A stretch of 64,000 bases of DNA from Gemmatimonadales bacterium. Lineage in GTDB: Bacteria; Gemmatimonadota; Gemmatimonadetes; Gemmatimonadales; GWC2-71-9. The stretch lies in contig DASXTV010000011.1 in the NCBI GenBank assembly GCA_036505175.1, positions 64,046-128,045 of the forward strand, written 5' to 3'. The notes under the pieces are model-generated. The model did no database searches. It saw only the letters and a list, made by a program, of their open reading frames with translations, and was not told where the DNA came from. Each line of letters starts with the position of its first letter. Within the stretch, counting starts at the first letter, position 1. The position numbers were made by a program, and so were the translations under genes. This document shows, in pieces, positions 1-64,000 of this stretch.

Positions 1-7
1 CCGCCTG

Positions 8-1120
8 TTGCAGGAGGCGGCGACGCGGTTGCCACCGCCGCGGGTGCGCGTAGCGATCACCGATCTCGCCTCCATGGTTCACGATGGGGAAGTCGTCGCC
101 GGCGAGCCGGCGGAGTCGGCGCCGCGCCGCGTGCGCATCGACGGGCAACGACGTGCCGTCGTAGCGGTCTTGATCGGATCGGGCCGCTGGGTCGAGCTCC
201 GCTCGGTGGCGGCCGAGGTCGAGGCTGTCCGCTGGTTGATCCTGCTGCTGCCCTGTGCGTTGCTGGGGCCGATCGCGATCGGGATCCTCCGCTGGGCACA
301 GCGCACGGCGCCGCGCAGCCGGCGCGAAACCGCGATTGCGTGGGGCTTCCTGGCGCCCGCCGCGCTGCACCTGACGATCTTCACGATCGGTCCGGCGATC
401 TATGCGATCTATCTCGCAAGCCAGGCGAACATCCGCGCGCTCGTGCGCGACCCGTTGACGTGGAATTCGTTTGTCACGAGCGCGGCGTATGCGTTGTACG
501 TTCCGGTATCGGTCGCTCTGGCGCTCGCGGCGGCCCTCGCCGTGCATCGCTACCGGCGGCGTGGGGGAGGAAAACTTTTCAGCGCCGCGTTCCTGCTTCC
601 GTACGTCTCGTCGGTGGTGGCGATGGCGTTGCTCTGGCAGGCGATCTACCGGGCCGGTTCGGTCGGGTTGGGCCGTCTCGACTGGCTGAGTAATTCGAAC
701 ACCGCCCTCTTCGCGCTGATGCTCGCGTCCGTCTGGGCGCACGTGGGTGGACAGATGCTCGTGTTCCTCGCTGCTTTGCAGGCCATCCCGCAGACCTACC
801 ACGATGCCGCGCTGGTGGACGGAGCCGGTGTCTGGCGCCGCTTCTGGCGCGTTACGCTACCGTTGCTACGACCGGTGACGTGGTTCGTGTTCCTGACGGG
901 CGTGATCAGCGCGCTGCAGATGTTCACGCTCGTCTTTGTGCTCACGCAGGGCGGTCCTGTGCACTCGACCGATGTTCTGGTCCATCGCGTCTACAGGACC
1001 GCGTTTGGACCGCATGCGTTGGGCATGGCGAGTGCGCTGGCCGTCATGCTCGCCGCGATCACGCTTGTCTTTCGGTGGCCGCAGCTCAAGCTGCTGCGCA
1101 GGCAGGCACGGCATGCGTAG
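8..1120 (+). CDS. sugar ABC transporter permease (MalF/UgpA-like); frame is open to the window edge so the 5' end may be missing
   Basis: 370-aa ORF with multiple hydrophobic spans and the permease EAA loop (DAALVDGAGVWRRFWRVTLPLLRP). Stop TAG 1118-1120 overlaps the ATG of the next permease (ATGCGTAG). Confidence 0.8.
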   Translation: MQEAATRLPPPRVRVAITDLASMVHDGEVVAGEPAESAPRRVRIDGQRRAVVAVLIGSGRWVELRSVAAEVEAVRWLILLLPCALLGPIAIGILRWAQRTAPRSRRETAIAWGFLAPAALHLTIFTIGPAIYAIYLASQANIRALVRDPLTWNSFVTSAAYALYVPVSVALALAAALAVHRYRRRGGGKLFSAAFLLPYVSSVVAMALLWQAIYRAGSVGLGRLDWLSNSNTALFALMLASVWAHVGGQMLVFLAALQAIPQTYHDAALVDGAGVWRRFWRVTLPLLRPVTWFVFLTGVISALQMFTLVFVLTQGGPVHSTDVLVHRVYRTAFGPHALGMASALAVMLAAITLVFRWPQLKLLRRQARHA

Positions 1121-1916
1121 GCTACTGCTGGGGGCGGTTGGCCTCGTGATGGTTGCTCCCTTCTTCTATATGGTCTCGGTCTCATTCATGGGTGAGACCG
1201 AGCTGCTGCGCTGGCCACCGCCATTACTTCCAGCCGCGCCCACGACCGGCAATTACTCGGCGGCGCTCGAGGCGCTGCCCTATGCCCGTGTCCTGCTGAA
1301 CACCGCCATGCTCGCCGGCTGCGTGATGGTGGGTCAGGTGCTGACGAGTGCGGCGGCGGGATATGCATTTGCGCGCCTGCGGTTCCCGGGTCGCGATGGA
1401 CTCGTTACCACATTGCTCGCCATGCTGGCGATTCCGGCGATTGTACTGGTGATCCCTCGCTACGTGATGATCGAAGCTCTGGGCTGGGTGGACAGCTATC
1501 CCGGTTTGATCTCGACAGAGCTCGTATCGGTATGGGGGATCTTCATGATGCGGCAGGCATTCGTGATGCTGCCGCGTGACGTGGAGGATGCGGCCCGGCT
1601 GGATGGAGCAGGGGAGTGGGCGCTGTTCTGGCGCGTGGCACTTCCCCTCGCCAGACCCGCGGTGGCGGCGCTGGCCGTGCTCGCGTTCGTGGACCAATGG
1701 CGCAACTTCCTCTGGCCGCTGGTCATCACTCGCTCAGGCAAGATGGAAGTCGCGGAGGTTGCGCTGGCGCATTTCCACACGGCGTACGCCGGCAATTGGC
1801 CGTATCAGATGGCGGCCGCCGTCCTGGTGACGCTGCCCGTGCTCGTGATCTGTCTCGTGGCCCACCGTTACGTGATGCAGGGCGTGAGCGTCAACGGTGC
1901 GCGAGTGCGTCTCTAG
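1113..1916 (+). CDS. sugar ABC transporter permease (MalG/UgpE-like)
   Basis: Internal ATG 1113 of ORF 936..1916 gives MRRLLLGAVGLVMVAPFFYM. EAA loop EDAARLDGAGEWALFWRVALPLARP. The upstream part of the track ORF overlaps the previous gene out of frame. Confidence 0.85.
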   Translation: MRRLLLGAVGLVMVAPFFYMVSVSFMGETELLRWPPPLLPAAPTTGNYSAALEALPYARVLLNTAMLAGCVMVGQVLTSAAAGYAFARLRFPGRDGLVTTLLAMLAIPAIVLVIPRYVMIEALGWVDSYPGLISTELVSVWGIFMMRQAFVMLPRDVEDAARLDGAGEWALFWRVALPLARPAVAALAVLAFVDQWRNFLWPLVITRSGKMEVAEVALAHFHTAYAGNWPYQMAAAVLVTLPVLVICLVAHRYVMQGVSVNGARVRL

Positions 1917-4636
1917 CGTCCCGGCGCTCCGAACGTCACAGCCCAGTCGAGATCTGCTGTAGTTCCGGCGGGCCATTCCACGACGGCGTGGCCGCTCTCC
2001 AGGCGCTTCACGGTACAGGCGACCTCCGACTTGCAGGCTCTCGGACGCAGGCCGCGTGGGACCGCGATCATCACGGCATAGGGGCGTCCGTCGAGATTGC
2101 GGGACTTCGCGTGGAGTGCACGCGTCGTGGCGTCCCACCGTTCCTCGTTGATGTCGATCGCACCCTGGACGATGTGCCGGGTAGAGCCGATGATCAGCGG
2201 CCGGCTCGCGCTCGGCCGCAGCGCGAGCACCAGCGAGGCATGAGGCTGGAGAGTGACGGCGAGCGTCTGTCCAACATCAGCCATCGGTCGCTCGCCCCAA
2301 ACGTCGTAGGCGGCAAACCGAGGTCCTGCTCCGGAAATTCCCACGGCCGCCAGACTCTGCGTTACGGTGCGCGGCTCGTCATCCCAATTCAGCAGCCCGA
2401 GTGTCCACCAGTGGGGAGCGCCTTCGACGATCCACGTGGACGCCGGCCGGTCGCGTGTGAAGCTCCACAGACCTCCCGGGCCACCGGTGTCGGTCACATG
2501 TACGGCGAGTACGTTGTCGCCGCCCCAGTTGAGCGCAGCGGCGGGTACGGCGTAGCGGCGATAGCGGCGCCAGCCGCTACTGCTCCCAACTTTCACTCCG
2601 TTGATGAATGTCTCGTCGCCATCATCGACCTTGCCGAGATCGAGACGCAGCGTGTCTGGAGCGTGTGACGCGGCGGGCAACGTGAAGTGCGTGCGATACC
2701 AGGCGGATCCATCGTAATCGGGATGACCGGCCTGCTCCCAGGTCAGCGGCACCGGAATCGTCTCCCACGTGTCGTCGTCGTAATCGCGCGCCGCGTATCG
2801 TGTGTCATCGCCGGTGCGAAATCGCCACGGCCCGCGCAAACGGACGACGGTACTGCCGGCACCGATCGCCGGGGCAATCTCCGGCTCGTCGCTTTGCGTC
2901 CCGACCGGACGCGGCGCCGACGGCGTCTGTGCGGCGACCGGGATCGTCTTCTGCAGAAGCGGCAAACGCTCGGCCGGGAGTTTGGGGAGATTGTCCGAGA
3001 AGATGCTCATCCCTCCGGACAGCGCCACGACGGAGGTCCACACGCGCGCCTCATCGAGCGTGAGCGGCGGCCGCACGACGAGGCAATCGGGGTCGTTGAG
3101 CCAAACGGACCGGTGATAAAAGCTGCGGAGCCCGGCCGCGCGCGCCGGTGACTGGATGCCGTTCCAGCTCGCGTTCACGTCGTTACCGATGCGCATGCCG
3201 TCTACCAAGCCTGCAGCATGTTGCAGCGGCGCGCCGCACCCGAGGAGGAATGCCTCCGTGCCGAGGCCCTCGCGCAGGGCGGCGAGCCCCCCGCGATAGG
3301 CTTCGGCGCGAGTGAGGCCGCCGTAGTGGGTCACGCCTCCCGTCGCCCATTCCAGAAAGTCGATCTTCAGGTAGTCGTAGCCCCACTCGCGCACCACCCG
3401 GCGCGCGAGGTCGTACAGCCACTGCTGCGCATCGGGGTGCGCGCCATCGAGTGCGAGAATCCGGCCGCCCCATGGCTCCCGCGTGTCCATGACGAGCGGA
3501 GTCGCCTCGGGAGCCGGACCCTTGAGGAGCCACGCCGGATTCTTTCTCACGACGTCCGATCCTTCAGCGACCGCAAAGGGCGCAATCCAGAGCCCTGCCT
3601 GAAAGCCCGCCGCGTGAATGCGATCGGTGAGCCAACGGTGGCCATGCGGGAACTTGGCGTTGGTGTCCCAGTCACCCGCGGCGCGCTCGTACCCATCGTC
3701 GAGCTGGATGTAGCGAAAGAAGCGGCGGTCGAAGTGGGCCGCGCAGAAGTCGATGTTCGCGAGCATGTCGGCTTCGGTCACATCGGCACCGAGCTCGTAC
3801 CACGAGCACCATCCGGTAGGGACTGTAAGCGCGGCGACACGTTCGCGGTCCACAGATGATGCAGGCTTGACGCAGGCGGTCAGCGCGTCGAGGCCATCGC
3901 CCGCGGGGAGATAGGCGATACGCAGGGTTGCCCGATCCCCATCGGGCCGGAGCGGACGGGGGGGGAGCCACTCACTCATGGCCTCGACGCCACCGTCGGC
4001 AGCCAGCTTGACCTTCCCCTCACCCGCCTCACCGGGATCCCATACGGCGGCGATGCCGTGTCCTGCACGACTCAGTCCGATAGCGCCATAGCTGGTTGCG
4101 TCGGCCGGCAACGGAGTCACGCGACAAGCGCTCCACGATTGGTACCCGCTCACGAGGGCGATGAGAGGGCCGTCACCTGGAAGGACTTGTGGCTCAGAAG
4201 TTGCGAACAAGCGAATACCACGGATCGTAGCGAGCACGCGATCGGGATAGACGGTGACGGTGATGGCGCCGCGTGCCTCGGAGTCCAGAGCAAAGAACTC
4301 CGCCTCGATCCATACGCTGCCGGATGCGGTACCTGCGGGAGCCGGGGTGGGAGTTCGTCCCCGGATCACCAGGGATTCGCCGCCGGGTGGGCGGCGGTTC
4401 CCTACGCTGACGTCTTCCAAGTCGGCCAGGGTAACGAGCGTATCGCCGATCCAGACGCCCAGTGCTGCATTTCGCAGCAAGGGGACGGACCGGTCGGGGC
4501 CGTTGTACCACAGGGCGAGGCGGCGCTGATCGTCGAGATCGAAACGCAGGCTCCCCACGGCTCGCAGCGGGCGGAGACGGGGAGGACGCCAGAGGGCAGC
4601 AGCACCAGTGAGGAGAACGAACGTGCGCCGGTCCAT
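1913..4636 (-). CDS. Tat-exported GH36-like alpha-galactosidase with a GH2-type sugar-binding-like domain
   Basis: ORF 1913..4783 trimmed to ATG 4636 (MDRRTFVLLTGAAALW, twin-arginine motif). The CSWYELG...YIQLDDGY...GLWIAPF core is typical of the melibiase clan. The later DDDTWETIPVPLTWEQ...SAWYRTHFTLP...FINGVKVG segment resembles a galactose-binding jelly roll. Confidence 0.75.
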   Translation of the reverse strand: MDRRTFVLLTGAAALWRPPRLRPLRAVGSLRFDLDDQRRLALWYNGPDRSVPLLRNAALGVWIGDTLVTLADLEDVSVGNRRPPGGESLVIRGRTPTPAPAGTASGSVWIEAEFFALDSEARGAITVTVYPDRVLATIRGIRLFATSEPQVLPGDGPLIALVSGYQSWSACRVTPLPADATSYGAIGLSRAGHGIAAVWDPGEAGEGKVKLAADGGVEAMSEWLPPRPLRPDGDRATLRIAYLPAGDGLDALTACVKPASSVDRERVAALTVPTGWCSWYELGADVTEADMLANIDFCAAHFDRRFFRYIQLDDGYERAAGDWDTNAKFPHGHRWLTDRIHAAGFQAGLWIAPFAVAEGSDVVRKNPAWLLKGPAPEATPLVMDTREPWGGRILALDGAHPDAQQWLYDLARRVVREWGYDYLKIDFLEWATGGVTHYGGLTRAEAYRGGLAALREGLGTEAFLLGCGAPLQHAAGLVDGMRIGNDVNASWNGIQSPARAAGLRSFYHRSVWLNDPDCLVVRPPLTLDEARVWTSVVALSGGMSIFSDNLPKLPAERLPLLQKTIPVAAQTPSAPRPVGTQSDEPEIAPAIGAGSTVVRLRGPWRFRTGDDTRYAARDYDDDTWETIPVPLTWEQAGHPDYDGSAWYRTHFTLPAASHAPDTLRLDLGKVDDGDETFINGVKVGSSSGWRRYRRYAVPAAALNWGGDNVLAVHVTDTGGPGGLWSFTRDRPASTWIVEGAPHWWTLGLLNWDDEPRTVTQSLAAVGISGAGPRFAAYDVWGERPMADVGQTLAVTLQPHASLVLALRPSASRPLIIGSTRHIVQGAIDINEERWDATTRALHAKSRNLDGRPYAVMIAVPRGLRPRACKSEVACTVKRLESGHAVVEWPAGTTADLDWAVTFGAPGR

Positions 4637-5267
4637 GATACCAATGTTGGTTGCGCTGAGTGCTTTGTCTACGACACTGGTCGCGCAATCGAATGCGTCG
4701 CAATCAAATAATGCGTCGCAATCAAATAATGCGGCGCAATCAAATAATGCGGTGCAATCAAATAAGGAACGACCGCACGCCATCGGCTTCGGTTTCGTGG
4801 CGACGCTCGGCGCGTACTGGCAGATCGAAGCAGCCGAGATCGGTTACGTGCGCCGGCCGTCGCGTGGGCTTGCCGCGATCGGACTCTCCGGCCGCATCGG
4901 AACGTTCATGAACGAGAGCACGATGCTGGGTGGCACGCGGGGCGTTGTGTTCGCCGCAACGCTGTCCGCCCGGACACGCATGAAGTCCATCGCGCAATTT
5001 GGTGCGGAGGAGCCCGGCACCGGCATCGGGTTCGACCTGACCTTTGAGCTCAGCGGCTACACGGCCGCGCGCTCTCCGATGACGCTCGGCTCCCATTGGG
5101 CTGCCATCTCAGTCCTGCCGGCGTTCAGCGTGGGGAGCGGCAGCTCTCCGCACTTCGGCATTGTGATCGGCCCCACCGCCTTCTTCAGCGGCGGGAAGCC
5201 GGTTTTGCGCGGTCAGCTCGCGTTCCGCGGCGAGGCGCCGCTGGCGCGCCGGGAGCGCCATCCCTAG
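4635..5267 (+). CDS. hypothetical secreted / outer-membrane beta-strand-rich protein with N-terminal (QSNNAx) hexapeptide repeats
   Basis: ATG 4635 gives MIPMLVALSALSTTLVAQS (signal-like). High third-position GC after the repeat region supports coding. Alternating hydrophobic pattern. No later canonical start is available before residue ~100. Confidence 0.55.
   Translation: MIPMLVALSALSTTLVAQSNASQSNNASQSNNAAQSNNAVQSNKERPHAIGFGFVATLGAYWQIEAAEIGYVRRPSRGLAAIGLSGRIGTFMNESTMLGGTRGVVFAATLSARTRMKSIAQFGAEEPGTGIGFDLTFELSGYTAARSPMTLGSHWAAISVLPAFSVGSGSSPHFGIVIGPTAFFSGGKPVLRGQLAFRGEAPLARRERHP
4685..4767. repeat. 18-bp tandem repeat GCAATCAAATAATGCGnn, about 4.5 copies, AT-rich island
   Basis: Copies read directly at 4700-4717, 4718-4735 and 4736-4753, with a degenerate copy 4685-4699 and a partial copy 4754-4767. 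Confidence 0.9.
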
Positions 5268-5279
5268 GTTAGCGACCTT

Positions 5280-6845
5280 ATGGTCGCGCCGACGCTAACC
5301 TCCGACAATCCTGGTCTCGAGGTCCTCGCCGAAGTTGCCAGAGTGCTGGCCACCGCCCGGGGAGGGCCCGCCGAAGAGGGTCTGGCCGGAGTGGTGGGCG
5401 TGCTGCGCCGGAGCCTCGCGCTGCGCCGCTGTCGGCTCTGGCTGCGCACGCCGGACGGCTCCCAGTTTATCCCCATCGCCAGTCCCGAAGACGAAGCGCC
5501 CGTTCCCGGATTCACGTCCGCCGTCGCCGGTTGGGTGGCGGAAGGAGTCCACAGCGAATCGGTCCCGGGCGGCACGCTCCTGCGCCTGCCACTGGTTCAC
5601 GAGGCTGAAGCCTTCGGCTGTTTCGAAGTCATCATTCCGCAGGGTCGCTTGGAGCGGATGGCGCACGACGTCTTGGTCGTCGTGGCGCAAATGCTCGCGC
5701 CCGTTCTGGCGGCGAACGAGCTGTCCCAGGACCTTGCCTCGGAGGTCGCCCTCCGCACGCGGGAGCTCGAAGCACAGCGCAACTTTGCCGCTCGGATCAT
5801 CGACTCGCTCCCGGTCGGCCTGTACGTGATCGATCGGGGCTACCGCATCCGGGCCTGGAACCGCAAACGCGAGGCGGGCACGCAGGGGGTGTCGCGCGAA
5901 GATGCGCTGGGGCGCGAGGTGTTCGAGGTGCTGGACCGCCAGCCCCGCGACCTGCTGAAGCTCGAGTTCGATCGCGTGTTCACGACGGGGGAGATCCAGA
6001 CCGTCGAGATGGATTCGCAGACCACCGGCGAGGCGCGGCACTATCGCATTACCAAGATTCCGATGCGGATGGACGACGAGGATATCTCCTACGTCATCAC
6101 GATCGGCGAAGACGTGACCGCGTGGCGCCAGGCGCAGCAGCGCCTCGCGCAAAGCGAGAAGCTGGCCGCCGTCGGCCAGCTCGCCGCCGGGGTCATGCAC
6201 GAGATCAACAACCCGCTCGCGACGATTCTCGCCTGCAGCGAAGCGCTCGGCCTGCGCGTCGCCGACCTGCCGGAAGCCGAGCGCCAGGCTCAGGAGGAGT
6301 ACCTCCGGATCGTCGATACGGAGGTACAGCGCTGCCGCCGGATCGTGGAAGGCCTGCTCGATTTCTCCCGTCCCAAGCAAAGCGCCCACAAGGTCCCCGC
6401 AAAGATCAACGCGATCATCGAGCAGACCTTGTTTCTCCTCAAGCATCACGAGCGCTTCAAGTGGCTCACGATCGAGCGGCAGCTGGCAGATGGGTTGCCC
6501 GAGTTTCCGGCCGACGCCGAGCGTCTGGTGCAATGCTTCATGGCGCTGATGCTGAACGCGATGGACGCGATGAACTCGCGCGGTGTGCTCACGGTGCGCA
6601 CGCGCCGCAATCCGCAGCGGCGCGACGAAATCCTGGCGGAGTTTATCGATACGGGCACAGGCATCCGGCAGGAAGATCTGCCCAAGATCTTCGAGCCGTT
6701 CTTCACGACGAAGCCACAGGGCCGCGGCACGGGCCTGGGCCTGTCGGTCGCGTACGGCATCGTCGAGGAGCATCGCGGCCGCATCGAGGTAGAATCGCAG
6801 ATAGGTGTGGGCACCAACTTCAAGGTGTTCCTTCCGGTCGGATGA
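5280..6845 (+). CDS. cytoplasmic sensor histidine kinase (GAF-like, PAS, HisKA, HATPase_c)
   Basis: H-box SEKLAAVGQLAAGVMHEINNPL; N/G boxes LMLNAMDAM and DTGTGI...GRGTGLGLSV. PAS-like IIDSLPVGLYVIDRGYRIRAWN. No TM segments. Confidence 0.9.
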   Translation: MVAPTLTSDNPGLEVLAEVARVLATARGGPAEEGLAGVVGVLRRSLALRRCRLWLRTPDGSQFIPIASPEDEAPVPGFTSAVAGWVAEGVHSESVPGGTLLRLPLVHEAEAFGCFEVIIPQGRLERMAHDVLVVVAQMLAPVLAANELSQDLASEVALRTRELEAQRNFAARIIDSLPVGLYVIDRGYRIRAWNRKREAGTQGVSREDALGREVFEVLDRQPRDLLKLEFDRVFTTGEIQTVEMDSQTTGEARHYRITKIPMRMDDEDISYVITIGEDVTAWRQAQQRLAQSEKLAAVGQLAAGVMHEINNPLATILACSEALGLRVADLPEAERQAQEEYLRIVDTEVQRCRRIVEGLLDFSRPKQSAHKVPAKINAIIEQTLFLLKHHERFKWLTIERQLADGLPEFPADAERLVQCFMALMLNAMDAMNSRGVLTVRTRRNPQRRDEILAEFIDTGTGIRQEDLPKIFEPFFTTKPQGRGTGLGLSVAYGIVEEHRGRIEVESQIGVGTNFKVFLPVG

Positions 6846-7516
6846 AAATCCTCGTCGTTGAGGACGACAAGACGGTAGGTGATTATGTGCGCCGCGGTCT
6901 GGACGAGGCGGGGTACCACGTCGACCTCGTCGGGGACGGAGACGAGGGGCTCCGTCGTGCCAGCGGGCGCGGCGCGAACTACGACATCATGGTCCTCGAT
7001 CTACGCCTGCCGAAGGTCTCCGGCATCGACGTGTTGCGGACCCTGCGCGACCGCGGCCTGGGATTGCCGGTGCTCGTCCTCACGGCGCAGGACTCGGTGG
7101 ACTTCAAAGTCCAGGCGCTGCGCATGGGGGCGGACGACTACGTGACGAAGCCGTTCGCGTTCGAGGAGCTGCTGGCGCGGGTCGAGGCGCTGGGACGTCG
7201 GCCGAAGGCGATCGCCCCGCCCACGCTGAAGGTGAACGGGCTGCTGCTCGACACGGGCAGCCGCGAGGTGACGCGTGACGGCAAGCGCATCGAGCTGACG
7301 CCGAAGGAATACGCCGTGCTCGAGTATCTCATGCGGCATCAGGGTCGCGTGATGTCGCGCACACTGATCACCGAATACGCCTGGGATTATCACTTCGATC
7401 CCGGGACGAACATCGTGGACGTGGTCATCACGCGTCTGCGCAAGAAGATCGATCACGCGAAGGAACCCAAGCTGATCCATACGGTGCGCGGCGTGGGATA
7501 CGTGGTGCGGGCGTAG
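6842..7516 (+). CDS. OmpR/PhoB-family response regulator (CusR/CopR-like winged helix)
   Basis: ATG 6842 overlaps the kinase stop (ATGA). MKILVVEDDK...VLDLRLP receiver domain; C-terminal LTPKEYAVLEYLMRH...IHTVRGVGYV. The track ORF 6122..7516 has a spurious N-terminal extension. Confidence 0.9.
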   Translation: MKILVVEDDKTVGDYVRRGLDEAGYHVDLVGDGDEGLRRASGRGANYDIMVLDLRLPKVSGIDVLRTLRDRGLGLPVLVLTAQDSVDFKVQALRMGADDYVTKPFAFEELLARVEALGRRPKAIAPPTLKVNGLLLDTGSREVTRDGKRIELTPKEYAVLEYLMRHQGRVMSRTLITEYAWDYHFDPGTNIVDVVITRLRKKIDHAKEPKLIHTVRGVGYVVRA

Positions 7517-7518
7517 AC

Positions 7519-8970
7519 GTGGAGAGCATTCGCGCGCGGATGACGGTCTGGTACGCCACCGCGCTGATCCTCAGCATCGCCGTATTTGCGCTGGTCCTCT
7601 ATTTCGCGCGCCGCAGCGCCACCTACCAAGATCTCGATCGCCGCATTCAATCGGAGGCCGACCTGACGGCGGGCATTCTCGCCGAGAGTTATCACGCGCG
7701 CGGCGTGCTGGTGGAGCAGGATACGGCCGGACGGCCCGTGTTGACGCAGGACGTCGCGGCGGTGCTCGAGGTCGTGCCCGACTTCCTGCTCGTCACGAGC
7801 CGCGACGGCCGGCTGCTGTTTGCCTCGCCCGACGCGCGCGCGCTCACCTTCGCCGAGTTCGAGCAGTTGAACGCGATCACGCGTCCGCCCTCTCCCCCCG
7901 CGGGGGCGCCGCACGTGCCGGGCCGCTTTCGGATCGAGCCCAACGGCCCGACGCTGCACTACATCGTGCGCGCGGTGCCGGACGCCGGCGATCAGTTCGG
8001 CGCCATCTTTGCGGGCGCGAATACGCGTTCCGCGGAGCTTCAGATCGAGCAGCTGCTGCTGACGATCGTGATCGCGTTCTTCGTCGGCGTGGTACCGGCC
8101 ATCCTGGTCGGCGGTTGGATCGCCGGCCGCGCGCTCGAGCCGGTGGACCGGATGATCACGGAGGTTCGCGAAATCACCGACGGCCGGAGCCTGCACCGGC
8201 GCCTCGCGGTCCCGATGGAGCGCGACGAGCTGGGCCGGCTCGCCGAGACGCTGAATCAGATGATGACGCGCCTGGAGCGCAGCTTCGCAGCGCTGCGGCG
8301 CTTCACCGCGGACGCGAGCCACGAGCTCAAGACCCCCCTCACGGTCGTGCGCGCCGGGGTGGAGCGCGCGATCACGCGCCCGGACATGCCGCCGGAAACG
8401 CTCGCGGCGCTGGAGGAAACGCTCCAGGAGGTGAACCGCATGACGGAGCTGCTCGAGTCGCTGCTCACGCTGGCGCGCGCCGACGAGGGACGCGCCGATC
8501 TGCACCGCGAGCCGGTCGATCTGCGTGAGATCATCGAAGAAGCGGGCGAGACCGGGGAGCTGCTCGCCGAGCACGCCGGTGTCGGCATCGAGATCCGCCT
8601 CCCGGGCGAGCCGGTCGTGCTCTCGGTGGACCGCAGCCGGGTGCGGCAGCTGGCTCTCAATCTCATCGAGAACGCGGTGAAGTATACGCCGCGTGGTGGG
8701 CAAGTCTCGGTCGAGCTCGTCAGCAACGACGGGCGCGTGGTGTTCACGGTCGCGGACACCGGCATCGGCATCGCGCCGGGCGACCTGCCGCACGTGTTCG
8801 ATCGGTTCTGGCGCGCGGATTCCGCGCGGACGCGCACGAGTGAGCGTGCCGGCACCGGGCTCGGTCTCGCCATCAGCAAGTGGATCGCGGAAGCGCACGG
8901 CGGCACGATCGAGGTGCAAAGCCGTCCGGGAAGGGGGACGACGTTTACGGTGGGGTTGCCGAGCGGCTAG
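7519..8970 (+). CDS. membrane sensor histidine kinase (2 TM, HAMP, HisKA, HATPase_c; CusS-like)
   Basis: GTG 7519 lies 2 nt after the regulator stop. FTADASHELKTPLT H-box, GTGLGLAISKWI G-box, TM helices near residues 10-30 and 175-200. Confidence 0.9.
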   Translation: MESIRARMTVWYATALILSIAVFALVLYFARRSATYQDLDRRIQSEADLTAGILAESYHARGVLVEQDTAGRPVLTQDVAAVLEVVPDFLLVTSRDGRLLFASPDARALTFAEFEQLNAITRPPSPPAGAPHVPGRFRIEPNGPTLHYIVRAVPDAGDQFGAIFAGANTRSAELQIEQLLLTIVIAFFVGVVPAILVGGWIAGRALEPVDRMITEVREITDGRSLHRRLAVPMERDELGRLAETLNQMMTRLERSFAALRRFTADASHELKTPLTVVRAGVERAITRPDMPPETLAALEETLQEVNRMTELLESLLTLARADEGRADLHREPVDLREIIEEAGETGELLAEHAGVGIEIRLPGEPVVLSVDRSRVRQLALNLIENAVKYTPRGGQVSVELVSNDGRVVFTVADTGIGIAPGDLPHVFDRFWRADSARTRTSERAGTGLGLAISKWIAEAHGGTIEVQSRPGRGTTFTVGLPSG

Positions 8971-9067
8971 ATCCACACGCAGTTGTCATCATCCCGTAAT
9001 TGACGTGCAAGTGCCGGGTCACCGGTCATCGGTATCTCTCAGATGACACTCTAGCTGAGAGCCGACC

Positions 9068-9844
9068 ATGTACGATGACCTGGCGCGAACTCAGAATCCC
9101 CCTCCGCTCGAGTGGTTCGTCGTGCACGCGATAATCCCGTCGCTGGTCCTTACCCTGATCATGCACATGCCCGGCGGCACCGACTGCGAACTCTCTCTGC
9201 AACCCGTGCCCGAAGGAGTGTCCCCACGTATGCGAGCCTTCAGCTCCGTTGCTTCGATTACCGCGCATGTGGCGCTTGGCGCTGCGGTGTTTCTTGGCAG
9301 CACGAAGACGGGTCAGTCCGACCTCGTTCGCCCGGTTGAGCGCATGATGTTCTTTCAGCCGGCTCCGCCGGTGGATGAGGCCGGCGGGCTCTCGCTCCCA
9401 GGCCCCGTCACCGTGGTGCCACCGGAGGACCTCCGTTTCATCCGGGCGCCATCGACGCTGCCCCAAACCGGGGCGCCGCAGTCCTTCTCGCCTATCTATT
9501 CCGGCACCGTGAGCACGCCTGGCACCAGTCAACTAGGCGGCTTGGGCGGTCTGCTCACTGAGGAGCACGCTGAAGTCCTGACTGGCCCGCTCCCCGTGTA
9601 CCCAGACCTGCTGCGCCAGGCCGGAGTGCGGGGAAGGGTCGTGCTCGAGGCAGTTGTAGACACCACGGGCCGTGTGCTCGCGCAATCGATCTCGATCGTC
9701 TCGGCGACTAATCCCGGCTTCGTCGCACCAGCGCGACTGGCGCTTCTGGCGACCCTGTTTCGCCCAGCCATGATCGGTGGAAAGCCAGTCAGGATGCGGG
9801 TGAGAATCCCCTATGAGTTCGCCATTCGGAACGGGCACGGCTGA
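9068..9844 (+). CDS. TonB-family protein (C-terminal TonB domain)
   Basis: C-terminus PVYPDLLRQAGVRGRVVLEAVVDTTGRV...FRPAMIGGKPVRMRVRIPYEF matches the TonB_C fold signature. N-terminal TM segment. Confidence 0.75.
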   Translation: MYDDLARTQNPPPLEWFVVHAIIPSLVLTLIMHMPGGTDCELSLQPVPEGVSPRMRAFSSVASITAHVALGAAVFLGSTKTGQSDLVRPVERMMFFQPAPPVDEAGGLSLPGPVTVVPPEDLRFIRAPSTLPQTGAPQSFSPIYSGTVSTPGTSQLGGLGGLLTEEHAEVLTGPLPVYPDLLRQAGVRGRVVLEAVVDTTGRVLAQSISIVSATNPGFVAPARLALLATLFRPAMIGGKPVRMRVRIPYEFAIRNGHG

Positions 9845-9950
9845 AGGCTCATCCGGCTGTCATCGTTTTGTAATCTTCGGCCTACTAGCGGGTTTGTTGT
9901 CACGGGTACTATTACTTAGCAACCAGTCCACCAGCCCGGAGGATACGGCG

Positions 9951-10628
9951 GTGTTTGACCATCTGATTGAGTCCAGTCGCAAGACAAACAAGAAGGGTGC
10001 ATTGGGCCTCGGCGTTGTATCGCTCGTCGGTCACAGCGCGGTGGTGCTCGCCGCAGTCGTCGCGACGCTGACCGCGGGCGAGAAGAAAGACGACACGGCG
10101 ATCGACACGGCGATGGTGTTCTTGAACCAGGAAGAACAGAAGAAGCCGGAAGAGCAGCCACCGGTCGTGGACGTGCCGCAGCTGAAGGGCTTCCAGACCG
10201 TCGTCGCGCCGACCGACATCCCGACGAACATTCCGCCGATCAATTTGCAGCAACACTTCGATCCCAAAGACTACACAGGTACCGGCGTCGAGGGCGGGAT
10301 CGGCACCGGGATCGTGCCGTCGTCTGATCAGGTGTTCATGGAGTCGGTCGTGGAAGAGCGGCCCGAAGTGCTGTCCGGGCCCGCGCTGAATTATCCGGAC
10401 CTGCTGCGCCAGGCGGGCGTGCAGGGACGGGTGCTGGTGCAGGCGATCATCGATACGTCTGGCCGCGCCGAGCCGCCGTCGGTGAAGGTGATTCAGAGTC
10501 CCAATCCCGGCTTCGACCAACCGGCCAAGAATTACGTGTTGCGGGCGCTGTTCCGCCCCGCGCGCGTCCATGGGCGAGCGGTTCGTGTGCTGGTGAACCT
10601 GCCGATCGACTTCAAGATCAAGAGATAG
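9951..10628 (+). CDS. TonB-family protein (second paralog)
   Basis: GTG 9951 preceded by GGAGGA. TM GVVSLVGHSAVVLAAVV, lysine/proline linker, C-terminus LNYPDLLRQAGVQGRVLVQAIIDTSGR...FRPARVHGRAVRVLVNLPIDF. Confidence 0.75.
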   Translation: MFDHLIESSRKTNKKGALGLGVVSLVGHSAVVLAAVVATLTAGEKKDDTAIDTAMVFLNQEEQKKPEEQPPVVDVPQLKGFQTVVAPTDIPTNIPPINLQQHFDPKDYTGTGVEGGIGTGIVPSSDQVFMESVVEERPEVLSGPALNYPDLLRQAGVQGRVLVQAIIDTSGRAEPPSVKVIQSPNPGFDQPAKNYVLRALFRPARVHGRAVRVLVNLPIDFKIKR

Positions 10629-10637
10629 GGAGACCCA

Positions 10638-11381
10638 ATGAGTTACGCTGACCTATGGGCATCGATGGGGCCGTTCGCCAAGGGCATTGTGATCGTCATG
10701 TTCGTCATGTCGGCCTGGTCGTGGGCGGTGAGCATTTCGAAGCAGATCTACCTCAGGAAGTCGCAGAAGGAGACGCGTAAATTCGCGCCGGAATTCTCGC
10801 GGTACCTACAGGAAGAACAGCTCGACGGCGCAATTGCGCTGGCCGAGAAGAACAAGAAGAGTCACGTGGCGCGCGTGCTGGGCGAGGCACTCGCCGAAGT
10901 GAAGCCGCTGCTGCGCGACCGGGCGACCATCACGGCTGCCGACATCAACTCCGCCGAGCGCGCGGTCGAGCGGCAGATGCTCATCATCACCGCCGAGCTG
11001 AAACGCGGCCTCGGCATTCTCGCGACGACCGGTGCGACCGCGCCGTTCGTCGGGCTGCTCGGGACGACGATGGGTATCGTGACGGCGTTCCAGGGCATGT
11101 CGGCGTCGGGCGGCTCCGGCTCGCTGGCCGCGATCACGGGCGGCGTGGCGGAAGCGCTCATCACCACGGCGTTCGGTCTGCTCGTCGCGATTCCGGCGGT
11201 GTGGCTCTATAACTACTTCGCCACGAAGATCGACTTCCTCACGGTGGAGATGACCTACACGTCGAAGGAGCTGATCGACTATCTCATCAAGAGCGTCGGC
11301 AGCGAGTTCGGCCGGTCGATCTTTACCAAGGAATTCCAGACCCAGAAGGCATCGCAGACCAGCGGCCCGATCAAGGGATAA
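10638..11381 (+). CDS. exbB: MotA/TolQ/ExbB proton-channel protein
   Basis: Three TM helices and the conserved LATTGATAPFVGLLGTTMGI...ALITTAFGLLVAIPA motif. Confidence 0.9.
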   Translation: MSYADLWASMGPFAKGIVIVMFVMSAWSWAVSISKQIYLRKSQKETRKFAPEFSRYLQEEQLDGAIALAEKNKKSHVARVLGEALAEVKPLLRDRATITAADINSAERAVERQMLIITAELKRGLGILATTGATAPFVGLLGTTMGIVTAFQGMSASGGSGSLAAITGGVAEALITTAFGLLVAIPAVWLYNYFATKIDFLTVEMTYTSKELIDYLIKSVGSEFGRSIFTKEFQTQKASQTSGPIKG

Positions 11382-11387
11382 CGCACC

Positions 11388-11858
11388 ATGGCGATGGGTG
11401 GCGCGAAGAAAACGGAAGGGGCGGTCGCGGCCAACATCAACGTCACGCCGATGATCGACGTGATGTTGGTGCTGTTGATCATCTTCATGATCGTGACGCC
11501 GGCGATCACCGCCGGCTTCCAGGCGACGATTCCGCGCGCCAAGAATCCCGACGCGCGCGAAGAAGGCGAAGGCGAGGTCCGCCTGGGCATCGACCGGGAC
11601 GGGAAGTTCTATCTCGACATCACCGGCTCCAGCGGCAAGTACACCGGTCCCCGCTACATCAGCGACGAGGATTTGCAGAGCCAGCTGACGAACCTCTACG
11701 CCAACCGCACCACCGACAAGATCCTGTATCTCCGGGCGGACGAGGGCATCGAATACTCCCGCGTGCAGCAGGCGCTGGAGATCGCTCGCAAAGCCGGCGT
11801 CCGCGTGGTCGGCGCCATCGCCGAGCAGGAACGCTCGGCGCATCCGGAAAGGCATTAG
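11388..11858 (+). CDS. exbD: ExbD/TolR biopolymer transport protein
   Basis: INVTPMIDVMLVLLIIFM N-terminal signature; 156 aa. Confidence 0.9.
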   Translation: MAMGGAKKTEGAVAANINVTPMIDVMLVLLIIFMIVTPAITAGFQATIPRAKNPDAREEGEGEVRLGIDRDGKFYLDITGSSGKYTGPRYISDEDLQSQLTNLYANRTTDKILYLRADEGIEYSRVQQALEIARKAGVRVVGAIAEQERSAHPERH

Positions 11859-11861
11859 CCG

Positions 11862-12296
11862 ATGGCCATGGGAAGTGGCGGCTCCGGCGGCGGGCTCAGC
11901 TCCGACATCAACGTCACACCGATGATCGACGTGCTACTCGTGCTCCTCATCATTTTCATGATCACGCTGCCGCTGTCGCGGCGGGAATTCGACGTCCAGG
12001 TGCCGCCGGAACAGAAGCAGCAACCCAAGCAGAAGCAACAGTCGAACGACCAGATCGTGCTCGAGCTGAAGGCCGATGGCTCGTACGCGGTCAACACGCA
12101 ACCGGTCCAGTTCGAGCAGCTCGACGCCAAGTTCCACGAGCTGTACGATCAGCGTCCGGCCAAGCTGCTGTTCATCAAGGCCGCGCCCAACCGCAAGTAC
12201 GGCGACATCGTGCGCGCGATGGACGTAGCGCGGGGAGCGGGCGTTCAGGTGATTGGATTTACGCCGGCGGAGCAGGGGGCCGCAGCAGCGCATTGA
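11862..12296 (+). CDS. exbD: ExbD/TolR biopolymer transport protein (second copy)
   Basis: INVTPMIDVLLVLLIIFM signature; 144 aa; starts 3 nt after the previous gene. Confidence 0.9.
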   Translation: MAMGSGGSGGGLSSDINVTPMIDVLLVLLIIFMITLPLSRREFDVQVPPEQKQQPKQKQQSNDQIVLELKADGSYAVNTQPVQFEQLDAKFHELYDQRPAKLLFIKAAPNRKYGDIVRAMDVARGAGVQVIGFTPAEQGAAAAH

Positions 12297-12354
12297 CGAC
12301 AGGCTAAAGCCTGCGCTCGGCCTGCGCTGTCCGTAAGGACAGGGATTGCCGAGC

Positions 12355-12376
12355 ACACCCTTCAGGGTGTGAACAC
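12355..12376 (+). repeat. 22-nt palindrome-containing element ACACCCTTCAGGGTGTGAACAC (copy 1)
   Basis: Exact 22/22 identity with 17613-17634. Contains the inverted repeat CACCC-TTCA-GGGTG. Confidence 0.85.
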
Positions 12377-12403
12377 CGGGGCGCGAAACCGTGCCCCGTT
12401 TTT
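12377..12403 (+). terminator. rho-independent terminator after the exbD genes
   Basis: CGGGGCGCG-AAAC-CGTGCCCCG stem (one G-T wobble) followed by TTTTT. Confidence 0.7.
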
Positions 12404-12425
12404 CGTTCTAGTGTATTAATAGACC

Positions 12426-13169
12426 GTGCCTTCCACCTCACGCCCCGTATTTGACAGCTACTCGCTGCCGCTCCCCGAGCGGCGCGAAGGACCCGCGGCC
12501 GCGCTCTCCTTTGCCGCGCATGTCGCCATCGCCCTGCTCGTGCTGTGGCGGGGCGCGGAGCTGTTCCAAGGCAGTGGTGGCGGCGGCACCGGCCCGCGCG
12601 GCGGTGGTGGCGGCGGTGGCCGTCCGGCGGTCAGCTGGCTCGCGCTCCCCACTCCATCCGTACCGCAGGCAGACGATGTCCCGCCGGCGCCCGCCGTAAC
12701 CGTTCCGACCGTTGCCGCACCGGTCACCGAACCGGTCAAGCTCGACGTGCCTCTCCCCGTTGTTGCGATCGCGCCGCCGGCCGCCGTCGGACCAGGTGAA
12801 GGAACGGCGGGCGGTCCCGGAAAAGGCCCGGGCAGCGGCGGCGGCACAGGCACGGGGACCGGCACCGGCTCCGGCTCCGACGCCGGCCCTGGCTCGGGTG
12901 GCGATGCGAGTGATATCTTCGCCGCCACGCCACGGTGGGCCATCATTCCGCCGCCCGGCGCGCCGCGCGAAGCCCGCGGCCGCCACGAAGTCCGGTTTTG
13001 GGTCACGGTGGAGGGGCGGGTCACCCGGATCGACGTGACCCCTCCGATCAAGGATGCGGGCTATCGGCGCGAATTCACAGAACGAATGATGGGCTACTTG
13101 TTCAATCCCGCCACGACCCGTGACGGACGACACGTCGAGTACGTCGCGAGCCTGATCGTCTATCCGTAG
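12426..13169 (+). CDS. TonB-like protein, Gly/Pro-rich (third paralog)
   Basis: N-terminal TM (LSFAAHVAIALLVLW), G-rich and P-rich linker, short C-terminal beta domain (RHEVRFWVTVEGRVTRIDVTPP...). GTG start. Confidence 0.6.
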   Translation: MPSTSRPVFDSYSLPLPERREGPAAALSFAAHVAIALLVLWRGAELFQGSGGGGTGPRGGGGGGGRPAVSWLALPTPSVPQADDVPPAPAVTVPTVAAPVTEPVKLDVPLPVVAIAPPAAVGPGEGTAGGPGKGPGSGGGTGTGTGTGSGSDAGPGSGGDASDIFAATPRWAIIPPPGAPREARGRHEVRFWVTVEGRVTRIDVTPPIKDAGYRREFTERMMGYLFNPATTRDGRHVEYVASLIVYP

Positions 13170-13200
13170 CATCACGTCGTAAGCGAAAGCAGGGGAATGC

Positions 13201-14703
13201 GTGCGGCAGCTCTTTCAGCGCAAGCCGATCGCCGAGCTCCTGGTCAGCGACCTGGACACGCCGCAGTCGCTCCGGCGCGTACTCGGGGCCGGCGATCTCA
13301 TCATGCTCGCGATCGGCGCGGTCATCGGCGCCGGGATCTTCGGCGCGATCGGCACGGCGGCCGCCGGCCAGTACGACGCCGCAGGCAACATGGTGCGTGC
13401 GGGCGCCGGGCCTGCGCTCGTGTTCTCCTTCCTGTTGTTGGGTGTCTGCTGCGCGCTCGCCGGTCTCTGCTACGCCGAGCTCGCGGCGATGATTCCGCAG
13501 GCAGGCAGCGCGTACGCCTATTCCTACGCGACGCTCGGCGAGGTCGTCGCCTGGATCATCGGATGGGATCTGATTCTGGAGTACGCGGTCGGCAACGTGG
13601 CGGTGGCGATCTCATGGGGCGACTACTTCAAATCATTGCTCAACGGATTCGGCGTCCAGCTGCCCGACTGGATCACGACCGGCTATCGCACCGCGCTGCT
13701 CAGTCCCGATCCCAAGATCCACGGACTGCTCGAGAGCGCACCTCATCTCGCGGGGATTCCGATTCTCGTGAATCTGCCCGCATTCTTGATCGTCGGCCTC
13801 ATCACGTGGCTGCTGCTGCTCGGCGTGCGTGAGAGTGCGCGGACCAACAACGTTCTCGTCGTCATCAAGTTGCTCGTGCTGGGGCTCTTCATCGTGGCCG
13901 GGTTGACGCACATCAATGCCGCGAACTACACGCCGTTTGCTCCCAACGGTTTCCGTGGCATCCACCAGGGAGCCGCAATCGTGTTCTTCGCCTATATCGG
14001 GTTCGATGCCATCTCGACGGCGGCGGAGGAAACGAAGAACCCCCAGCGCAATCTGCCGATCGGCATTCTCGGCGGGCTGGCCATCTGCACGCTCATCTAT
14101 GTCATCGTGGGGGCTGTCCTAACGGGCATGGTGAAGTACACGGACTTGGGCGTCGCCGACCCCCTGGCGAAAGCGCTCGAGGTCGCGGGCTATCGCACGG
14201 TCGGCTGGATCGTGGCGCTGGGCGCGATCATCTCGATGTCGGCCGTGCTCCTGGTTTTTCAGTACGGGCAACCGCGCATTTTCTTCTCGATGGCACGCGA
14301 CGGTCTGTTGCCGCCCTGGGCGGCTAAGATTTCCCACGGCCGCCGCGTGCCGTATATCACCACCATCGTGACTGGAGTTTTTGTCGCGTTGTGGGCGTTG
14401 ATCGGCGACGCGAACGAGACCTACAACCTCACGAATATCGGCACCCTGTTCGCATTTGCCCTCGTCTCGATCGGCGTCCTGGTACTGCGCCACACCGATC
14501 CGGCGAGGCCGCGGCCGTTCCGAGTTCCGTGGGTCTACGTGACTGCTCCGCTCTCGGCGGTACTCTGCTTGATCGTGATGAAAGGTCTCCCCTTGGAGAC
14601 CTGGATACGCTTCGGAGTCTGGCTCGCGCTCGGGTTGGCGCTGTATTTCGGGTACGGCTATCGGCACAGCAGAATCAGGAAGTCGTCAGCTCCGTCCCAG
14701 TAA
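13201..14703 (+). CDS. APC-superfamily amino acid permease
   Basis: 500 aa, about 12 TM. N-terminal LGAGDLIMLAIGAVIGAGIF and FAYIGFDAISTAAEETKNPQRNLP motifs typical of the cationic amino acid transporter group. Confidence 0.9.
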   Translation: MRQLFQRKPIAELLVSDLDTPQSLRRVLGAGDLIMLAIGAVIGAGIFGAIGTAAAGQYDAAGNMVRAGAGPALVFSFLLLGVCCALAGLCYAELAAMIPQAGSAYAYSYATLGEVVAWIIGWDLILEYAVGNVAVAISWGDYFKSLLNGFGVQLPDWITTGYRTALLSPDPKIHGLLESAPHLAGIPILVNLPAFLIVGLITWLLLLGVRESARTNNVLVVIKLLVLGLFIVAGLTHINAANYTPFAPNGFRGIHQGAAIVFFAYIGFDAISTAAEETKNPQRNLPIGILGGLAICTLIYVIVGAVLTGMVKYTDLGVADPLAKALEVAGYRTVGWIVALGAIISMSAVLLVFQYGQPRIFFSMARDGLLPPWAAKISHGRRVPYITTIVTGVFVALWALIGDANETYNLTNIGTLFAFALVSIGVLVLRHTDPARPRPFRVPWVYVTAPLSAVLCLIVMKGLPLETWIRFGVWLALGLALYFGYGYRHSRIRKSSAPSQ

Positions 14704-15639
14704 CTGCGCCGCCAGGAGCAGCGCTCCGGCCGGCGCGTCGACCTGACCGCCGCCTTCCGAGATCCGCGCGCGCGGCAAATCTGTCGCGAGATTCGCGCGC
14801 AACGCGATCAGCAACGGGGAACCCGGCCGCAGCAGCCCGCCGGCCGTCGCCATCCTGATGGCGTTGTTGTCCGGGAAGTGGCGCAACAGCACGCGCACCA
14901 GCTGGGACAGTTCCGCCGCCGCCTCTTCGACGATTTGCTGGGCAACCGTCTCGCCTTCGCGCGCGGCGTTGAGGACGTGCGGCGCAAGCGCCGCGACTTG
15001 CGCCGGTGTCGCCGTGGCGGTCCACCGGATCAAATCATCGAACGTCTCCAGCCCCAGCGCCACCAGTAATCGCTCCAACAAGGTGGAAGACTCCTCGAGC
15101 CCGTCGTGCGCGCGCGCCGCGGCGGCGAGCGCGCGCCGCCCCATCCAGTAGCCACCGCCGTCGTCGCCGAGCTGCCAGCCATGACCACCGGCGCGATACA
15201 GGTGCCCATCCGCGCCGCGGGCGTGGGCGATCGAGCCCGTGCCGGCATTGATCAGAATGCCGGGCCCATCCCCGAACGCCGCCGCGAGGGCAATCTCGGT
15301 ATCACCACGCACATCGACGCGTTCGGCGACCCCCGCGGCCGTAAGCGCGGCCGCGAGCGCTTCCTGCTCGAGTGCGCGACCCGCGCCGGCCGCCCCGACG
15401 AGTGCGACGGTCGCCGGCAGCGACACTTTGGCCTGCGTCGCCGCTCGACGTGCGACGTCGAGGATGACCGCCGCCGAGCGCTCCGCGCCGCCGGGTCGCA
15501 TTGCGGAGCCAGGACCCTCGGCGCGGCTGATAACTCGACACTCACGATCCCCAACGACCACGGCGGTGTGGGAGCCGCCGCAGTCGATGCCGAGCAGGAC
15601 GGGTGGATGGGCGGATGGGCGGATGGGCGGTTCGGTCAT
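14686..15639 (-). CDS. BadF/BadG/BcrA/BcrD-type ATPase (GlcNAc/MurNAc-kinase-like)
   Basis: ATG 15639 (MTEPPIRPS...) overlaps the upstream symporter stop (ATGA). LLGIDCGGSHT phosphate-1 motif, GGHGWQLGDDGGGYW motif. Confidence 0.8.
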   Translation of the reverse strand: MTEPPIRPSAHPPVLLGIDCGGSHTAVVVGDRECRVISRAEGPGSAMRPGGAERSAAVILDVARRAATQAKVSLPATVALVGAAGAGRALEQEALAAALTAAGVAERVDVRGDTEIALAAAFGDGPGILINAGTGSIAHARGADGHLYRAGGHGWQLGDDGGGYWMGRRALAAAARAHDGLEESSTLLERLLVALGLETFDDLIRWTATATPAQVAALAPHVLNAAREGETVAQQIVEEAAAELSQLVRVLLRHFPDNNAIRMATAGGLLRPGSPLLIALRANLATDLPRARISEGGGQVDAPAGALLLAAQLLGRS

Positions 15640-17105
15640 GTCGTTGCGCCCATCTGCCCAGCTGCCCATCGGCCCGACACCAGCGACGACAGCATCCCCA
15701 CCACCACCGTCACCGCCGTCCCCAGCGGCACATACCACGGCCACGCGAGCCCCGGGAGCCAATGCAGCGGGAAGTGGGGGATCACGGCGCCAAGGACCAC
15801 CGGGGCCATCACGACGATGCTCACGATGAGTGCGATGATGACGTCGACCTGCCGCGCGCGCGGCCAGGTGCCACCGAGGATGTAGGTCCCGAGCAGCGAT
15901 CCGTAGGTGAGCGAGGCGATGCTGAGCGCCAGCTGCACGACGGGCGTGTTCTGGTCGCGGAACGCGATCGCGCCGGCGACGAGGATGACGGTCCAGACGA
16001 GCGTGAGCCAGCGTCCGACCCGCAGCAGCTGTGCAGGGTCCTGGCGGCCCGTCAGCGGGGCATAGAAGTCATGCGTGGAGGCGGAGGCGAGCGAGTTCAC
16101 GGCCGACGCATGACTGCTCATCGCCGCGGCCAGAATGCCGCCGACCGCCAGTCCGGCGATTCCGGTGGGGAGATGCGTCACGATGAACGTTGGGTAAATC
16201 GCGTCGCCGCGCATCCCGGGTTGATCCGCTCCCGCGAGCCACAGGCTCGTTCCCACCAGCAGGAACAACGCGAACTGCGCGATAATGAAGACGCCGGAGC
16301 CGATGAGCGCGCGTTGCGCATCCTTGAGGTTTCGCGCGGCGAGCAAGCGTTGGACGATGAGGTGATCGGTGCCATGGGATGCGGCAGACAGCAGGGCCCC
16401 GCCGATCACTCCGCCCCAGAAGGTATAGGTCTTTGCAAACGAAAACGAAAAGTCGAACGCTGTGAGCTTTCCGGCATCCAACGCGCGGCCGAACGCATCG
16501 ATCCCTCCGGCCAGGTGCGTGGCGACGATCACGGTCGCGATGCCGCCCACGAGGTAGACCCCCAGCTGGATCACGTCCACCCACACCACCGCGCGCAGGC
16601 CGCCGACCCACGTGTACACGAGCGTCACGAATCCGATTGCCACGATTCCGACGGGAAGGCTCCAGTGGGTGATGATGGCGAGAGGAATCGCGGTCGCGAA
16701 GATGCGCACGCAGTCCGCGAGCGCTCGCGTGAACAGGAACACCCCAGATGCGGTGCGCCGCGCCACCGGACCGAAGCGATGCTCGAGTCGCTGATAGGCG
16801 GTGTCCTGGGTGCCCTGGAAGTAGCCGGGCAGGAGCAGCGCCGCGACGCCGATGCGGCCCACCAGATATCCGAACGCGATTTGCAGAAACGTGAGATCGC
16901 CGCGCGCCGCGAGTCCCGGCACCGAGATCACGGTCAGGGCGGACGTCTCGGTAGCGACGACCGAAAACATCAGGGCCCACCACGGGAGCCCGCGATGACC
17001 GAGGAAATAGTCCGAGGCATCGCGCTGGCGTCCAGCGAGCAGCAGCCCGAACACGATGACGGCGGCGAAATAGGCAAAGATGACCGCGACGTCGAGGGGA
17101 CGCAT
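15636..17105 (-). CDS. sodium:solute symporter family transporter
   Basis: 489 aa, about 13 TM, SSF-like N-terminus (DYFLGHRGLPWWALMFSVVATETSA). Confidence 0.9.
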   Translation of the reverse strand: MRPLDVAVIFAYFAAVIVFGLLLAGRQRDASDYFLGHRGLPWWALMFSVVATETSALTVISVPGLAARGDLTFLQIAFGYLVGRIGVAALLLPGYFQGTQDTAYQRLEHRFGPVARRTASGVFLFTRALADCVRIFATAIPLAIITHWSLPVGIVAIGFVTLVYTWVGGLRAVVWVDVIQLGVYLVGGIATVIVATHLAGGIDAFGRALDAGKLTAFDFSFSFAKTYTFWGGVIGGALLSAASHGTDHLIVQRLLAARNLKDAQRALIGSGVFIIAQFALFLLVGTSLWLAGADQPGMRGDAIYPTFIVTHLPTGIAGLAVGGILAAAMSSHASAVNSLASASTHDFYAPLTGRQDPAQLLRVGRWLTLVWTVILVAGAIAFRDQNTPVVQLALSIASLTYGSLLGTYILGGTWPRARQVDVIIALIVSIVVMAPVVLGAVIPHFPLHWLPGLAWPWYVPLGTAVTVVVGMLSSLVSGRWAAGQMGATT

Positions 17106-17130
17106 ACGAACGAGATGCCTAGACGCTTAG

Positions 17131-17162
17131 ATATAGAAAGGGCCCGCGATCTGCGCGGGCCC
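17131..17162 (-). terminator. rho-independent terminator downstream of the IscA/ErpA gene
   Basis: GGGCCCGCG-loop-CGCGGGCCC perfect 9-bp stem (17140-17162), followed on the minus strand by TTTCTATAT. Confidence 0.6.
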
Positions 17163-17190
17163 TGCCAGCCGAATCAGGAAAGATCAACGC

Positions 17191-17547
17191 TCAAACCGTG
17201 AACGACGACCCGCAGCCGCAGCCGCCGGACGCGTTCGGGTTTTCGAACGCGAATCCGGATTCCTGGAAGTTGCTCTTGTAATCGATCACGGTGCCGTTGA
17301 GATACTGCGAGCTGAATTCGTCGACAAACAGCCGCACGCCCGCGCTTTCGATCACGACGTCATCCGCCGCAGGCTGCTCTTCGATGTTCAGGCTGTAGCG
17401 AAAGCCCGAGCAGCCGCCCGGCAGCACGGCGACGCGCAGCCCGGCGGACTCCTGCGCGACCTTCTCCTCGGCCAGGAATTTCTTGACCTCTTCGCCCGCG
17501 CGCTCCGTGAGCGTCAGGGTAACCGATTTCTGTGTAGTGCCCATCAT
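17191..17547 (-). CDS. erpA: iron-sulfur cluster insertion protein, HesB/IscA/ErpA family
   Basis: C-terminal NPNASGGCGCGSSFTV plus GGCSGFRYSL motif. ATG 17547 or 17544 follows GGAGGA; the track start TTG 17556 is less likely. Confidence 0.85.
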   Translation of the reverse strand: MMGTTQKSVTLTLTERAGEEVKKFLAEEKVAQESAGLRVAVLPGGCSGFRYSLNIEEQPAADDVVIESAGVRLFVDEFSSQYLNGTVIDYKSNFQESGFAFENPNASGGCGCGSSFTV

Positions 17548-17612
17548 ATCCTCCAATCTGGCAGCAACTTAGAGGGACAGAAATCGTCTGTCAATTGGTC
17601 CAGTGTGATTCG

Positions 17613-17634
17613 ACACCCTTCAGGGTGTGAACAC
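17613..17634 (+). repeat. 22-nt palindrome-containing element ACACCCTTCAGGGTGTGAACAC (copy 2)
   Basis: Exact copy of 12355-12376. Lies in the divergent erpA / symporter intergenic region. Confidence 0.85.
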
Positions 17635-17673
17635 GCTTGCCTAACTACAAATCGCGCCCCCAATTGGAGGCCC

Positions 17674-19428
17674 ATGCGACTGACCATCATCGACTGGGTG
17701 ATCATCGGGCTGTACTTCGCGTTCAACATCGGGATCGGGTTCTACTACAAAGCCCGCGCCGGCAAGAGCACGGCGGAGTTCTTCCTCTCCGGACGCAACG
17801 TCCCCTGGTGGCTCGCGGGCACATCGATGGTCGCGACGACGTTCGCCGCCGACACCCCGCTCGCCGTGACCGGTTTTGTCGCGAAGAACGGTATCGCGGG
17901 GAACTGGATCTGGTGGTGCTTCCTCGCGAGCGGGATGCTCACAGTCTTCTTCTATGCGCGGCTGTGGCGCCGCGCCCAGGTGATGACGGACGTCGAGTTT
18001 GCCGAGATCCGCTACGCGGGAAAGCCCGCGGCATTCCTGCGCGGTTTTCGTGCACTCTATCTCGGGATTCCGATCAACTGCATCATCCTCGGATGGGTCA
18101 ACCTGGCGATGGTGAAGATCCTGCAGTTGATCTTCGGCATCGGCAAATTCGAAGCGCTGGTCATTGTGCTCGGAATGATCGCGCTCACCTCGGCGATTTC
18201 GACGCTCTCCGGTCTGTGGGGTGTTCTCGTCACCGACATGTTCCAGTTCGTCATCAAGATGTCGATGGTCATCATTCTCGCGGTGTTCGCGGTCAACGCC
18301 GTGGGCGGCATCGACGCGATGAAGACGAAGCTGGTGGAAGCGGGTCGCGGCGATGCGTTGGACATCGTTCCTGCCGTCGGCTCGGCGTGGATGCCGATGA
18401 TTGCGTTCTTCGTCTACATCGGCGTCAACTGGTGGGCGACCTGGTACCCCGGCGCCGAGCCCGGTGGCGGCGGCTACATCGCCCAACGGATGTTCTCGGC
18501 CAAGGACGAGCGGCACTCGTTGCTCGCCACGCTCTGGTTCAACATCGCGCACTATGCGATCCGGCCGTGGCCGTGGATTCTCGTGGCGCTTGCCTCGCTG
18601 ATTCTCTACCCGGGGCTGCAGGATCCCGAGACCGGCTACATCCGCGTGCTGATCGATCACCTGCCGGCGGCGCTGCGCGGTCTGATGGTCGCCGCATTCG
18701 CGGCTGCATACATGTCGACGATCGCGACCCAGCTGAACTGGGGCGCGAGCTACCTGGTGAACGATTTCTACCGGCGGTTTTGGAAGCGCGATCGGACCGA
18801 CGCGCACTACGTGCTGGCATCGAAGGTGGCGACGGTGGTGCTGACGATCATTTCCGCGCTCGTCACGCTCAAGCTGGAATCCATCGCCGGGGCGTGGAAG
18901 CTGCTCATCGTGACCGGCGCGGGAACGGGCGGCGTGCTGCTGCTACGCTGGTATTGGTGGCGCATCAATGCGTGGAGCGAGGTGTCGGCGATGGTGTCCG
19001 CGTTTGTGGTCTCGCTGTTCCTGCAGCTTGCTCTCGGGTTGGACAATGACAAGCCGATCGACTTCGCGCGGATCATGCTCATCACTGTGGCGGTCACGAC
19101 AGTCGTGTGGCTGGCCGTCACCTTCCTCACCAAACCGGAGCCGCAGGAGAAACTTGTCGCGTTCTACCGGCGCACGCGTCCGTCGCGCGCCGGCTGGGCG
19201 CCCATCGCCGCGCACGCACCCGAGGTGAAAGTTGCGGGCGGCGGTCTCGCGAATCTGGTCGACTGGATCGCGGGATTAGTGCTGGTGTACGGTGTGCTCT
19301 TCGGCGTCGGCAAGCTACTGCTCCACGAACTGCTGCCGGGATTGCTGCTGCTTGCTTTCGGCTTGCTGGGCGGATTTGTGATCTATCGCGACCTGTCGCG
19401 GCGCGGGTGGGCTACGGTGGTGGAGTGA
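17674..19428 (+). CDS. sodium:solute symporter family transporter
   Basis: ATG 17674 preceded by GGAGG. MRLTIIDWVIIGLYFAFNIGIGFYY...FFLSGRNVPWWLAGTSMVATTFAADTP. Confidence 0.9.
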   Translation: MRLTIIDWVIIGLYFAFNIGIGFYYKARAGKSTAEFFLSGRNVPWWLAGTSMVATTFAADTPLAVTGFVAKNGIAGNWIWWCFLASGMLTVFFYARLWRRAQVMTDVEFAEIRYAGKPAAFLRGFRALYLGIPINCIILGWVNLAMVKILQLIFGIGKFEALVIVLGMIALTSAISTLSGLWGVLVTDMFQFVIKMSMVIILAVFAVNAVGGIDAMKTKLVEAGRGDALDIVPAVGSAWMPMIAFFVYIGVNWWATWYPGAEPGGGGYIAQRMFSAKDERHSLLATLWFNIAHYAIRPWPWILVALASLILYPGLQDPETGYIRVLIDHLPAALRGLMVAAFAAAYMSTIATQLNWGASYLVNDFYRRFWKRDRTDAHYVLASKVATVVLTIISALVTLKLESIAGAWKLLIVTGAGTGGVLLLRWYWWRINAWSEVSAMVSAFVVSLFLQLALGLDNDKPIDFARIMLITVAVTTVVWLAVTFLTKPEPQEKLVAFYRRTRPSRAGWAPIAAHAPEVKVAGGGLANLVDWIAGLVLVYGVLFGVGKLLLHELLPGLLLLAFGLLGGFVIYRDLSRRGWATVVE

Positions 19429-20611
19429 GCGCGTCGTTGGCGAGGTCGGCCACGCGCCGCCGAACCTGAAGAATCTTGGTGTTCGCGCGCGTGGGGTTCA
19501 CGCGGTTGGTGAGCAGAATGATGAAGACGTTCTTGTCGGGGTCGAGCCAGATGGACGTGCCGGTGAAGCCGGTGTGTCCGAAGGCGTTCGGCCCCATTTT
19601 CGTTCCGGCGCTCGAGTTTTCCGAGGGCGTGTCCCAGCCGAGCGCGCGGGAGGAGCCGGCCGGAATGTTTTGACGTTGGGTGAACGTTTGAACGACGGGC
19701 GGCGAAAGGCGGCGCGGGGCGGCGAAGGGCGGCGTCCGTGCGGCTCGCACGTCGAGGAGCCATTGCGCGAATCGCGCCAAATCGGGAGCTGTACTGAACA
19801 GCCCCGCGTGGCCCGACACCCCGCCTAAACGTCCCGCATTCTCGTCATGCACCTCGCCCCACAACAGGCGATGCCGGAAGACGGTGTCTTGCTCGGTCGG
19901 CGCGATGCGTTCGCGCCAACTCTCCGGCGGTAGGTAGCGGGTCGACGGCATGCCGAGTGGCCCAAAGAGTCGCGAGTCCAAAAAATCGTTGAGACGCTGG
20001 CCCGTGATCGCCTCGACCGCCTGGGTCAGGACCATGGCGCCGAGATCGGAGTAGACGAAGGTGTCGCCGGGCTGACGGAGGAGGGGCGTCGTGTCCACCA
20101 GCGCCAGCGCTTCCTCGCGCGTCTTGGCTTCCGCGTAGAGCGGTCGCCAGGCGGGCAATCCCGAAGAGTGCGTGAGGAGGTGGCGGATCAGCACGCGGTC
20201 CTTGTTCGCTCCCTGAAACGCGGGTACGTAACGCTGCACCGGGGCGTCGAGATCGAGCTTGCTCGCATCGACGAGCATCATGGCCGCGGTCGTCAGGCCG
20301 ATAACCTTGGTCAGTGACGCGAGATCGTAAATCGTTTCCGGCGTGACCGGTCTGCGATCATCTGCGCCGTAGTGCCCCACCGCCGCGAGAAGGACGACGC
20401 TGTCGCGATAGCCCACGGCAACGACGGCCCCGGGAAACGCGCTGTCTACCTGCGATCGCAAGTAGGTGACGACGGGCTCGAACCGACCGTATGACTGCTG
20501 CGCCGTGATGGGTGGGACAGGACGTTGCTGTGCACAGGCCCCCGTCGCCAACGCGAGCAACGTCAGCACCTCGGCCGCCCTCCACCGCCCTTCGCCGCCC
20601 TTCGCGGTCAC
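19412..20611 (-). CDS. beta-lactamase-fold serine hydrolase, probable lipoprotein (AmiE/YbbE-like candidate)
   Basis: GTG 20611 overlaps the GH3 stop (GTGA) and gives (M)TAKGGEGRWRAAEVLTLLALATGAC. SxxK motif ASLTK and HLLTHSSGL motif. The track ORF 19412..22324 is read-through. Confidence 0.85.
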   Translation of the reverse strand: MTAKGGEGRWRAAEVLTLLALATGACAQQRPVPPITAQQSYGRFEPVVTYLRSQVDSAFPGAVVAVGYRDSVVLLAAVGHYGADDRRPVTPETIYDLASLTKVIGLTTAAMMLVDASKLDLDAPVQRYVPAFQGANKDRVLIRHLLTHSSGLPAWRPLYAEAKTREEALALVDTTPLLRQPGDTFVYSDLGAMVLTQAVEAITGQRLNDFLDSRLFGPLGMPSTRYLPPESWRERIAPTEQDTVFRHRLLWGEVHDENAGRLGGVSGHAGLFSTAPDLARFAQWLLDVRAARTPPFAAPRRLSPPVVQTFTQRQNIPAGSSRALGWDTPSENSSAGTKMGPNAFGHTGFTGTSIWLDPDKNVFIILLTNRVNPTRANTKILQVRRRVADLANDALTPPP

Positions 20612-22365
20612 GGCATGATGACGTGCGCCGGCGGTTTCGGCGGCGGCAGCGTCGAATCGGAGAACACGAGCCCATGGCCGATGGGATACGCCGGCGGGAT
20701 GCGAATCGGCAATTTCCCCCGCACCGGCGACCAGCCGAGCAGCGCGCGCGCCGCGGCACGCTCGGCGGGGCGCACGCCGCTCCAGGCGATCAGATACGAC
20801 TTCACCGTCGGCGTCTGGTTCAGCAGGTAGGGACTGCCGAGCGAGACGAGCACGGTCGGCTTCACCGAATCCGTCACGGTGATGAGGCGCGCGAGCGAAT
20901 CGGGCAGCGCGATGCTGCCCTTCGCCGCGATCGGCCGCACGTTCGTCGCGAAGATCACGGTGGGTGCGCGACCGATCACCACGCGTGCCGAGTCGTAGGA
21001 CGCGGTGCCCGACATCGGCCAAAGGCGGAAGAAGCCGACCGTGTCGCCGCCGGCGCGCATGAGCTCGAGCATGCGCTGCCCGACATAGCTGTTCAGCTCG
21101 TCGCCGTACGCGATGATGGCCATGCGGCTCCGCGCGCCGCGCAGCCGCGCCACGATACCGCTGGTGTCCCGCACGAGGGTCAGGGACCGTTGCGCGATGT
21201 CGTCCGCGGCATCCTGGAAGGACTTCGAGCCGACGATGCGCGCGATCGAGTCGAGCGGCACGGTCCGCCGCTCGAACAGGCCCAGCTGCCGCTTGATCGC
21301 GAGCACGCGGTTGACGGACGAATCGAGGCGCGCGGTGGTGAGGCGCCCGCTCTGCAGTGCCGCCAGCATCGACGCGATCGCCGAGTCGGGATCGGCAGGC
21401 ATGAGGAGGAGATCGGAGCCGGCCTGGAATGCGCGCACGGCCGCCTCGCCCGCGCCGTACTTGGCGACGATCGCGCCCATCTGCAGCGCATCGGTCACCA
21501 CGAGGCCCTTGAACTTGAGCGAGTCGCGCAGCACGCCCGTGAGCATCGCGGCCGACAGCGTCGCGGGGGCGTCGCCGGTGAACGCGGGGAATGCGATATG
21601 CGCGCTCATCACGACCTGCGCGCCGGCGTCGATGCCGGCGCGGAACGGCACCAGCTCGACGGAGTCGAGTCGGGCATAGTCGACCCGAATCGAGGGCAGA
21701 CCGATGTGCGAGTCCGCATCCGTGTCGCCATGGCCGGGGAAGTGTTTCAACGTGGCGAGCATGCCGTTGTCCTGCAGTCCGCGCACGTAAGCGCGCACGA
21801 GCTGCGCGACGGCGCGCGGGTCCTCGCCGAAGGAGCGGGTGTTGATGATGGGATTCAGCGGGTTGTTGTTGACGTCGGCATCGGGCGCGAAATTCACGTG
21901 AATGCCGACGGCGCGGCCCTCGCGCGCAGCGACGCGCCCGATCGTGTAAGCATCCCGCTCGTTGCCGGTCGCGCCGGCGGCCATGATGTAGGGAAACGCG
22001 GTCGCGCCGACGACGCGCATCGCCGCGCCCCACTCCAGATCGGCGGAGACGAGCAGCGGGAGTTTGGAGCGCCGCTGCAGCGTGTTGAGTTTCGCCGCGA
22101 TGTCGTAGGGCGAGCCGACGGAGATGATGATGCCGCCGACCTCGAGCGTGTCGACCCAGCGCGTCGCGATCTGGAAGGCGGAATCGTCCAACGCCATGTA
22201 GTTTCCGCCCAGCCAGGGCACCACGAGCTGCGCCACTTTTTGGCGCGTGCTGAGCTTCCCGAGCACCGCGTCGACGGTGACCGGTTGCGGCGGGCGGGGA
22301 GCGGTCGTCGAGCGTCCACCACACGCCGCCACGAGCGTAATCATCAGGAGTCTATGCGCGCGCAT
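20608..22365 (-). CDS. nagZ: glycoside hydrolase family 3 beta-N-acetylhexosaminidase, two-domain, lipoprotein-like signal
   Basis: KHFPGHGDTDADSHIGLP catalytic-region motif. N-terminus MRAHRLLMITLVAACGG. 585 aa. Confidence 0.85.
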   Translation of the reverse strand: MRAHRLLMITLVAACGGRSTTAPRPPQPVTVDAVLGKLSTRQKVAQLVVPWLGGNYMALDDSAFQIATRWVDTLEVGGIIISVGSPYDIAAKLNTLQRRSKLPLLVSADLEWGAAMRVVGATAFPYIMAAGATGNERDAYTIGRVAAREGRAVGIHVNFAPDADVNNNPLNPIINTRSFGEDPRAVAQLVRAYVRGLQDNGMLATLKHFPGHGDTDADSHIGLPSIRVDYARLDSVELVPFRAGIDAGAQVVMSAHIAFPAFTGDAPATLSAAMLTGVLRDSLKFKGLVVTDALQMGAIVAKYGAGEAAVRAFQAGSDLLLMPADPDSAIASMLAALQSGRLTTARLDSSVNRVLAIKRQLGLFERRTVPLDSIARIVGSKSFQDAADDIAQRSLTLVRDTSGIVARLRGARSRMAIIAYGDELNSYVGQRMLELMRAGGDTVGFFRLWPMSGTASYDSARVVIGRAPTVIFATNVRPIAAKGSIALPDSLARLITVTDSVKPTVLVSLGSPYLLNQTPTVKSYLIAWSGVRPAERAAARALLGWSPVRGKLPIRIPPAYPIGHGLVFSDSTLPPPKPPAHVIMP

Positions 22366-23586
22366 CGTCTCTTCTGGATTGTGTTGGGAATCGGGTGTTC
22401 CGGCGGAACACGCCTCCCGTCACCGGCCGTCGCCCAGGTGCGCCCGGGCATCGAGACACTGCTTTCCGACTCCGCACACCTCATCGCCGGCAAGCGTCTC
22501 GGTCTACTGACAAATAACACCGGCGTCGATCACCTCGGTCGCCGCGATGTCGATCTCCTGCGCGCGGCGGTCGGCGCACGGCTGACGGTCTTGTTCAGCC
22601 CCGAGCACGGCTTTCGCGGCACGGAAGATCGCTCCGGACTTCCCGACGGCACCGATTCCGCCACGGGTCTCCCAATCTACAGTCTCTATGGCGGATCGCG
22701 TACCGCCGCGCGAGCCGCGGTCGATTCCATCGACGTGCTCCTGATCGACCTGCAGGACATCGGCGCCCGCTATTACACGTACATCGGGACGACCGTACAG
22801 CTGATGCGCGATGCAACGCGCGCCCGCAAACGGGTCATCGTGCTCGATCGCCCCGATCCTGTCGGCGGGACAGCAGTGCACGGCAACGTGCGCGCGCGGG
22901 CCGGCGATCCTGATTCGCTCTTTTCGGGCTTCATGCCGGTCGCCATGCGATATGGTATGACACTCGGCGAGCTGGCGCGGCTGGCCAACGATGTCATGGC
23001 GCTCGGCACGGATCTCGTGGTCGTGCCCGCGCTCGGATGGAATCGCACGATGTTCTATGACCAGACGGGTCTCCCGTGGGTGAAACCGTCGCCCAACATG
23101 CCCGACATCGAGAGCGCGTTGCTCTATCCCGGCACCTGCTTGTTCGAGGGCACCAACGTGTCGGTGGGGCGGGGAACCCCGATGGCATTTCAGGTGCTGG
23201 GCGCGCCGTGGCTCGATCCCGATTCCGTCATCCGGCGGTTGGACAAATCGGCGCTGATTGGCGTTGACATCGAGTCGACGGCGTTCACCCCGGTCGGGCC
23301 GACTGACTTCAAGTACGCTGGGATCGCGCTGCGTGGCGTACGGCTCAGGGTGCGCGATCGAGCGCACTACGACCCCACGAAGCTCGCCGTCGCGTTGCTT
23401 GCAGCTATTCGTGCCGCTCACCCAACGCAGTTCCAATTCCGGGCGCAGAGCTTCGATCGGCTTGCGGCAGGGCCGGAGCTGCGGACGGCGCTGGAGGCGG
23501 GGCGGCCGCTGTCCGAGATTTGGGATTCGTGGGCCCCTGATCTCGAGCGGTTTCGCCGGGCTCGTGCGAAATATCTGATTTACTAG
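22354..23586 (+). CDS. namZ: DUF1343 family protein (exo-beta-N-acetylmuramidase NamZ/YbbC-like)
   Basis: ATG 22354 (AGGAG upstream) gives MRAHRLFWIVLGIGCSGG. The LLTNNTGVD, FSPEHGFRG and DLQDIGARYYTY motifs are characteristic of DUF1343. The track ORF 20512..23586 is read-through. Confidence 0.8.
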   Translation: MRAHRLFWIVLGIGCSGGTRLPSPAVAQVRPGIETLLSDSAHLIAGKRLGLLTNNTGVDHLGRRDVDLLRAAVGARLTVLFSPEHGFRGTEDRSGLPDGTDSATGLPIYSLYGGSRTAARAAVDSIDVLLIDLQDIGARYYTYIGTTVQLMRDATRARKRVIVLDRPDPVGGTAVHGNVRARAGDPDSLFSGFMPVAMRYGMTLGELARLANDVMALGTDLVVVPALGWNRTMFYDQTGLPWVKPSPNMPDIESALLYPGTCLFEGTNVSVGRGTPMAFQVLGAPWLDPDSVIRRLDKSALIGVDIESTAFTPVGPTDFKYAGIALRGVRLRVRDRAHYDPTKLAVALLAAIRAAHPTQFQFRAQSFDRLAAGPELRTALEAGRPLSEIWDSWAPDLERFRRARAKYLIY

Positions 23587-23594
23587 ATTAGGCC

Positions 23595-24281
23595 ATGGCC
23601 GAGCGACGCTACAACGACAAAGAGATCGCCGCAATCTTTCGCGCAGCAACAGAAGTGCCCCAGAGTCCGCAGCGCGAGGTCTCGCGCGAGGAAGGGTTGA
23701 CGCTCGCCGACCTCCAGGCGATCGGCCGCGAGGTGGGCATTTCGTCCGACGCGGTCGCGCACGCTGCCCAGGCCCTCGATGTGCGACTCGACGCCGCATC
23801 GCGGACGTTTCTGGGGCTCCCGATCGGTGTGGGCCGGACGGTCAACCTCAATCGCGAGCTCAGTGATGCGGAGTGGGAGCGCCTGGTTGTGCAGCTGCGT
23901 GAGGTTTTCAACGCTCGCGGCACGACGCGCTCCGAAGGCTCGCTCAGGCAGTGGACGAATGGCAACCTGCAGGTCCTCCTCGAACCCACGGAGACCGGCC
24001 ATCGCCTCCGCTTTCGTACGATGCACGGCGCCGCTCGTGCGTCGATCGGCGCCGGCTTCGCGTTCCTCGGCGTCGCCGCGACGATCACGATTGTGAGTGC
24101 GATCGGTGGCACACTGGGTGACGCGCTTCCAGGAATCGCGTTCCTGTCCTTCACCGGTGTCGGGATGATTGCCGCCGGCGCACTACGGCTGCCGAGGTGG
24201 GCGCGCTTGCGCGGGCGTCAAATGGAAGCGCTCGCGGCTCGGGTCGCGCTTCCCCCGGATTCCCCTGCGCACAAGACATGA
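23595..24281 (+). CDS. hypothetical membrane protein (soluble N-domain, 2 C-terminal TM helices)
   Basis: 228-aa ORF with good GC3; TM segments GAGFAFLGVAATITIVSAIGG and IAFLSFTGVGMIAAGAL. No family recognised. Confidence 0.55.
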   Translation: MAERRYNDKEIAAIFRAATEVPQSPQREVSREEGLTLADLQAIGREVGISSDAVAHAAQALDVRLDAASRTFLGLPIGVGRTVNLNRELSDAEWERLVVQLREVFNARGTTRSEGSLRQWTNGNLQVLLEPTETGHRLRFRTMHGAARASIGAGFAFLGVAATITIVSAIGGTLGDALPGIAFLSFTGVGMIAAGALRLPRWARLRGRQMEALAARVALPPDSPAHKT

Positions 24282-24334
24282 CCGAGGCAACGGCTGACTG
24301 ACACTCAGCCGAGGCCGCTCGCGTAGATTACGGA

Positions 24335-24565
24335 ATGCGAAAAGACAAACGACGTCGCAAGAACGCCGCCGACACTTCACTTCCGCCACCTCCACCACGA
24401 GAACCCATTCGGCTGCCTCAACGACGCCCGGTGTCACCCCCGGTGGTAGATCCCTCGTTGTGGCGTGAGCTGGTTCACACACTGCGACATGCAGCGGGAG
24501 CGGTGCTCGATATGGCGGATGCCGCAGTCGATGCGTTGCGAAAGCAGTTGGAACGTCGCGCGTAA
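24335..24565 (+). CDS. possible small basic/proline-rich protein
   Basis: 76-aa ORF in an otherwise empty 436-bp gap. Weak RBS; no family recognised. Confidence 0.25.
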   Translation: MRKDKRRRKNAADTSLPPPPPREPIRLPQRRPVSPPVVDPSLWRELVHTLRHAAGAVLDMADAAVDALRKQLERRA

Positions 24566-24716
24566 CAGAGCGCCCGCGCGTCCGGCCCGCGAACTGGTGA
24601 CCCCCTTCACAGAGTTCCTGAGTCCTGTAGCGTAACGCTCTACGGCGCCTTGCCGACTCAGCCCACGGGTTCGATACTCGTGGGCTCCTCTTTGGGACTC
24701 GAACGCAGGAGTCGCC

Positions 24717-27700
24717 ATGGTTGCCGCTCGCAGGCTGACCCGCGCTGCCGTCGTCGTCTTGATCGTCGCCGGCAGCGCCGTCTGGTATGCTTGCGGCCGC
24801 AGGACAGATGGCCCGACCGGTCCCGCGTTCAATGCCCCCGATTTTCGCAGTGCCATGGCGATCCAGCGGCGCCACACGGAGGCGCTCCTCGACATTCCGG
24901 GCGTCGTGGGAACTGCGGTAACCCTGCTGCCCGACGGCCGCCCCGCCATGCAGATCCTGCTGGAACGCCCCGGCGTCGCGGGGCTGCCGGTGGTGCTCGA
25001 AGGCATTCCCGTCACGCAACGCGTGACCGGCCGGCTCATGGCGTTCAGCGATCCCACCCGGCGGCAGCGGCCGGCCCCCATGGGCTTTTCGGTCGGGCAT
25101 CCGGCGATCACGGCCGGGACCATCGGCGCGCGCGTGCGTGACGCCCTGGGACGCGTGTACATCCTCTCCAACAACCACGTGCTGGCCAACTCGAACGGCG
25201 CCAACATCGGCGATCCCGAGTACCAGCCCGGTCCGTTCGACGGCGGCACGAGCGCCGATCAGATCGCCACACTGACAGACTTTCAGGTGATCTCGTTCGC
25301 CGCCAACGGCAGCAACACCATCGACGCCGCGATCGCGCTGTCCAGCACGGCGGTGCTGGACAATGCAACGCCCGCGGACGACGGCTACAGCATGCCGAGC
25401 TCGACGATCTACGGGGACGCGAACGGCGACGGCCTGTTCGATGACACCAATGCGCTCCTCGGTCTCAACGTGCAGAAGTATGGCCGCACCACGCGCCTCA
25501 CGCACGGCCAGATCACCGGCGTCAACGCAACGGTGACTATTTGTTACGAGGTCTCAGGGTTCACCTGCACCAAGACCGCGCGCTACGTCGACCAGCTGAT
25601 CATCTCGCCAGGAACGTTCAGCGGCGGCGGGGACTCGGGCTCGCTCATCGTGACCGATGACGCGAACCTCAATCCGGTGGGTCTGCTGTTCGCGGGAAGC
25701 TCATCGGTGACCATCGCCAACCGCATCGATCTCGTCCTGCTCCGATTCGGCGTGACGATCGACGGGTCCGAGCCGCCGCCGCCCGGTCCGCTGACCGACC
25801 TGTCCCTCACGAGCGTCAGTGCACCGAGTACGGTGGTGCAGGGCAGTACCTCCAGCATCACCGTGAGCGTGAAGAACGTCGGCAATCAGGACGTCTCCAG
25901 CTTCGACGTCACGCTGCAGGACACCACCGAGCACGTGACGCTCGGCACGCAAACGGTCGGCGGACTGGTCGCCGGCGCCAGCACCACGCTGACCTTCGCC
26001 TGGACGCCGAGTACCACGGGCGAGCACGTGCTCGTGGCGCGGCAGCTGCGCTCGGACGACAGGGCTACGAACGACCAGCGCGCCGTAACGATACCCGTCA
26101 ACGCACCGGTGACCGACATCGCGGTGGCGAGCTTCAGCGGACCTACCGCGGTGACCGTAGGCCACGGCGCCAACATCGGCGTGACGGTCACCAACGTCGG
26201 CAACCAGAACGTGACGAGCGACATTGCCGTCACCCTGCAGGATTCGACGGCCGGCGTTACGCTCGGCACGCAGATGATCGCCGGGCTCGCGGCGGGTGCC
26301 AGCACGACGCTCGTCTTCAGCTGGAACACCACCGGCGCTGCCCTGGGCGGTCACACGCTCGTGGCAACGCACGCTCTGACCGACGACAACGCCGCCAACA
26401 ACCGGCGGACAACCGTGGTCACGGTGAATCCCAAGCCAACCGATATCGCTCTGACGGGAATCACCGCGCCGCGCTCGGTGGCCCAGGGAGAGACGGCACA
26501 CGTCGTGGTCACGGTTCAGAACGTGGGCGAGGTGGATGCCACGACGCCCTTCGCCGTCGACCTGCTTGACGGGTGGGCGGGCCCCACGGTCGGCACGGCA
26601 ACGGTGTCGGGTCTCCCGGTGGGGGCGACTGCCACGGTCGATATCGCGTGGAACACCGCCGGGGCGGAAATCACTGGGCACACCCTGTTCGCGACGCAGA
26701 GGCTGCCCGACGACGTCTCGACGAACAACACGATCGGGATCGCGGTGAACGTGACCGCGCCGCCACCACCGGGTCCGCCGCCCCCGCCGCCGCCGCCGCC
26801 ACCGCCCCCGCCGGGAACGGACGTCGCCGTCACGGGGATAACCGCGCCCGCACGCGTGACGCAAGGAGACACCGCACACGTCGTGGTCACGGTGCAGAAC
26901 GTGGGCGGGCAGGACGTCACGACGAACTTCGACGTCGTGTTGACCGACGGGTTTAACGGACCGACGCTCGGCACGCAGACGATCGCCGGGCTCGCCGTTG
27001 GCGTGAGCGTGACGCGGACATTCGACTGGAACACCGCCGGCGCGGCAGTCACCGGGCACACCCTGTTCGCCACGCAGAAGCTGGCCGACAGCAACTCGGG
27101 AAACAACAGCGCCGGCATCGGGGTCATCGTGCAAGCCCCGCCGGTAACGGACGTCGCCGTGAGCAGCGTCGTCGCGCCGAGCGCGGTGACGCAGGGGAGC
27201 ACCGCGTCCATCGGGGTGACGGTTCAAAACGTGGGCGGTGTAAATGTCAGCGGCAGCTTTGATGTCGTCCTGACCGACTCGACCGCGGGCGTGACACTCG
27301 GCACACAGACGGTGACGGGGCTTGCCGTTGGCGCCACCGCCACGCGCACCTTCAGCTGGAATACCACGAGCGCTGCACTGGGCGGCCACACGCTCGTGGC
27401 GTCTCACACCCTGTCCGACACCAACGCCGCGAACAACCAGCGCTCCGCGACCGTCACGGTGAACGCTCCGGTGACCGATGTCGCCGTGAGCGGCGTGAGC
27501 GCTCCGAGCTCGGTGATTCAGGGCAATCCTGTCATGATCGGTGTCACCGTGCAGAACGTGGGCGGGCAGAATGTCAGTAGCAGCTTCGATGTCGTGCTTA
27601 CCGACGCAACGGCCGGTGTGACGATCGGTACTCAGAGCGTCCCAGGGTTGGCGATCGGCGCGACCGCCACGCGCTCCTTCACCTGGAGCACCACCGGCGC

Positions 27701-28463
27701 CGCGCTAGGCGGTCATACGCTCGTGGCGACAGAGACTCTTACGGACGGCTACGCGGCCAACAACCAGCGCTCGGCGACGGTCACCGTGACGCCGCAGCCG
27801 ACCGATCTCGCTCTCGCGAGCATCACGGCGCCCGCCTCAGTGACACAAGGTGACACCGCCCTCATCTCGGCCACGGTGCAAAACGTGGGTGGCGCGGACG
27901 TGACCACCAGCTTCGATGTCGTGCTCACCGATGCGACGGCCGGCAACGCGGTGCTCGGGACGCAGACGATCTCCGGGCTCGCTGCGGGTGCCAGTGCGAC
28001 GCGCACCTTCAGCTGGAACACCGCCGGTGCAGCCATGAGCGGGCACATTCTGACGGCGACACAGAAGTTGGCGGACAACAACTCGAGCAACAACGCGGCC
28101 GCGATCGCGATCACCGTGAACGCGCCGAGTCTCCATGTGGGGAATTTGAACGGCGTTGCCACGAGCAACGGGAACACCTGGAGCGCGACCGTTCAGATCA
28201 CCGTGCACGACTGGCGGCACAATCTGGTGACCGGCGCCACCGTGCAGGGCACGTGGAACGGAAGCGGCCCCAATGGCCTGTGCTCGACGACCGCGGGCGG
28301 CAACGGGGTTTGCAGCATCGTCCTGTCGTCCATCCCGAATTCGACGAAGGCCGTCTCGTTCGCGGTGACCGGCATGACGTCGGCCGGCTACGTTTACAAG
28401 TCATCCGCCAATCACGACCCGGATGGCAGCAGCAACGGCTTCTCGATTACCGTCAAGCGATAG
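24717..28463 (+). CDS. secreted chymotrypsin-fold (S1) serine protease with N-terminal pro-region, 7 CARDB-like repeats, poly-Pro linker and a C-terminal beta domain
   Basis: Signal/lipobox-like MVAARRLTRAAVVVLIVAGSAVWYAC. Catalytic triad context: SNNHVL, IDAAIAL, GGGDSGS. Seven ~108-aa modules each with the pattern TD(V/I)A(V/L)...VTVQNVG...G(T)Q...L..G...T..F.W.T...G.H.L.A. Confidence 0.85.
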   Translation: MVAARRLTRAAVVVLIVAGSAVWYACGRRTDGPTGPAFNAPDFRSAMAIQRRHTEALLDIPGVVGTAVTLLPDGRPAMQILLERPGVAGLPVVLEGIPVTQRVTGRLMAFSDPTRRQRPAPMGFSVGHPAITAGTIGARVRDALGRVYILSNNHVLANSNGANIGDPEYQPGPFDGGTSADQIATLTDFQVISFAANGSNTIDAAIALSSTAVLDNATPADDGYSMPSSTIYGDANGDGLFDDTNALLGLNVQKYGRTTRLTHGQITGVNATVTICYEVSGFTCTKTARYVDQLIISPGTFSGGGDSGSLIVTDDANLNPVGLLFAGSSSVTIANRIDLVLLRFGVTIDGSEPPPPGPLTDLSLTSVSAPSTVVQGSTSSITVSVKNVGNQDVSSFDVTLQDTTEHVTLGTQTVGGLVAGASTTLTFAWTPSTTGEHVLVARQLRSDDRATNDQRAVTIPVNAPVTDIAVASFSGPTAVTVGHGANIGVTVTNVGNQNVTSDIAVTLQDSTAGVTLGTQMIAGLAAGASTTLVFSWNTTGAALGGHTLVATHALTDDNAANNRRTTVVTVNPKPTDIALTGITAPRSVAQGETAHVVVTVQNVGEVDATTPFAVDLLDGWAGPTVGTATVSGLPVGATATVDIAWNTAGAEITGHTLFATQRLPDDVSTNNTIGIAVNVTAPPPPGPPPPPPPPPPPPPGTDVAVTGITAPARVTQGDTAHVVVTVQNVGGQDVTTNFDVVLTDGFNGPTLGTQTIAGLAVGVSVTRTFDWNTAGAAVTGHTLFATQKLADSNSGNNSAGIGVIVQAPPVTDVAVSSVVAPSAVTQGSTASIGVTVQNVGGVNVSGSFDVVLTDSTAGVTLGTQTVTGLAVGATATRTFSWNTTSAALGGHTLVASHTLSDTNAANNQRSATVTVNAPVTDVAVSGVSAPSSVIQGNPVMIGVTVQNVGGQNVSSSFDVVLTDATAGVTIGTQSVPGLAIGATATRSFTWSTTGAALGGHTLVATETLTDGYAANNQRSATVTVTPQPTDLALASITAPASVTQGDTALISATVQNVGGADVTTSFDVVLTDATAGNAVLGTQTISGLAAGASATRTFSWNTAGAAMSGHILTATQKLADNNSSNNAAAIAITVNAPSLHVGNLNGVATSNGNTWSATVQITVHDWRHNLVTGATVQGTWNGSGPNGLCSTTAGGNGVCSIVLSSIPNSTKAVSFAVTGMTSAGYVYKSSANHDPDGSSNGFSITVKR
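25791..28127 (+). repeat. seven tandem ~324-bp coding modules (CARDB-like), interrupted by a Pro-coding tract at about 26758-26812
   Basis: Modules delimited from the translated protein (residues ~359-1137). Neighbouring modules share roughly 60-75 percent residues by eye. Confidence 0.85.
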
Positions 28464-28769
28464 ATGGTCGCACGCCTGATGACGCTGGTGCTGCTTGCGG
28501 GGGCATTGGCATGCTCCCGCTCGCAACCCGGAGGAGCTGGAGGAGCCACCGTAGCCGTGAAAAGCATCGACGAGGTTCTCGCCGCGCACACTGACTCGCT
28601 CATGGCGATCCCGGGCGTTGTGGGCACGGCGATCGGGTTGTGCGGTGGCGAGCGCTGTATCAAGGTTCTCGTAACCGACTCCAGCTCTCGAACCAAGGGC
28701 CGAATTCCCTCGCGTCTCGAAGGCTATCGTGTCGTGGTCGACGTGACTGGACCGATCCAGCCGAGATAA
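28464..28769 (+). CDS. small lipoprotein, paralog of the protease N-terminal pro-region
   Basis: ATG directly follows the protease stop (TAGATG). MVARLMTLVLLAGALAC signal. HTDSLMAIPGVVGTAIGL...IPSRLEGYRVVVDVTGPI aligns with protease HTEALLDIPGVVGTAVTL...LPVVLEGIPVTQRVTGRL. Confidence 0.65.
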   Translation: MVARLMTLVLLAGALACSRSQPGGAGGATVAVKSIDEVLAAHTDSLMAIPGVVGTAIGLCGGERCIKVLVTDSSSRTKGRIPSRLEGYRVVVDVTGPIQPR

Positions 28770-28771
28770 TC

Positions 28772-30907
28772 CTATGGTGTAGCCCTCGGCTCCACGCCGA
28801 CTTGCCGCCACAGATAGGCATAGGTCAGCGCGAGCTCCTTGGCGACCTGGGCGTTCGTGACCCCGGCACCGTGTCCACCTTCCGTGTTTTCGAAGTAGTA
28901 GAACGGCATCCCCATCGACTCCATCTTGGCGGCCATCTTGCGCGCGTGGCCCGGATGCACGCGGTCGTCGCGGGTCGTCGTCGTGAACATGACGGTGGGA
29001 TACTTCACCCCGGGCTTCAGGTTCTGGTAAGGTGAATACTGCGAGATGTAGGCCCAGTCCTCGGGTTTGTCGGGATCGCCATACTCGGCCATCCAGCTCG
29101 CCCCCGCGAGCAGATGGTTGTAGCGCTTCATGTCGAGCAGCGGATTCTGAATCAGCACCGCGTTATAGAGTTCGGGGTGTTGGGTGAGCGCGACGCCCAT
29201 CAACAGCCCGCCGTTCGAGCCGCCACGAATTCCCAGGTGCTGCGGGCTGGTGATGCTGTCGCGGATCAGCTCCTGCGACACCGCCGCGAAATCGTCGTAG
29301 ATGCGTTGCCGGTGCCCCTTCAGTCCGGCACGATGCCATTGCGGGCCGAACTCGCCACCGCCGCGAATATTGGCGAGCACGAAAACGCCCCCGCGCTCGA
29401 GCCACCCGGCGCCCGTGTGCGTGCTATACGACGGTGTGCTGGCAATCTCGAATCCGCCGTAGGCGCCGAGCAGGGTGGGATTGTTGCCGTCGCGCTTCAT
29501 GTCGCGGCGATGCACGACGAAGAAGGGGATCTTGGTGCCGTCCGCCGACGTCGCTTCCTGTTGGTCGACGACCAGGCCCGTCGCGTCGAACATCGCCGGG
29601 AGGCGCTTGAGTTCCGCGACGCTGCCATCGTCCGCCGTCACGTACAGCGTCGTTGGCTGAATGAAGTTCGTGAATGTGAAGAAGTACCGGTTCGACTGGG
29701 CGGACCTCGCAACGACGCCCACGGTGCCGAGATCTGGTGCCGGCACTCTGTCGAATGTCCATCGTCCATCCTGATAGCGGTAGCGCCGCAACTCGCCCCG
29801 TACGTTGTTCAGGACGTTGAGAAGCAGGTAGTCGCGCGTGGACGTCACGCCATTGATGGTCTCGCGTGGACCAGGCTGCATGACGAGCTGAAAGGCGCGC
29901 CTGCCGCTGAGAAAATCATCGAGGGGCAACGCGATCAGCGACGCAGTCGGCCAGGTCTTGCCACTCACAGTCCATGGATCGCGCACGTACACGACGAGCT
30001 GACCGTGCACGATACTGACATCGGCATCCGTGGGGACGTCGAGCTTCACGACCTTTCCGTGGTCATAGAGGTATCGCGTGCGGTGGTAAAAATCCGTCCC
30101 ATCCCTGATCATGAGATAACGGCGCACGCCGTCATTCGTGCTGGACGCAGACGCGCTGACGTGGTCGGGCGGCGCCTCGTACACGGTCGTCGCCGTAGAG
30201 AGCGGGGTACCACGCTTCCAGAGTTTGATGATGCGTGCGTAGCCGGAGGTTGTCATGCTGCCAGGTCCGAAATCGGTCCCGACGAGGAGCGTGTTGTCAT
30301 CGACCCACGTGATTCCGGACTTCGCTTCCGGAACCCTGAAACCATCAGCCACAAAGTGTCTGGTGGTGAGATCGAACTCCCGCAGCTCCGTGGCGTCCGA
30401 TCCGCCGCGCGACAGACCGACGATGCAGCGCCGGTATTCGGGCTCGAGGCAGCTCGCGCCCGCCCAGGACCAGGGCACGCCCTCCGCTTTGCTCAGCGAA
30501 TCCAGATCGATCACGGTCTCCCAGGAAGGATTCGCGGCGGCGTAGCTCGCCCATGTCGTCCGGCGCCAAATCCCCCGCTCGTGGTCGGCGTCTTGCCAGA
30601 AATTGTAAATCGAGTTCCCGAGGATATTGGGGAAGGCGATCTTGTCCTTGGAGTCGAGGATCTGCTTGATGCGAGCATAGAGCGTCTGATACAGGGGTGA
30701 TCCGCCGAGTTGGGCGATGGTAGCGGCGTTCTTGGCGTTCACCCACTCCATCGACCGTGCGCCCTCCACGTCCTCGAGCCAGACGAACGGGTCGTCGGCT
30801 GGAGGGGGAGGCGCAGGCGCCTGCTGTGCGCCTAGGACAGCGGTTCTTAGAAGGGTGAGGACGACGAGACCGAGTACGGCGGTGGTGGGGCGGTTCCTGC
30901 GATCCAT
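28772..30907 (-). CDS. prolyl oligopeptidase family (S9A) serine peptidase, secreted
   Basis: ATG 30907 preceded by GAGGAG (MDRRNRPTTAVLGLVVL). Beta-propeller region then GGSNGGLLMG nucleophile elbow, DDRVHP and GHG motifs. Confidence 0.9.
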   Translation of the reverse strand: MDRRNRPTTAVLGLVVLTLLRTAVLGAQQAPAPPPPADDPFVWLEDVEGARSMEWVNAKNAATIAQLGGSPLYQTLYARIKQILDSKDKIAFPNILGNSIYNFWQDADHERGIWRRTTWASYAAANPSWETVIDLDSLSKAEGVPWSWAGASCLEPEYRRCIVGLSRGGSDATELREFDLTTRHFVADGFRVPEAKSGITWVDDNTLLVGTDFGPGSMTTSGYARIIKLWKRGTPLSTATTVYEAPPDHVSASASSTNDGVRRYLMIRDGTDFYHRTRYLYDHGKVVKLDVPTDADVSIVHGQLVVYVRDPWTVSGKTWPTASLIALPLDDFLSGRRAFQLVMQPGPRETINGVTSTRDYLLLNVLNNVRGELRRYRYQDGRWTFDRVPAPDLGTVGVVARSAQSNRYFFTFTNFIQPTTLYVTADDGSVAELKRLPAMFDATGLVVDQQEATSADGTKIPFFVVHRRDMKRDGNNPTLLGAYGGFEIASTPSYSTHTGAGWLERGGVFVLANIRGGGEFGPQWHRAGLKGHRQRIYDDFAAVSQELIRDSITSPQHLGIRGGSNGGLLMGVALTQHPELYNAVLIQNPLLDMKRYNHLLAGASWMAEYGDPDKPEDWAYISQYSPYQNLKPGVKYPTVMFTTTTRDDRVHPGHARKMAAKMESMGMPFYYFENTEGGHGAGVTNAQVAKELALTYAYLWRQVGVEPRATP

Positions 30908-31023
30908 GGTAGCTCCTCGGAAATACGGTGGCGACGGCTCTGCTAAGGTACGAGTCAACCCGTTGGTCCACTAGGACTTTTGGACCTACCGTCAATCCCT
31001 CCAGCGATTAGCTTCCCCCCGGC

Positions 31024-31722
31024 ATGAATGTCATTCCCCAGCGAGTCAAAGACGGTTTTGTCAGCTTGACCGGACCGCTGGCGCGTGGGCTGATCCAGGC
31101 CGGCGTGCATCCGAACACGATTACCACGCTCGGGACTTTGGTGGTGGTTGGCTCGGGAGTCGCGTTCGGCCTCGGCGACATTCGATGGGGCGGCATGCTC
31201 CTGCTCTTGAGTGGCGTGTTCGACATTCTCGACGGGCAGGTAGCGCGTCAGGGCGGCAAGATCACGACGTTCGGCGCCTTTTATGATTCGACGCTCGACC
31301 GGGTCGGCGAGGGGGCGGTTTTCACCGGGCTGATCTTCTATTTCTTGACCGGCCCGTTGCCGGCCGAGCTGACGTCGCGGGCCATCGCCGCAGGGCTGGT
31401 CGCGCTGGTCGCCTCGCTGTTGGTATCGTACACGCGGGCGCGGGCCGAAGCGCTCGGCGTGGAAAACAAGGTGGGTATTGCCGGGCGGGCTGAGCGCATT
31501 CTCCTGCTCGGCCTGCCGACACTGGTGTTCGGCGCGGGACCGGGGCGGCCCGGCGTCCTGCTGTTCTGGATTGTGGCCGTGCTCGCGCTCGTCTCCGCGA
31601 TCACGGTGATCCAACGGGTGGTGCATGTCGCGCGCGTGGCGCGCGGCGCGCCGCCGCCGTCGCCGATTCCCAAACGTGAGACGTTGCCTGGAGTCGCGGC
31701 GGCACGCCGCAAAGGACATTGA
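31024..31722 (+). CDS. CDP-alcohol phosphatidyltransferase family protein (candidate phosphatidylinositol-phosphate synthase)
   Basis: Signature DGQVARQGGKITTFGAFYDSTLDRVGE = D(x2)DG(x2)AR...G(x3)D(x3)D. 232 aa, multi-TM. Stop overlaps the start of inositol-3-phosphate synthase. Confidence 0.8.
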   Translation: MNVIPQRVKDGFVSLTGPLARGLIQAGVHPNTITTLGTLVVVGSGVAFGLGDIRWGGMLLLLSGVFDILDGQVARQGGKITTFGAFYDSTLDRVGEGAVFTGLIFYFLTGPLPAELTSRAIAAGLVALVASLLVSYTRARAEALGVENKVGIAGRAERILLLGLPTLVFGAGPGRPGVLLFWIVAVLALVSAITVIQRVVHVARVARGAPPPSPIPKRETLPGVAAARRKGH

Positions 31723-33083
31723 TGACACGGGAGCAAACGGGGACGGCGGTCGTCACGGGCGGCGCACGCGAGATCGCGCCCGCGAAGGGAAAACTGGGCG
31801 TGATGCTGGTCGGCCTCGGCGCCGTGTCCACGACGTTTATCGCCGGCGTCGAAAACGTGCGGCGGGGTCGAGCGCTGCCGATCGGCTCGCTCAGCCAGAT
31901 GGCGACGATCCGGCTCGGCAAGCGCACCGAGAAGCGGATGCCGAAAATCAAGGACTTCGTCCCGCTCGCGGACCTGAAGGATCTCGTGTTTGCGGCGTGG
32001 GACCCGATTCCGGATGACGCCTACACCGCGGCGGTCAAGGCCGGTGTGCTCGATCAACACGAGCACCTCGAGCCGATCAAGGCGTTTCTGCAGAGCCTCA
32101 AGCCGAGCCCCGCGGTCTTCGATCAGTACTACGTGAAGCGGCTGCAGGGCACGAACGTCAAGCGCGGTAAGAACAAGCGGGAGCTGGCCGAGCAGCTGCG
32201 CGTGGACATGCGGAACTTCAAGCAGAGCGCGGGCCTGGATCGCCTCGTGGTGGTGTGGTGCGCGTCGACCGAGGTGTTCCTCACTCCTGGACCGGCGCAT
32301 CAGTCGCTGCAGGCGTTCGAGCAGGCGATGGAGCGCAACGACCAGTCGATCGCACCGTCGATGCTGTATGCCTACGCCGCGCTCATGGAGAACGTACCGT
32401 TCGCGAACGGTGCGCCCAATCTCACGGTCGACCTCCCCGTGATGGAGCAGTTGGCGGACGAGCATCACGTGCCGATCGGCGGTAAGGACTTCAAGACGGG
32501 CCAGACGATGATGAAGAGCGTGCTGGCCCCGGCATTCAAGGCGCGCATGCTCGGCCTGTCCGGGTGGTATTCCACCAACATCCTCGGCAATCGCGACGGC
32601 GAAGTGTTGGACGATCCCGAATCGTTCAAGACCAAGGAGGAGTCGAAGCTCGGCCTGCTCGAGCACATCCTCCAGCCCGAGCTCTATCCCGAGCTGTACG
32701 GCAAGGTCTATCACAAGGTGCGGATCAATTACTACCCCCCCCGCGGCGATAATAAGGAAGGGTGGGACAACATCGATATCTTCGGATGGCTGGGCTATCC
32801 GATGCAGATCAAAGTCGATTTCTTGTGCCGCGACTCGATCCTCGCCGCGCCGATCGTGCTCGACCTCGCGCTGTTCTTCGATCTCGCCGCGCGTGCCGGG
32901 CTCTCTGGTATTCAAGAATGGCTTTCCTTCTACTTTAAGAGCCCGCAGTTCGCCGCCGGCCTGTACGCCGAGCACGACCTGTTCATTCAGCAGACGAAGC
33001 TCAAGAACACGCTGCGCTGGATGATGGGCGAAGAGCAGATCACGCACCTCGGCATCGAGTACTACGAGTACGCGGAGAAGTAA
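31722..33083 (+). CDS. ino1: myo-inositol-3-phosphate synthase
   Basis: ATG 31722 (TGATG overlap). About 453 aa with SGWYSTNILGNRDGEVLDDPESFKTKEESK and NYYPPRGDNKEGWDNIDIFGWLGY segments typical of bacterial/archaeal MIPS. Confidence 0.85.
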   Translation: MTREQTGTAVVTGGAREIAPAKGKLGVMLVGLGAVSTTFIAGVENVRRGRALPIGSLSQMATIRLGKRTEKRMPKIKDFVPLADLKDLVFAAWDPIPDDAYTAAVKAGVLDQHEHLEPIKAFLQSLKPSPAVFDQYYVKRLQGTNVKRGKNKRELAEQLRVDMRNFKQSAGLDRLVVVWCASTEVFLTPGPAHQSLQAFEQAMERNDQSIAPSMLYAYAALMENVPFANGAPNLTVDLPVMEQLADEHHVPIGGKDFKTGQTMMKSVLAPAFKARMLGLSGWYSTNILGNRDGEVLDDPESFKTKEESKLGLLEHILQPELYPELYGKVYHKVRINYYPPRGDNKEGWDNIDIFGWLGYPMQIKVDFLCRDSILAAPIVLDLALFFDLAARAGLSGIQEWLSFYFKSPQFAAGLYAEHDLFIQQTKLKNTLRWMMGEEQITHLGIEYYEYAEK

Positions 33084-33107
33084 GCTCACTCCAGGAGATA
33101 ATCCCGC

Positions 33108-35534
<2,427 letters not shown>

Positions 35535-35553
35535 CGGAGGTGGGGGGCGCTGC

Positions 35554-35991
35554 ATGACGACGACCCAGCTCGCCGTCACGGCGCTCGGCGCTGCCGCCAT
35601 CGTCTGGGTGTTGTGGTACTTCCTCTTCTCGCGCGGCAAGGCGGTCGCGGCGACCGCCGGTGCGGGGGGAGTCCAGGAAGTGCATGTCACCGTGAAGGGC
35701 GGCTATACGCCCGACACGATCGTGGTACAGGCCGGCACGCCGGTGCGGCTGCAATTCTATCGCGACGAGACGGCCGATTGCTCGGAGCGCGTCGTGTTCG
35801 AGCGCTTCGGCATCGATCAACAGCTGCCGGCCTTTCAAACCACGACCGTCGAGTTCACACCCGATCGGCCGGGCGAATACCCCTTTCGCTGCGGCATGAA
35901 CATGCTGAAGGGGCTGCTCGTGGTGGAGCCGCCGGGCGAGCGCCGGGCGGCGTCGTCGCCGCACAAGTTCCACGGTGCCACGCATGAGTAA
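35554..35991 (+). CDS. membrane-anchored cupredoxin-like domain protein
   Basis: N-terminal TM, then VHVTVKGGYTPDTIVVQAGTPVRLQFYRD..C...YPFRCGMNM (Cys/Met ligand pattern). Overlaps the copA start by 8 nt. Confidence 0.75.
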   Translation: MTTTQLAVTALGAAAIVWVLWYFLFSRGKAVAATAGAGGVQEVHVTVKGGYTPDTIVVQAGTPVRLQFYRDETADCSERVVFERFGIDQQLPAFQTTTVEFTPDRPGEYPFRCGMNMLKGLLVVEPPGERRAASSPHKFHGATHE

Positions 35992-38596
35992 GACACGAAT
36001 CGTTCTTCCCATCGAAGGCATGACCTGCGCCAGCTGCGCCGCGACCGTCCAGGAGGCGCTGGCGGGCGCGCCCGGCGTTACGTCCGCCGGCGTCAACTTC
36101 GCCACCAATAAAGCCGCCATCGAGTACGATGCCGCGCAGACAAACGTCGGCCAGCTCATCAAGACGGTGCGCGAGGCGGGCTACAACTGCGGCAAGGCGA
36201 GCGTCACCTTCGGCATCGTCGACCTGCACTATGCGCCGAGCGTGGCGTTGCTCGAGCAGTCCCTGTCGAAAGTGAACGGCGTCATCCGGGCCATCGCCAA
36301 TCAGGCGACGGAGACAGCGACTGTGGACTATGTCCCCGGGGTCGTGGACGCCAAGGACCTGGAGCAGGCGGTCCAGGCGGCGGGATTCGAAGTCGCGGCG
36401 CCGATCGCGGCGGAGGATCCGCTGGAGCGCGAGCGCATCGCGCGCAGCCGCGAGATTCGCACGCTCACCTGGAAATTCGTGGCCGCCGCGGCCGTGACGA
36501 TCGTCGCCATGATCGGCGCGATGCTGCTGATGGCCGATCGTCCGATGGGCGACAACGGCACGATGAAGCAGGTGGATCTCCTGGGTCACCTCCTCATGCC
36601 GGTCGCCGTGTGGCTGCGCGACTGGGTGGCGGGTCAAGGTTGGATTCTCGATCTCGGGTGGATCAAGTGGGGGCTGGCGGTCCTCACGCTCCCGGTGGTT
36701 GTCTGGTCGGGCCAGCAGTTCTACAAAGGCACGTGGAGCGGGCTGCGGCATCGCACCGCGGACATGAACACCCTCATTGGAGTGGGAACCGGTGCCGCCT
36801 ACCTCTATTCGCTCGTGGCGACGGTCGCGCCGACGATGTTCTTGCGCGCTGGACTCCCCGCCGATGTTTACTACGAGGCCGTCGCCGCGATCATCGCGCT
36901 GGTCCTGCTCGGCCGCCTGCTCGAGGCGCGCGCGAAAGGCCGCACCTCCGAGGCCATTCGCCGGCTCGCAGCGTTGCGCGCGAAATCCGCGCATGTGCTC
37001 CGCGATCGCCAGGAAACCGATATTCCCGTCGAGGCAGTGGTCGTCGGAGACCTCCTGATCGTCAAACCGGGCGAAAAGGTGCCTGTCGACGGCATCGTCA
37101 CCGAAGGCGCGTCGGCGGTGAACGAAGCGATGCTCACCGGTGAGCCGATGCCGGTGGGCAAGAAGCCGGAAGACGAGGTCATCGGCGGCACGCTGAACAC
37201 GACCGGCAGTATCACGTTTCGCGCGACGCGGGTGGGCAAGGAAACCGCGCTCGGGCAGATCGTGCAGCTGGTCGAAGATGCCCAGGCGACCAAGGCGCCC
37301 ATCCAGAAGCTCGCCGACCGTGTCGCTGGGGTGTTCGTCCCCATCGTCATCGCGCTCGCCATCGCGGCGTTCGTGTTGTGGTTCGACCTGGGACCCAACC
37401 CGCAGGTGCGCGCGCTCGTCTTTGCGACCGTGGCGTTCGTGACGGTGCTGATCATCGCGTGCCCCTGTGCCCTCGGCCTCGCCACTCCGACCGCGATCCT
37501 CGTGGGCACCGGCAGGGCGGCGCAGTACGGAATCTTGATCCGGAGCGGTGAAGCGCTGGAACGGCTCGCCACGGCACGTACGGTGCTACTCGACAAGACC
37601 GGCACGATCACCGAAGGCAAGCCGGCGGTCACACACATCGTGACGGCGAAGAAACCGGACGGTACGCCGATCAGTCCCGTCGACGTGCTCAAGTGGGCCG
37701 CGTCGGTCGAACAGCGCTCCGAGCATCCACTCGCGCTCGCCATTCTGAAAGCCGCGCAGGACAAGCAGGTGTCGCTGCTCGGCGTCGAGAAGTTCGCGGC
37801 GATGGAGGGTCGGGGGGTACGCGGGACGGTGGACCGCCGCATCATCGAGGTGATCTCGTTGCGGCACGCGCGCGAGCGGAGCCTGGAGCTCGGCTCACTG
37901 GGCGCCGACGCCGACCGCTTGGCGGCGCAGGGCCGCTCGCCGATCATCGTCGTCGTGAACAACACGGTCTATGCCGTCATCGCGATCTCCGATCCGATCA
38001 AACCGACGTCCAAGACGGCCGTCGAGCTCTTGAACGGGCGCGGGATTTCCGTCGTCATGGTCTCGGGCGACTCGCGCAAAGGCGCCGAGGCGGTGGCCGC
38101 GGAGGTGGGGATCGAGGACGTCATCGCCGAGGTGTTGCCTTCGCAGAAGGCGGACCTCGTGAAGAAGTTGCAGCGCCAGGCGAGCAGGGCGGGGGGCGGC
38201 CACATCGTCATGGTGGGCGACGGCATCAACGATGCGCCGGCGCTGGCGCAGGCGAATGTCGGCATCGCGATCGGCACCGGCACCGACATCGCGATGGAAG
38301 CATCCGACGTGACGCTGATCCGCGGCGACCTGCGTGCCGTGTTCACGGCGATCGAGCTCGCCCGCCGCACCATGCGGACGATTCGTTGGAATCTCATCTG
38401 GGCGTTTGGGTACAATGTGGTGCTGATTCCGGTCGCCGCCGGCGCCCTGTATCCCGTGACGGGATGGCTGCTGTCGCCGGTGCTCGCGAGCGCGGCGATG
38501 GCGTGGTCGAGTCTCTCGGTGGTGCTCAACAGCCTCACGTTGCGGGCGTTCAAAACTCCAGGAGCGGCAACGCATGCGTTACTTCCACAGAACTAG
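35984..38596 (+). CDS. copA: copper-translocating P1B-type ATPase
   Basis: GMTCASC HMA domain, CPC (IACPCALGLATP), DKTGTITEG, MVGDGINDAP. Confidence 0.95.
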   Translation: MSKTRIVLPIEGMTCASCAATVQEALAGAPGVTSAGVNFATNKAAIEYDAAQTNVGQLIKTVREAGYNCGKASVTFGIVDLHYAPSVALLEQSLSKVNGVIRAIANQATETATVDYVPGVVDAKDLEQAVQAAGFEVAAPIAAEDPLERERIARSREIRTLTWKFVAAAAVTIVAMIGAMLLMADRPMGDNGTMKQVDLLGHLLMPVAVWLRDWVAGQGWILDLGWIKWGLAVLTLPVVVWSGQQFYKGTWSGLRHRTADMNTLIGVGTGAAYLYSLVATVAPTMFLRAGLPADVYYEAVAAIIALVLLGRLLEARAKGRTSEAIRRLAALRAKSAHVLRDRQETDIPVEAVVVGDLLIVKPGEKVPVDGIVTEGASAVNEAMLTGEPMPVGKKPEDEVIGGTLNTTGSITFRATRVGKETALGQIVQLVEDAQATKAPIQKLADRVAGVFVPIVIALAIAAFVLWFDLGPNPQVRALVFATVAFVTVLIIACPCALGLATPTAILVGTGRAAQYGILIRSGEALERLATARTVLLDKTGTITEGKPAVTHIVTAKKPDGTPISPVDVLKWAASVEQRSEHPLALAILKAAQDKQVSLLGVEKFAAMEGRGVRGTVDRRIIEVISLRHARERSLELGSLGADADRLAAQGRSPIIVVVNNTVYAVIAISDPIKPTSKTAVELLNGRGISVVMVSGDSRKGAEAVAAEVGIEDVIAEVLPSQKADLVKKLQRQASRAGGGHIVMVGDGINDAPALAQANVGIAIGTGTDIAMEASDVTLIRGDLRAVFTAIELARRTMRTIRWNLIWAFGYNVVLIPVAAGALYPVTGWLLSPVLASAAMAWSSLSVVLNSLTLRAFKTPGAATHALLPQN

Positions 38597-38864
38597 CGCG
38601 AGTCCCGAAGCAGTCCTCGATGTCGCGAAGAGTTTTTTCGGTGGGCGCCTGGCGCCGGCTGAAGAATCGCCGCGGCGGCGTGCTTATCAGGGGACGTTGG
38701 GTCGTATCACGATCAGCGCGCGGCCGGAGGGAGGTCATTACACATTCGTCGAGGCCGCGACCGATCAGGTCGGAGAATCGGAGCTCGACAAGCTCGCGAA
38801 GCGATTTCTGTCGGAAGTGCACCGGCTGGTCGAGCCGGCGCATGTCATGCGCGGCGCGTACTAG
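38574..38864 (+). CDS. hypothetical protein
   Basis: 96-aa ORF overlapping the copA 3' end by 23 nt. Reasonable codon bias; no family recognised. Confidence 0.4.
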   Translation: MRYFHRTSASPEAVLDVAKSFFGGRLAPAEESPRRRAYQGTLGRITISARPEGGHYTFVEAATDQVGESELDKLAKRFLSEVHRLVEPAHVMRGAY

Positions 38865-39076
38865 CCCGCGACCTTGGCGGTGTAGCCCGCTTTCGCGACG
38901 GCCGCCACGAGCTGGTCGGTCGTCACCGAGTCATCATCGAAATCCACTTCCGCCTCCCCGTCCGGCAAGTCGATGATGGCGGTATAAACGCCGGCCACTC
39001 CCTTCAGGGCTTTCTCGACCTTGGCCTGACAATGGCCGCAAGTCATTCCAGTCACACGGAGTTTGACGTTCGCCAT
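38861..39076 (-). CDS. copZ: heavy-metal-associated domain copper chaperone
   Basis: ATG 39076 preceded by GGGAGGGAAGAG. MANVKLRVTGMTCGHCQAKVEKAL. Confidence 0.85.
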   Translation of the reverse strand: MANVKLRVTGMTCGHCQAKVEKALKGVAGVYTAIIDLPDGEAEVDFDDDSVTTDQLVAAVAKAGYTAKVAG

Positions 39077-39093
39077 GGCTCTTCCCTCCCAAC

Positions 39094-39099
39094 TATAAT
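39094..39099 (+). promoter_or_regulatory. perfect TATAAT hexamer 8 nt upstream of the E1-alpha ATG (possible -10 of a leaderless or near-leaderless mRNA)
   Basis: Read directly in the 31-bp copZ / E1-alpha divergent spacer. No -35 assessed. Confidence 0.3.
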
Positions 39100-39107
39100 T
39101 TAGGGCC

Positions 39108-40163
39108 ATGGCACTTCCCGCGACTCGGCCGACGGCAGCCATCCCCTCCGGGGCGGTGCTGTCGTCCGATCAGCTCCTCGAGATCTACTACTACCTGCGG
39201 CTCACCCGGACGCTGGAAGAACGGCTGGTGGCGCTGTACCGGCAGACCAAGGTCATTGGCGGGCTATTTCGGTCCCTCGGCCAGGAAGGGGAGTCGGTCG
39301 CCTCGGCGTATGCGCTGGAGCGCGGGCGCCATAAGGACGTTCTGTCCCCCCTCATCCGTAACCTCGGCTCCCTGCTCGTCATGGGCGCACAGCCGGTCGA
39401 AATCCTCCGGCAGTACATGGCCAAGGCCGATGGCCCCACGCGCGGCCGCGAGCTCAACGTCCATTTCAACGACCTCGAGAAGGGCTACCTCGGCCAGATC
39501 TCCCACCTTGGGGACATGATCCCGGTGATGGCGGGGATCGCGCTGAGCTTCAAGCTGCGGGGCGAGCCGCGCGTCGGACTGGTCTATATCGGCGACGGCG
39601 GGATGTCGACCGGCACGTTTCACGAAGGCCTGAACTTCGCCGCCGTGCGGCGGCTGCCGCTGGTCGTCATCGGCGAGTACAACCACTGGGCGTACTCGAC
39701 GCCGCCCGAGAAGCAGTTCGCGGTGAAGGACCTCGCCGAGAAGGCCAAGGGGTACGGAATCGCGGCCGTGACCGTGGACGGGAACGACGTGTTCGCGGTG
39801 TACGAAGCGACCAGATTTGCGGCGGAGCGCGCACGCCGCGGGAAGGGCGTGCATTTCGTCGAGGTGAAAACGTATCGCCGCAAGGGTCACGCCGAGCACG
39901 ACGATCAGCACTATGTGCCGAAGGACGAGTTGGAGCAGTGGGCGAAGGCGAACGATCCAGTCGATCGCTATGTGCAACGACTGCTCGCGGCCGACCTGGT
40001 TGCCCAGGGTGACTTGCAAGACATCGACGATCGCGTGCGCGTCGAAGTCGATCAAGCGACGGATGCCTGTGTGAACGAACCGCTGCCGGAGGGCGAGACG
40101 GCGTTGCCCGGCGTGTACGTCGATCCGCCCGCGGCCGACAAACTCTGGTTCAAGAGTCGCTGA
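39108..40163 (+). CDS. 2-oxoacid (pyruvate/branched-chain) dehydrogenase E1 component, alpha subunit
   Basis: TPP motif YIGDGGMSTGTFHEGLNFAAV...NHWAYSTP; 351 aa. Confidence 0.9.
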   Translation: MALPATRPTAAIPSGAVLSSDQLLEIYYYLRLTRTLEERLVALYRQTKVIGGLFRSLGQEGESVASAYALERGRHKDVLSPLIRNLGSLLVMGAQPVEILRQYMAKADGPTRGRELNVHFNDLEKGYLGQISHLGDMIPVMAGIALSFKLRGEPRVGLVYIGDGGMSTGTFHEGLNFAAVRRLPLVVIGEYNHWAYSTPPEKQFAVKDLAEKAKGYGIAAVTVDGNDVFAVYEATRFAAERARRGKGVHFVEVKTYRRKGHAEHDDQHYVPKDELEQWAKANDPVDRYVQRLLAADLVAQGDLQDIDDRVRVEVDQATDACVNEPLPEGETALPGVYVDPPAADKLWFKSR

Positions 40164-41143
40164 TGCCGGAAGTCACTTTTCTCGAGGCGCTCCGCCAGGG
40201 CTTGTGGGAAGAGATGGAGCGCGACGACCGCGTCTTCATCCTCGGCGAGGACGTCGGCTTGTATGGCGGCGCGTTCAAGGTCACGGACGGCTTCAGCAAG
40301 CGCTTCGGCGAGTCACGCGTGATCGATACACCCATCTCCGAAGCGGCGATCGTGGGAGCGGCCGCGGGCGCTGCGCACATGGGTCTGCGGCCGGTCGCCG
40401 AGATGCAGTTCATCGACTTCATCTCGTGTGCATACGACATGCTCACGAATTACGTCGCGACGGCGCGCTACCGCGCCGGCCTCTCGACGCCGATGGTCGT
40501 GCGCGGCCCCTGCGGCGGCTACGTGCGCGGCGGGCCGTTTCATTCGCAGAACCCCGAGGCCGCATTCCTCCACACCCCCGGGCTCAAGATCGTCTATCCG
40601 GCGACCGTGCGGGACGCAAAGGGGCTCATCAAGTCCTCGATTCGCGACGAGGATCCCGTGCTCTATCTCGAGCACAAATGGCTCTACCGGCGCATCAAGG
40701 AGGAGCTGCCGGAGGGTGAGGAGATTCTCACGCCGATCGGCAAGGCGCGCATCGCACGCGAAGGGAAGCATCTTTCCATCATCAGCTACGGCGCCACGCT
40801 GTGGAAATCGCTGGAGGCGGCCGATCAGCTCGAGCAAGCGGACGGCGTCTCGGTCGAAGTGCTCGACCTGCGCACATTGCTGCCGATGGACGATGCCGCG
40901 ATGGTCGCGACGGTGAAGAAGACGAATAAGGTCCTGATCGTGCACGAGGATACGCGCACGGGCGGCATCGCGGGGGAGATCGCGGCGCGCATCAATGAGC
41001 AGGCATTCGAATGGCTCGACGGGCCGATCATGCGCGTCACGGCGCACGACGTGCCGCTGCCGTATGCGCCGACGCTGGAAGACTTCGTGCTGCCCCAGAC
41101 CGACGATATTGTGAAAGCGGCGAGATGGTTGGCGAAATACTGA
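40163..41143 (+). CDS. 2-oxoacid dehydrogenase E1 component, beta subunit
   Basis: ATG overlaps the alpha stop (TGATG). GEDVGLYGGAFKVTDG...DTPISEAAIVG motif. Confidence 0.9.
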   Translation: MPEVTFLEALRQGLWEEMERDDRVFILGEDVGLYGGAFKVTDGFSKRFGESRVIDTPISEAAIVGAAAGAAHMGLRPVAEMQFIDFISCAYDMLTNYVATARYRAGLSTPMVVRGPCGGYVRGGPFHSQNPEAAFLHTPGLKIVYPATVRDAKGLIKSSIRDEDPVLYLEHKWLYRRIKEELPEGEEILTPIGKARIAREGKHLSIISYGATLWKSLEAADQLEQADGVSVEVLDLRTLLPMDDAAMVATVKKTNKVLIVHEDTRTGGIAGEIAARINEQAFEWLDGPIMRVTAHDVPLPYAPTLEDFVLPQTDDIVKAARWLAKY

Positions 41144-41144
41144 G

Positions 41145-41212
41145 CTATTCGGTATCCGCTATTCGGTATCCGGCCGGTTGTGTCGAACACCGAATACCGG
41201 AGAGCGGATACC
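41145..41212 (+). repeat. structured intercistronic element: 14-bp direct repeat x2 plus nested inverted repeats
   Basis: CTATTCGGTATCCG at 41145-41158 and 41159-41172. GGTATCCGC (41151-41159) is complementary to GCGGATACC (41204-41212). TATTCGG (41160-41166) is complementary to CCGAATA (41190-41196). Confidence 0.8.
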
Positions 41213-41225
41213 AATTGGAGATGCT

Positions 41226-42569
41226 ATGGCGCGCCTAGACGTACTGATGCCCCAGATGGGTGAATCCATCGCCGAGGGCACGCTCAGCAAGTGGCTCAAG
41301 AAGGTCGGCGACCCCGTCAAGCGGGACGAGCCACTGTTCGAGATCTCGACCGACAAAGTCGACGCTGAAATCCCGGCGCCGGCGGCCGGCGTGTTGGCCG
41401 AAATCAAAGTACAGGAAGGGCAGACAGTCCCCGTGCAGACGCTGGTCGCGGTGCTCGAGACGGAGAAGGGCGCCGCCTCGCCTGCGCCCGCGAAACCGGA
41501 GCCGCCGAAAGCCGCGGCGCCACCGCCGTCGGCGCCTAAGCCCGAACCTCCAAAGGCCGCACCGGCACCCGTGGCGTCCGCACCGGCCGCCCGGCCGTCG
41601 GGCCGTCCGGCCGACGGTGATGGGGGAGTCCAGACCGCGGAGCAGCGGCTCCGCACCAAGTCCACGCCCCTGGTTCGGAAGATTGCAGCCGAGCACAGTG
41701 TCGACATCTCGCGCATCCCGGGGAGCGGTTACGCGGGACGTGTCACCAAGCAGGACATCCTCGGGTACATCGAACGAGCACCGACAGCCCCGGGAGTCCC
41801 GGCTCCTGGCTCCCGACTCCCGGCTCCTTCCGGTCCGATCGAGCATCCGGTCGTCGAACCATGGCCAGGCGATCGCGTCGAACCCTGGTCCAAGATTCGC
41901 AAGATCACCGCAGATCACATGGTGATGTCGCGGCGGGTCTCCGCGCACGTCGCGAGTTTCTTCGAAGTCGATTTCACGCGCGTCGCGCAGCTGCGCAGTA
42001 AGGCAAAGCAGAGCTACGCCGAGCGCGGCGTGAACCTCACGTTCCTCGCGTTCATTGCGAAGGCCTGCGCCGAGAATCTTGGCAAACATCCGATCGTCAA
42101 TGCGGCGGTCTCGGGCGACAGCACCATCTATCGCGCCGATGTCAACATCGGCATCGCGGTCGCACTCGACTGGGGCCTCATCGTTCCGGTGATCAAGCAC
42201 GCCGACGAGCTGTCGCTGATCGGCATCGCCCGCGCGATCAATGATCTGGGGGAGCGCGCGCGCACCAAGAAGCTGTTGCCCGACGACATCCAGCGCGGCA
42301 CCTTCACGATCACCAATCCAGGCGGCTTCGGGCCATTTGCCGGCATTCCGATCATCAACCAGCCGCAAGTAGCCATCCTCGGCGTGGGCGCGATCGAAAA
42401 ACGCCCCCGAGTCGTGACCGCGTCCGACGGCACGGAGTCCATCGCGATCCGCACCATGGGGATGCTCACGATGTCCTACGATCATCGCGTCGTGGACGGC
42501 GCCGACGCCGACAGGTTCCTGGCCGACGTGAAGCAGCTGTTGCAGGAGTTTCCCGAGGGAGCGGTGTGA
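41226..42569 (+). CDS. dihydrolipoamide acyltransferase (E2) with one lipoyl domain
   Basis: ATG 41226 after GGAG. Lipoyl motif EISTDKVDAEIPAP, Ala/Pro linker, E3-binding domain, catalytic SYDHRVVDGA. Confidence 0.9.
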   Translation: MARLDVLMPQMGESIAEGTLSKWLKKVGDPVKRDEPLFEISTDKVDAEIPAPAAGVLAEIKVQEGQTVPVQTLVAVLETEKGAASPAPAKPEPPKAAAPPPSAPKPEPPKAAPAPVASAPAARPSGRPADGDGGVQTAEQRLRTKSTPLVRKIAAEHSVDISRIPGSGYAGRVTKQDILGYIERAPTAPGVPAPGSRLPAPSGPIEHPVVEPWPGDRVEPWSKIRKITADHMVMSRRVSAHVASFFEVDFTRVAQLRSKAKQSYAERGVNLTFLAFIAKACAENLGKHPIVNAAVSGDSTIYRADVNIGIAVALDWGLIVPVIKHADELSLIGIARAINDLGERARTKKLLPDDIQRGTFTITNPGGFGPFAGIPIINQPQVAILGVGAIEKRPRVVTASDGTESIAIRTMGMLTMSYDHRVVDGADADRFLADVKQLLQEFPEGAV

Positions 42570-42889
42570 GTATGCCCAAAGTCCTGACCGCGGCGCGCGT
42601 GCGCGTCCCCACGCAGAACGAGACGGAGTACGTGAACACGCTGCGCGAGCTGAGCCAGTTCGCCGAAGCGCGCGGCCAGCGGATCTGGTTGTACCGCAAC
42701 GCCAAGGATCCACGGCTGTTCATCGAGTTTTCCGAGAGCCCGACCGAGATGTCACACCGCGCCCAGGCCTCACGGCTTCCTGAGGAGATCAAACTCGAAA
42801 AGCGCCTTCAGGCGCTGGCGACGTACGCGCCCGACGCCTGGGAGTTGTGGAGTGAGGTGAGTGTATGGCCAGCCGAACGATCACAGTAG
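42566..42889 (+). CDS. hypothetical protein
   Basis: 107-aa ORF. GTG overlaps the E2 stop (GTGA). No family recognised. Confidence 0.45.
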   Translation: MSMPKVLTAARVRVPTQNETEYVNTLRELSQFAEARGQRIWLYRNAKDPRLFIEFSESPTEMSHRAQASRLPEEIKLEKRLQALATYAPDAWELWSEVSVWPAERSQ

Positions 42890-43134
42890 CAACCGACCGC
42901 TGGGAGGTGTATCCCTCCGGCCGCGTGACCGTGTACGGCCGCGATCAGTTCGGTCTCATCTTCGAGCACGGCGCGGGGCCGCAGCGCCGCCGCCGCGTCA
43001 CGCACTTTTCGCCGCTCGGGGCTCGCTCGCCGGATCGCGCCTTGACGGAGCTCTCCGAGCGCGAGCTGCTCGAGCTGTTCCAACAATCGCAGCCGGCGTG
43101 GACCGCCCCCGAGGTCGATTACGCCGCACATTGA
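42865..43134 (+). CDS. hypothetical protein
   Basis: 89-aa ORF overlapping the previous ORF by 25 nt. Its stop overlaps the conserved start region of the PHP gene. Confidence 0.4.
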   Translation: MASRTITVATDRWEVYPSGRVTVYGRDQFGLIFEHGAGPQRRRRVTHFSPLGARSPDRALTELSERELLELFQQSQPAWTAPEVDYAAH

Positions 43135-44011
43135 TCTGCATTGCCATTCGACGGCCTCCGATGGCGAGTGTGAGCCGCCGGAGGTCGCGCGCCGCGCCCG
43201 GGCGGTCGATCTGGCAGCGATCGCGCTCACCGATCACGACACCACGGATGGCGTCGCGGATGCGGCGCAGGAAGGCGACAAGCTGGGCGTTCGCGTCATT
43301 CCCGGGTGCGAGTTCAGCGTGCGCGCGCCGTGGGGTGAGCTGCACGTGCTCGCGCTCTTTCTGCCGCAGGGAAACGAACGGCTCCAGACGTTCCTGCGCG
43401 ACACGCGCGCCGCGCGACGCATCCGCGGCGAGCAGATCGTCGCCAAGCTGCAGCGCCTTGGCGTGCCGATCGACCTCGAGGACGTCCAGGCGCAGATGCT
43501 CGGCGGGGACGGGGGGAAGGGGGCGCTCGGGCGGCCGCATGTCGCGCGCGCGCTCGTCGACAGTGGCGCGTGCGACACCATCAGCGATGCGTTCCGCCGC
43601 TACCTCGGCCGGGGGCGGGCCGCCTACGTCGAAAAACCGCTGCCCAACCTCGGCCAGGTCACGGCGCTGGTACACGACGTGGGAGGGCTAACCGTGGCCG
43701 CGCATCTGGGTGATCACGGCACCGAGGCCCAGCTCCGCATCTTTCAGGACCAGGGACTCGACTGTGTGGAGGTCCGGCATCCCAGCCACGCACCCGCGGT
43801 CGAGCAGCGGCTCACGCGCATCGCCGAGCGGCTCGGACTGGGCATCAGCGGCGGGTCGGACTGGCACGGCGAGAGTGAATACGGTGAGATCCACGCGCCG
43901 TTGGGTGGCATGCGTGTGCCCGACACGTGGCTCCAGCCGCTCGAGCAGCGCCTCGAGCGCACGGCGAAGCAACGGGGAGAACATGAGCGAACCGCTACCG
44001 ATCGGCAGTAA
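43130..44011 (+). CDS. PHP-domain metal-dependent phosphoesterase; start codon unresolved (non-canonical ATT/CTG or frameshift)
   Basis: The frame is open from 43046. Codons 43130 onward read IDLHCHSTASDG...LTDHDT..G (PHP motifs I/II), but the first ATG/GTG/TTG in frame is GTG 43319. The rest (HLGDHG, VEVRHPSH, GGSDWHG) is intact. Confidence 0.65.
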   Translation: MDLHCHSTASDGECEPPEVARRARAVDLAAIALTDHDTTDGVADAAQEGDKLGVRVIPGCEFSVRAPWGELHVLALFLPQGNERLQTFLRDTRAARRIRGEQIVAKLQRLGVPIDLEDVQAQMLGGDGGKGALGRPHVARALVDSGACDTISDAFRRYLGRGRAAYVEKPLPNLGQVTALVHDVGGLTVAAHLGDHGTEAQLRIFQDQGLDCVEVRHPSHAPAVEQRLTRIAERLGLGISGGSDWHGESEYGEIHAPLGGMRVPDTWLQPLEQRLERTAKQRGEHERTATDRQ

Positions 44012-44420
44012 AGCTCCGCCCTTCAAGGCGCCCGCCTCCGACGCCCGCACATACGCGCTCGCGGATCTACTCAAGCGCGGACCGGTTGCGCTGGTCTTCT
44101 ATCCGGGAAACAACACCCCCGGCTGAAACCGCCAACTCTCCGCCGTGCGCGATGAGATCGCCAAGTTCCATGCCGCCATGATGCAGCCGCTGGGTGTGAA
44201 CCCCGCGAGTGTCGACAGCCATCGCGGCTACGTCGACAAGATGCGGTTCAACTTCCCGCTGCTCTCCGATCCGGAGCGCACGATCGCCCGCGCCTACAAC
44301 GCGCTCAAGGACGACGGCAAGGGTATCCAGCGGACCGTCTACGTGATCGGGCGCGACGGCACGGTCCGCTTTGCGCAGCGTGGTGCCCCTCCAGTGGATG
44401 AGATCGTCCGTGCCGGCTGA
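43983..44420 (+). CDS. bcp: Bcp/PrxQ-type peroxiredoxin with in-frame TGA (44124-44126) at the peroxidatic Cys position: candidate selenoprotein, alternatively a pseudogene
   Basis: ATG 43983 after GGGGAGAA. It reads ...VALVFYPGNNTPG-TGA-NRQLSAVRDEIAKF...NFPLLSDPERTIARAY...TVYVIGRDGTVRF. Both halves are in the same frame and together span the whole thioredoxin-fold family length (145 codons). Confidence 0.55.
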
Positions 44421-45135
44421 TCTCCATGGCAAGGTCGTTCTGGTCACGGGTGTGGGACGCGTCGGTCAGATCGGCCACGCGGTGGCGCGCGGCCTCGGCC
44501 GCGCCGGGGCGAAGCTGCTGCTTGCCGACGTCAATGCCGTCGGGCTGGCGGACCGCATCAAAGAGTTCGGGGCGGAAGGGATCGCGGCCAAAGCGTCGGC
44601 GGGCGACCTGACCCAGCCGGAGGTCGCACGCGCGGCAACCGCCGCGGCGCAGGCGCAGTTCGGCGGTCTCGACGCCGTCGTGAACGTGGCCGGTGGATTC
44701 TTCAGTTACGGGCCGTTCACCGACGTGAAGCCCGAGATGCTCGATCGCGAGCTGGCCGTCAACTTCAAGACCGCATTCTACATGTGTCAGGCCGCCGTGC
44801 CGTTGCTGCTGTCTCGGGGTGGCGGATCGATCGTCAACTTCGCGTCGATCGCGGTGGTCCGCTCGCTCATGCACATGTCGGCCTACAGCGCGGCGAAGTC
44901 GGCGGTCGCCGGGCTCACGCGCGAGCTGGCGCGCGAATACCGCGACGCCAACATCCGAGTGAACGCGGTAGCGCCCGCGACCGTCCGCACGGCCGACAAC
45001 GTGGCGCAGATGGCGGATTCCAAAACCCCGCTGGTCGAGCTGGACGAAGTCGTGAATACCGTCCTCTTCCTCGCGAGCGACGAGGCAAGCGCGATTACGG
45101 GCCAGATCGTCCCCATCACCGGGAAGGCGTACTAG
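44398..45135 (+). CDS. SDR-family oxidoreductase
   Basis: GKVVLVTGVGRVGQIG cofactor motif, YSAAK catalytic motif. Start is ATG 44398 or GTG 44410 (track start 44371 is less likely). Confidence 0.85.
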   Translation: MRSSVPADLHGKVVLVTGVGRVGQIGHAVARGLGRAGAKLLLADVNAVGLADRIKEFGAEGIAAKASAGDLTQPEVARAATAAAQAQFGGLDAVVNVAGGFFSYGPFTDVKPEMLDRELAVNFKTAFYMCQAAVPLLLSRGGGSIVNFASIAVVRSLMHMSAYSAAKSAVAGLTRELAREYRDANIRVNAVAPATVRTADNVAQMADSKTPLVELDEVVNTVLFLASDEASAITGQIVPITGKAY

Positions 45136-45866
45136 TGCGGCTCGAGGGCGCGGCCGCGCTGGTGACGGGAGCCGGGAAGCGGATCGGCCAGGCGATCGCG
45201 ATTGGCCTGGCGCAGGCCGGCTGCGATGTCGCCGTGCACTATCACGGCTCCGGGAAAGGAGCCGAGGAGACGGCGCGAGCGATCACGAAAGCGGGACGGC
45301 GCGCCGAGCTGTTGAACGCCGATCTGAGCGACGGCGGGGCGGCGCGGGGCCTCGCCGACCAGGCAGCCCGCGCACTGAAACGACTCGATGTGGTCGTGAA
45401 CTCCGCCGCGATCATGGTGCGCCAGCCGGTGGAAACCGTGACCCCCGAGAGCTGGGACACGACGCTCGATCTCAACCTGCGCGCGACGTTTTTCGTCTCG
45501 CAGGGCGCGATCCCCCATCTCCGCCGCACGAAGGGCAAGATCGTCAACATCGCCGACCTGGCCGGCCTGGAGCCCTGGCCCACTTACATCCCGCATTGTG
45601 TCAGCAAGGCAGGGGTGGTGATGCTGACGAAAGCGTTGGCGCGCGCGCTCGCGCCCGACATCGCGGTCAATGCGGTTGCCCCCGGCGCCGTCCTCTTGCC
45701 GGAGGATTGGGACCAGCAGTCGCGCGAGCACATTCGCGAGACCACGCCGCTCGCGCGCATCGGCTCGCCCGCCGACGTCGTCGCGGCCGTCCGCTTTCTT
45801 CTCGCGGGCACCGACTACGCGACCGGGACGATCCTGGTCGTCGACGGGGGGAGACTGCTCCGCTGA
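45135..45866 (+). CDS. SDR-family oxidoreductase (pteridine-reductase-like)
   Basis: GTG 45135 overlaps the previous stop (TAGTG). AALVTGAGKRIGQAIA, NSAA, YCVSKAG motifs. The track ORF 44784..45866 has a spurious extension. Confidence 0.85.
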   Translation: MRLEGAAALVTGAGKRIGQAIAIGLAQAGCDVAVHYHGSGKGAEETARAITKAGRRAELLNADLSDGGAARGLADQAARALKRLDVVVNSAAIMVRQPVETVTPESWDTTLDLNLRATFFVSQGAIPHLRRTKGKIVNIADLAGLEPWPTYIPHCVSKAGVVMLTKALARALAPDIAVNAVAPGAVLLPEDWDQQSREHIRETTPLARIGSPADVVAAVRFLLAGTDYATGTILVVDGGRLLR

Positions 45867-45874
45867 GGGACGTC

Positions 45875-46627
45875 GTGGTGGTCGGCGGCGGCTGCTACGG
45901 GACGTTCTACGCGTCGCAACTCGAGAAAGCCAAAGCGCGCGGTAAGACGGACTATCGGGCCGTTATCGTCGTCGATCGGAATCGGGACTGCCAAGCCAGA
46001 CGCGAGCTGGGCGAGGCCCCGGATCGCGAGTTCGTCATCTCCGATTGGACCACGTTCTTCGATCAGTTTTTGACCGTCAGACCGTCAGACCGTCCGACCG
46101 CCAGTACCGACGACCAGATCGTCCCGTCTCCCCACATGCCCCATCTCATGTTCGAGTGGGTTCTCAGGCGGGCGCGTGAGCGCTGGCCGAACCGGACGGT
46201 GTCGGTCGAGCCGGTCCCTGGGGATTTCCTGACGCCCCTCCCCTACGACCGTCCTGGTGCGGATCACACACGCTACGTCTCGTTTGCGGACTGGATCTGT
46301 CCAACGCATTGCATCGAGCCCGCGCTCTGTCCCGCCATTGGGGCGCCGCGGACCTGGGAGATGTCGGATGCGGTGCGGCAGCTCGCAAGCCGACTGACGG
46401 AGGGCGGCCGCCCGGTGCGCGGCCCCGCGTTGTTTGTGTGCAAGCACCACGTCTTCGGCGTGGGGATGTTTGCGGCTGATGCGGTACGCGCGGGCGACCG
46501 CGTCGTGCAGGAGGCCGGATCGACGAACGCCGCCGCGGAAATTCTGGTTGGGACGATTTCGAGCTGTCATGGGGCGTTGAACCTGCTTCAACTGGGTGCG
46601 TTGTGCGTGGTGCGTGGTGCGTGGTAA
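45875..46627 (+). CDS. hypothetical Rossmann-fold (GGGxxG) protein with CPTHC...CP cysteine cluster
   Basis: GTG 45875 after GAGGGA gives (M)VVGGGCYGTFYASQ. No family recognised. Carries octamer and heptamer DNA repeats. Confidence 0.55.
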   Translation: MVVGGGCYGTFYASQLEKAKARGKTDYRAVIVVDRNRDCQARRELGEAPDREFVISDWTTFFDQFLTVRPSDRPTASTDDQIVPSPHMPHLMFEWVLRRARERWPNRTVSVEPVPGDFLTPLPYDRPGADHTRYVSFADWICPTHCIEPALCPAIGAPRTWEMSDAVRQLASRLTEGGRPVRGPALFVCKHHVFGVGMFAADAVRAGDRVVQEAGSTNAAAEILVGTISSCHGALNLLQLGALCVVRGAW

Positions 46628-46667
46628 GGCACGCGGGCCCACGCACCACGTACCACGCACCACGCAC
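46596..46667. repeat. long imperfect palindrome built from GGTGCGT heptamers and their complement
   Basis: GTGCGTGGTGCGTGGTGCGTGG (46603-46624) faces CCACGCACCACGTACCACGCACCACGCAC (46639-46667). It spans the stop of the upstream gene and ends at the start of the DUF309 gene. Confidence 0.85.
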
Positions 46668-47012
46668 GTGAAGCCAGAGGATCGCCGGCGGTACCTGCAA
46701 CATGCTCGCGACCTGTTCAATGCGGGCGAGTATTGGTTAGCGCACGAAGCGTTGGAAACAGTCTGGCGTTCTATTATTAAGGAAGCCGAGGCACGGGTGT
46801 GGCAGGGCTTCATCCAGGCCGCCGCCGCCCTGCTGCATCGGGCTCGCGGGAACCGCCACGGCACCGTCGTCGTTGGAGCGGCGGCGCTCGAGAAGCTGGC
46901 GGGCCCGCAGCTTCCCGACATCGAGTTCGAAACCGTACAATTTCGCGCGCAGCTGGCGCGCGCCCTGGCGGGTGAGGGGGATCCCCCGCGACTGGAATTC
47001 AGAAGCACATGA
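46668..47012 (+). CDS. DUF309-family protein
   Basis: GTG 46668. LFNAGEYWLAHEALETVW...WQGFIQAAAALLH is the DUF309 signature. Confidence 0.7.
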   Translation: MKPEDRRRYLQHARDLFNAGEYWLAHEALETVWRSIIKEAEARVWQGFIQAAAALLHRARGNRHGTVVVGAAALEKLAGPQLPDIEFETVQFRAQLARALAGEGDPPRLEFRST

Positions 47013-47980
47013 CCAAGCGTGTAGCACCCATTTACGACGTCGTCATCGTGGGTGCCGGTCCTGCGGGGCTGTGCGCCGCGCTGTACGCGGGGCGTGGCAT
47101 GCTCAAGGCGGTGACCATCGAGCGCGGCGCGCCGGGTGGCGAGCTGCTGAATACCGACCTGATCGAGGACTACATCGGGTTCGAGAGCATCAAGGGGTGG
47201 GAGCTCGCGCAGAAGATGACCGAGCACGCCAAGACGTTCGGCGCCGAAATCGTGACCGACACCGTGGAGCGCATCCACCGCGATGCGGATGGCTGGTTCG
47301 ATGTCGACACGGCGCGCGGCGACACCTATCGCAGTCAGGCGGTCATTCTCACCGCGGGCGGCACGCCGGTGAAACTCGGCGTGCCGGGAGAAAAAGAGTA
47401 CGCGGGTCGGGGCGTGTCGTACTGCGCGGTCTGCGATGGGGCGTTCTTCAAGGGCGAGCGGCTGGCGGTCGTCGGCGGTGGTGATGCGGCGGTCGAGGAG
47501 GCCGACTACCTCACGCGCTACGCCAGCAAAGTGCATCTCGTGCATCGCCGCGAAGAGTTTCGGGCGTCCAAGCTGCTGCAGGAGCGCGCGTTCGCGAATC
47601 CCAAAATCGAGGTGATCCGCAATACCACGGTGCCGGAAATCGTCGGCAATGAGAAAGGTGTCACCCACGCCGTGCTCGAGCACACCGCCACGGGCAAGCA
47701 GTCCCACCTCGACGTCGGGGGCGTGTTCATCTTCGCCGGATTCAAACCCAACACCCAGCTCGTGGACGGCCATGTGGATCACGACGCTGGCGGGTATATG
47801 ATCACGGACAACCGTATGATGACGTCGATGGCGGGGTTGTTCGCCGCGGGGGACGTGCGGAGCCAGGTCACCCGTCAGATCACGACGGCCGTTGGCGACG
47901 CGACGACCGCAGCGATTGCGGTCGAGAAATACCTCAAGTCGCTGCGCGAACAACACGGCGACGGCACAGGCAAGCAGTGA
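47009..47980 (+). CDS. trxB: thioredoxin-disulfide reductase
   Basis: DVVIVGAGPAG, redox-active CAVCDG, GGGDAAVEEA, FAAGDV motifs; 323 aa. Confidence 0.95.
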   Translation: MTKRVAPIYDVVIVGAGPAGLCAALYAGRGMLKAVTIERGAPGGELLNTDLIEDYIGFESIKGWELAQKMTEHAKTFGAEIVTDTVERIHRDADGWFDVDTARGDTYRSQAVILTAGGTPVKLGVPGEKEYAGRGVSYCAVCDGAFFKGERLAVVGGGDAAVEEADYLTRYASKVHLVHRREEFRASKLLQERAFANPKIEVIRNTTVPEIVGNEKGVTHAVLEHTATGKQSHLDVGGVFIFAGFKPNTQLVDGHVDHDAGGYMITDNRMMTSMAGLFAAGDVRSQVTRQITTAVGDATTAAIAVEKYLKSLREQHGDGTGKQ

Positions 47981-48618
47981 AGATCGTTTCGATTCCCAAC
48001 GGCATGTTCGCAGAGAATTGCTATCTCGTGGTGGACGAGCAGGCTGGCGCGTGCGCCATTGTGGATCCCGGCGAAGAAGCCGGCCTGATTCTTCACAAGG
48101 TCAAGGAAACCGGCGCGCAGCCCGTCGCGATCTGGCTGACGCACGCGCATCTCGACCATGTGCTCGGCGTGCCGAGGGTCGCCGCTGAAACAGGAGCGCC
48201 CGTGTGGCTGCATCCCGCCGACCGCCCGCTGTACGACGGCGTGCCGGAGCAGGCCGCCTGGTTTGGCCTCGCGCCCCCGGAACGGCTTCCCGCTCCCGAT
48301 CACGACCTGGCGCATGGCGCCGCGCTGCAGGTCGGCGACCTGCGCTTCGAGGTCCGGCATGCCCCCGGACACTCGCCCGGCAGCGTGTGCCTGCGGGGGC
48401 CGGGGGTCGTATTCACCGGCGACGTCCTGTTCGCGGGTTCGATCGGACGGACCGACCTGCCGGGCGGTGACTTCGGGACGCTGATCGCCAGCATCGAGCG
48501 CGAGTTGCTCCCGCTCTCCGATGACACCATCCTGTACAGCGGACATGGACCCGAAACCACCATCGGACGGGAGCGCCGCACAAATCCCTTCCTCACCGGC
48601 GCCTCCCGAATCGCCTAA
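47977..48618 (+). CDS. MBL-fold metallo-hydrolase (glyoxalase II-like)
   Basis: THAHLDH metal motif, HAPGHSPG, GRTD; 213 aa. GTG overlaps the trxB stop. Confidence 0.85.
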   Translation: MKIVSIPNGMFAENCYLVVDEQAGACAIVDPGEEAGLILHKVKETGAQPVAIWLTHAHLDHVLGVPRVAAETGAPVWLHPADRPLYDGVPEQAAWFGLAPPERLPAPDHDLAHGAALQVGDLRFEVRHAPGHSPGSVCLRGPGVVFTGDVLFAGSIGRTDLPGGDFGTLIASIERELLPLSDDTILYSGHGPETTIGRERRTNPFLTGASRIA

Positions 48619-48634
48619 GCAGCGGCCGCGTTGC

Positions 48635-48733
48635 ATGCGCTGCGCGGCCGAGGTCCAGAAGAAGCCCTGGGGCTGCAAGAATCCGTGTCCGAATTGCGGG
48701 TTCCTCTATCCTCTGGGCGACTGCTCCGATTGA
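48635..48733 (+). CDS. possible 32-aa cysteine-rich (zinc-ribbon-like) peptide
   Basis: MRCAAEVQKKPWGCKNPCPNCGFLYPLGDCSD. Its stop overlaps the TTG start of the next gene (TTGA). Confidence 0.3.
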   Translation: MRCAAEVQKKPWGCKNPCPNCGFLYPLGDCSD

Positions 48734-49596
48734 ATCACGTCCTCGCGATTCTCCTGCTGGTGATCGACTGCGCGGCCCGCGCGGGGCGCATTCAGCTCGC
48801 CAGCTGGGCGGCCGGAGGGCACCTCACCCTTCGCGATGCGCTGCGCTTGAACCTGTACGGCGAAGCGGCTTCCACGTTCACACCCAATCGCCTCGGCGGT
48901 GAGCCCGCCCGCTTCCTCGGCATGACGTGGTCGGGGCTGCGGGTGGTGATGGCGCTGGTGGCGCTCGGCGTGGAGGTCGCGGCGGAATGGCCTGTGTTCG
49001 GCATCGTGGCGGTCGCGCTGGCCGCGTACTACGTGCCCGATTGGAGCGCGGCGGCGGACCGGTTCCTGTCGCACAGTTTGGCCCGCGACTTGTTGGGGAT
49101 CGAGCTCATCGCGCTCGTGCTCCTGATCGTCATCTGGACGCTGCAGCGGTTCGTCCGGCCCGGCGCCATCCGCCATCGCGTGCGGCGGCAATGGCGCGTC
49201 GCCCTGGCGCACGTCCGGCGGGCGCCGTGGTGGGTCTTGTTTGTGGGCGCGCTGCTGACCGTCATCAGCCTCGCGGCGCGAGCGCTGATCTTGCCGGCGC
49301 TGGTGTGGGGTCACGCCGCTGCACCGCCCTTCAGCGTGATGTTGTTCGGTTCGCTGGCGCTGCTGCACGCGCCGCTCGTCGTGCCGCTGCCGTCGGGCGG
49401 CGGCGGGATCGAAGTCGCGTTCCTGTCGGGATTCGCCGGAGACTTCGGACCGGGCCATCAGGTGATGATGCTGTTGCTGTGGCGTTTCTACACGACCATT
49501 CTGCTGACCGTGCTCGGTATGTATTTGCTGGTCCGGACGCACGGCGTGGCGGCGGCGAAGGAGCTGTTCACGGTCGGTTGGTTCCAGCGGCGCTAG
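48730..49596 (+). CDS. flippase-like / lysylphosphatidylglycerol-synthase TM-region family (UPF0104) membrane protein
   Basis: TTG 48730 gives (M)NHVLAILLLVIDCAARAGRIQL; multi-TM; TPNRLGGEPARF motif. The alternative start TTG 48631 would add a non-hydrophobic 33-aa extension. Confidence 0.65.
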   Translation: MNHVLAILLLVIDCAARAGRIQLASWAAGGHLTLRDALRLNLYGEAASTFTPNRLGGEPARFLGMTWSGLRVVMALVALGVEVAAEWPVFGIVAVALAAYYVPDWSAAADRFLSHSLARDLLGIELIALVLLIVIWTLQRFVRPGAIRHRVRRQWRVALAHVRRAPWWVLFVGALLTVISLAARALILPALVWGHAAAPPFSVMLFGSLALLHAPLVVPLPSGGGGIEVAFLSGFAGDFGPGHQVMMLLLWRFYTTILLTVLGMYLLVRTHGVAAAKELFTVGWFQRR

Positions 49597-49610
49597 CGGG
49601 GACAGATTCT

Positions 49611-51068
49611 ATGGGCGATTCTTGGCTCGAAACTAACGGGATTGTGGAAGCAGTGACGCAGACACGTATGGAGCGTGACCCGCTGGGAGAGATGGCGGTG
49701 CCCGCCGAGGCGTTGTGGGGCATCCAGACCGAGCGCGCGCGGCAAAATTTCCCGATTTCAAACCTCCGGCCGCTCCCCGCGTTCGTCGATGCCGTCATCC
49801 GCATCAAGAAAGCCGCCGCCCTGACCCACCGGGAGACCGGGCGTCTGAACGCGAAACTCGCGGACGCGATCATCAAGGCCGCGGACGAAGTCCTCTCCGG
49901 CGGGCATCGCGAGCACTTCGTCGTCGACCCGTATCAGGCGGGCGCCGGCACCTCCCACAACATGAATTGCAATGAGGTGCTGGCGAACCGCGCCAATGAG
50001 CTGCTGGGCTCGGGGCGCGGCGAATACAAGCCGGTCCATCCCAACGATCACGTCAACATGGCGCAATCGACGAACGACGTGATCCCTACCGCGATCCGCC
50101 TCGGCGCCTTGGCGCAGCTGGCGGCGCTGACCGAATCGCTCACGCGTCTCGCGCGCGCGCTCACGGCGAAAGCCACGGCCTTCGACGACATCGTGAAGTC
50201 GGGCCGTACGCACCTGCAGGATGCGACGCCGGTGCGGCTCGGCCAGGAATTCGCTGCATTCGCCCACAGCGTCGAGCGCAACCGCGAGCGGATCATGCGC
50301 GCCGCGGACGATCTGCGCGATTTGGGGATTGGGGGCACCGCGGTCGGAACGGGCCTCAACGCCGAGCCGCAATACCCCGGACTGATGGTCAAGCACCTCC
50401 GCGCGATCTGCGACTTCGAGCTGCGCGAGGGCGCCGACCGGGTGCAACTGATGCAGTCGATGGGCGACGCAGCGGCATTTTCGGGCGCCCTGCGCACCTA
50501 CGCCGCCGACCTCGGCAAGATCGCGAGCGACCTGCGGCTGCTCGCTTCCGGACCGCGCACCGGTTTGGCGGAGATCGTGCTGCCGGCCGTGCAACCGGGC
50601 TCGAGCATCATGCCCGGGAAAGTGAATCCATCGATCGCGGAAATGGTGAATCAGGTCTGCTTCCAGGTGATCGGGAACGACGTGACCGTGACCGCCGCCG
50701 CGGAGGCGGGGCAGCTCGAGCTGAACGTGATGATGCCGGTCATCGCGCACAATCTGTTGTTCTCGATGAGCATCCTCACCACCGCGACCCGCGTGCTGGC
50801 GGAGCGCTGCGTCGAGGGGATCGAAGCCGACGCGGAGCAATGCGCGCACTGGCTGGAGCGCAGTCCGGCGCTCGTCACGGCGCTGGCGCCGACGATTGGT
50901 TACGCCGAAGCCGCGAACCTGGCGAAGGAAGCCGTGGCCAAGAACGTCACCGTGCGGCAGATCGTGATGGAGAAGGGACTGTTGAAAGGGAAAGCGCTGG
51001 AGGAGGTGCTCGATTTGCGGGCGATGACGGAGCTGGGTGTGCCGGGCGAGCGGCAACGCCGGAAATGA
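49611..51068 (+). CDS. aspA: aspartate ammonia-lyase (class II fumarase/aspartase superfamily)
   Basis: ATG 49611. QAGAGTSHNMNCNEVLANRA and GSSIMPGKVNPSIAEMVNQVCFQVIGND (aspartase-like variant of the signature). The track ORF 48927..51068 has a spurious extension. Confidence 0.8.
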   Translation: MGDSWLETNGIVEAVTQTRMERDPLGEMAVPAEALWGIQTERARQNFPISNLRPLPAFVDAVIRIKKAAALTHRETGRLNAKLADAIIKAADEVLSGGHREHFVVDPYQAGAGTSHNMNCNEVLANRANELLGSGRGEYKPVHPNDHVNMAQSTNDVIPTAIRLGALAQLAALTESLTRLARALTAKATAFDDIVKSGRTHLQDATPVRLGQEFAAFAHSVERNRERIMRAADDLRDLGIGGTAVGTGLNAEPQYPGLMVKHLRAICDFELREGADRVQLMQSMGDAAAFSGALRTYAADLGKIASDLRLLASGPRTGLAEIVLPAVQPGSSIMPGKVNPSIAEMVNQVCFQVIGNDVTVTAAAEAGQLELNVMMPVIAHNLLFSMSILTTATRVLAERCVEGIEADAEQCAHWLERSPALVTALAPTIGYAEAANLAKEAVAKNVTVRQIVMEKGLLKGKALEEVLDLRAMTELGVPGERQRRK

Positions 51069-51090
51069 CTCTCACAGCGGAGACGCACCT

Positions 51091-51510
51091 ATGAACAGCT
51101 GGATCGTTGCCGGACTGATCGCAGGCGTCGTCGCGTACCTCGTAGACTGGGTCATGTGGAGCAAGGTCTTCACCACCGGCCTGGATGCGTTCGTCACACA
51201 GATGACGCCGGAGGAGATGAAGCGCTTCATGGGTCCGGCGTTGGCGAAGTCGGCGGTGCTGACGCTCGCGTTTGGTCTGCTGCTGGCCTGGTTCTACGGT
51301 CGGTTCCGCGGCGCGCTGTGGGTGCGGAACGGCGGGCCGCTCGCGGGGATGGAGTTCGCGACGGTGCTGTGGCTGCCGACGATTTTCCTCGCCATGGTCG
51401 GGAGCGGGGTCTGGTACGCCAAAGTGCGGCAGCTGCAAATGGCCACGTGTTGGGAATGGCTGGTGCGCATGAACGCGGCCGGTCTCGTGGTGGGATTGCT
51501 CATGAAGTGA
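51091..51510 (+). CDS. hypothetical membrane protein (4 TM)
   Basis: ATG 51091 after GGAGA. MNSWIVAGLIAGVVAYLVDWVMW... Confidence 0.6.
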   Translation: MNSWIVAGLIAGVVAYLVDWVMWSKVFTTGLDAFVTQMTPEEMKRFMGPALAKSAVLTLAFGLLLAWFYGRFRGALWVRNGGPLAGMEFATVLWLPTIFLAMVGSGVWYAKVRQLQMATCWEWLVRMNAAGLVVGLLMK

Positions 51511-51555
51511 CCGGAGTCACGGCCCCGGCGCGCGCGATGGGGTAGAAGTGTCCGC

Positions 51556-52596
51556 ATGCGTACCCTGATGATTGTCCTCATCGCGCTCGCGGTTGCCGGC
51601 AATGCCGCGGCGCAGCGCCGTGCGCGCATCGGCCCCACCGTCTCCAGCATCTCACTCGAAAACGGGTCCGGCGGCAGCAACTCCTTCACGTCGTTTGGCG
51701 GCAGCCTCGCATTTCTCTCCGGCGACGACGGCGAAGTCGGCATCGGGGCGTCGCGCTACAGCGACCTCTCGAGCAGCAGCTGCGTTCGGCAGATGACGTT
51801 TGTCGGACTCGAGTCGAACTACTATCCCGTCGGAGCGAAAAGCGTGGCGCCGTTCGCGTCGAGCGCCGTAGGGTTGGCGCGTGTGCTCGATCAGGATCCG
51901 ACGCTCACTCCACTGCTGGGCTGCAACACATCCGCACAAACGAGCAACGAGCTCGGGTTGGGCTTCGGTCTCGGCGTGCGCGTCAATCTTGGCAACCAGG
52001 CCGCCGCCCTCGTCGAGGGGCGGTTCTTTCAAGTCCCGAACAGCGCCATCAAGGCCCTCGAAGGGCGCGCCAACGTGTCGTTCGCGTTCGGCAGTCCGAG
52101 CAAGAAGTGGCAATTGCTGAACGGCACCCTCGGGCCGGCCGTTGGCGTGCTGACACCGCTCAGTGGGCCCCTCCAAGGTCGCGGGCCGACGGTGGGCGTC
52201 CGCTTCCGCCGTGACCAAAAGAAGGGCGGGTCGCTCGGCTTGCAGATCGATTACGCGCCATTGCGCGTGAGGACCGGCTGCACGGCCAATTGTGATCCGT
52301 ACGCGATCCTGTTCGCCCCCGGATATGAGCCTTCGCTGCACCCCGCCTGGGGACGCGTTTACGTGGAGCTCGGCCTGTTGCTCGCGGGCTTCCCGCAGAT
52401 CGGCGACGATCGCGGCGTCGCCCAGGGTGCACACGGCGGTCTCGGCGCCGACATCTTCAGTGGTCGGACGCTGATGACGAACGTCAATGCGCGGGTCTTG
52501 TGGATGCAGCGGAATGATCCGAACAACCGCAATGCGTTCATCGTCCAGGTGGCTGCCAGTCTGAGCCCACGGCTGGAGCATCAGACGAGCCATTGA
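51556..52596 (+). CDS. hypothetical outer-membrane beta-barrel-like protein
   Basis: Signal peptide MRTLMIVLIALAVAGNAAAQ. Alternating beta-strand pattern, e.g. LGLGFGLGVRVNLG. Confidence 0.6.
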   Translation: MRTLMIVLIALAVAGNAAAQRRARIGPTVSSISLENGSGGSNSFTSFGGSLAFLSGDDGEVGIGASRYSDLSSSSCVRQMTFVGLESNYYPVGAKSVAPFASSAVGLARVLDQDPTLTPLLGCNTSAQTSNELGLGFGLGVRVNLGNQAAALVEGRFFQVPNSAIKALEGRANVSFAFGSPSKKWQLLNGTLGPAVGVLTPLSGPLQGRGPTVGVRFRRDQKKGGSLGLQIDYAPLRVRTGCTANCDPYAILFAPGYEPSLHPAWGRVYVELGLLLAGFPQIGDDRGVAQGAHGGLGADIFSGRTLMTNVNARVLWMQRNDPNNRNAFIVQVAASLSPRLEHQTSH

Positions 52597-52627
52597 ATCC
52601 CGATAACATCTCTCGCATATTCCTCCC

Positions 52628-53080
52628 ATGCGCGTCACAACCTGGGCGGAATACGGCCTCATCGTGTCGATCCATCTGGCACGGGAAATGGGGAAGGGCC
52701 CCGTCGCCGCACGCGAGCTGTCCGAGCAGGAACGCCTGCCGCATGACTACGTCGAGCAGATTCTGTTGCGCCTGCGCCGCGCGGGTTTGGTCGAGTCGGT
52801 GCGCGGCGCCCGCGGCGGCTATATGCTGGCGCGCGAGCCGCACGCCGTGAGTGTGAAGGACGTCATCGAGGCCTCGGAGCACGTGACGTTCGAGGTGAAC
52901 TGTGACCTGCATCGCGTGGACGATGAGCGCTGCGATCCGGCGACCGCTTGCAGCATTCGTCCCGTCTGGCGCCTGCTCGAACGGCGCATTAACGAAGTGC
53001 TCGCCGGCGTCACGCTCGCCGATCTGCTGCACGCCGAGCCCCAGGTCTATCAGATCGCCGGGGTCGCGTCCGGAAATTGA
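52628..53080 (+). CDS. Rrf2-family transcriptional regulator
   Basis: MRVTTWAEYGLIVSIHLA...LLRLRRAGLVESVRGARGGYMLAR. Confidence 0.9.
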   Translation: MRVTTWAEYGLIVSIHLAREMGKGPVAARELSEQERLPHDYVEQILLRLRRAGLVESVRGARGGYMLAREPHAVSVKDVIEASEHVTFEVNCDLHRVDDERCDPATACSIRPVWRLLERRINEVLAGVTLADLLHAEPQVYQIAGVASGN

Positions 53081-54219
53081 CGCAGCTGTCGCCTGGGGAG
53101 CTGCTGCGGTACTCGCGGCACCTCACGCTTCCCGATGTAGGTCTCGAAGGCCAAGCGAAACTGCGCGACGCGCGCGTCGTACTCATCGGCGCGGGCGGAT
53201 TGGGATCCCCGGCGGCGCTGTATCTCGCCGCGGCGGGCGTCGGGACTCTCGGCATCGTTGATTTCGATCTGGTCGATCCCAGCAACCTGCAACGCCAGAT
53301 CCTCCACGGCACTTCCGGTATCGGCACACCCAAGATCGACTCAGCGCGCGAGCGGCTGCGTGACGTCAATCCGCACGTGCAAATCGAAGCGTTCGGCGAG
53401 AAGCTCACCTCGGCCAACGCGCTCGCGATCCTTCGCGAGTTCGACATCGTGGTCGATGGCTCCGACAATTTCCCGACGCGGTATCTCGTCAACGATGCAT
53501 GCGTGCTGCTCGGCAAGCCCAACGTGTACGGCTCGGTCTTCCGGTTCGACGGACAGGTGTCCGTGTTTTACGCGAAGCAGGGCCCGTGCTACCGCTGTCT
53601 CTACGCCGAGCCACCGCCGCCCGATCTCGTGCCGTCGTGCGCGGACGGTGGCGTGCTCGGAGTCTTGCCCGGGATCATCGGGTCCCTGCAGGCGCTCGAA
53701 GCGATCAAGCTCATCGTCGGATTCGGCGAGTCGTTGATCGGCCGTCTGGTGCTCTTCGACGGCCGGCGCATGCAGTTCCGCGAGCTCGCGCTACAGAAGG
53801 ATCCCGACTGTCCGGTGTGCGGTGAGCATCCGACCGTCACTGCATTGATCGATTACGAAGCGTTCTGCGGAGTAGGAGCCGGGAGTCTGGAGTCAGGAGA
53901 CGGGGTCGAAATTTCCGCGCGAGACCTTCAGCACGAGCGCGCTCGCAAACCCAATCTCTTGCTCATCGATGTCCGTGAGCCGCTCGAGGCCGAGATCGCG
54001 CGCATCGAAGGCGCGCGACTGATCCCGCTGCGTGAGCTGCCGCGTCGAATATCCGAGCTGGCGGGACAAGCGGAGATCGTGACGCACTGCCATCACGGCC
54101 AGCGTTCGTTGCAGGCACGGGAGATTCTCAAGGGAGCCGGTTTTGCGAACGTCAGAAGTCTTGCAGGCGGAATTGATGCGTGGTCTCGGGAAATCGATTC
54201 CAGTGTTCCCCGGTACTAG
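53077..54219 (+). CDS. moeB: ThiF/MoeB-type adenylyltransferase fused to a rhodanese domain (MoeZ-like)
   Basis: LLRYSRHLTLPDVGLEGQAKL, GAGGLGSPAALYLAAAGVG, CxxC pairs (CYRC, CPVC), C-terminal rhodanese active site HCHHGQRS. TTG overlaps the Rrf2 stop. Confidence 0.9.
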   Translation: MTQLSPGELLRYSRHLTLPDVGLEGQAKLRDARVVLIGAGGLGSPAALYLAAAGVGTLGIVDFDLVDPSNLQRQILHGTSGIGTPKIDSARERLRDVNPHVQIEAFGEKLTSANALAILREFDIVVDGSDNFPTRYLVNDACVLLGKPNVYGSVFRFDGQVSVFYAKQGPCYRCLYAEPPPPDLVPSCADGGVLGVLPGIIGSLQALEAIKLIVGFGESLIGRLVLFDGRRMQFRELALQKDPDCPVCGEHPTVTALIDYEAFCGVGAGSLESGDGVEISARDLQHERARKPNLLLIDVREPLEAEIARIEGARLIPLRELPRRISELAGQAEIVTHCHHGQRSLQAREILKGAGFANVRSLAGGIDAWSREIDSSVPRY

Positions 54220-54236
54220 TACGTTTTCTTTCAAGG

Positions 54237-54321
<85 letters not shown>

Positions 54322-54421
54322 AATTACTAGACGTCTCGACGTCTAGACGTCTAGGTTTTGAGGAACGGCAATCTAGAACGTTGTATAACCCCAAGTCAAT
54401 GCGTATCTTGCCGACGACAGC

Positions 54422-54877
54422 GTGGAAAAAATCTCCATCGCCAGGAACCCTAAAGCCCGGCACGATTACCATCTCCTGGAGACGTGGGAGGCGGGACTCG
54501 TGCTTACAGGCACCGAGGTAAAATCGCTGCGTGATCGCAAGGCGAGTTTGAGTGAAGCCTACGCCCATGTGCGCAACGGCGAGGTCTGGCTGGAAGGCAT
54601 GACGATTTCGCACTACGGGCCCGGGAGTTACAACAATCCGCCGCCCGCTCGTTCCCGCAAACTCCTCCTCCACAAACGCGAAATCCGCAAGCTGCTCGGC
54701 GCCACGACGCAGAAGGGTCTCACGGTTGTGCCGCTCGAGGTCTACTTCAAGGATGGATTGGCCAAGGTCGCGATTGCGCTCGCGAAAGCGAAGAAGGCGC
54801 ACGACAAGCGCGAGGAGCTGAAGCGGCGCGTCGCCGAGCGCGAGATGGCGCGCGTGGTGAAGGGCAGACGGTCATGA
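54422..54877 (+). CDS. smpB: SsrA-binding protein
   Basis: IARNPKARHDYHLLETWEAGLVLTGTEVKSLR...KLLLHKREI signature. GTG start. Confidence 0.95.
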   Translation: MEKISIARNPKARHDYHLLETWEAGLVLTGTEVKSLRDRKASLSEAYAHVRNGEVWLEGMTISHYGPGSYNNPPPARSRKLLLHKREIRKLLGATTQKGLTVVPLEVYFKDGLAKVAIALAKAKKAHDKREELKRRVAEREMARVVKGRRS

Positions 54878-56037
54878 TGGTGCTCCTGCTGCTCGCTGGC
54901 CTGCTGCCGCAGCAGGTCCTGATCGCAACGTCGCGCGGGCAGGCCAGCATTCCCGTCACCACGGAAACGGGTGCTGCGGCTGTGGCGGCGGTGCTGCTCG
55001 CGCAGCCGCTGGGAGTGGGGGTCTCGCTCGACGGCTCCGCGGCACGCGTCACGCTGGGGGACCGCGTATTCGTGTTCGACGTCGGATCGCCGTTCTTCCG
55101 CTGCGACAGTGCAGCCTATCCGCTTGTCGGTGCGCCGTACGTTGCGCGGGACACGCTGTTCTTACCGCTGCACTGGCTGACCAATTACGTGCCCCGGATG
55201 CTGGCATCCCGCTACCGCTGGGACCCGTGGTTGGCCCGGTTGGACGAGCGGCCGGCACCCCCGCTTCCCCCGGTGGCAACCGTGCCCAATCCGATCACCG
55301 GTTTGCGGCTCGCGCACACGATCGTCGTGGATCCGGGGCATGGCGGGATCGATCCCGGCAACCCGGGGCTGCACTTCCCCCGCGGTCTCACGGAAAAAGA
55401 CATCACTCTGGGGATCGGCAAGCTGCTGCGGGCGGAGCTGGTGCGGCGCGGACTCAGCGTCGTCCTCACGCGCTCGACCGACACCCTGATCGACCTCGCG
55501 AATCGGCCGCTCTTCTGCCGCGCCGACTGCGATCTGTTCGTCAGTATTCACGTGAATGCGATGCCCGCGGGCCGGCGCCAAACACAAGTGAACGGCGTGG
55601 AAACGTATTTCGTCTCCGATGCCAAAACTGAAGATCAGAAGCGTGTGGCACAGATGGAAAACGACGCGCTGCGGTTTGAGACCGATCCGGTGCTCGACCG
55701 CGGCGGCCCGCTCGGGTTCATCCTCCACGATCTGCAGCTGAACGAATACCTCCGGGAATCCGCGCGACTCGCCGAGCTGGTGCAGGGTAAGGTTGCCGAG
55801 ATACATCCAGGGGAGGATCGCGGCGTGCAGCAAGGCCCCTTCCTGGTGCTGGCGGCGGCGCGCCGACCCGCCATCCTCGTCGAAGCGGGCTTCGCGACCA
55901 ATCGCGGCGATGGGGCCTTCCTCGCATCCGCACTGGGACAACGCAAGATCGCGATGGCGATCGCCGACGGCATGGTCGCCTATCTGCTGGAGTTCGAGCG
56001 GAAGCTCATCGGTACCGGGGGTGGTCGCGGGCGATGA
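54874..56037 (+). CDS. N-acetylmuramoyl-L-alanine amidase (Amidase_3 family)
   Basis: ATG overlaps the smpB stop (ATGA). VVDPGHGGIDPG, LFVSIHVNA, ILVEAGFATN motifs. Confidence 0.85.
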   Translation: MMVLLLLAGLLPQQVLIATSRGQASIPVTTETGAAAVAAVLLAQPLGVGVSLDGSAARVTLGDRVFVFDVGSPFFRCDSAAYPLVGAPYVARDTLFLPLHWLTNYVPRMLASRYRWDPWLARLDERPAPPLPPVATVPNPITGLRLAHTIVVDPGHGGIDPGNPGLHFPRGLTEKDITLGIGKLLRAELVRRGLSVVLTRSTDTLIDLANRPLFCRADCDLFVSIHVNAMPAGRRQTQVNGVETYFVSDAKTEDQKRVAQMENDALRFETDPVLDRGGPLGFILHDLQLNEYLRESARLAELVQGKVAEIHPGEDRGVQQGPFLVLAAARRPAILVEAGFATNRGDGAFLASALGQRKIAMAIADGMVAYLLEFERKLIGTGGGRGR

Positions 56038-57104
56038 TGCGGGAGCTCCGCTGGAGCACACTGACACTGGCCGCGGGACTCTCGAGCTGTGCGTCCTACA
56101 ACGCCATGTGGAACGCCGAGCGTCATGCCAAGGATGCCAGACAGCTCGAGCGGAACGGCCAGACGTCTGAAGCGCGCGCCCAATGGGCGCAGGTGGCCGC
56201 GACAGCCAAGGCTGGGCGGACCGACCACGCCTTGGTCCTGCAGGCGGAAGGGCTCGCCTATTCAGACGCCTGTCGGGAGGCTGGCGAGCTGATGGCGCGC
56301 GCGCGCGCGAGTGTGCAGGATGCGACACTGCGCGAACGGATCGATCTGGCCGATGCAGAATGCGCGCTCCTGGCGGGTGACCTTGAGCGCATCGACGCGA
56401 CGCTGTCGGCGCCGCTCGCTTCCCGGAACGCGGACCGCCGTTCGCGTGCCGAATACATTGCCGGCCAGTCAGCCGCTCGGCGCGCGGACTACGAGGCGGC
56501 CAGCCTGCACTTCGATCGCTCGCGCGAGCCCGACGCGGCCGGCCGGGCTCTGGTGGCGCAGCAGCAAATCTTGATCGCGCGAGCCACGCAGCGCAGCGAC
56601 CTGAGGCCTATCGTTCGCGAGCTCACCCGGTTACGTGCCACCGTGAGCGCAAACGAAGGGGCGAGCCGCGTGCTCGACCTCCTCACCGTCGTGGTGGCGA
56701 ATGCCCCCGCCCCCCGCCCCCCCCCCGAGACGCCGGCCACGCGATTCCGGGTTGCCGAAATCGCACGTGATTCGTTGCACGCACCGCTGCTCGCCGGTCG
56801 GCTCTTTCTCGACGCGGCGGCGGCCGACTCGGCCTCGCTCTACGCGCCCAAGGCGCTGATCGCCGCCCTCGCCGTCCTGCCCGAGCGTCGCGATTCGATC
56901 GTCGCCCTCCTCGACTCACGGTACGCCGCGTCCCCCTATACGCGCGTGTTTCACGGCGAGCAGAGCATCGCCTACGCTGCGGCCGAGGATTCTCTGGCGC
57001 GTGAGATGGGGGTGCAGGTTGCCGGTAGCCGCGCCGCCGTCGCCGGAGTTCTCTTCGATGCCCCAGTACCAGGCCCTCGCGGCCCGCGGCTGGACCGTCC
57101 GTGA
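56034..57104 (+). CDS. hypothetical lipoprotein
   Basis: MMRELRWSTLTLAAGLSSC lipobox. Helical, Ala/Arg-rich. Contains the C5-G-C6-G-C10 tract at 56704-56726. Confidence 0.55.
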   Translation: MMRELRWSTLTLAAGLSSCASYNAMWNAERHAKDARQLERNGQTSEARAQWAQVAATAKAGRTDHALVLQAEGLAYSDACREAGELMARARASVQDATLRERIDLADAECALLAGDLERIDATLSAPLASRNADRRSRAEYIAGQSAARRADYEAASLHFDRSREPDAAGRALVAQQQILIARATQRSDLRPIVRELTRLRATVSANEGASRVLDLLTVVVANAPAPRPPPETPATRFRVAEIARDSLHAPLLAGRLFLDAAAADSASLYAPKALIAALAVLPERRDSIVALLDSRYAASPYTRVFHGEQSIAYAAAEDSLAREMGVQVAGSRAAVAGVLFDAPVPGPRGPRLDRP

Positions 57105-57940
57105 GCGCGGTGGAACTGTTCGGCACCACATTCCAAAACCCGATTCTGCTTGCTGCTGGTACCGCCGGTTTCGGCCGGGAGGTCGATCGCGTCATCGATC
57201 TCGATCTCCTCGGTGGCATCGTCACGAAGGCGGTGACACCGGAGCCTCGGCAGGGGCATCCCGCGCTGCGCGTCGCCGAGTTTCGGGGCGGGATGCTGAA
57301 TGCCGTGGGACTGGCCAATCCCGGGGTCGAGCGCGTCGCCACGCACGAGCTGCCGTGGCTCGGAAAACGGCTGCAGCGGGCCCGGATCATTGTGAACGTG
57401 GCGGGCGCGACCATCCGAGACTACGTGCACGTGCTCGAACGACTCACGCCGCTCGCAGGCGTCACGGCGTTCGAGATCAATGCGTCCTGTCCCAACACGG
57501 ATGCCGGCGGGCTGGAGTTTGGCGCGGAGCCCCGCAGCCTGGCGGAGCTGGTGCGTGCCTGCCGAAGTGCGTCGACGCGGCCGCTCGCGGTTAAATTGTC
57601 GCCGGTGCTCCCCGACATTCCGGCAATGGCGCGCATCGCCCGCGACGAAGGCGCGGAGGCCGTGAGCCTCGTGAACACCATGCCGGGCTTGCTCGACAAG
57701 CGGCTCGGCAACGGCAGCGGCGGGTTGAGCGGTCCGGCACTGCTGCCGATCGGTGTGCTCGCCACCAGGCGCGTGCGCGCGAGCGTCGGCATGCCGGTCA
57801 TCGGCGTCGGCGGGGTGCGCAACGTCGCCGACGCGCGCGAGTATCTCGCGGCGGGCGCAGCGCTCGTGGCCATCGGGACTGCGGCGCTCGCCGATCCGCG
57901 TGTGCCGGTGCGCATCGCCCGAGAGCTGAGCCGTGGCTGA
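57101..57940 (+). CDS. pyrD: dihydroorotate dehydrogenase, class 1 catalytic subunit
   Basis: NPILLAAGTAGFG, NAVGLANPG, EINASCPN, GGLSGPAL, GVGGV motifs. Confidence 0.85.
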   Translation: MSAVELFGTTFQNPILLAAGTAGFGREVDRVIDLDLLGGIVTKAVTPEPRQGHPALRVAEFRGGMLNAVGLANPGVERVATHELPWLGKRLQRARIIVNVAGATIRDYVHVLERLTPLAGVTAFEINASCPNTDAGGLEFGAEPRSLAELVRACRSASTRPLAVKLSPVLPDIPAMARIARDEGAEAVSLVNTMPGLLDKRLGNGSGGLSGPALLPIGVLATRRVRASVGMPVIGVGGVRNVADAREYLAAGAALVAIGTAALADPRVPVRIARELSRG

Positions 57941-58613
57941 GCTGATCGTCGCGTTCGATGTGACCAGCGGGCGCGAGGCGCTCGCGATGGCCGGGCGCCT
58001 CCCGGGTCTGCGCTGGGCAAAGATCGGCCCAGTGCTGTATGGCCGCGAAGGTCCGTCGCTGATTAAGGAGTTCACCGAGCGCGGCATCCGCGTGTTTCTC
58101 GACCTCAAGTGGCATGACATTCCCAACATCGTGGCGAGTGCCGTGAGTGCGGCGCGTGAGCTCGGTGTGTCGATGACGACGGTCCACTGCCTCGGCGGGC
58201 GCGCGATGCTGACGGCCGCGGCCGCAGCGGCTGGCCAGGATCTGGCACTCGTCGGCGTGACGGTCCTGACCTCGCATGATGCCGCCGAGCTCGAGAGCAT
58301 ACTCGGGCGGGGCGTTCCCGATGTCGGCTTCGAGGCCGAGCGCCTCGCGCGCGGGGCGCTGCAGGCAGGATTGCGCGGTGTTGTCGCGTCCGGCCAGGAG
58401 CTTGGATTGCTGCGCCAGGCGCTGGGCCCTGATCCCTGGATCGTGGTGCCGGGCGTTCGCGCGCCCGGGGAAGCGGCCGGCGATCAGGTCCGCACCGTCG
58501 AACCGGCGGAAGCCGTGGGCCGCGGCGCGACCCATCTGGTGGTCGGGCGTCCCATCACAGGCGCGCGCGATCCCGTCGCGGCCTATCACCGCCTGGTCGA
58601 AGCGCTCGATTAA
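57933..58613 (+). CDS. pyrF: orotidine 5'-phosphate decarboxylase
   Basis: LIVAFDV, FLDLKWHDIPN, VHCLGG, VVGRPI motifs. Confidence 0.9.
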   Translation: MAELIVAFDVTSGREALAMAGRLPGLRWAKIGPVLYGREGPSLIKEFTERGIRVFLDLKWHDIPNIVASAVSAARELGVSMTTVHCLGGRAMLTAAAAAAGQDLALVGVTVLTSHDAAELESILGRGVPDVGFEAERLARGALQAGLRGVVASGQELGLLRQALGPDPWIVVPGVRAPGEAAGDQVRTVEPAEAVGRGATHLVVGRPITGARDPVAAYHRLVEALD

Positions 58614-58630
58614 GGGTATTAGGCACTCCT

Positions 58631-59047
58631 ATGCGAACAGCCTGGCTGTCCCTTGCCGCGCTCGCGCTGCTGCCGATGCCGGCGCGGGGTCAAGCCACGC
58701 TGTCCGACGCCGCGGAGCGGGCCAAGCAGGCCTGGTCCGCGCACGACCCCCAGGCACTCGTCGGCCAGAGCTCCAATATCGTGTTGCAGATCCCCGGTGC
58801 CGATCCTTCGTCCCCCCTGGGACGGCCGCAGGCGATCGAGTTGTTACGGCGCTACTTTCGGCCCACCGAGGAGCGCGGCCTGGACGTCACGGCGATCCGG
58901 GAGGTGGAGCCGGGCAAAGGGTTCGTCGAGTTAACCCGCCGCTACGTCGTCGTGGGAACGGCCGAAGTACGTCGCGAAACACTGTTTCTTGGCTACCGGC
59001 TCGTGGGTCACGAATGGCGTCTCGTGGAACTGCGAAGTGCGCCCTAA
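58631..59047 (+). CDS. hypothetical secreted protein
   Basis: Signal peptide [21 protein letters not shown]; 138 aa; no family assigned with confidence. Confidence 0.55.
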
Positions 59048-59129
59048 TCCCGCCCCTTGCGTGAAGTTACGACCCCGTCTATTGTTCAAGACTCAGCCAG
59101 AAAATTTTCACAATTTAGGGAGCTGCCTG

Positions 59130-59246
59130 TTGAAGGTACGTTCGAGTGTGCGCCCCATCTGCGAGCACTGCAAAGTCGTGACGCGCCGGGGCGTGATTCG
59201 CGTGATCTGCAAACGCAACCCCAAGCATAAACAGCGGCAGGGTTAG
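59130..59246 (+). CDS. rpmJ: 50S ribosomal protein L36
   Basis: TTG 59130 after AGGGAG gives (M)[37 protein letters not shown]. Confidence 0.9.
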
Positions 59247-59254
59247 GGAGAGGC

Positions 59255-59638
59255 ATGGCTCGTATTGCAGGCGTGGATCTGCCGCGCGATAAAAAAATCC
59301 AGTACGCACTTCCGTACATCTTTGGCATCGGTCCCAGCAACTCGGTCAAGATTCTCGCGGAGACGGGCATCAGCCCCGACGCCCGCGTGCGCGACCTGCG
59401 CGACGCCGAAGTCGCCCGGTTGCGTCAGGTGATCGAACGGGACTACAAGGTGGAAGGCGCGCTCCGGACGGAGGTCGCGATGAACATCAAGCGCTTGATG
59501 GACATCGGGACGTACCGGGGTGGTCGCCATCGCAAGAATCTGCCGGTGCGCGGCCAGCGCACGCACACCAATGCGCGCACCAAGAAGGGACCGCGGCGCG
59601 CGATCGCGGGCAAGAAGAAGCCCGTCCTGAAAAAGTAA
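59255..59638 (+). CDS. rpsM: 30S ribosomal protein S13
   Basis: [26 protein letters not shown]... Confidence 0.95.
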
Positions 59639-59644
59639 AGGACC

Positions 59645-60097
59645 ATGGCCGAAGCGACACCGACACCGACGCCGGCACCGACGCCGGCACCGACACCGGC
59701 AGCAAAACCAGCACGGGCAGGTGGCGCGCCCAAGCGCGCCAAAAAGATCGTGGAAGCGGAAGGCGTTGCGCACATCACCGCGACGTTCAACAACACGCTC
59801 ATCACGATCACCGATCTGCAGGGCAACGCGATCACCTGGGGCTCATCCGGCAAGGCCGGCTTCAAGGGCTCCAAGAAGTCCACGCCGTTCGCCGCGACCG
59901 TCGCGGCCGAGCAGGCGGCGCGTGAAGCGTTGAACCTCGGCGTGAAGCGCGTGCACGTGCGCGTGCAGGGGCCTGGCTCCGGCCGCGAGTCCGCCATTCA
60001 GGCGCTCGCCAGTGCCGGGCTGCAGATCCGTTCGATCCGCGACGTGACGCCGATTCCGCACAACGGGTGCCGGCCGCCCAAGAAACGGCGGGTGTAA
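59645..60097 (+). CDS. rpsK: 30S ribosomal protein S11 with Thr/Pro/Ala-rich N-terminal extension
   Basis: [18 protein letters not shown]...GSRKSTPFAA-type core; N-terminal [22 protein letters not shown]. Confidence 0.95.
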
Positions 60098-60100
60098 CGG

Positions 60101-60736
60101 ATGGCACGCTACACGGGTCCCGTCTGCAAGCTGTGCCGGCGCGAAGGCACCAAGCTGTTTCTGAAGGGCACGCGCTGCCTGACGGAGAAGTGCGCCGTCG
60201 AGCGGCGCGCCTACGCCCCCGGCCAGCACGGCCAGTCGACCGGGCGGCGCCGCAAAGCGTCGGAGTATGCCAAGCAGCTGCGCGAGAAACAGAAGGTGAA
60301 ACGAATTTACGGCCTCTCCGAGCGCCAGTTCCGCAACATCTTCGAGCGCGTGCTGAAGGAGCCGGGCGTCACGGGCGAGGCGCTGCTCGTGGCGTTGGAG
60401 AGCCGGCTGGACAATCTGGTCTACCGGATGGGCTTCGCGAGCTCGCGGGCGCAGGCGCGCCAGCTCGTGCGGCACCGCCATATCCTGGTCAATGGCCGCG
60501 TGCTGGACATTCCGTCCTATCGCGTGCGCCTGGGCGAGGAAGTGCGAGTCGCTGATGCGAGCCGTGAGCTCGTGTTGGTGAAGGTCGCGCTCGAGCAGTT
60601 CGGGCGCGGACAACCGGTTTCGTGGATTCAGGTGGACACTGACAAAGTGCTGGGCAGGATGACGGAGCGGCCGACCCGCGACGCCATTCCGATTGCGGCA
60701 CAAGAACAGTTAATCGTCGAGCTCTATTCCAAGTGA
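60101..60736 (+). CDS. rpsD: 30S ribosomal protein S4
   Basis: MARYTGPVCKLCRREGTKLFLKG...LESRLDNLVYRMGF. Confidence 0.95.
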   Translation: MARYTGPVCKLCRREGTKLFLKGTRCLTEKCAVERRAYAPGQHGQSTGRRRKASEYAKQLREKQKVKRIYGLSERQFRNIFERVLKEPGVTGEALLVALESRLDNLVYRMGFASSRAQARQLVRHRHILVNGRVLDIPSYRVRLGEEVRVADASRELVLVKVALEQFGRGQPVSWIQVDTDKVLGRMTERPTRDAIPIAAQEQLIVELYSK

Positions 60737-61794
60737 TTACCACTCTTGATTTGACGGGGTTGGTCCGCCCGCACCTGGTCGAGATGACCAAGCGCGAGGA
60801 CAACCCGAATTCCGCCGAGTTCCGCCTCCAGCCGTTGGAGCGGGGCTACGGGTACACGCTGGGCAATTCGCTGCGCCGGCTGCTGCTCTCGTCGCTGCGC
60901 GGTGCCGCGGTCTGGGCGTTCCGCATCGACGGCGTGGTGCACGAGCATCAGACCATCTCGGGCGTCGTCGAGGACGTGCATCAGATCATTCAGCGCCTGA
61001 AGCAGCTGACGCTGGTGCTCGCGCCGGAAGTCGACGAGGCGGTCCTGCGCTTCAAGGTCGAGAAGGCGGGCCCCGTGTACGCGCGCGATCTCGAGCAGCA
61101 CGGCTCCGTCTCGATCGTGAATCCGGAGCAGCTGCTGTTTACGGTGCAGGACGACCGTGACATCTCAGGGGAGCTGTATGTGAACAAGGGACGCGGCTAC
61201 GTCGAGGCGGAGCAGCATCCCGTCGACCGCACCCTCGCGGTGGACGTCGTGCGGGTGGACTCGATCTACAATCCGGTGCGCCGGGCGAACTTCACCGTGG
61301 CGGAGACGCGCGTCGGCCAGCGCACCGACTACGACCGGCTCACGCTCACCGTCGAGACCAACGGCACGATCTCGCCCGAGGACGCCGTCGCGTATGCCGC
61401 GGCGCTCGCGCAGGAGCACTTCCGGTTCTTCGTTGACTTCGGCAAGGTGCCGGTCGTCCAGGGCGAGCCCGCAGGGAATGGCGGAACCGAAGGTGGCCGG
61501 CTGCGCGACGTGCTGAGTCGCGCGATCGATGACGCCGGGCTGTCGGTGCGGTCCGTCAACTCGCTCAAGAACTCGAACATCCGCACGCTGGGCGATCTCG
61601 TCCGCTACAAGGAAGATGATCTGCTCAAGGTCAAGAACGTGGGTGAGAAGGCGCTCGGCGAAATCGCCGAATTGCTGCGTCGCGAGGGCTTGAACTTCGG
61701 GATGCAGCTCGAGGAGACGCCAGGCGGCGAGATCCGCATCATCGACCCCGGTGTCGCCCCGCAGGCGCAGCTCACGGGGGCGGAGGAGGAGTAA
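60733..61794 (+). CDS. rpoA: DNA-directed RNA polymerase subunit alpha
   Basis: PLERGYGYTLGNSLRRLLLSSL N-terminal domain; C-terminal LSVRSVNSLKNSNIRTLGDL domain. Confidence 0.95.
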   Translation: MITTLDLTGLVRPHLVEMTKREDNPNSAEFRLQPLERGYGYTLGNSLRRLLLSSLRGAAVWAFRIDGVVHEHQTISGVVEDVHQIIQRLKQLTLVLAPEVDEAVLRFKVEKAGPVYARDLEQHGSVSIVNPEQLLFTVQDDRDISGELYVNKGRGYVEAEQHPVDRTLAVDVVRVDSIYNPVRRANFTVAETRVGQRTDYDRLTLTVETNGTISPEDAVAYAAALAQEHFRFFVDFGKVPVVQGEPAGNGGTEGGRLRDVLSRAIDDAGLSVRSVNSLKNSNIRTLGDLVRYKEDDLLKVKNVGEKALGEIAELLRREGLNFGMQLEETPGGEIRIIDPGVAPQAQLTGAEEE

Positions 61795-62150
61795 TGCGCC
61801 ACCGCGCCAAGGGCCGCCAGCTTTCGCGCACGTCGAGCCACAAGAAGGCGACGCTGAACAACATGGCGACGAGCCTGTTCAGGCACGGCGGCATCCAGAC
61901 CACCGAGGCGAAGGCGAAGGAGCTGCGTCCGTTTGCGGAGCGGCTGATCACGCTCGCGCGCCGCGGTGACCTGCATGCGCGCCGGCTGGTCGAGCGCCGC
62001 CTCAAGGACAAAGCCGTCACGACCAAGCTGTTCGCCGAGATCGGCAAGCGGTTTGCCGCGCGGCCTGGCGGCTACACCCGTATCGTAAAACTGGGGCATC
62101 GCGTCGGCGACGGAGCCGACGTGGCGCGGATCGAACTATTGAGTGAATAA
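61794..62150 (+). CDS. rplQ: 50S ribosomal protein L17
   Basis: MRHRAKGRQLSRTSSHKKATLNNMATSL... Confidence 0.95.
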   Translation: MRHRAKGRQLSRTSSHKKATLNNMATSLFRHGGIQTTEAKAKELRPFAERLITLARRGDLHARRLVERRLKDKAVTTKLFAEIGKRFAARPGGYTRIVKLGHRVGDGADVARIELLSE

Positions 62151-62180
62151 GCGTGAGACGGGTGGGACGCGCCTAACCAA

Positions 62181-62205
62181 GGGGACCCCAGCGGGTCCCC
62201 TTTTT
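62181..62205 (+). terminator. rho-independent terminator after rplQ (shared with convergent rpmB)
   Basis: GGGGACCC-CAGC-GGGTCCCC followed by TTTTT. Overlaps the rpmB stop codon. Confidence 0.8.
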
Positions 62206-62395
62206 ACGAAGCCTTGGCGACTCGATTCGATTTGATGCACTGCGCGCACACCCGAATGCGGCGGACGACGCCGTTCACCACGACCCGAACCCGCTGTAGG
62301 TTGGGGTACCAGCGGCGGGGGGTCTTGTTGTTCGCGTGGCTGACATTATGCCCCGTGATGGGACCCTTGCCACAAATCTCACACACTCGAGCCAT
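62204..62395 (-). CDS. rpmB: 50S ribosomal protein L28
   Basis: ATG 62395 gives [34 protein letters not shown]. The track start TTG 62413 adds 6 unlikely residues. Confidence 0.9.
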
Positions 62396-62397
62396 AG

Positions 62398-64000
<1,603 letters not shown>

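Follow-up and report, generated by a model that had tools for sequence, protein, structure and literature searches.

The window, a stretch of 64,000 nucleotides from a Gemmatimonadales bacterium, carries on its forward strand a gene for a 1248-aa S1-type protease that is directly followed by a gene for a protein of 101 aa. The features of this gene pair are the following:

24650..24678, +, promoter-like element 5' of the protease gene (-35 TTGCCG at 24650-24655, 17-nt spacer, -10 GATACT at 24673-24678)
24707..24711, +, Shine-Dalgarno-like AGGAG, 5 nt 5' of the protease ATG, read from the sequence; GGAG is conserved in orthologous upstream regions
24717..28463, +, protease gene, lipoprotein of 1248 aa (ORF list, Pfam CARDB, homologues, profile matches to NAL1 and S1E)
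24717..24794, +, protease signal peptide with lipobox, residues 1-26 (..AVWYAC26; Cys26 invariant in alignment A2)
24837..25037, +, protease N-domain, residues 41-107, the segment homologous to the small protein (HMM ndomP, 112 bits; hhalign E=1.2e-13)
25038..25766, +, conserved linker (AFSDPTRRQRPAPMGFSVGHP) and S1-type catalytic domain, residues 108-350 (HMM 'cat', 468 bits)
25176-25178, +, catalytic His154 (NNHV motif)
25323-25325, +, catalytic Asp203 (DAAIA motif)
25635-25637, +, catalytic Ser307 (GDSGS motif)
25788..28127, +, seven CARDB (Ig-like) repeats, residues 358-1137 (Pfam CARDB, 2.6e-57, 7 stretches)
26757-26813, +, poly-proline spacer interrupting the CARDB repeats, residues 681-699 (from the repeat boundaries)
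28128..28460, +, C-terminal domain of ~110 aa, residues 1138-1248 (conserved in P0203, P0223 and P0177)
28464..28769, +, small partner gene, lipoprotein of 101 aa with an N-domain paralogue as its sole content (ORF, homologues, dN/dS)
28464..28514, +, small-protein signal peptide with lipobox, residues 1-17 (LLAGALAC17; Cys17 and Ser18 invariant in alignment A1)
28551..28766, +, folded alpha/beta domain of the small protein, residues 30-101 (AlphaFold2; HMM ndomS, 148 bits)

The two genes make up a single module with coupled translation. At their junction (CGA TAG ATG GTC), the ATG of the small ORF starts one base past the protease stop codon and in the same frame, and 1-nt overlaps between the two genes are found in relatives in place of the TAGATG arrangement; the ORF list and the sequence agree with the coordinates and the junction given in the initial annotation. 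An alignment of the DNA upstream of the protease gene from 11 orthologous loci shows a motif CTTGCCGAGTC..N..CATA(C/T)(A)T whose position is conserved. We infer a promoter function for the element at 24650..24678, which reaches 8/12 consensus matches and was not listed by the consensus scan because this score lies below its threshold.

Anchoring and catalytic domain of the protease

The protease is exported and lipid-anchored via Cys26, which is invariant across 19 homologues. Its lipobox matches the pattern [LIVMFWSTAG](2)-[LIVMFYSTAGCQ]-[AGS]-C and is present in 49/52 Gemmatimonadota-type proteases; the initial annotation had missed this feature. An alpha/beta N-domain of ~65 residues follows the signal peptide and is tethered to the catalytic domain by the linker. 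The Ig-like CARDB repeats, whose boundaries were set by a P-x-T-D-[ILV]-A motif, suggest that the enzyme resides at the cell surface. The C-terminal domain that follows them is common to the 590-aa paralogous proteases and had no match in a Pfam search. An AlphaFold2 model of protease residues 1-358 reached a pLDDT of 39.

The catalytic histidine and serine are invariant and the aspartate is nearly invariant (alignments A2 and A5). The earlier assignment to the S1 proteases holds at the profile level only, where the catalytic domain would be classified as NAL1-like: a profile of 23 diverse catalytic domains matched the NAL1 crystal structures (E=6e-10) and, as next-best hits, S1E proteases including SGPA and alpha-lytic protease (E=5e-5 to 3e-3). 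Pfam Nal1_C was matched by 21 of the 23 members; the window protease alone stays below the Pfam thresholds (Nal1_C, 24.0 bits vs a cut-off of 26.1).

The small protein as a paralogue of the protease N-domain

The N-terminus of the small protein (MVARLMTLVLLAGALAC, followed by S) comprises a short basic n-region, a hydrophobic core and the lipobox Cys17, which is invariant in 37 homologues, confirming the lipoprotein-type signal noted before; about nine small ORFs of the family have no signal peptide at all. AlphaFold2 predicts an alpha1-beta1-beta2-alpha2-beta3 topology with a pLDDT of about 90 over residues 31-98. Family-specific cysteines are found at position 65 (invariant) and position 60 (nearly invariant, at least 90%). 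The protein ends in ..TGPIQPR, and the tail conserved in the family (..TG-x-[IF]-R-[PA]-[RL]) stops exactly at the position of the joint between cis domain and linker in the protease (between ..TGRLMAF and SDPT), so that its last residue aligns with the end of the cis N-domain. The small ORF is a real, strongly conserved gene, as the initial reading presupposed: we found 709 homologues, the family comprises 1913 clusters at 50% identity, and dN/dS is 0.08-0.22. Tandem versions with two or three domains occur among its members. No Pfam model matched the family, and a PDB fold search with the small-protein model gave no significant match (best E=0.04). As judged from these searches, the family appears to have been described by nobody so far.

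The initial annotation had aligned the small protein with an N-terminal segment of the protease. By BLASTP, the small protein shares 35% identity over 85 residues with the protease segment 24-105 (E=2e-5), and the profile-profile comparison of both families by hhalign, which places small-protein residues 32-101 onto protease residues 40-110, substantiates the similarity (probability 98.1%, E=1.2e-13). In addition, the HMM of each domain type cross-matches the other type at all loci. In the tree, 72/72 protease N-domains fall into one clade that holds no small-protein domain, and the nearest neighbour is of the same domain type in 153/153 cases. Since the domain types occupy separate clades, they go back to one ancient duplication without gene conversion; identity between the types is 0.368 within a locus vs 0.358 between loci. 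The small protein is an ancient, separately exported copy of the protease N-domain. Small-protein domains are at least as conserved as protease N-domains (mean identity 0.586 vs 0.515). Calling protease residues 53-106 a pro-region, as was done earlier, would be an interpretation rather than an observation. Comparison by hhalign detected no relation between the N-domain and the pro-region of alpha-lytic protease (probability 0.15%), and a Pfam search of the domain matched no family, propeptide families such as I9 or PepSY included. Across the Pfam, PDB fold and hhalign searches, no similarity of the domain to known inhibitor or propeptide families was found.

The pairing of the two genes extends far beyond the window. 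Among 81 small-gene loci, each from a different GTDB species, 75 carry the protease gene immediately upstream in the same orientation; in four of the six exceptions the upstream DNA is too short to test, and in another (L088) a frameshifted protease lies upstream with a 198-aa ORF in between. Of the 80 metagenome loci with sufficient upstream DNA, most show this order too. The pair occurs in Gemmatimonadota, Planctomycetota, Chloroflexi, Schekmanbacteria, Desulfuromonadales and others, and is kept with proteases ranging from 340 aa (N-domain and catalytic domain only) to 1470 aa. Every intact protease retains the cis N-domain. Planctomycetota-type loci encode a protease whose signal peptide is ordinary and has no lipobox, while the small protein keeps its lipid anchor. 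At four loci (L082, L095, L151, L153), the gene just before the small gene encodes an unrelated S8 subtilase that lacks this N-domain, and the partner is absent beside one paralogous 591-aa protease (L011-L013).

Because the whole neighbourhood is syntenic within the Gemmatimonadales (beta-lactamase, GH3, NamZ ... CDP-alcohol transferase, inositol-phosphate synthase), finding the two genes side by side in close relatives says little by itself. One might accordingly take the small protein to be unrelated to protease function, perhaps a decoy substrate or some generic lipoprotein of the envelope, with the adjacency being inherited synteny. This is very improbable, as the pair survives amid wholly different neighbours at L014 and at the Planctomycetota, Chloroflexi, Schekmanbacteria and Desulfuromonadales loci, and no other neighbour family is conserved beyond an M20 peptidase (17 loci) and lineage-specific genes. 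The tight and ancient linkage to the protease makes a dedicated functional partnership very likely. The partnership suggested in the initial annotation is thereby upheld as regards a genuine conserved gene, its paralogy to the N-domain and its ancient linkage.

Possible roles of the small protein

Most likely, the small protein regulates the protease as its dedicated partner, probably by inhibiting it. More specifically, we tentatively favour a factor that resembles the N-terminal domain of the protease itself and acts as its dedicated inhibitor or keeps it latent. Such a factor would bind the protease in trans at the surface used by the cis N-domain and hold the catalytic domain at the membrane in an inactive or captured state, and the envelope of the producer would be protected until the protease arrives at its destination or is released. 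The conserved C-terminal tail may take part in inhibition. Counting against an inhibitor are the electrostatics of the small protein and the catalytic domain, which are not complementary, the lack of similarity of the domain to known inhibitor or propeptide families, the S8 subtilase neighbours, which clash with a strictly S1-specific fit, and the partnerless 591-aa protease.

The homology and the strict gene linkage speak equally for a foldase acting in trans, a steric chaperone at the membrane that would serve the exported catalytic domain as a folding template or stabilise it while it folds. Folding catalysis in cis is known from the pro-regions of alpha-lytic protease and subtilisin, and Lif is a membrane-anchored foldase for lipases. 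Translational coupling suggests near-equimolar production, the membrane tether would put the small protein where the unfolded protease emerges, and the S1E enzymes, to which the catalytic domain is next most similar, fold via pro-regions. However, we consider a foldase unlikely and an inhibitor favoured over it: the cis N-domain is kept by every intact protease, so that a second copy is not obviously needed for folding and a trans foldase would be redundant, and the N-domain is unrelated to the alpha-lytic protease pro-region. Small proteins without signal peptide would, as foldases, never encounter a protease exported by Sec; they may instead resemble Spi and the staphostatins, which are cytoplasmic guards. 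The tandem members, likewise hard to account for in a foldase, could correspond to multi-headed inhibitors. The restriction of the lipid anchor to the small protein of the pair at Planctomycetota-type loci and the end of the small protein where the cis domain ends also favour the inhibitor. Alternatively, the N-domain might be a permanent oligomerisation module, with an N-domain heterodimer that anchors, orients or caps the protease and leaves the active site untouched. Heterodimers are frequent between paralogous domains, the small protein could be the sole membrane anchor for an otherwise soluble protease at Planctomycetota-type loci, and NAL1 PDB entries, deposited with 3 or 6 chains, suggest an oligomer. 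Such a structural role is nevertheless rather doubtful, since the Gemmatimonadota protease has its own lipid anchor and would not need an extra one, and neither the small genes behind S8 subtilases lacking the N-domain nor the signal-less small proteins fit N-domain pairing at the membrane. Moreover, minimal proteases join the N-domain to the catalytic domain by long, variable linkers of low complexity, which resemble tethers that can flex or be cleaved.

Comparison with known systems

The initial annotation did not recognise the pairing as a described system. This stands for S1 proteases and for this domain, of which we found no description in the literature, but the principle is established by SpeB-Spi, SUB1, the I29 inhibitors and the potempins. 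For the catalytic domain, the nearest relatives with solved structures or curated models are plant NAL1 and Nal1_C / Peptidase_S64 (Ssy5); unlike the window protease, NAL1 is a cytosolic enzyme without this N-domain, CARDB repeats or a paired small protein. Alpha-lytic protease and SGPB (S1E, Pfam Pro_Al_protease) likewise have an N-terminal alpha/beta domain between signal peptide and S1 catalytic domain, and the S1E similarity of the catalytic domain is weak but real, although the alpha-lytic pro-region is not homologous to the N-domain; we know of no natural free-standing copy of an S1E pro-region. The lipase-specific Lif foldases and PrtM act as 'private' maturation factors: they are anchored in the membrane, and their genes lie next to that of the secreted hydrolase they serve. 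Their clients are lipases or S8 proteases, Lif is all-helical, and unlike the small protein they are unrelated in sequence to the client.

The precedents for a dedicated inhibitor are SpeB-Spi (with the predicted Bfp/Bfi), the potempins and the SUB1 propeptide-like inhibitor (with I29), the first three being experimentally characterised. Plasmodium SUB1 is inhibited by a subtilisin propeptide-like protein of the I9 type (PMC6993865), and I29 propeptide-like inhibitors include CTLA-2alpha, crammer and BCPI (PMC4089206). Like the small protein, these are stand-alone paralogues of a protease N-terminal domain, in their case the prodomain, and they inhibit the mature enzyme in trans; unlike it, they belong to the S8 and C1 families, come from eukaryotes or fungi, and share no operon with the protease. 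The small-protein domain had no Pfam sequence match to I9 or I29, and the subtilisin propeptide was absent from the 50 best PDB fold matches of its model. The potempins of the Tannerella forsythia KLIKK-peptidase system, outer-membrane lipoproteins of 98-132 residues that are co-transcribed with peptidases, specifically inhibit the linked surface or secreted peptidases and protect the outer membrane (PMC9890683). Size, lipidation and genetic linkage all agree with the small protein. However, potempins are beta-barrels (OB fold or eight-stranded) whose genes lie upstream of the peptidase and are unrelated to its N-terminal region, whereas the small protein is a predicted alpha/beta domain, encoded downstream and paralogous to the N-domain.

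In Streptococcus pyogenes, Spi (MEROPS I69) is a propeptide analogue juxtaposed to the SpeB protease gene, according to the account of Kagawa et al. 2005 in PMC2873492; the Bfp/Bfi pairs of B. fragilis are predicted, and the proteins are lipoproteins (PMC2873492). SpeB is a C10 cysteine protease with a cytoplasmic Spi, whereas here the enzyme is a NAL1-like S1 serine protease and the partner mostly a lipoprotein; the shared domain represents a different, undescribed fold family, and inhibition and cis cleavage are putative. In both systems, a small protein encoded beside a protease resembles its N-terminal segment, Spi being the dedicated inhibitor of SpeB, and the role proposed for Spi is protection of the producer cell, as we suggest here.

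Organisation of the gene pair

The small protein encoded behind the protease is a separately exported, mostly lipid-anchored and ancient paralogue of the protease's own N-terminal domain, and both genes are passed on together.

Gene pair (coordinates from the ORF table) and flanking features
23595-24281, +: 228-aa protein with a hydrophobic C-terminal half, directly upstream of the protease
24660-24686, +: perfect 8-bp inverted repeat, AGCCCACG..11 nt..CGTGGGCT
24717..28463, +: protease ORF, 1248 aa
28464..28769, +: small protein ORF, 101 aa
28772-30958, -: 728-aa ORF of the prolyl oligopeptidase (S9) type, recognised from its translation

As the initial annotation had stated, the ATG of the small ORF directly abuts the protease stop codon (...CGA TAG ATG GTC...), and in close relatives the two genes abut or overlap by one base. 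With TAG ATG in frame in the window, a recoding event (stop read-through or frameshift) that would fuse both proteins was considered; we rejected it because the relative frame of the ORFs varies among loci (0, -1, +1) and because the small protein retains its own signal peptide.

In some comparison loci with a 590-aa type of protease (L044:5990-6090, L046:5950-6045, L065:5975-6075, L049:4440-4540 and L050:1440-1545), the small-ORF signal peptide is encoded in frame without an ATG, GTG or TTG ahead of it. An ATA codon overlaps the protease stop in L044, L046 and L065 (CC ATAG), and domain and signal peptide of L046 lie in different frames. L049 and L050 have no plausible start for the small ORF upstream of the hydrophobic core; here AGGAGA lies just 5' of the protease stop, and a +1 shift at this site leads into the small-ORF frame. 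Reinitiation at a non-canonical codon, or gene decay, may explain these start-less ORFs.

The 728-aa ORF converges on the small ORF with 2 nt between the stop codons. Syntenic relatives carry a glyoxalase gene or variable genes at its position, which marks a variable spot downstream of the pair. The 228-aa protein, for which no Pfam family is on record in syntenic loci, keeps its position in all close Gemmatimonadales loci (225-232 aa) and was not a conserved neighbour in distant lineages in our neighbour survey. The inverted repeat overlaps the spacer and -10 of a conserved promoter-like element 5' of the protease and is only partly conserved in relatives. Scans of the region for consensus promoters and terminators, Rfam families and tRNAs returned nothing relevant.

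The protease and its small partner

Architecture of the protease (residues)
1-26: signal peptide with lipobox (..AVWYAC26)
41-107: N-domain
between N-domain and catalytic domain: conserved linker AFSDPTRRQRPAPMGFSVGHP
~123 to ~350: catalytic domain (H154 in SNNHV, D203 in IDAAIA, S307 in GDSGS)
358-1137: seven CARDB repeats, split by a poly-proline spacer
after the CARDB repeats: C-terminal domain of ~110 aa

The catalytic triad has the order His-Asp-Ser, with H and S invariant and D nearly invariant among 19 close and 23 diverse homologues. A profile of the 23 diverse catalytic domains matched crystal structures of the plant protease NAL1 (NARROW LEAF 1) with E=6e-10 over an alignment spanning the His and Ser motifs, and S1E enzymes at 5e-5 to 3e-3 (Glu-specific protease 1HPG 5e-5, SGPA 7e-5, alpha-lytic protease 3e-3; also SGPB). 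Pfam matches among these members were Nal1_C (21/23), Peptidase_S64 (16/23) and Trypsin_2 (3/23). The window protease as a single sequence matched no Pfam trypsin model, and Nal1_C and Peptidase_S64 stayed below threshold (24.0 bits for Nal1_C, gathering score 26.1 bits). On the strength of the profile and Nal1_C matches, the initial assignment as an S1 protease is right and can be narrowed to the NAL1-like branch. AlphaFold2 modelling of residues 1-358 on the shallow alignment of the 19 close homologues reached a pLDDT of 39, too low for a double beta-barrel chymotrypsin fold to be read from the model.

Both products are predicted lipoproteins, since each carries a lipobox with an invariant cysteine. 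That of the protease (VWYAC26, Cys26 invariant in 19 homologues) had previously been overlooked; that of the small protein, which begins MVARLMTLVLLAGALAC-S, had been recognised (LLAGALAC17-S, with Cys17 and Ser18 invariant in 37 homologues). A PROSITE-type lipobox pattern fits 94 small-protein ORFs, and many of those failing it have L-A-G-C and were rejected for a preceding Asn. At Planctomycetota-type loci the protease signal peptide is without a lipobox and the small protein keeps one. The protease N-termini of this type (L096-L173, MTRRIFCKVLL..) resemble the twin-arginine (Tat) motif S/T-R-R-x-F-L-K. Several Gemmatimonadota homologues have SRRA(A/T)VL, and the window protease has ARRLTRA (24717-24794). 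However, the strong hydrophobicity of the h-regions is atypical of Tat signals. If Tat exported the protease already folded, the enzyme would have to be restrained from acting too early.

The small ORF is a real and conserved gene. It has 709 homologues of ~100 aa in a 90%-clustered collection and 1913 clusters at 50% identity with E<=1e-3 (612 with E<=1e-10). Only short proteins (49-255 aa) make up the best 150 of these clusters, and the dN/dS of the gene against relatives is 0.08-0.22. AlphaFold2 modelled residues 31-98 confidently (pLDDT ~90) with the topology alpha1(35-47)-beta1(52-60)-beta2(63-70)-alpha2(75-80)-beta3(88-94). A Foldseek search of the PDB with this model gave a top match of E=0.04 and no assignment; the matches listed are generic alpha/beta sandwiches, for example the MamM C-terminal domain, EscJ and ribosomal proteins. 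Some free-standing lipoproteins (homologues P0249, P0253, P0311 and P0326) contain two or three tandem copies of the domain. Additionally, about nine small ORFs of roughly 75 aa are without any signal peptide, with stop codons just upstream, next to proteases that keep theirs (loci L140, L143, L145, L146, L152, L155, L163, L165 and L171); they represent a possible cytoplasmic sub-family of the partner.

Homology of the two domains and conservation of the pair

The similarity of the small protein to the N-terminal segment of the protease, noted initially from the sequence alone, goes beyond chance. BLASTP aligned the two over 85 residues at 35% identity (E=2e-5), starting at the lipobox, and hhalign of the two family profiles paired protease residues 40-110 with small-protein residues 32-101 (probability 98.1%, E=1.2e-13). 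Separate HMMs of the two domain types detected each other's type in all loci examined. Three features set the small family apart from the cis N-domain: two conserved cysteines (C60 nearly invariant, C65 invariant), a three-residue insertion that forms alpha2, and termination shortly past the motif TG-x-[IF]-R-[PA]-[RL]. Neither domain type matched any Pfam or NCBIfam model or PDB sequence, with single sequences and N-domain profiles as queries; N-domain searches gave chance-level matches only, such as ribosomal S19/S7e and alphaRep. The ~70-residue alpha/beta domain constitutes an undescribed family without a Pfam model; it is widespread, forming at least 1900 clusters at 50% identity across Gemmatimonadota, Planctomycetota and further phyla.

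The N-domain had been called a pro-region. It sits between the lipobox Cys26 and the start of the catalytic domain (~123), and in minimal proteases the linkers between N-domain and catalytic domain are long, variable and of low complexity; this position and the flexible linker fit a pro-region. Homology to the alpha-lytic protease pro-region was rejected at an hhalign probability of 0.15% (2PRO; the query sequence was identical to the PDB entry), and no propeptide family of Pfam, with Pro_Al_protease, Inhibitor_I9, PepSY and I29 among them, matched at E up to 10 when 36 diverse domains and 10 full-length distant proteins were scanned.

We aligned 81 small-protein domains with 72 protease N-domains. 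The nearest neighbour was of the same type in all 153 cases, and one clade of the neighbour-joining tree held all 72 protease domains and not a single small-protein domain. Identity between types did not depend on whether the two domains came from one locus (0.368) or from different loci (0.358). Together, these patterns indicate a single ancient duplication, after which the copies were co-inherited without gene conversion. Conservation of the free-standing domains at least equals that of the cis domains (mean identity 0.586 and 0.515, respectively).

Scanning a single genome for each GTDB species gave 80 loci, 81 with the window. Most are from Gemmatimonadota; the other bins are labelled Planctomycetota, Longimicrobiales, Chloroflexi, Actinomycetota, Schekmanbacteria, Desulfuromonadales and 'archaeon'. 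According to HMMs, a protease with the catalytic domain lies directly upstream on the same strand in 75 of the 81 loci, and 72 intact proteases also have the N-domain. The six exceptions comprise four loci with too little upstream DNA, L088 (a frameshifted protease, with a 198-aa ORF between protease and small gene) and L082 (a subtilase in the protease's place). A scan of metagenome contigs, seeded with Planctomycetota-type small proteins, gave 80 further loci, most of which show the same arrangement where enough upstream DNA is available. As the protease partners vary in length between ~340 aa (N-domain and catalytic domain only) and 1470 aa, the core module consists of a signal-N-domain-linker-S1 domain protein followed by a signal-N-domain' protein, and the CARDB array is a lineage-specific addition. 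One locus, L081, seemed to offer a natural protease without N-domain and was set aside as uninformative (no start codon, no signal peptide, indels in the assembly).

No conserved third gene emerged among the neighbours examined, which are lineage-specific apart from an M20-family peptidase gene in 17 loci of several phyla, upstream and on the same strand as the pair (L068, L072, L080, L082, L086, L087, L089, L096, L099, L111, L115, L117, L121, L132, L145, L146 and L172). This co-occurrence suggests that a cluster of peptide-degradation genes recurs. Immediately upstream of the small gene, a marine-sediment (Planctomycetota-type) lineage has a subtilase instead of the S1 protease (L082:2553-4668, Pfam Peptidase_S8 at 5.5e-59; L095:27-2142; L151:2968-5309; L153:2968-5309), and a subtilase gene also adjoins the S1 and small-protein pair in L133, L138 and L169. 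The subtilases and some S1 proteases have a C-terminal Ig-like region in common (274 bits). These loci may be protease islands; alternatively, the small protein may not be restricted to a single protease class.

Possible functions and known relatives

The small protein would, we infer, bind the protease in the manner of the cis domain, and of the roles considered we favour, as quite possible, that of a dedicated inhibitor or latency factor of the enzyme. A role in folding is less readily explained, because every intact protease keeps its cis copy and a second one is not obviously needed; an in-trans foldase is an unlikely reading. Inhibition is further favoured by the known cases of a cis prodomain with a trans paralogue, which are inhibitors, and by the potempins, small outer-membrane lipoproteins co-transcribed with surface peptidases and proven to inhibit them. 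The ORFs without a signal peptide, which resemble the cytoplasmic guards Spi and the staphostatins, and the two- or three-domain tandem variants point the same way. So does the persistence of the lipobox in Planctomycetota-type small proteins beside lipobox-less proteases, an arrangement that also lends some appeal to a scaffold or anchor formed by N-domain to N-domain contact, which we nevertheless hold to be improbable. The C-terminal residue of the small protein aligns with the end of the cis domain (..TGPIQPR-COOH and ..TGRLMAF|SDPT), again in favour of an inhibitor; speculatively, its tail could occupy the substrate cleft in a product-like manner. Cleavage of the cis N-domain would also release the protease from its own lipid anchor, a point made before for Bacteroides C10 lipoprotein proteases (PMC2873492).

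Several observations count against an inhibitor. The small-protein domain and the catalytic domain displayed no charge complementarity in 107 pairs (median net charge 0 and -10, respectively; cis N-domain 0), and the domain had no similarity to known inhibitors in the Pfam, NCBIfam and PDB searches. Additionally, one 591-aa protease paralogue has no small partner, and in a few loci the small gene follows an S8 subtilase. Mere synteny without a functional tie is very improbable, as it is contradicted by conservation of the pair across unrelated neighbourhoods, for example beside glycogen genes in L014. A broader reading is possible, if rather doubtful taken as a whole: a new family of regulatory domains for S1 proteases, in which the cis prodomain of NAL1-like envelope proteases is joined by an anciently duplicated, separately exported and usually lipid-anchored trans copy as obligatory second subunit. 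This subunit would be either a membrane-tethered latency or immunity factor, founding a new peptidase-inhibitor family, or part of a natural 'split pro-region' required together with the cis copy for folding.

We know of no natural trans-acting prodomain paralogue for the chymotrypsin fold. Should the small protein prove to be an inhibitor or co-factor of the prodomain type, it would be the first trans-acting paralogue of this sort for a protease of the chymotrypsin fold and would establish a new family of inhibitors or prodomains. Many 'hypothetical' small lipoproteins of soil and sediment bacteria would thereby gain a function, and it would be easier to explain how the abundant, little-studied Gemmatimonadota and Planctomycetota control the surface proteases with which they acquire nutrients. 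NAL1 is a crop-yield protease, and the catalytic domain is its closest bacterial relative; what is learned here about regulation could therefore be of use in studies of the NAL1 family. The system is small and directly testable, comprising two genes with minimal versions of ~350 aa and 75-110 aa.

The closest parallels are stand-alone homologues of the N-terminal region of a cognate protease. Spi, described as 'a propeptide analogue', is encoded next to the gene of the protease SpeB (PMC2873492), the SUB1 propeptide-like inhibitor is a trans paralogue of the cis prodomain (PMC6993865), and in the I29 family trans paralogues of the cis prodomain act as inhibitors (PMC4089206). Like these SpeB-Spi, I9 and I29 type partners, the small protein is a stand-alone homologue of the N-terminal region of a protease, and it is genetically linked to that protease (75/81 species loci). 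Potempins are likewise small outer-membrane lipoproteins co-transcribed with surface peptidases, which they inhibit, protecting the producer's membrane (PMC9890683). However, their scaffold is a beta-barrel (OB or eight-stranded up-and-down) unlike the alpha1-beta1-beta2-alpha2-beta3 model obtained here, and no potempin was among the 50 Foldseek PDB matches listed for it. The initial view that this is not a described system thus holds for the instance but not for the principle: a stand-alone paralogue of a protease's N-terminal region as partner, and small lipoprotein inhibitors that share an operon with the protease, were known already. New here are the predicted chymotrypsin-fold (NAL1-like) protease, the undescribed domain family, and a pair kept in several little-studied phyla.

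Follow-up and report, generated by a model that had tools for sequence, protein, structure and literature searches.

Gene structure and genomic context of the peroxiredoxin locus

The window, by which we mean the whole 64,000-nt stretch of Gemmatimonadales DNA that was analyzed, contains a peroxiredoxin gene with a TGA codon inside its reading frame. The gene and the codon are located as follows.

43983..44420, + strand: coding sequence of a Bcp/PrxQ-type peroxiredoxin of 145 residues with U at residue 48 (translation, Pfam, and PDB matches)
44124..44126, + strand: in-frame UGA at the position of the peroxidatic Cys, probably read as Sec (TGA in 154 of 159 classified orthologous sequences)

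The frame of 145 codons opens with the ATG at 43983, runs through 47 codons to the TGA at 44124–44126, and continues for 97 codons to a second TGA at 44418–44420, which is its stop. An earlier sequence-only reading had claimed that two listed open reading frames, 43710..44126 and 44145..44420, share one frame and are separated by nothing other than the TGA and the six codons for NRQLSA (44127–44144), and translation of 43983–44423 bore this out. A purine-rich GGGGAG lies at 43974–43979, upstream of the ATG, and the start Met is kept in 99% of 142 orthologues. The gene overlaps its neighbors on both sides, by 29 nt with the upstream PHP gene and by 23 nt with the downstream SDR gene. The JGI gene calls inspected split the peroxiredoxin into ORFs of 47 and 91 aa, and the protein database holds many truncated products of 91 aa; an exact-match look-up of the 91-aa ORF of the window returned no record.

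The surrounding genes form a tightly packed, co-directional cluster in the order E1-beta, E2, orf107, orf89, PHP, the peroxiredoxin, two SDRs, AF_1314_C-like, DUF309, TrxB, and MBL, and this cluster was conserved in more than 100 loci. The sequence-only reading had described the neighbors as redox-related. The two SDRs, DUF309, the TrxB-like protein with a Pyr_redox_2 domain, and the MBL hydrolase are indeed present, but the surroundings are better described as a conserved co-directional cluster ending in trxB, for which the following gene was assigned.

47009..47980, + strand: TrxB-like thioredoxin reductase with a CAVC motif, 2.9 kb downstream of the peroxiredoxin (Pfam Pyr_redox_2, 7e-46)

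In 86 loci, the trxB gene was co-directional with the peroxiredoxin gene, at a median offset of +2823 nt relative to the UGA, and a look-up of TrxB returned near-identical JGI contigs.

Protein family and active site

With Cys placed at the internal stop, the product matched the AhpC-TSA profile (PF00578) over positions 1–123 of 124 with E=4.8e-32 and a score of 110.9 bits, against a cut-off (gathering threshold) of 26 bits. The match agreed with the proposal that the joined product of 145 codons resembles Bcp/PrxQ proteins from end to end. The best matches among solved structures were of the Bcp type (2cx3, E=8.5e-18; 5enu, E=1.2e-16). The TGA aligned with the peroxidatic Cys of both structures, 2cx3 (FFPAAFSPVCTKEL) and 5enu (FYPKDNTPGCTTE), and with that of Cys-containing relatives (YPGNDTPGCNRQLSAVRDE), which placed the codon exactly where the sequence-only reading had put it. 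The active-site residues P41-GNN-T45-PG-U48 (PGNNTPGU) have the form P-x3-T-x2-U, which corresponds to PxxxTxxC(U). The catalytic Arg was assigned to R117 in IQRTVYVI, which aligned with the Arg of KRAVFIV in 2cx3 and of ERSTFLI in 5enu, and this residue (codon +69) was conserved in 100% of the 142 orthologues.

No resolving Cys was found at the position five residues after the peroxidatic residue (CP+5), which is occupied by Ser53, and the window protein contains no Cys at all. We infer from these two features a mechanism of the 1-Cys (here, 1-Sec) type; the 1-Cys type is a known variant among Bcp proteins. The scores of the window protein were below the NCBIfam equivalog cut-offs for Bcp (NF006960; 62.3 vs 140), PrxQ (NF053650; 53.6 vs 260), and PrxU (NF040737; 39.5 vs 270), and the protein thus belongs to a distinct, uncurated subfamily.

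Conservation of the in-frame UGA and selection on both sides of it

To compare the catalytic codon among orthologues, as the sequence-only reading had proposed, we scanned GTDB species-representative genomes for tblastn matches spanning the stop. This yielded 80 loci, all from Gemmatimonadales/Gemmatimonadota MAGs, and the catalytic codon was TGA in all 81 genome sequences (the window and the 80 species representatives). A scan of metagenome contigs was seeded on purpose with a Cys-form relative (P0012); despite this seed, 73 of the 78 classifiable loci carried TGA, and only five carried TGC or TGT. In total, TGA was found in at least 154 related soil-bacterial sequences (154 of 159 classified). 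Its recurrence in 154 independent assemblies is far beyond chance. A sequencing or assembly error concealing a true TGC or TGT can thus be dismissed: although TGA is one base from either codon and the source is metagenome-derived, the same TGA recurs across unrelated projects and technologies (accessions beginning with QHU, DAS/DAT, CAWH/CAVP for long-read MAGs, and WNG, and JGI Ga contigs), and true TGC/TGT relatives are few and can be told apart.

Neither another stop nor a frameshift occurred in any of the 142 distinct TGA-containing genes. Mean amino-acid conservation was 0.82 upstream and 0.82 downstream of the UGA, and synonymous heterozygosity was approximately 0.42 on each side, while pairwise protein identity among 143 distinct Sec forms decreased to about 50% (50–53%). 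Since conservation and synonymous change are equal on the two sides, both halves of the gene are translated and under purifying selection, and the proposed check on selection 3′ of the TGA thus gave a positive answer.

The sequence-only reading had left room for a simple nonsense pseudogene, in which a former Cys codon has become TGA and the sequence beyond it is decaying. The splitting of the gene by gene callers into fragments of 47 and 91 aa would fit such a pseudogene, as would the unremarkable local RNA fold described below. However, the TGA has been kept in 154 independent sequences diverged to approximately 50% amino-acid identity, the 97 downstream codons are as conserved as the 47 upstream codons amid abundant synonymous change, and further stops or frameshifts are absent from 142 of 142 genes. 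This combination of TGA conservation and downstream purifying selection effectively rules out a pseudogene. A genome-wide reassignment of the code is likewise contradicted, since TGA serves as the ordinary stop for six of the 11 genes in the cluster, the peroxiredoxin gene included. We therefore regard 43983–44420 as a functional peroxiredoxin gene in which UGA is recoded for the catalytic residue, almost certainly as selenocysteine.

A conserved RNA element follows the UGA

The 30 nt immediately after the UGA (AACCGCCAACUCUCCGCCGUGCGCGAYGAG) were essentially invariant across the 142 distinct genes, synonymous sites included. Synonymous heterozygosity at codons +1 to +10 was 0.06, whereas 47 conserved degenerate codons elsewhere gave 0.43 (Mann-Whitney p=8e-6). 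Only four positions varied within nucleotides 1–33 after the UGA, namely 44132, 44135, 44148 (in one sequence), and 44153, and all four are unpaired in the hairpin arrangement below.

44127..44135, + strand: 9-nt spacer AACCGCCAA between the UGA and the hairpin, conserved and varying only at 44132 (C/U/A) and 44135 (A/G) among 142 unique sequences
44136..44156, + strand: candidate bacterial SECIS hairpin, CUC-UC-CGC[CGUGC]GCG-AY-GAG (invariant pairing and RNAalifold)
44149..44161, + strand: hairpin GCGAT-GAG-ATCGC put forward in the sequence-only reading, present in the window, with its 5′ arm belonging to the 44136–44156 hairpin

The candidate hairpin consists of CUC (44136–38), UC, CGC (44141–43), the apical loop CGUGC (44144–48), GCG (44149–51), AU, and GAG (44154–56), so that an upper stem of 3 bp is separated from another 3 bp by a 2x2 internal loop. 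All 12 paired nucleotides were invariant in 119–142 distinct sequences, and the six pairs were intact in 119 of 119 sequences. RNAalifold predicted the same 44136–44156 helix independently. A conserved hairpin 3′ of the UGA, which the sequence-only reading had proposed to look for in orthologues, is thus present. The invariance of the stem also means that the pairing cannot gain covariation support. The hairpin of 44149–44161, although present in the window, was rejected as a SECIS, since orthologues do not conserve it: pairing holds in only 71.8% of cells, and the pair at columns 37–45 is broken in 73 of 119 sequences.

The apical loop of the candidate begins 17 nt 3′ of the UGA and comprises 5 nt, of which the second and third are G and U; the predicted free energy was −5.4 kcal/mol for the hairpin alone and −6.5 to −7.9 kcal/mol in context. 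In the consensus bSECIS model, a loop of 3–9 nt lies 16–37 nt from the UGA and has a G among its first two nucleotides, with G or U as the usual next nucleotide, and the model limits are an energy threshold of −7.5 and an upper stem of 4–16 bp (PMC13188914). The loop and spacing of the candidate SECIS fit this model, and its stem length and stability are marginal. The RNA folding that had been suggested as a check therefore gave a divided answer: RNAalifold found the 44136–44156 helix, but the single-sequence fold of 44118–44200 (83 nt) was no better than that of shuffled sequences (z=+1.13), because the helix is short and marginally stable. Thermodynamics alone would thus have missed this RNA element. 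A permissive Rfam search of 44050–44250 returned chance-level matches only.

The invariant block also bears on the reading embodied in the public gene calls, namely that the locus encodes two separate small products, an N-terminal peptide of 47 aa and a protein of 91 aa starting from the GTG at 44145. That GTG exists, and many database entries correspond to 91-aa products. However, the thioredoxin fold is incomplete in each fragment, and the catalytic residue is missing from the 91-aa piece. Between the TGA and the GTG lie six codons that vary in neither amino acids nor nucleotides and that match CNRQLSA of the Cys homologues, and the Pfam match is continuous across the junction. Two separate products are therefore very improbable, and we retain the reading of one gene with a recoded UGA.

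Relaxation of the RNA constraint in Cys-containing relatives

Relatives with a Cys codon (TGC or TGT) at the catalytic position served as a control for the nucleotide conservation. They keep the peptide CNRQLS(A/C)(V/A)RD(E/D), but the underlying nucleotides have changed. Since the peptide is the same in these relatives, selection at the protein level cannot explain the nucleotide invariance of the Sec forms. Stem nucleotides were altered in five of nine Cys lineages vs none of 142 Sec forms (Fisher p=2e-7). The nine lineages displayed a graded decay of the 30-nt block: one of them (L166) carries TGC together with an intact hairpin and looks like a very recent switch from Sec to Cys, and the others have 2–7 substitutions. 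These comparisons indicate that the nucleotide constraint after the UGA is tied to the UGA itself and is relaxed in the Cys relatives.

The kinship of the two forms was read from nearest-neighbor identities. The closest Cys forms were 85–91% identical to one Sec form (L087) and only 65–74% identical to the window protein. Because these Cys forms are closer to L087 than to the window protein, the Sec and Cys forms are interleaved, which agrees with the known dynamics of Sec/Cys exchange.

Proposed mechanism of UGA decoding and peroxide reduction

We propose that the hairpin at 44136–44156, 9 nt 3′ of the UGA, acts as a bacterial SECIS. It would recruit SelB-GTP-Sec-tRNA(Sec) to the A site, so that UGA 44124–44126 would be read as Sec instead of stop. 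The resulting enzyme would be a thiol (selenol) peroxidase that reduces peroxides via a Sec-selenenic acid intermediate, and its catalytic cycle would be of the 1-Cys (1-Sec) type, with an external thiol reducing the selenenic acid directly. A thioredoxin system is a plausible external reductant, as trxB lies in the same conserved cluster, and TrxB may provide the peroxiredoxin with its reducing system. The conserved UGA, the purifying selection on both sides of it, the 30-nt block with its hairpin, and the relaxation of that block in Cys relatives together support the selenoprotein candidate named in the sequence-only reading, and it is highly probable that UGA 44124–44126 is decoded as Sec in a Bcp/PrxQ-type peroxidase by canonical insertion.

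We searched the available DNA for the Sec machinery. Searches for tRNAs and Rfam families identified no tRNA-Sec in the window, where the only tRNA was tRNA-Leu. Using SelA, SelB, and SelD of E. coli (NC_000913.3) as tblastn queries and ARAGORN for tRNA-Sec, we found none of these in the window and approximately 160 loci, together 1.19 Mb from one neighborhood. Since all of these loci represent a single genomic neighborhood, the absence of sel genes there is uninformative. To look for a second selenoprotein, we searched for the hairpin core CGCCGTGCGCG and scanned the window for other in-frame TGA codons on the basis of GC3; the scan, which was uncalibrated in that it missed the peroxiredoxin itself at the thresholds used, gave only matches that looked like chance or antisense hits.

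Decoding of the UGA as a residue other than Sec is the best surviving alternative. Here, the hairpin would stimulate read-through by a near-cognate tRNA, or a tRNA-Sec-like tRNA would be charged with Cys, leaving Cys (or Trp or Gly) at residue 48. The failure to find Sec machinery in the one neighborhood searched is compatible with such decoding, as are the borderline fit of the hairpin to the consensus bSECIS model and the existence of evidently functional Cys forms of the enzyme. However, bacterial Sec insertion is defined by just this signature, a UGA at the catalytic Cys with a conserved stem-loop some 10–20 nt further on that has GU in its loop. An enzyme with Trp or Gly at the peroxidatic position would be inactive, and if Cys were inserted, nothing would explain why more than 150 lineages keep UGA and an invariant element of 30 nt in preference to TGC; moreover, TGA is an ordinary stop in the neighboring genes. 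We thus consider a residue other than Sec unlikely.

A related and equally doubtful prospect is that the recoding is non-canonical, in that the organisms lack a standard selA/selB/selC/selD set or that a divergent SelB reads the small invariant element of 21 nt; either would point to a new route or to a residue other than Sec. A milder account is the more likely, namely that the peroxiredoxin is the first documented selenoprotein of its phylum and that it has a minimal SECIS that is borderline under the consensus model. Gemmatimonadota were nowhere mentioned as Sec users in the selenium papers and supplements that we searched.

Relationship to known Sec-peroxiredoxins and SECIS elements

Sec-containing peroxiredoxins with a TxxU motif (PF00578/COG1225) are an established and fairly common family of bacterial selenoproteins (PMC1088965, PMC5029168, PMC13188914); the sequence-only reading had likewise treated peroxiredoxin-like selenoproteins as known. 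The protein studied here shares with this family the AhpC/TSA fold, Sec in place of the peroxidatic Cys within PxxxTxxU, widespread Cys homologues, and a stem-loop in the coding region after the UGA; COG1225 is the Bcp-type class, to which the window protein also belongs. It differs in its origin from soil Gemmatimonadales, in its lack of a resolving Cys (1-Sec), and in a SECIS that is very short and invariant in sequence. PrxU of Eubacterium acidaminophilum was experimentally shown to be a Sec-peroxiredoxin with Sec at the peroxidatic position (Sohling et al. 2001, as cited in PMC13188914). PrxU represents a different subfamily, with proteins of approximately 230 aa, and its model (NF040737, peroxi_PrxU) does not recognize the window protein as an equivalog.

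In size (approximately 150 aa), active-site motif, and conserved Arg, the window protein resembles the Bcp/PrxQ proteins of Aeropyrum pernix (2cx3/2cx4) and Burkholderia (5enu) and those of the E. coli type (NF006960). However, those proteins use Cys, most of them with a resolving Cys, whereas the window protein has U and a Ser at CP+5.

The SECIS of E. coli fdhF is a stem-loop located in the coding region right after the UGA, with G-U in the apical loop and an interrupted helix, and its minimal element begins approximately 11 nt after the UGA. The candidate hairpin is likewise located in the coding region, has a G-U loop and an interrupted helix, and starts 9 nt after the UGA. The two elements differ in length (approximately 40 nt for fdhF vs 21 nt) and in predicted stability (−14.9 vs about −5.4 kcal/mol), and have no sequence similarity. 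These comparisons give good support to the view that the peroxiredoxin family described here is an unannotated and uncurated addition to the known kind of Sec-peroxiredoxins, and not a new kind.

Because the gene is split in public gene calls, its inclusion would add a large, clean family to annotation pipelines and selenoprotein catalogues. The family also provides a natural SECIS data set, in which over 140 distinct genes share an invariant minimal hairpin and Cys revertants show its stepwise decay, and it could help to establish what a non-model SelB minimally requires of a SECIS and to study Sec/Cys exchange. For the organisms themselves, many species-level members of Gemmatimonadales, which are abundant soil bacteria, seem to rely on selenium for an enzyme that detoxifies peroxides.

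Conserved gene cluster around the probable selenocysteine peroxiredoxin

The peroxiredoxin gene with TGA at its catalytic codon (PrxU) lies within a co-directional cluster that was conserved, with near-constant spacing, in 58–142 related loci. The following features of the window are considered here.

40163-48618, + strand: conserved co-directional cluster
42865-43134, + strand: orf89, an 89-aa ORF preceding the PHP gene
43043-43319, + strand: PHP start region in question
about 43127-44011, + strand: PHP-domain phosphoesterase gene, upstream of the peroxiredoxin gene

The cluster order was E1-beta and E2 of a 2-oxoacid dehydrogenase, orf107, orf89, PHP, PrxU, SDR, SDR, an AF_1314_C-like protein of 250 aa (PF27252), DUF309, TrxB, and MBL hydrolase, and several of these gene pairs overlapped by a few to 29 nt.

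The gene order was shared with contigs L163–L165 from JGI metagenomes 3300036860, 3300036863, and 3300036864, whose TrxB-like thioredoxin reductase was identical to that of the window. In the gene calls of L163 and L164, the peroxiredoxin was split into products of 47 aa (a weak AhpC-TSA match) and 91 aa; the L165 contig begins downstream of this gene. An exact-match look-up of the window's 91-aa product returned no database record.

Start of the PHP gene

No in-frame ATG, GTG, or TTG was present in the PHP gene ahead of the conserved N-terminal HIDLHCHSTASDG motif, which begins at 43127, and ORF and gene callers therefore placed the start at GTG 43319, with loss of the HxH motif. The codon preceding DLHCHS was GTT in 83 loci, ATT in 43, and ATA in 2, and it overlaps the orf89 stop TGA as (A/G)TTGA. 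Candidate routes to the PHP start are a non-canonical start codon, termination-reinitiation, and a +1 shift at CAT-TGA-T.

Variation at and around the UGA codon

A further RNAalifold prediction placed the UGA inside the loop of a 3-bp mini-hairpin, CGG[CUGAAA]CCG (44120-44131), one pair of which was variable (CG in 95, UG in 17, UA in 1, and broken in 6). Separately, the database protein P0062 (123 aa; source 'src') reads YPGNNTPGSNRQLSAVRDE, with Ser in the position of selenocysteine, which could represent a genuine Ser variant or an artefact of TGA translation.

Forms carrying Sec and forms carrying Cys (TGC or TGT) were interleaved, the latter comprising L166, L083, L084, L085/L086/L161, and L167–L171. 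Across these Cys forms, the candidate SECIS block, the near-invariant 30 nt 3' of the UGA, decayed step-wise from 0 changes in L166 to 7 in the L085 group; taken together, these forms are in effect a naturally occurring series of conversions from Sec to Cys. In L085, L086, L161, P0004, and P0007, an extra Cys was found six residues past the catalytic Cys (CNRQLSC), at a position occupied by Ala in the Sec forms; this second Cys may be a resolving Cys newly gained alongside the loss of Sec.
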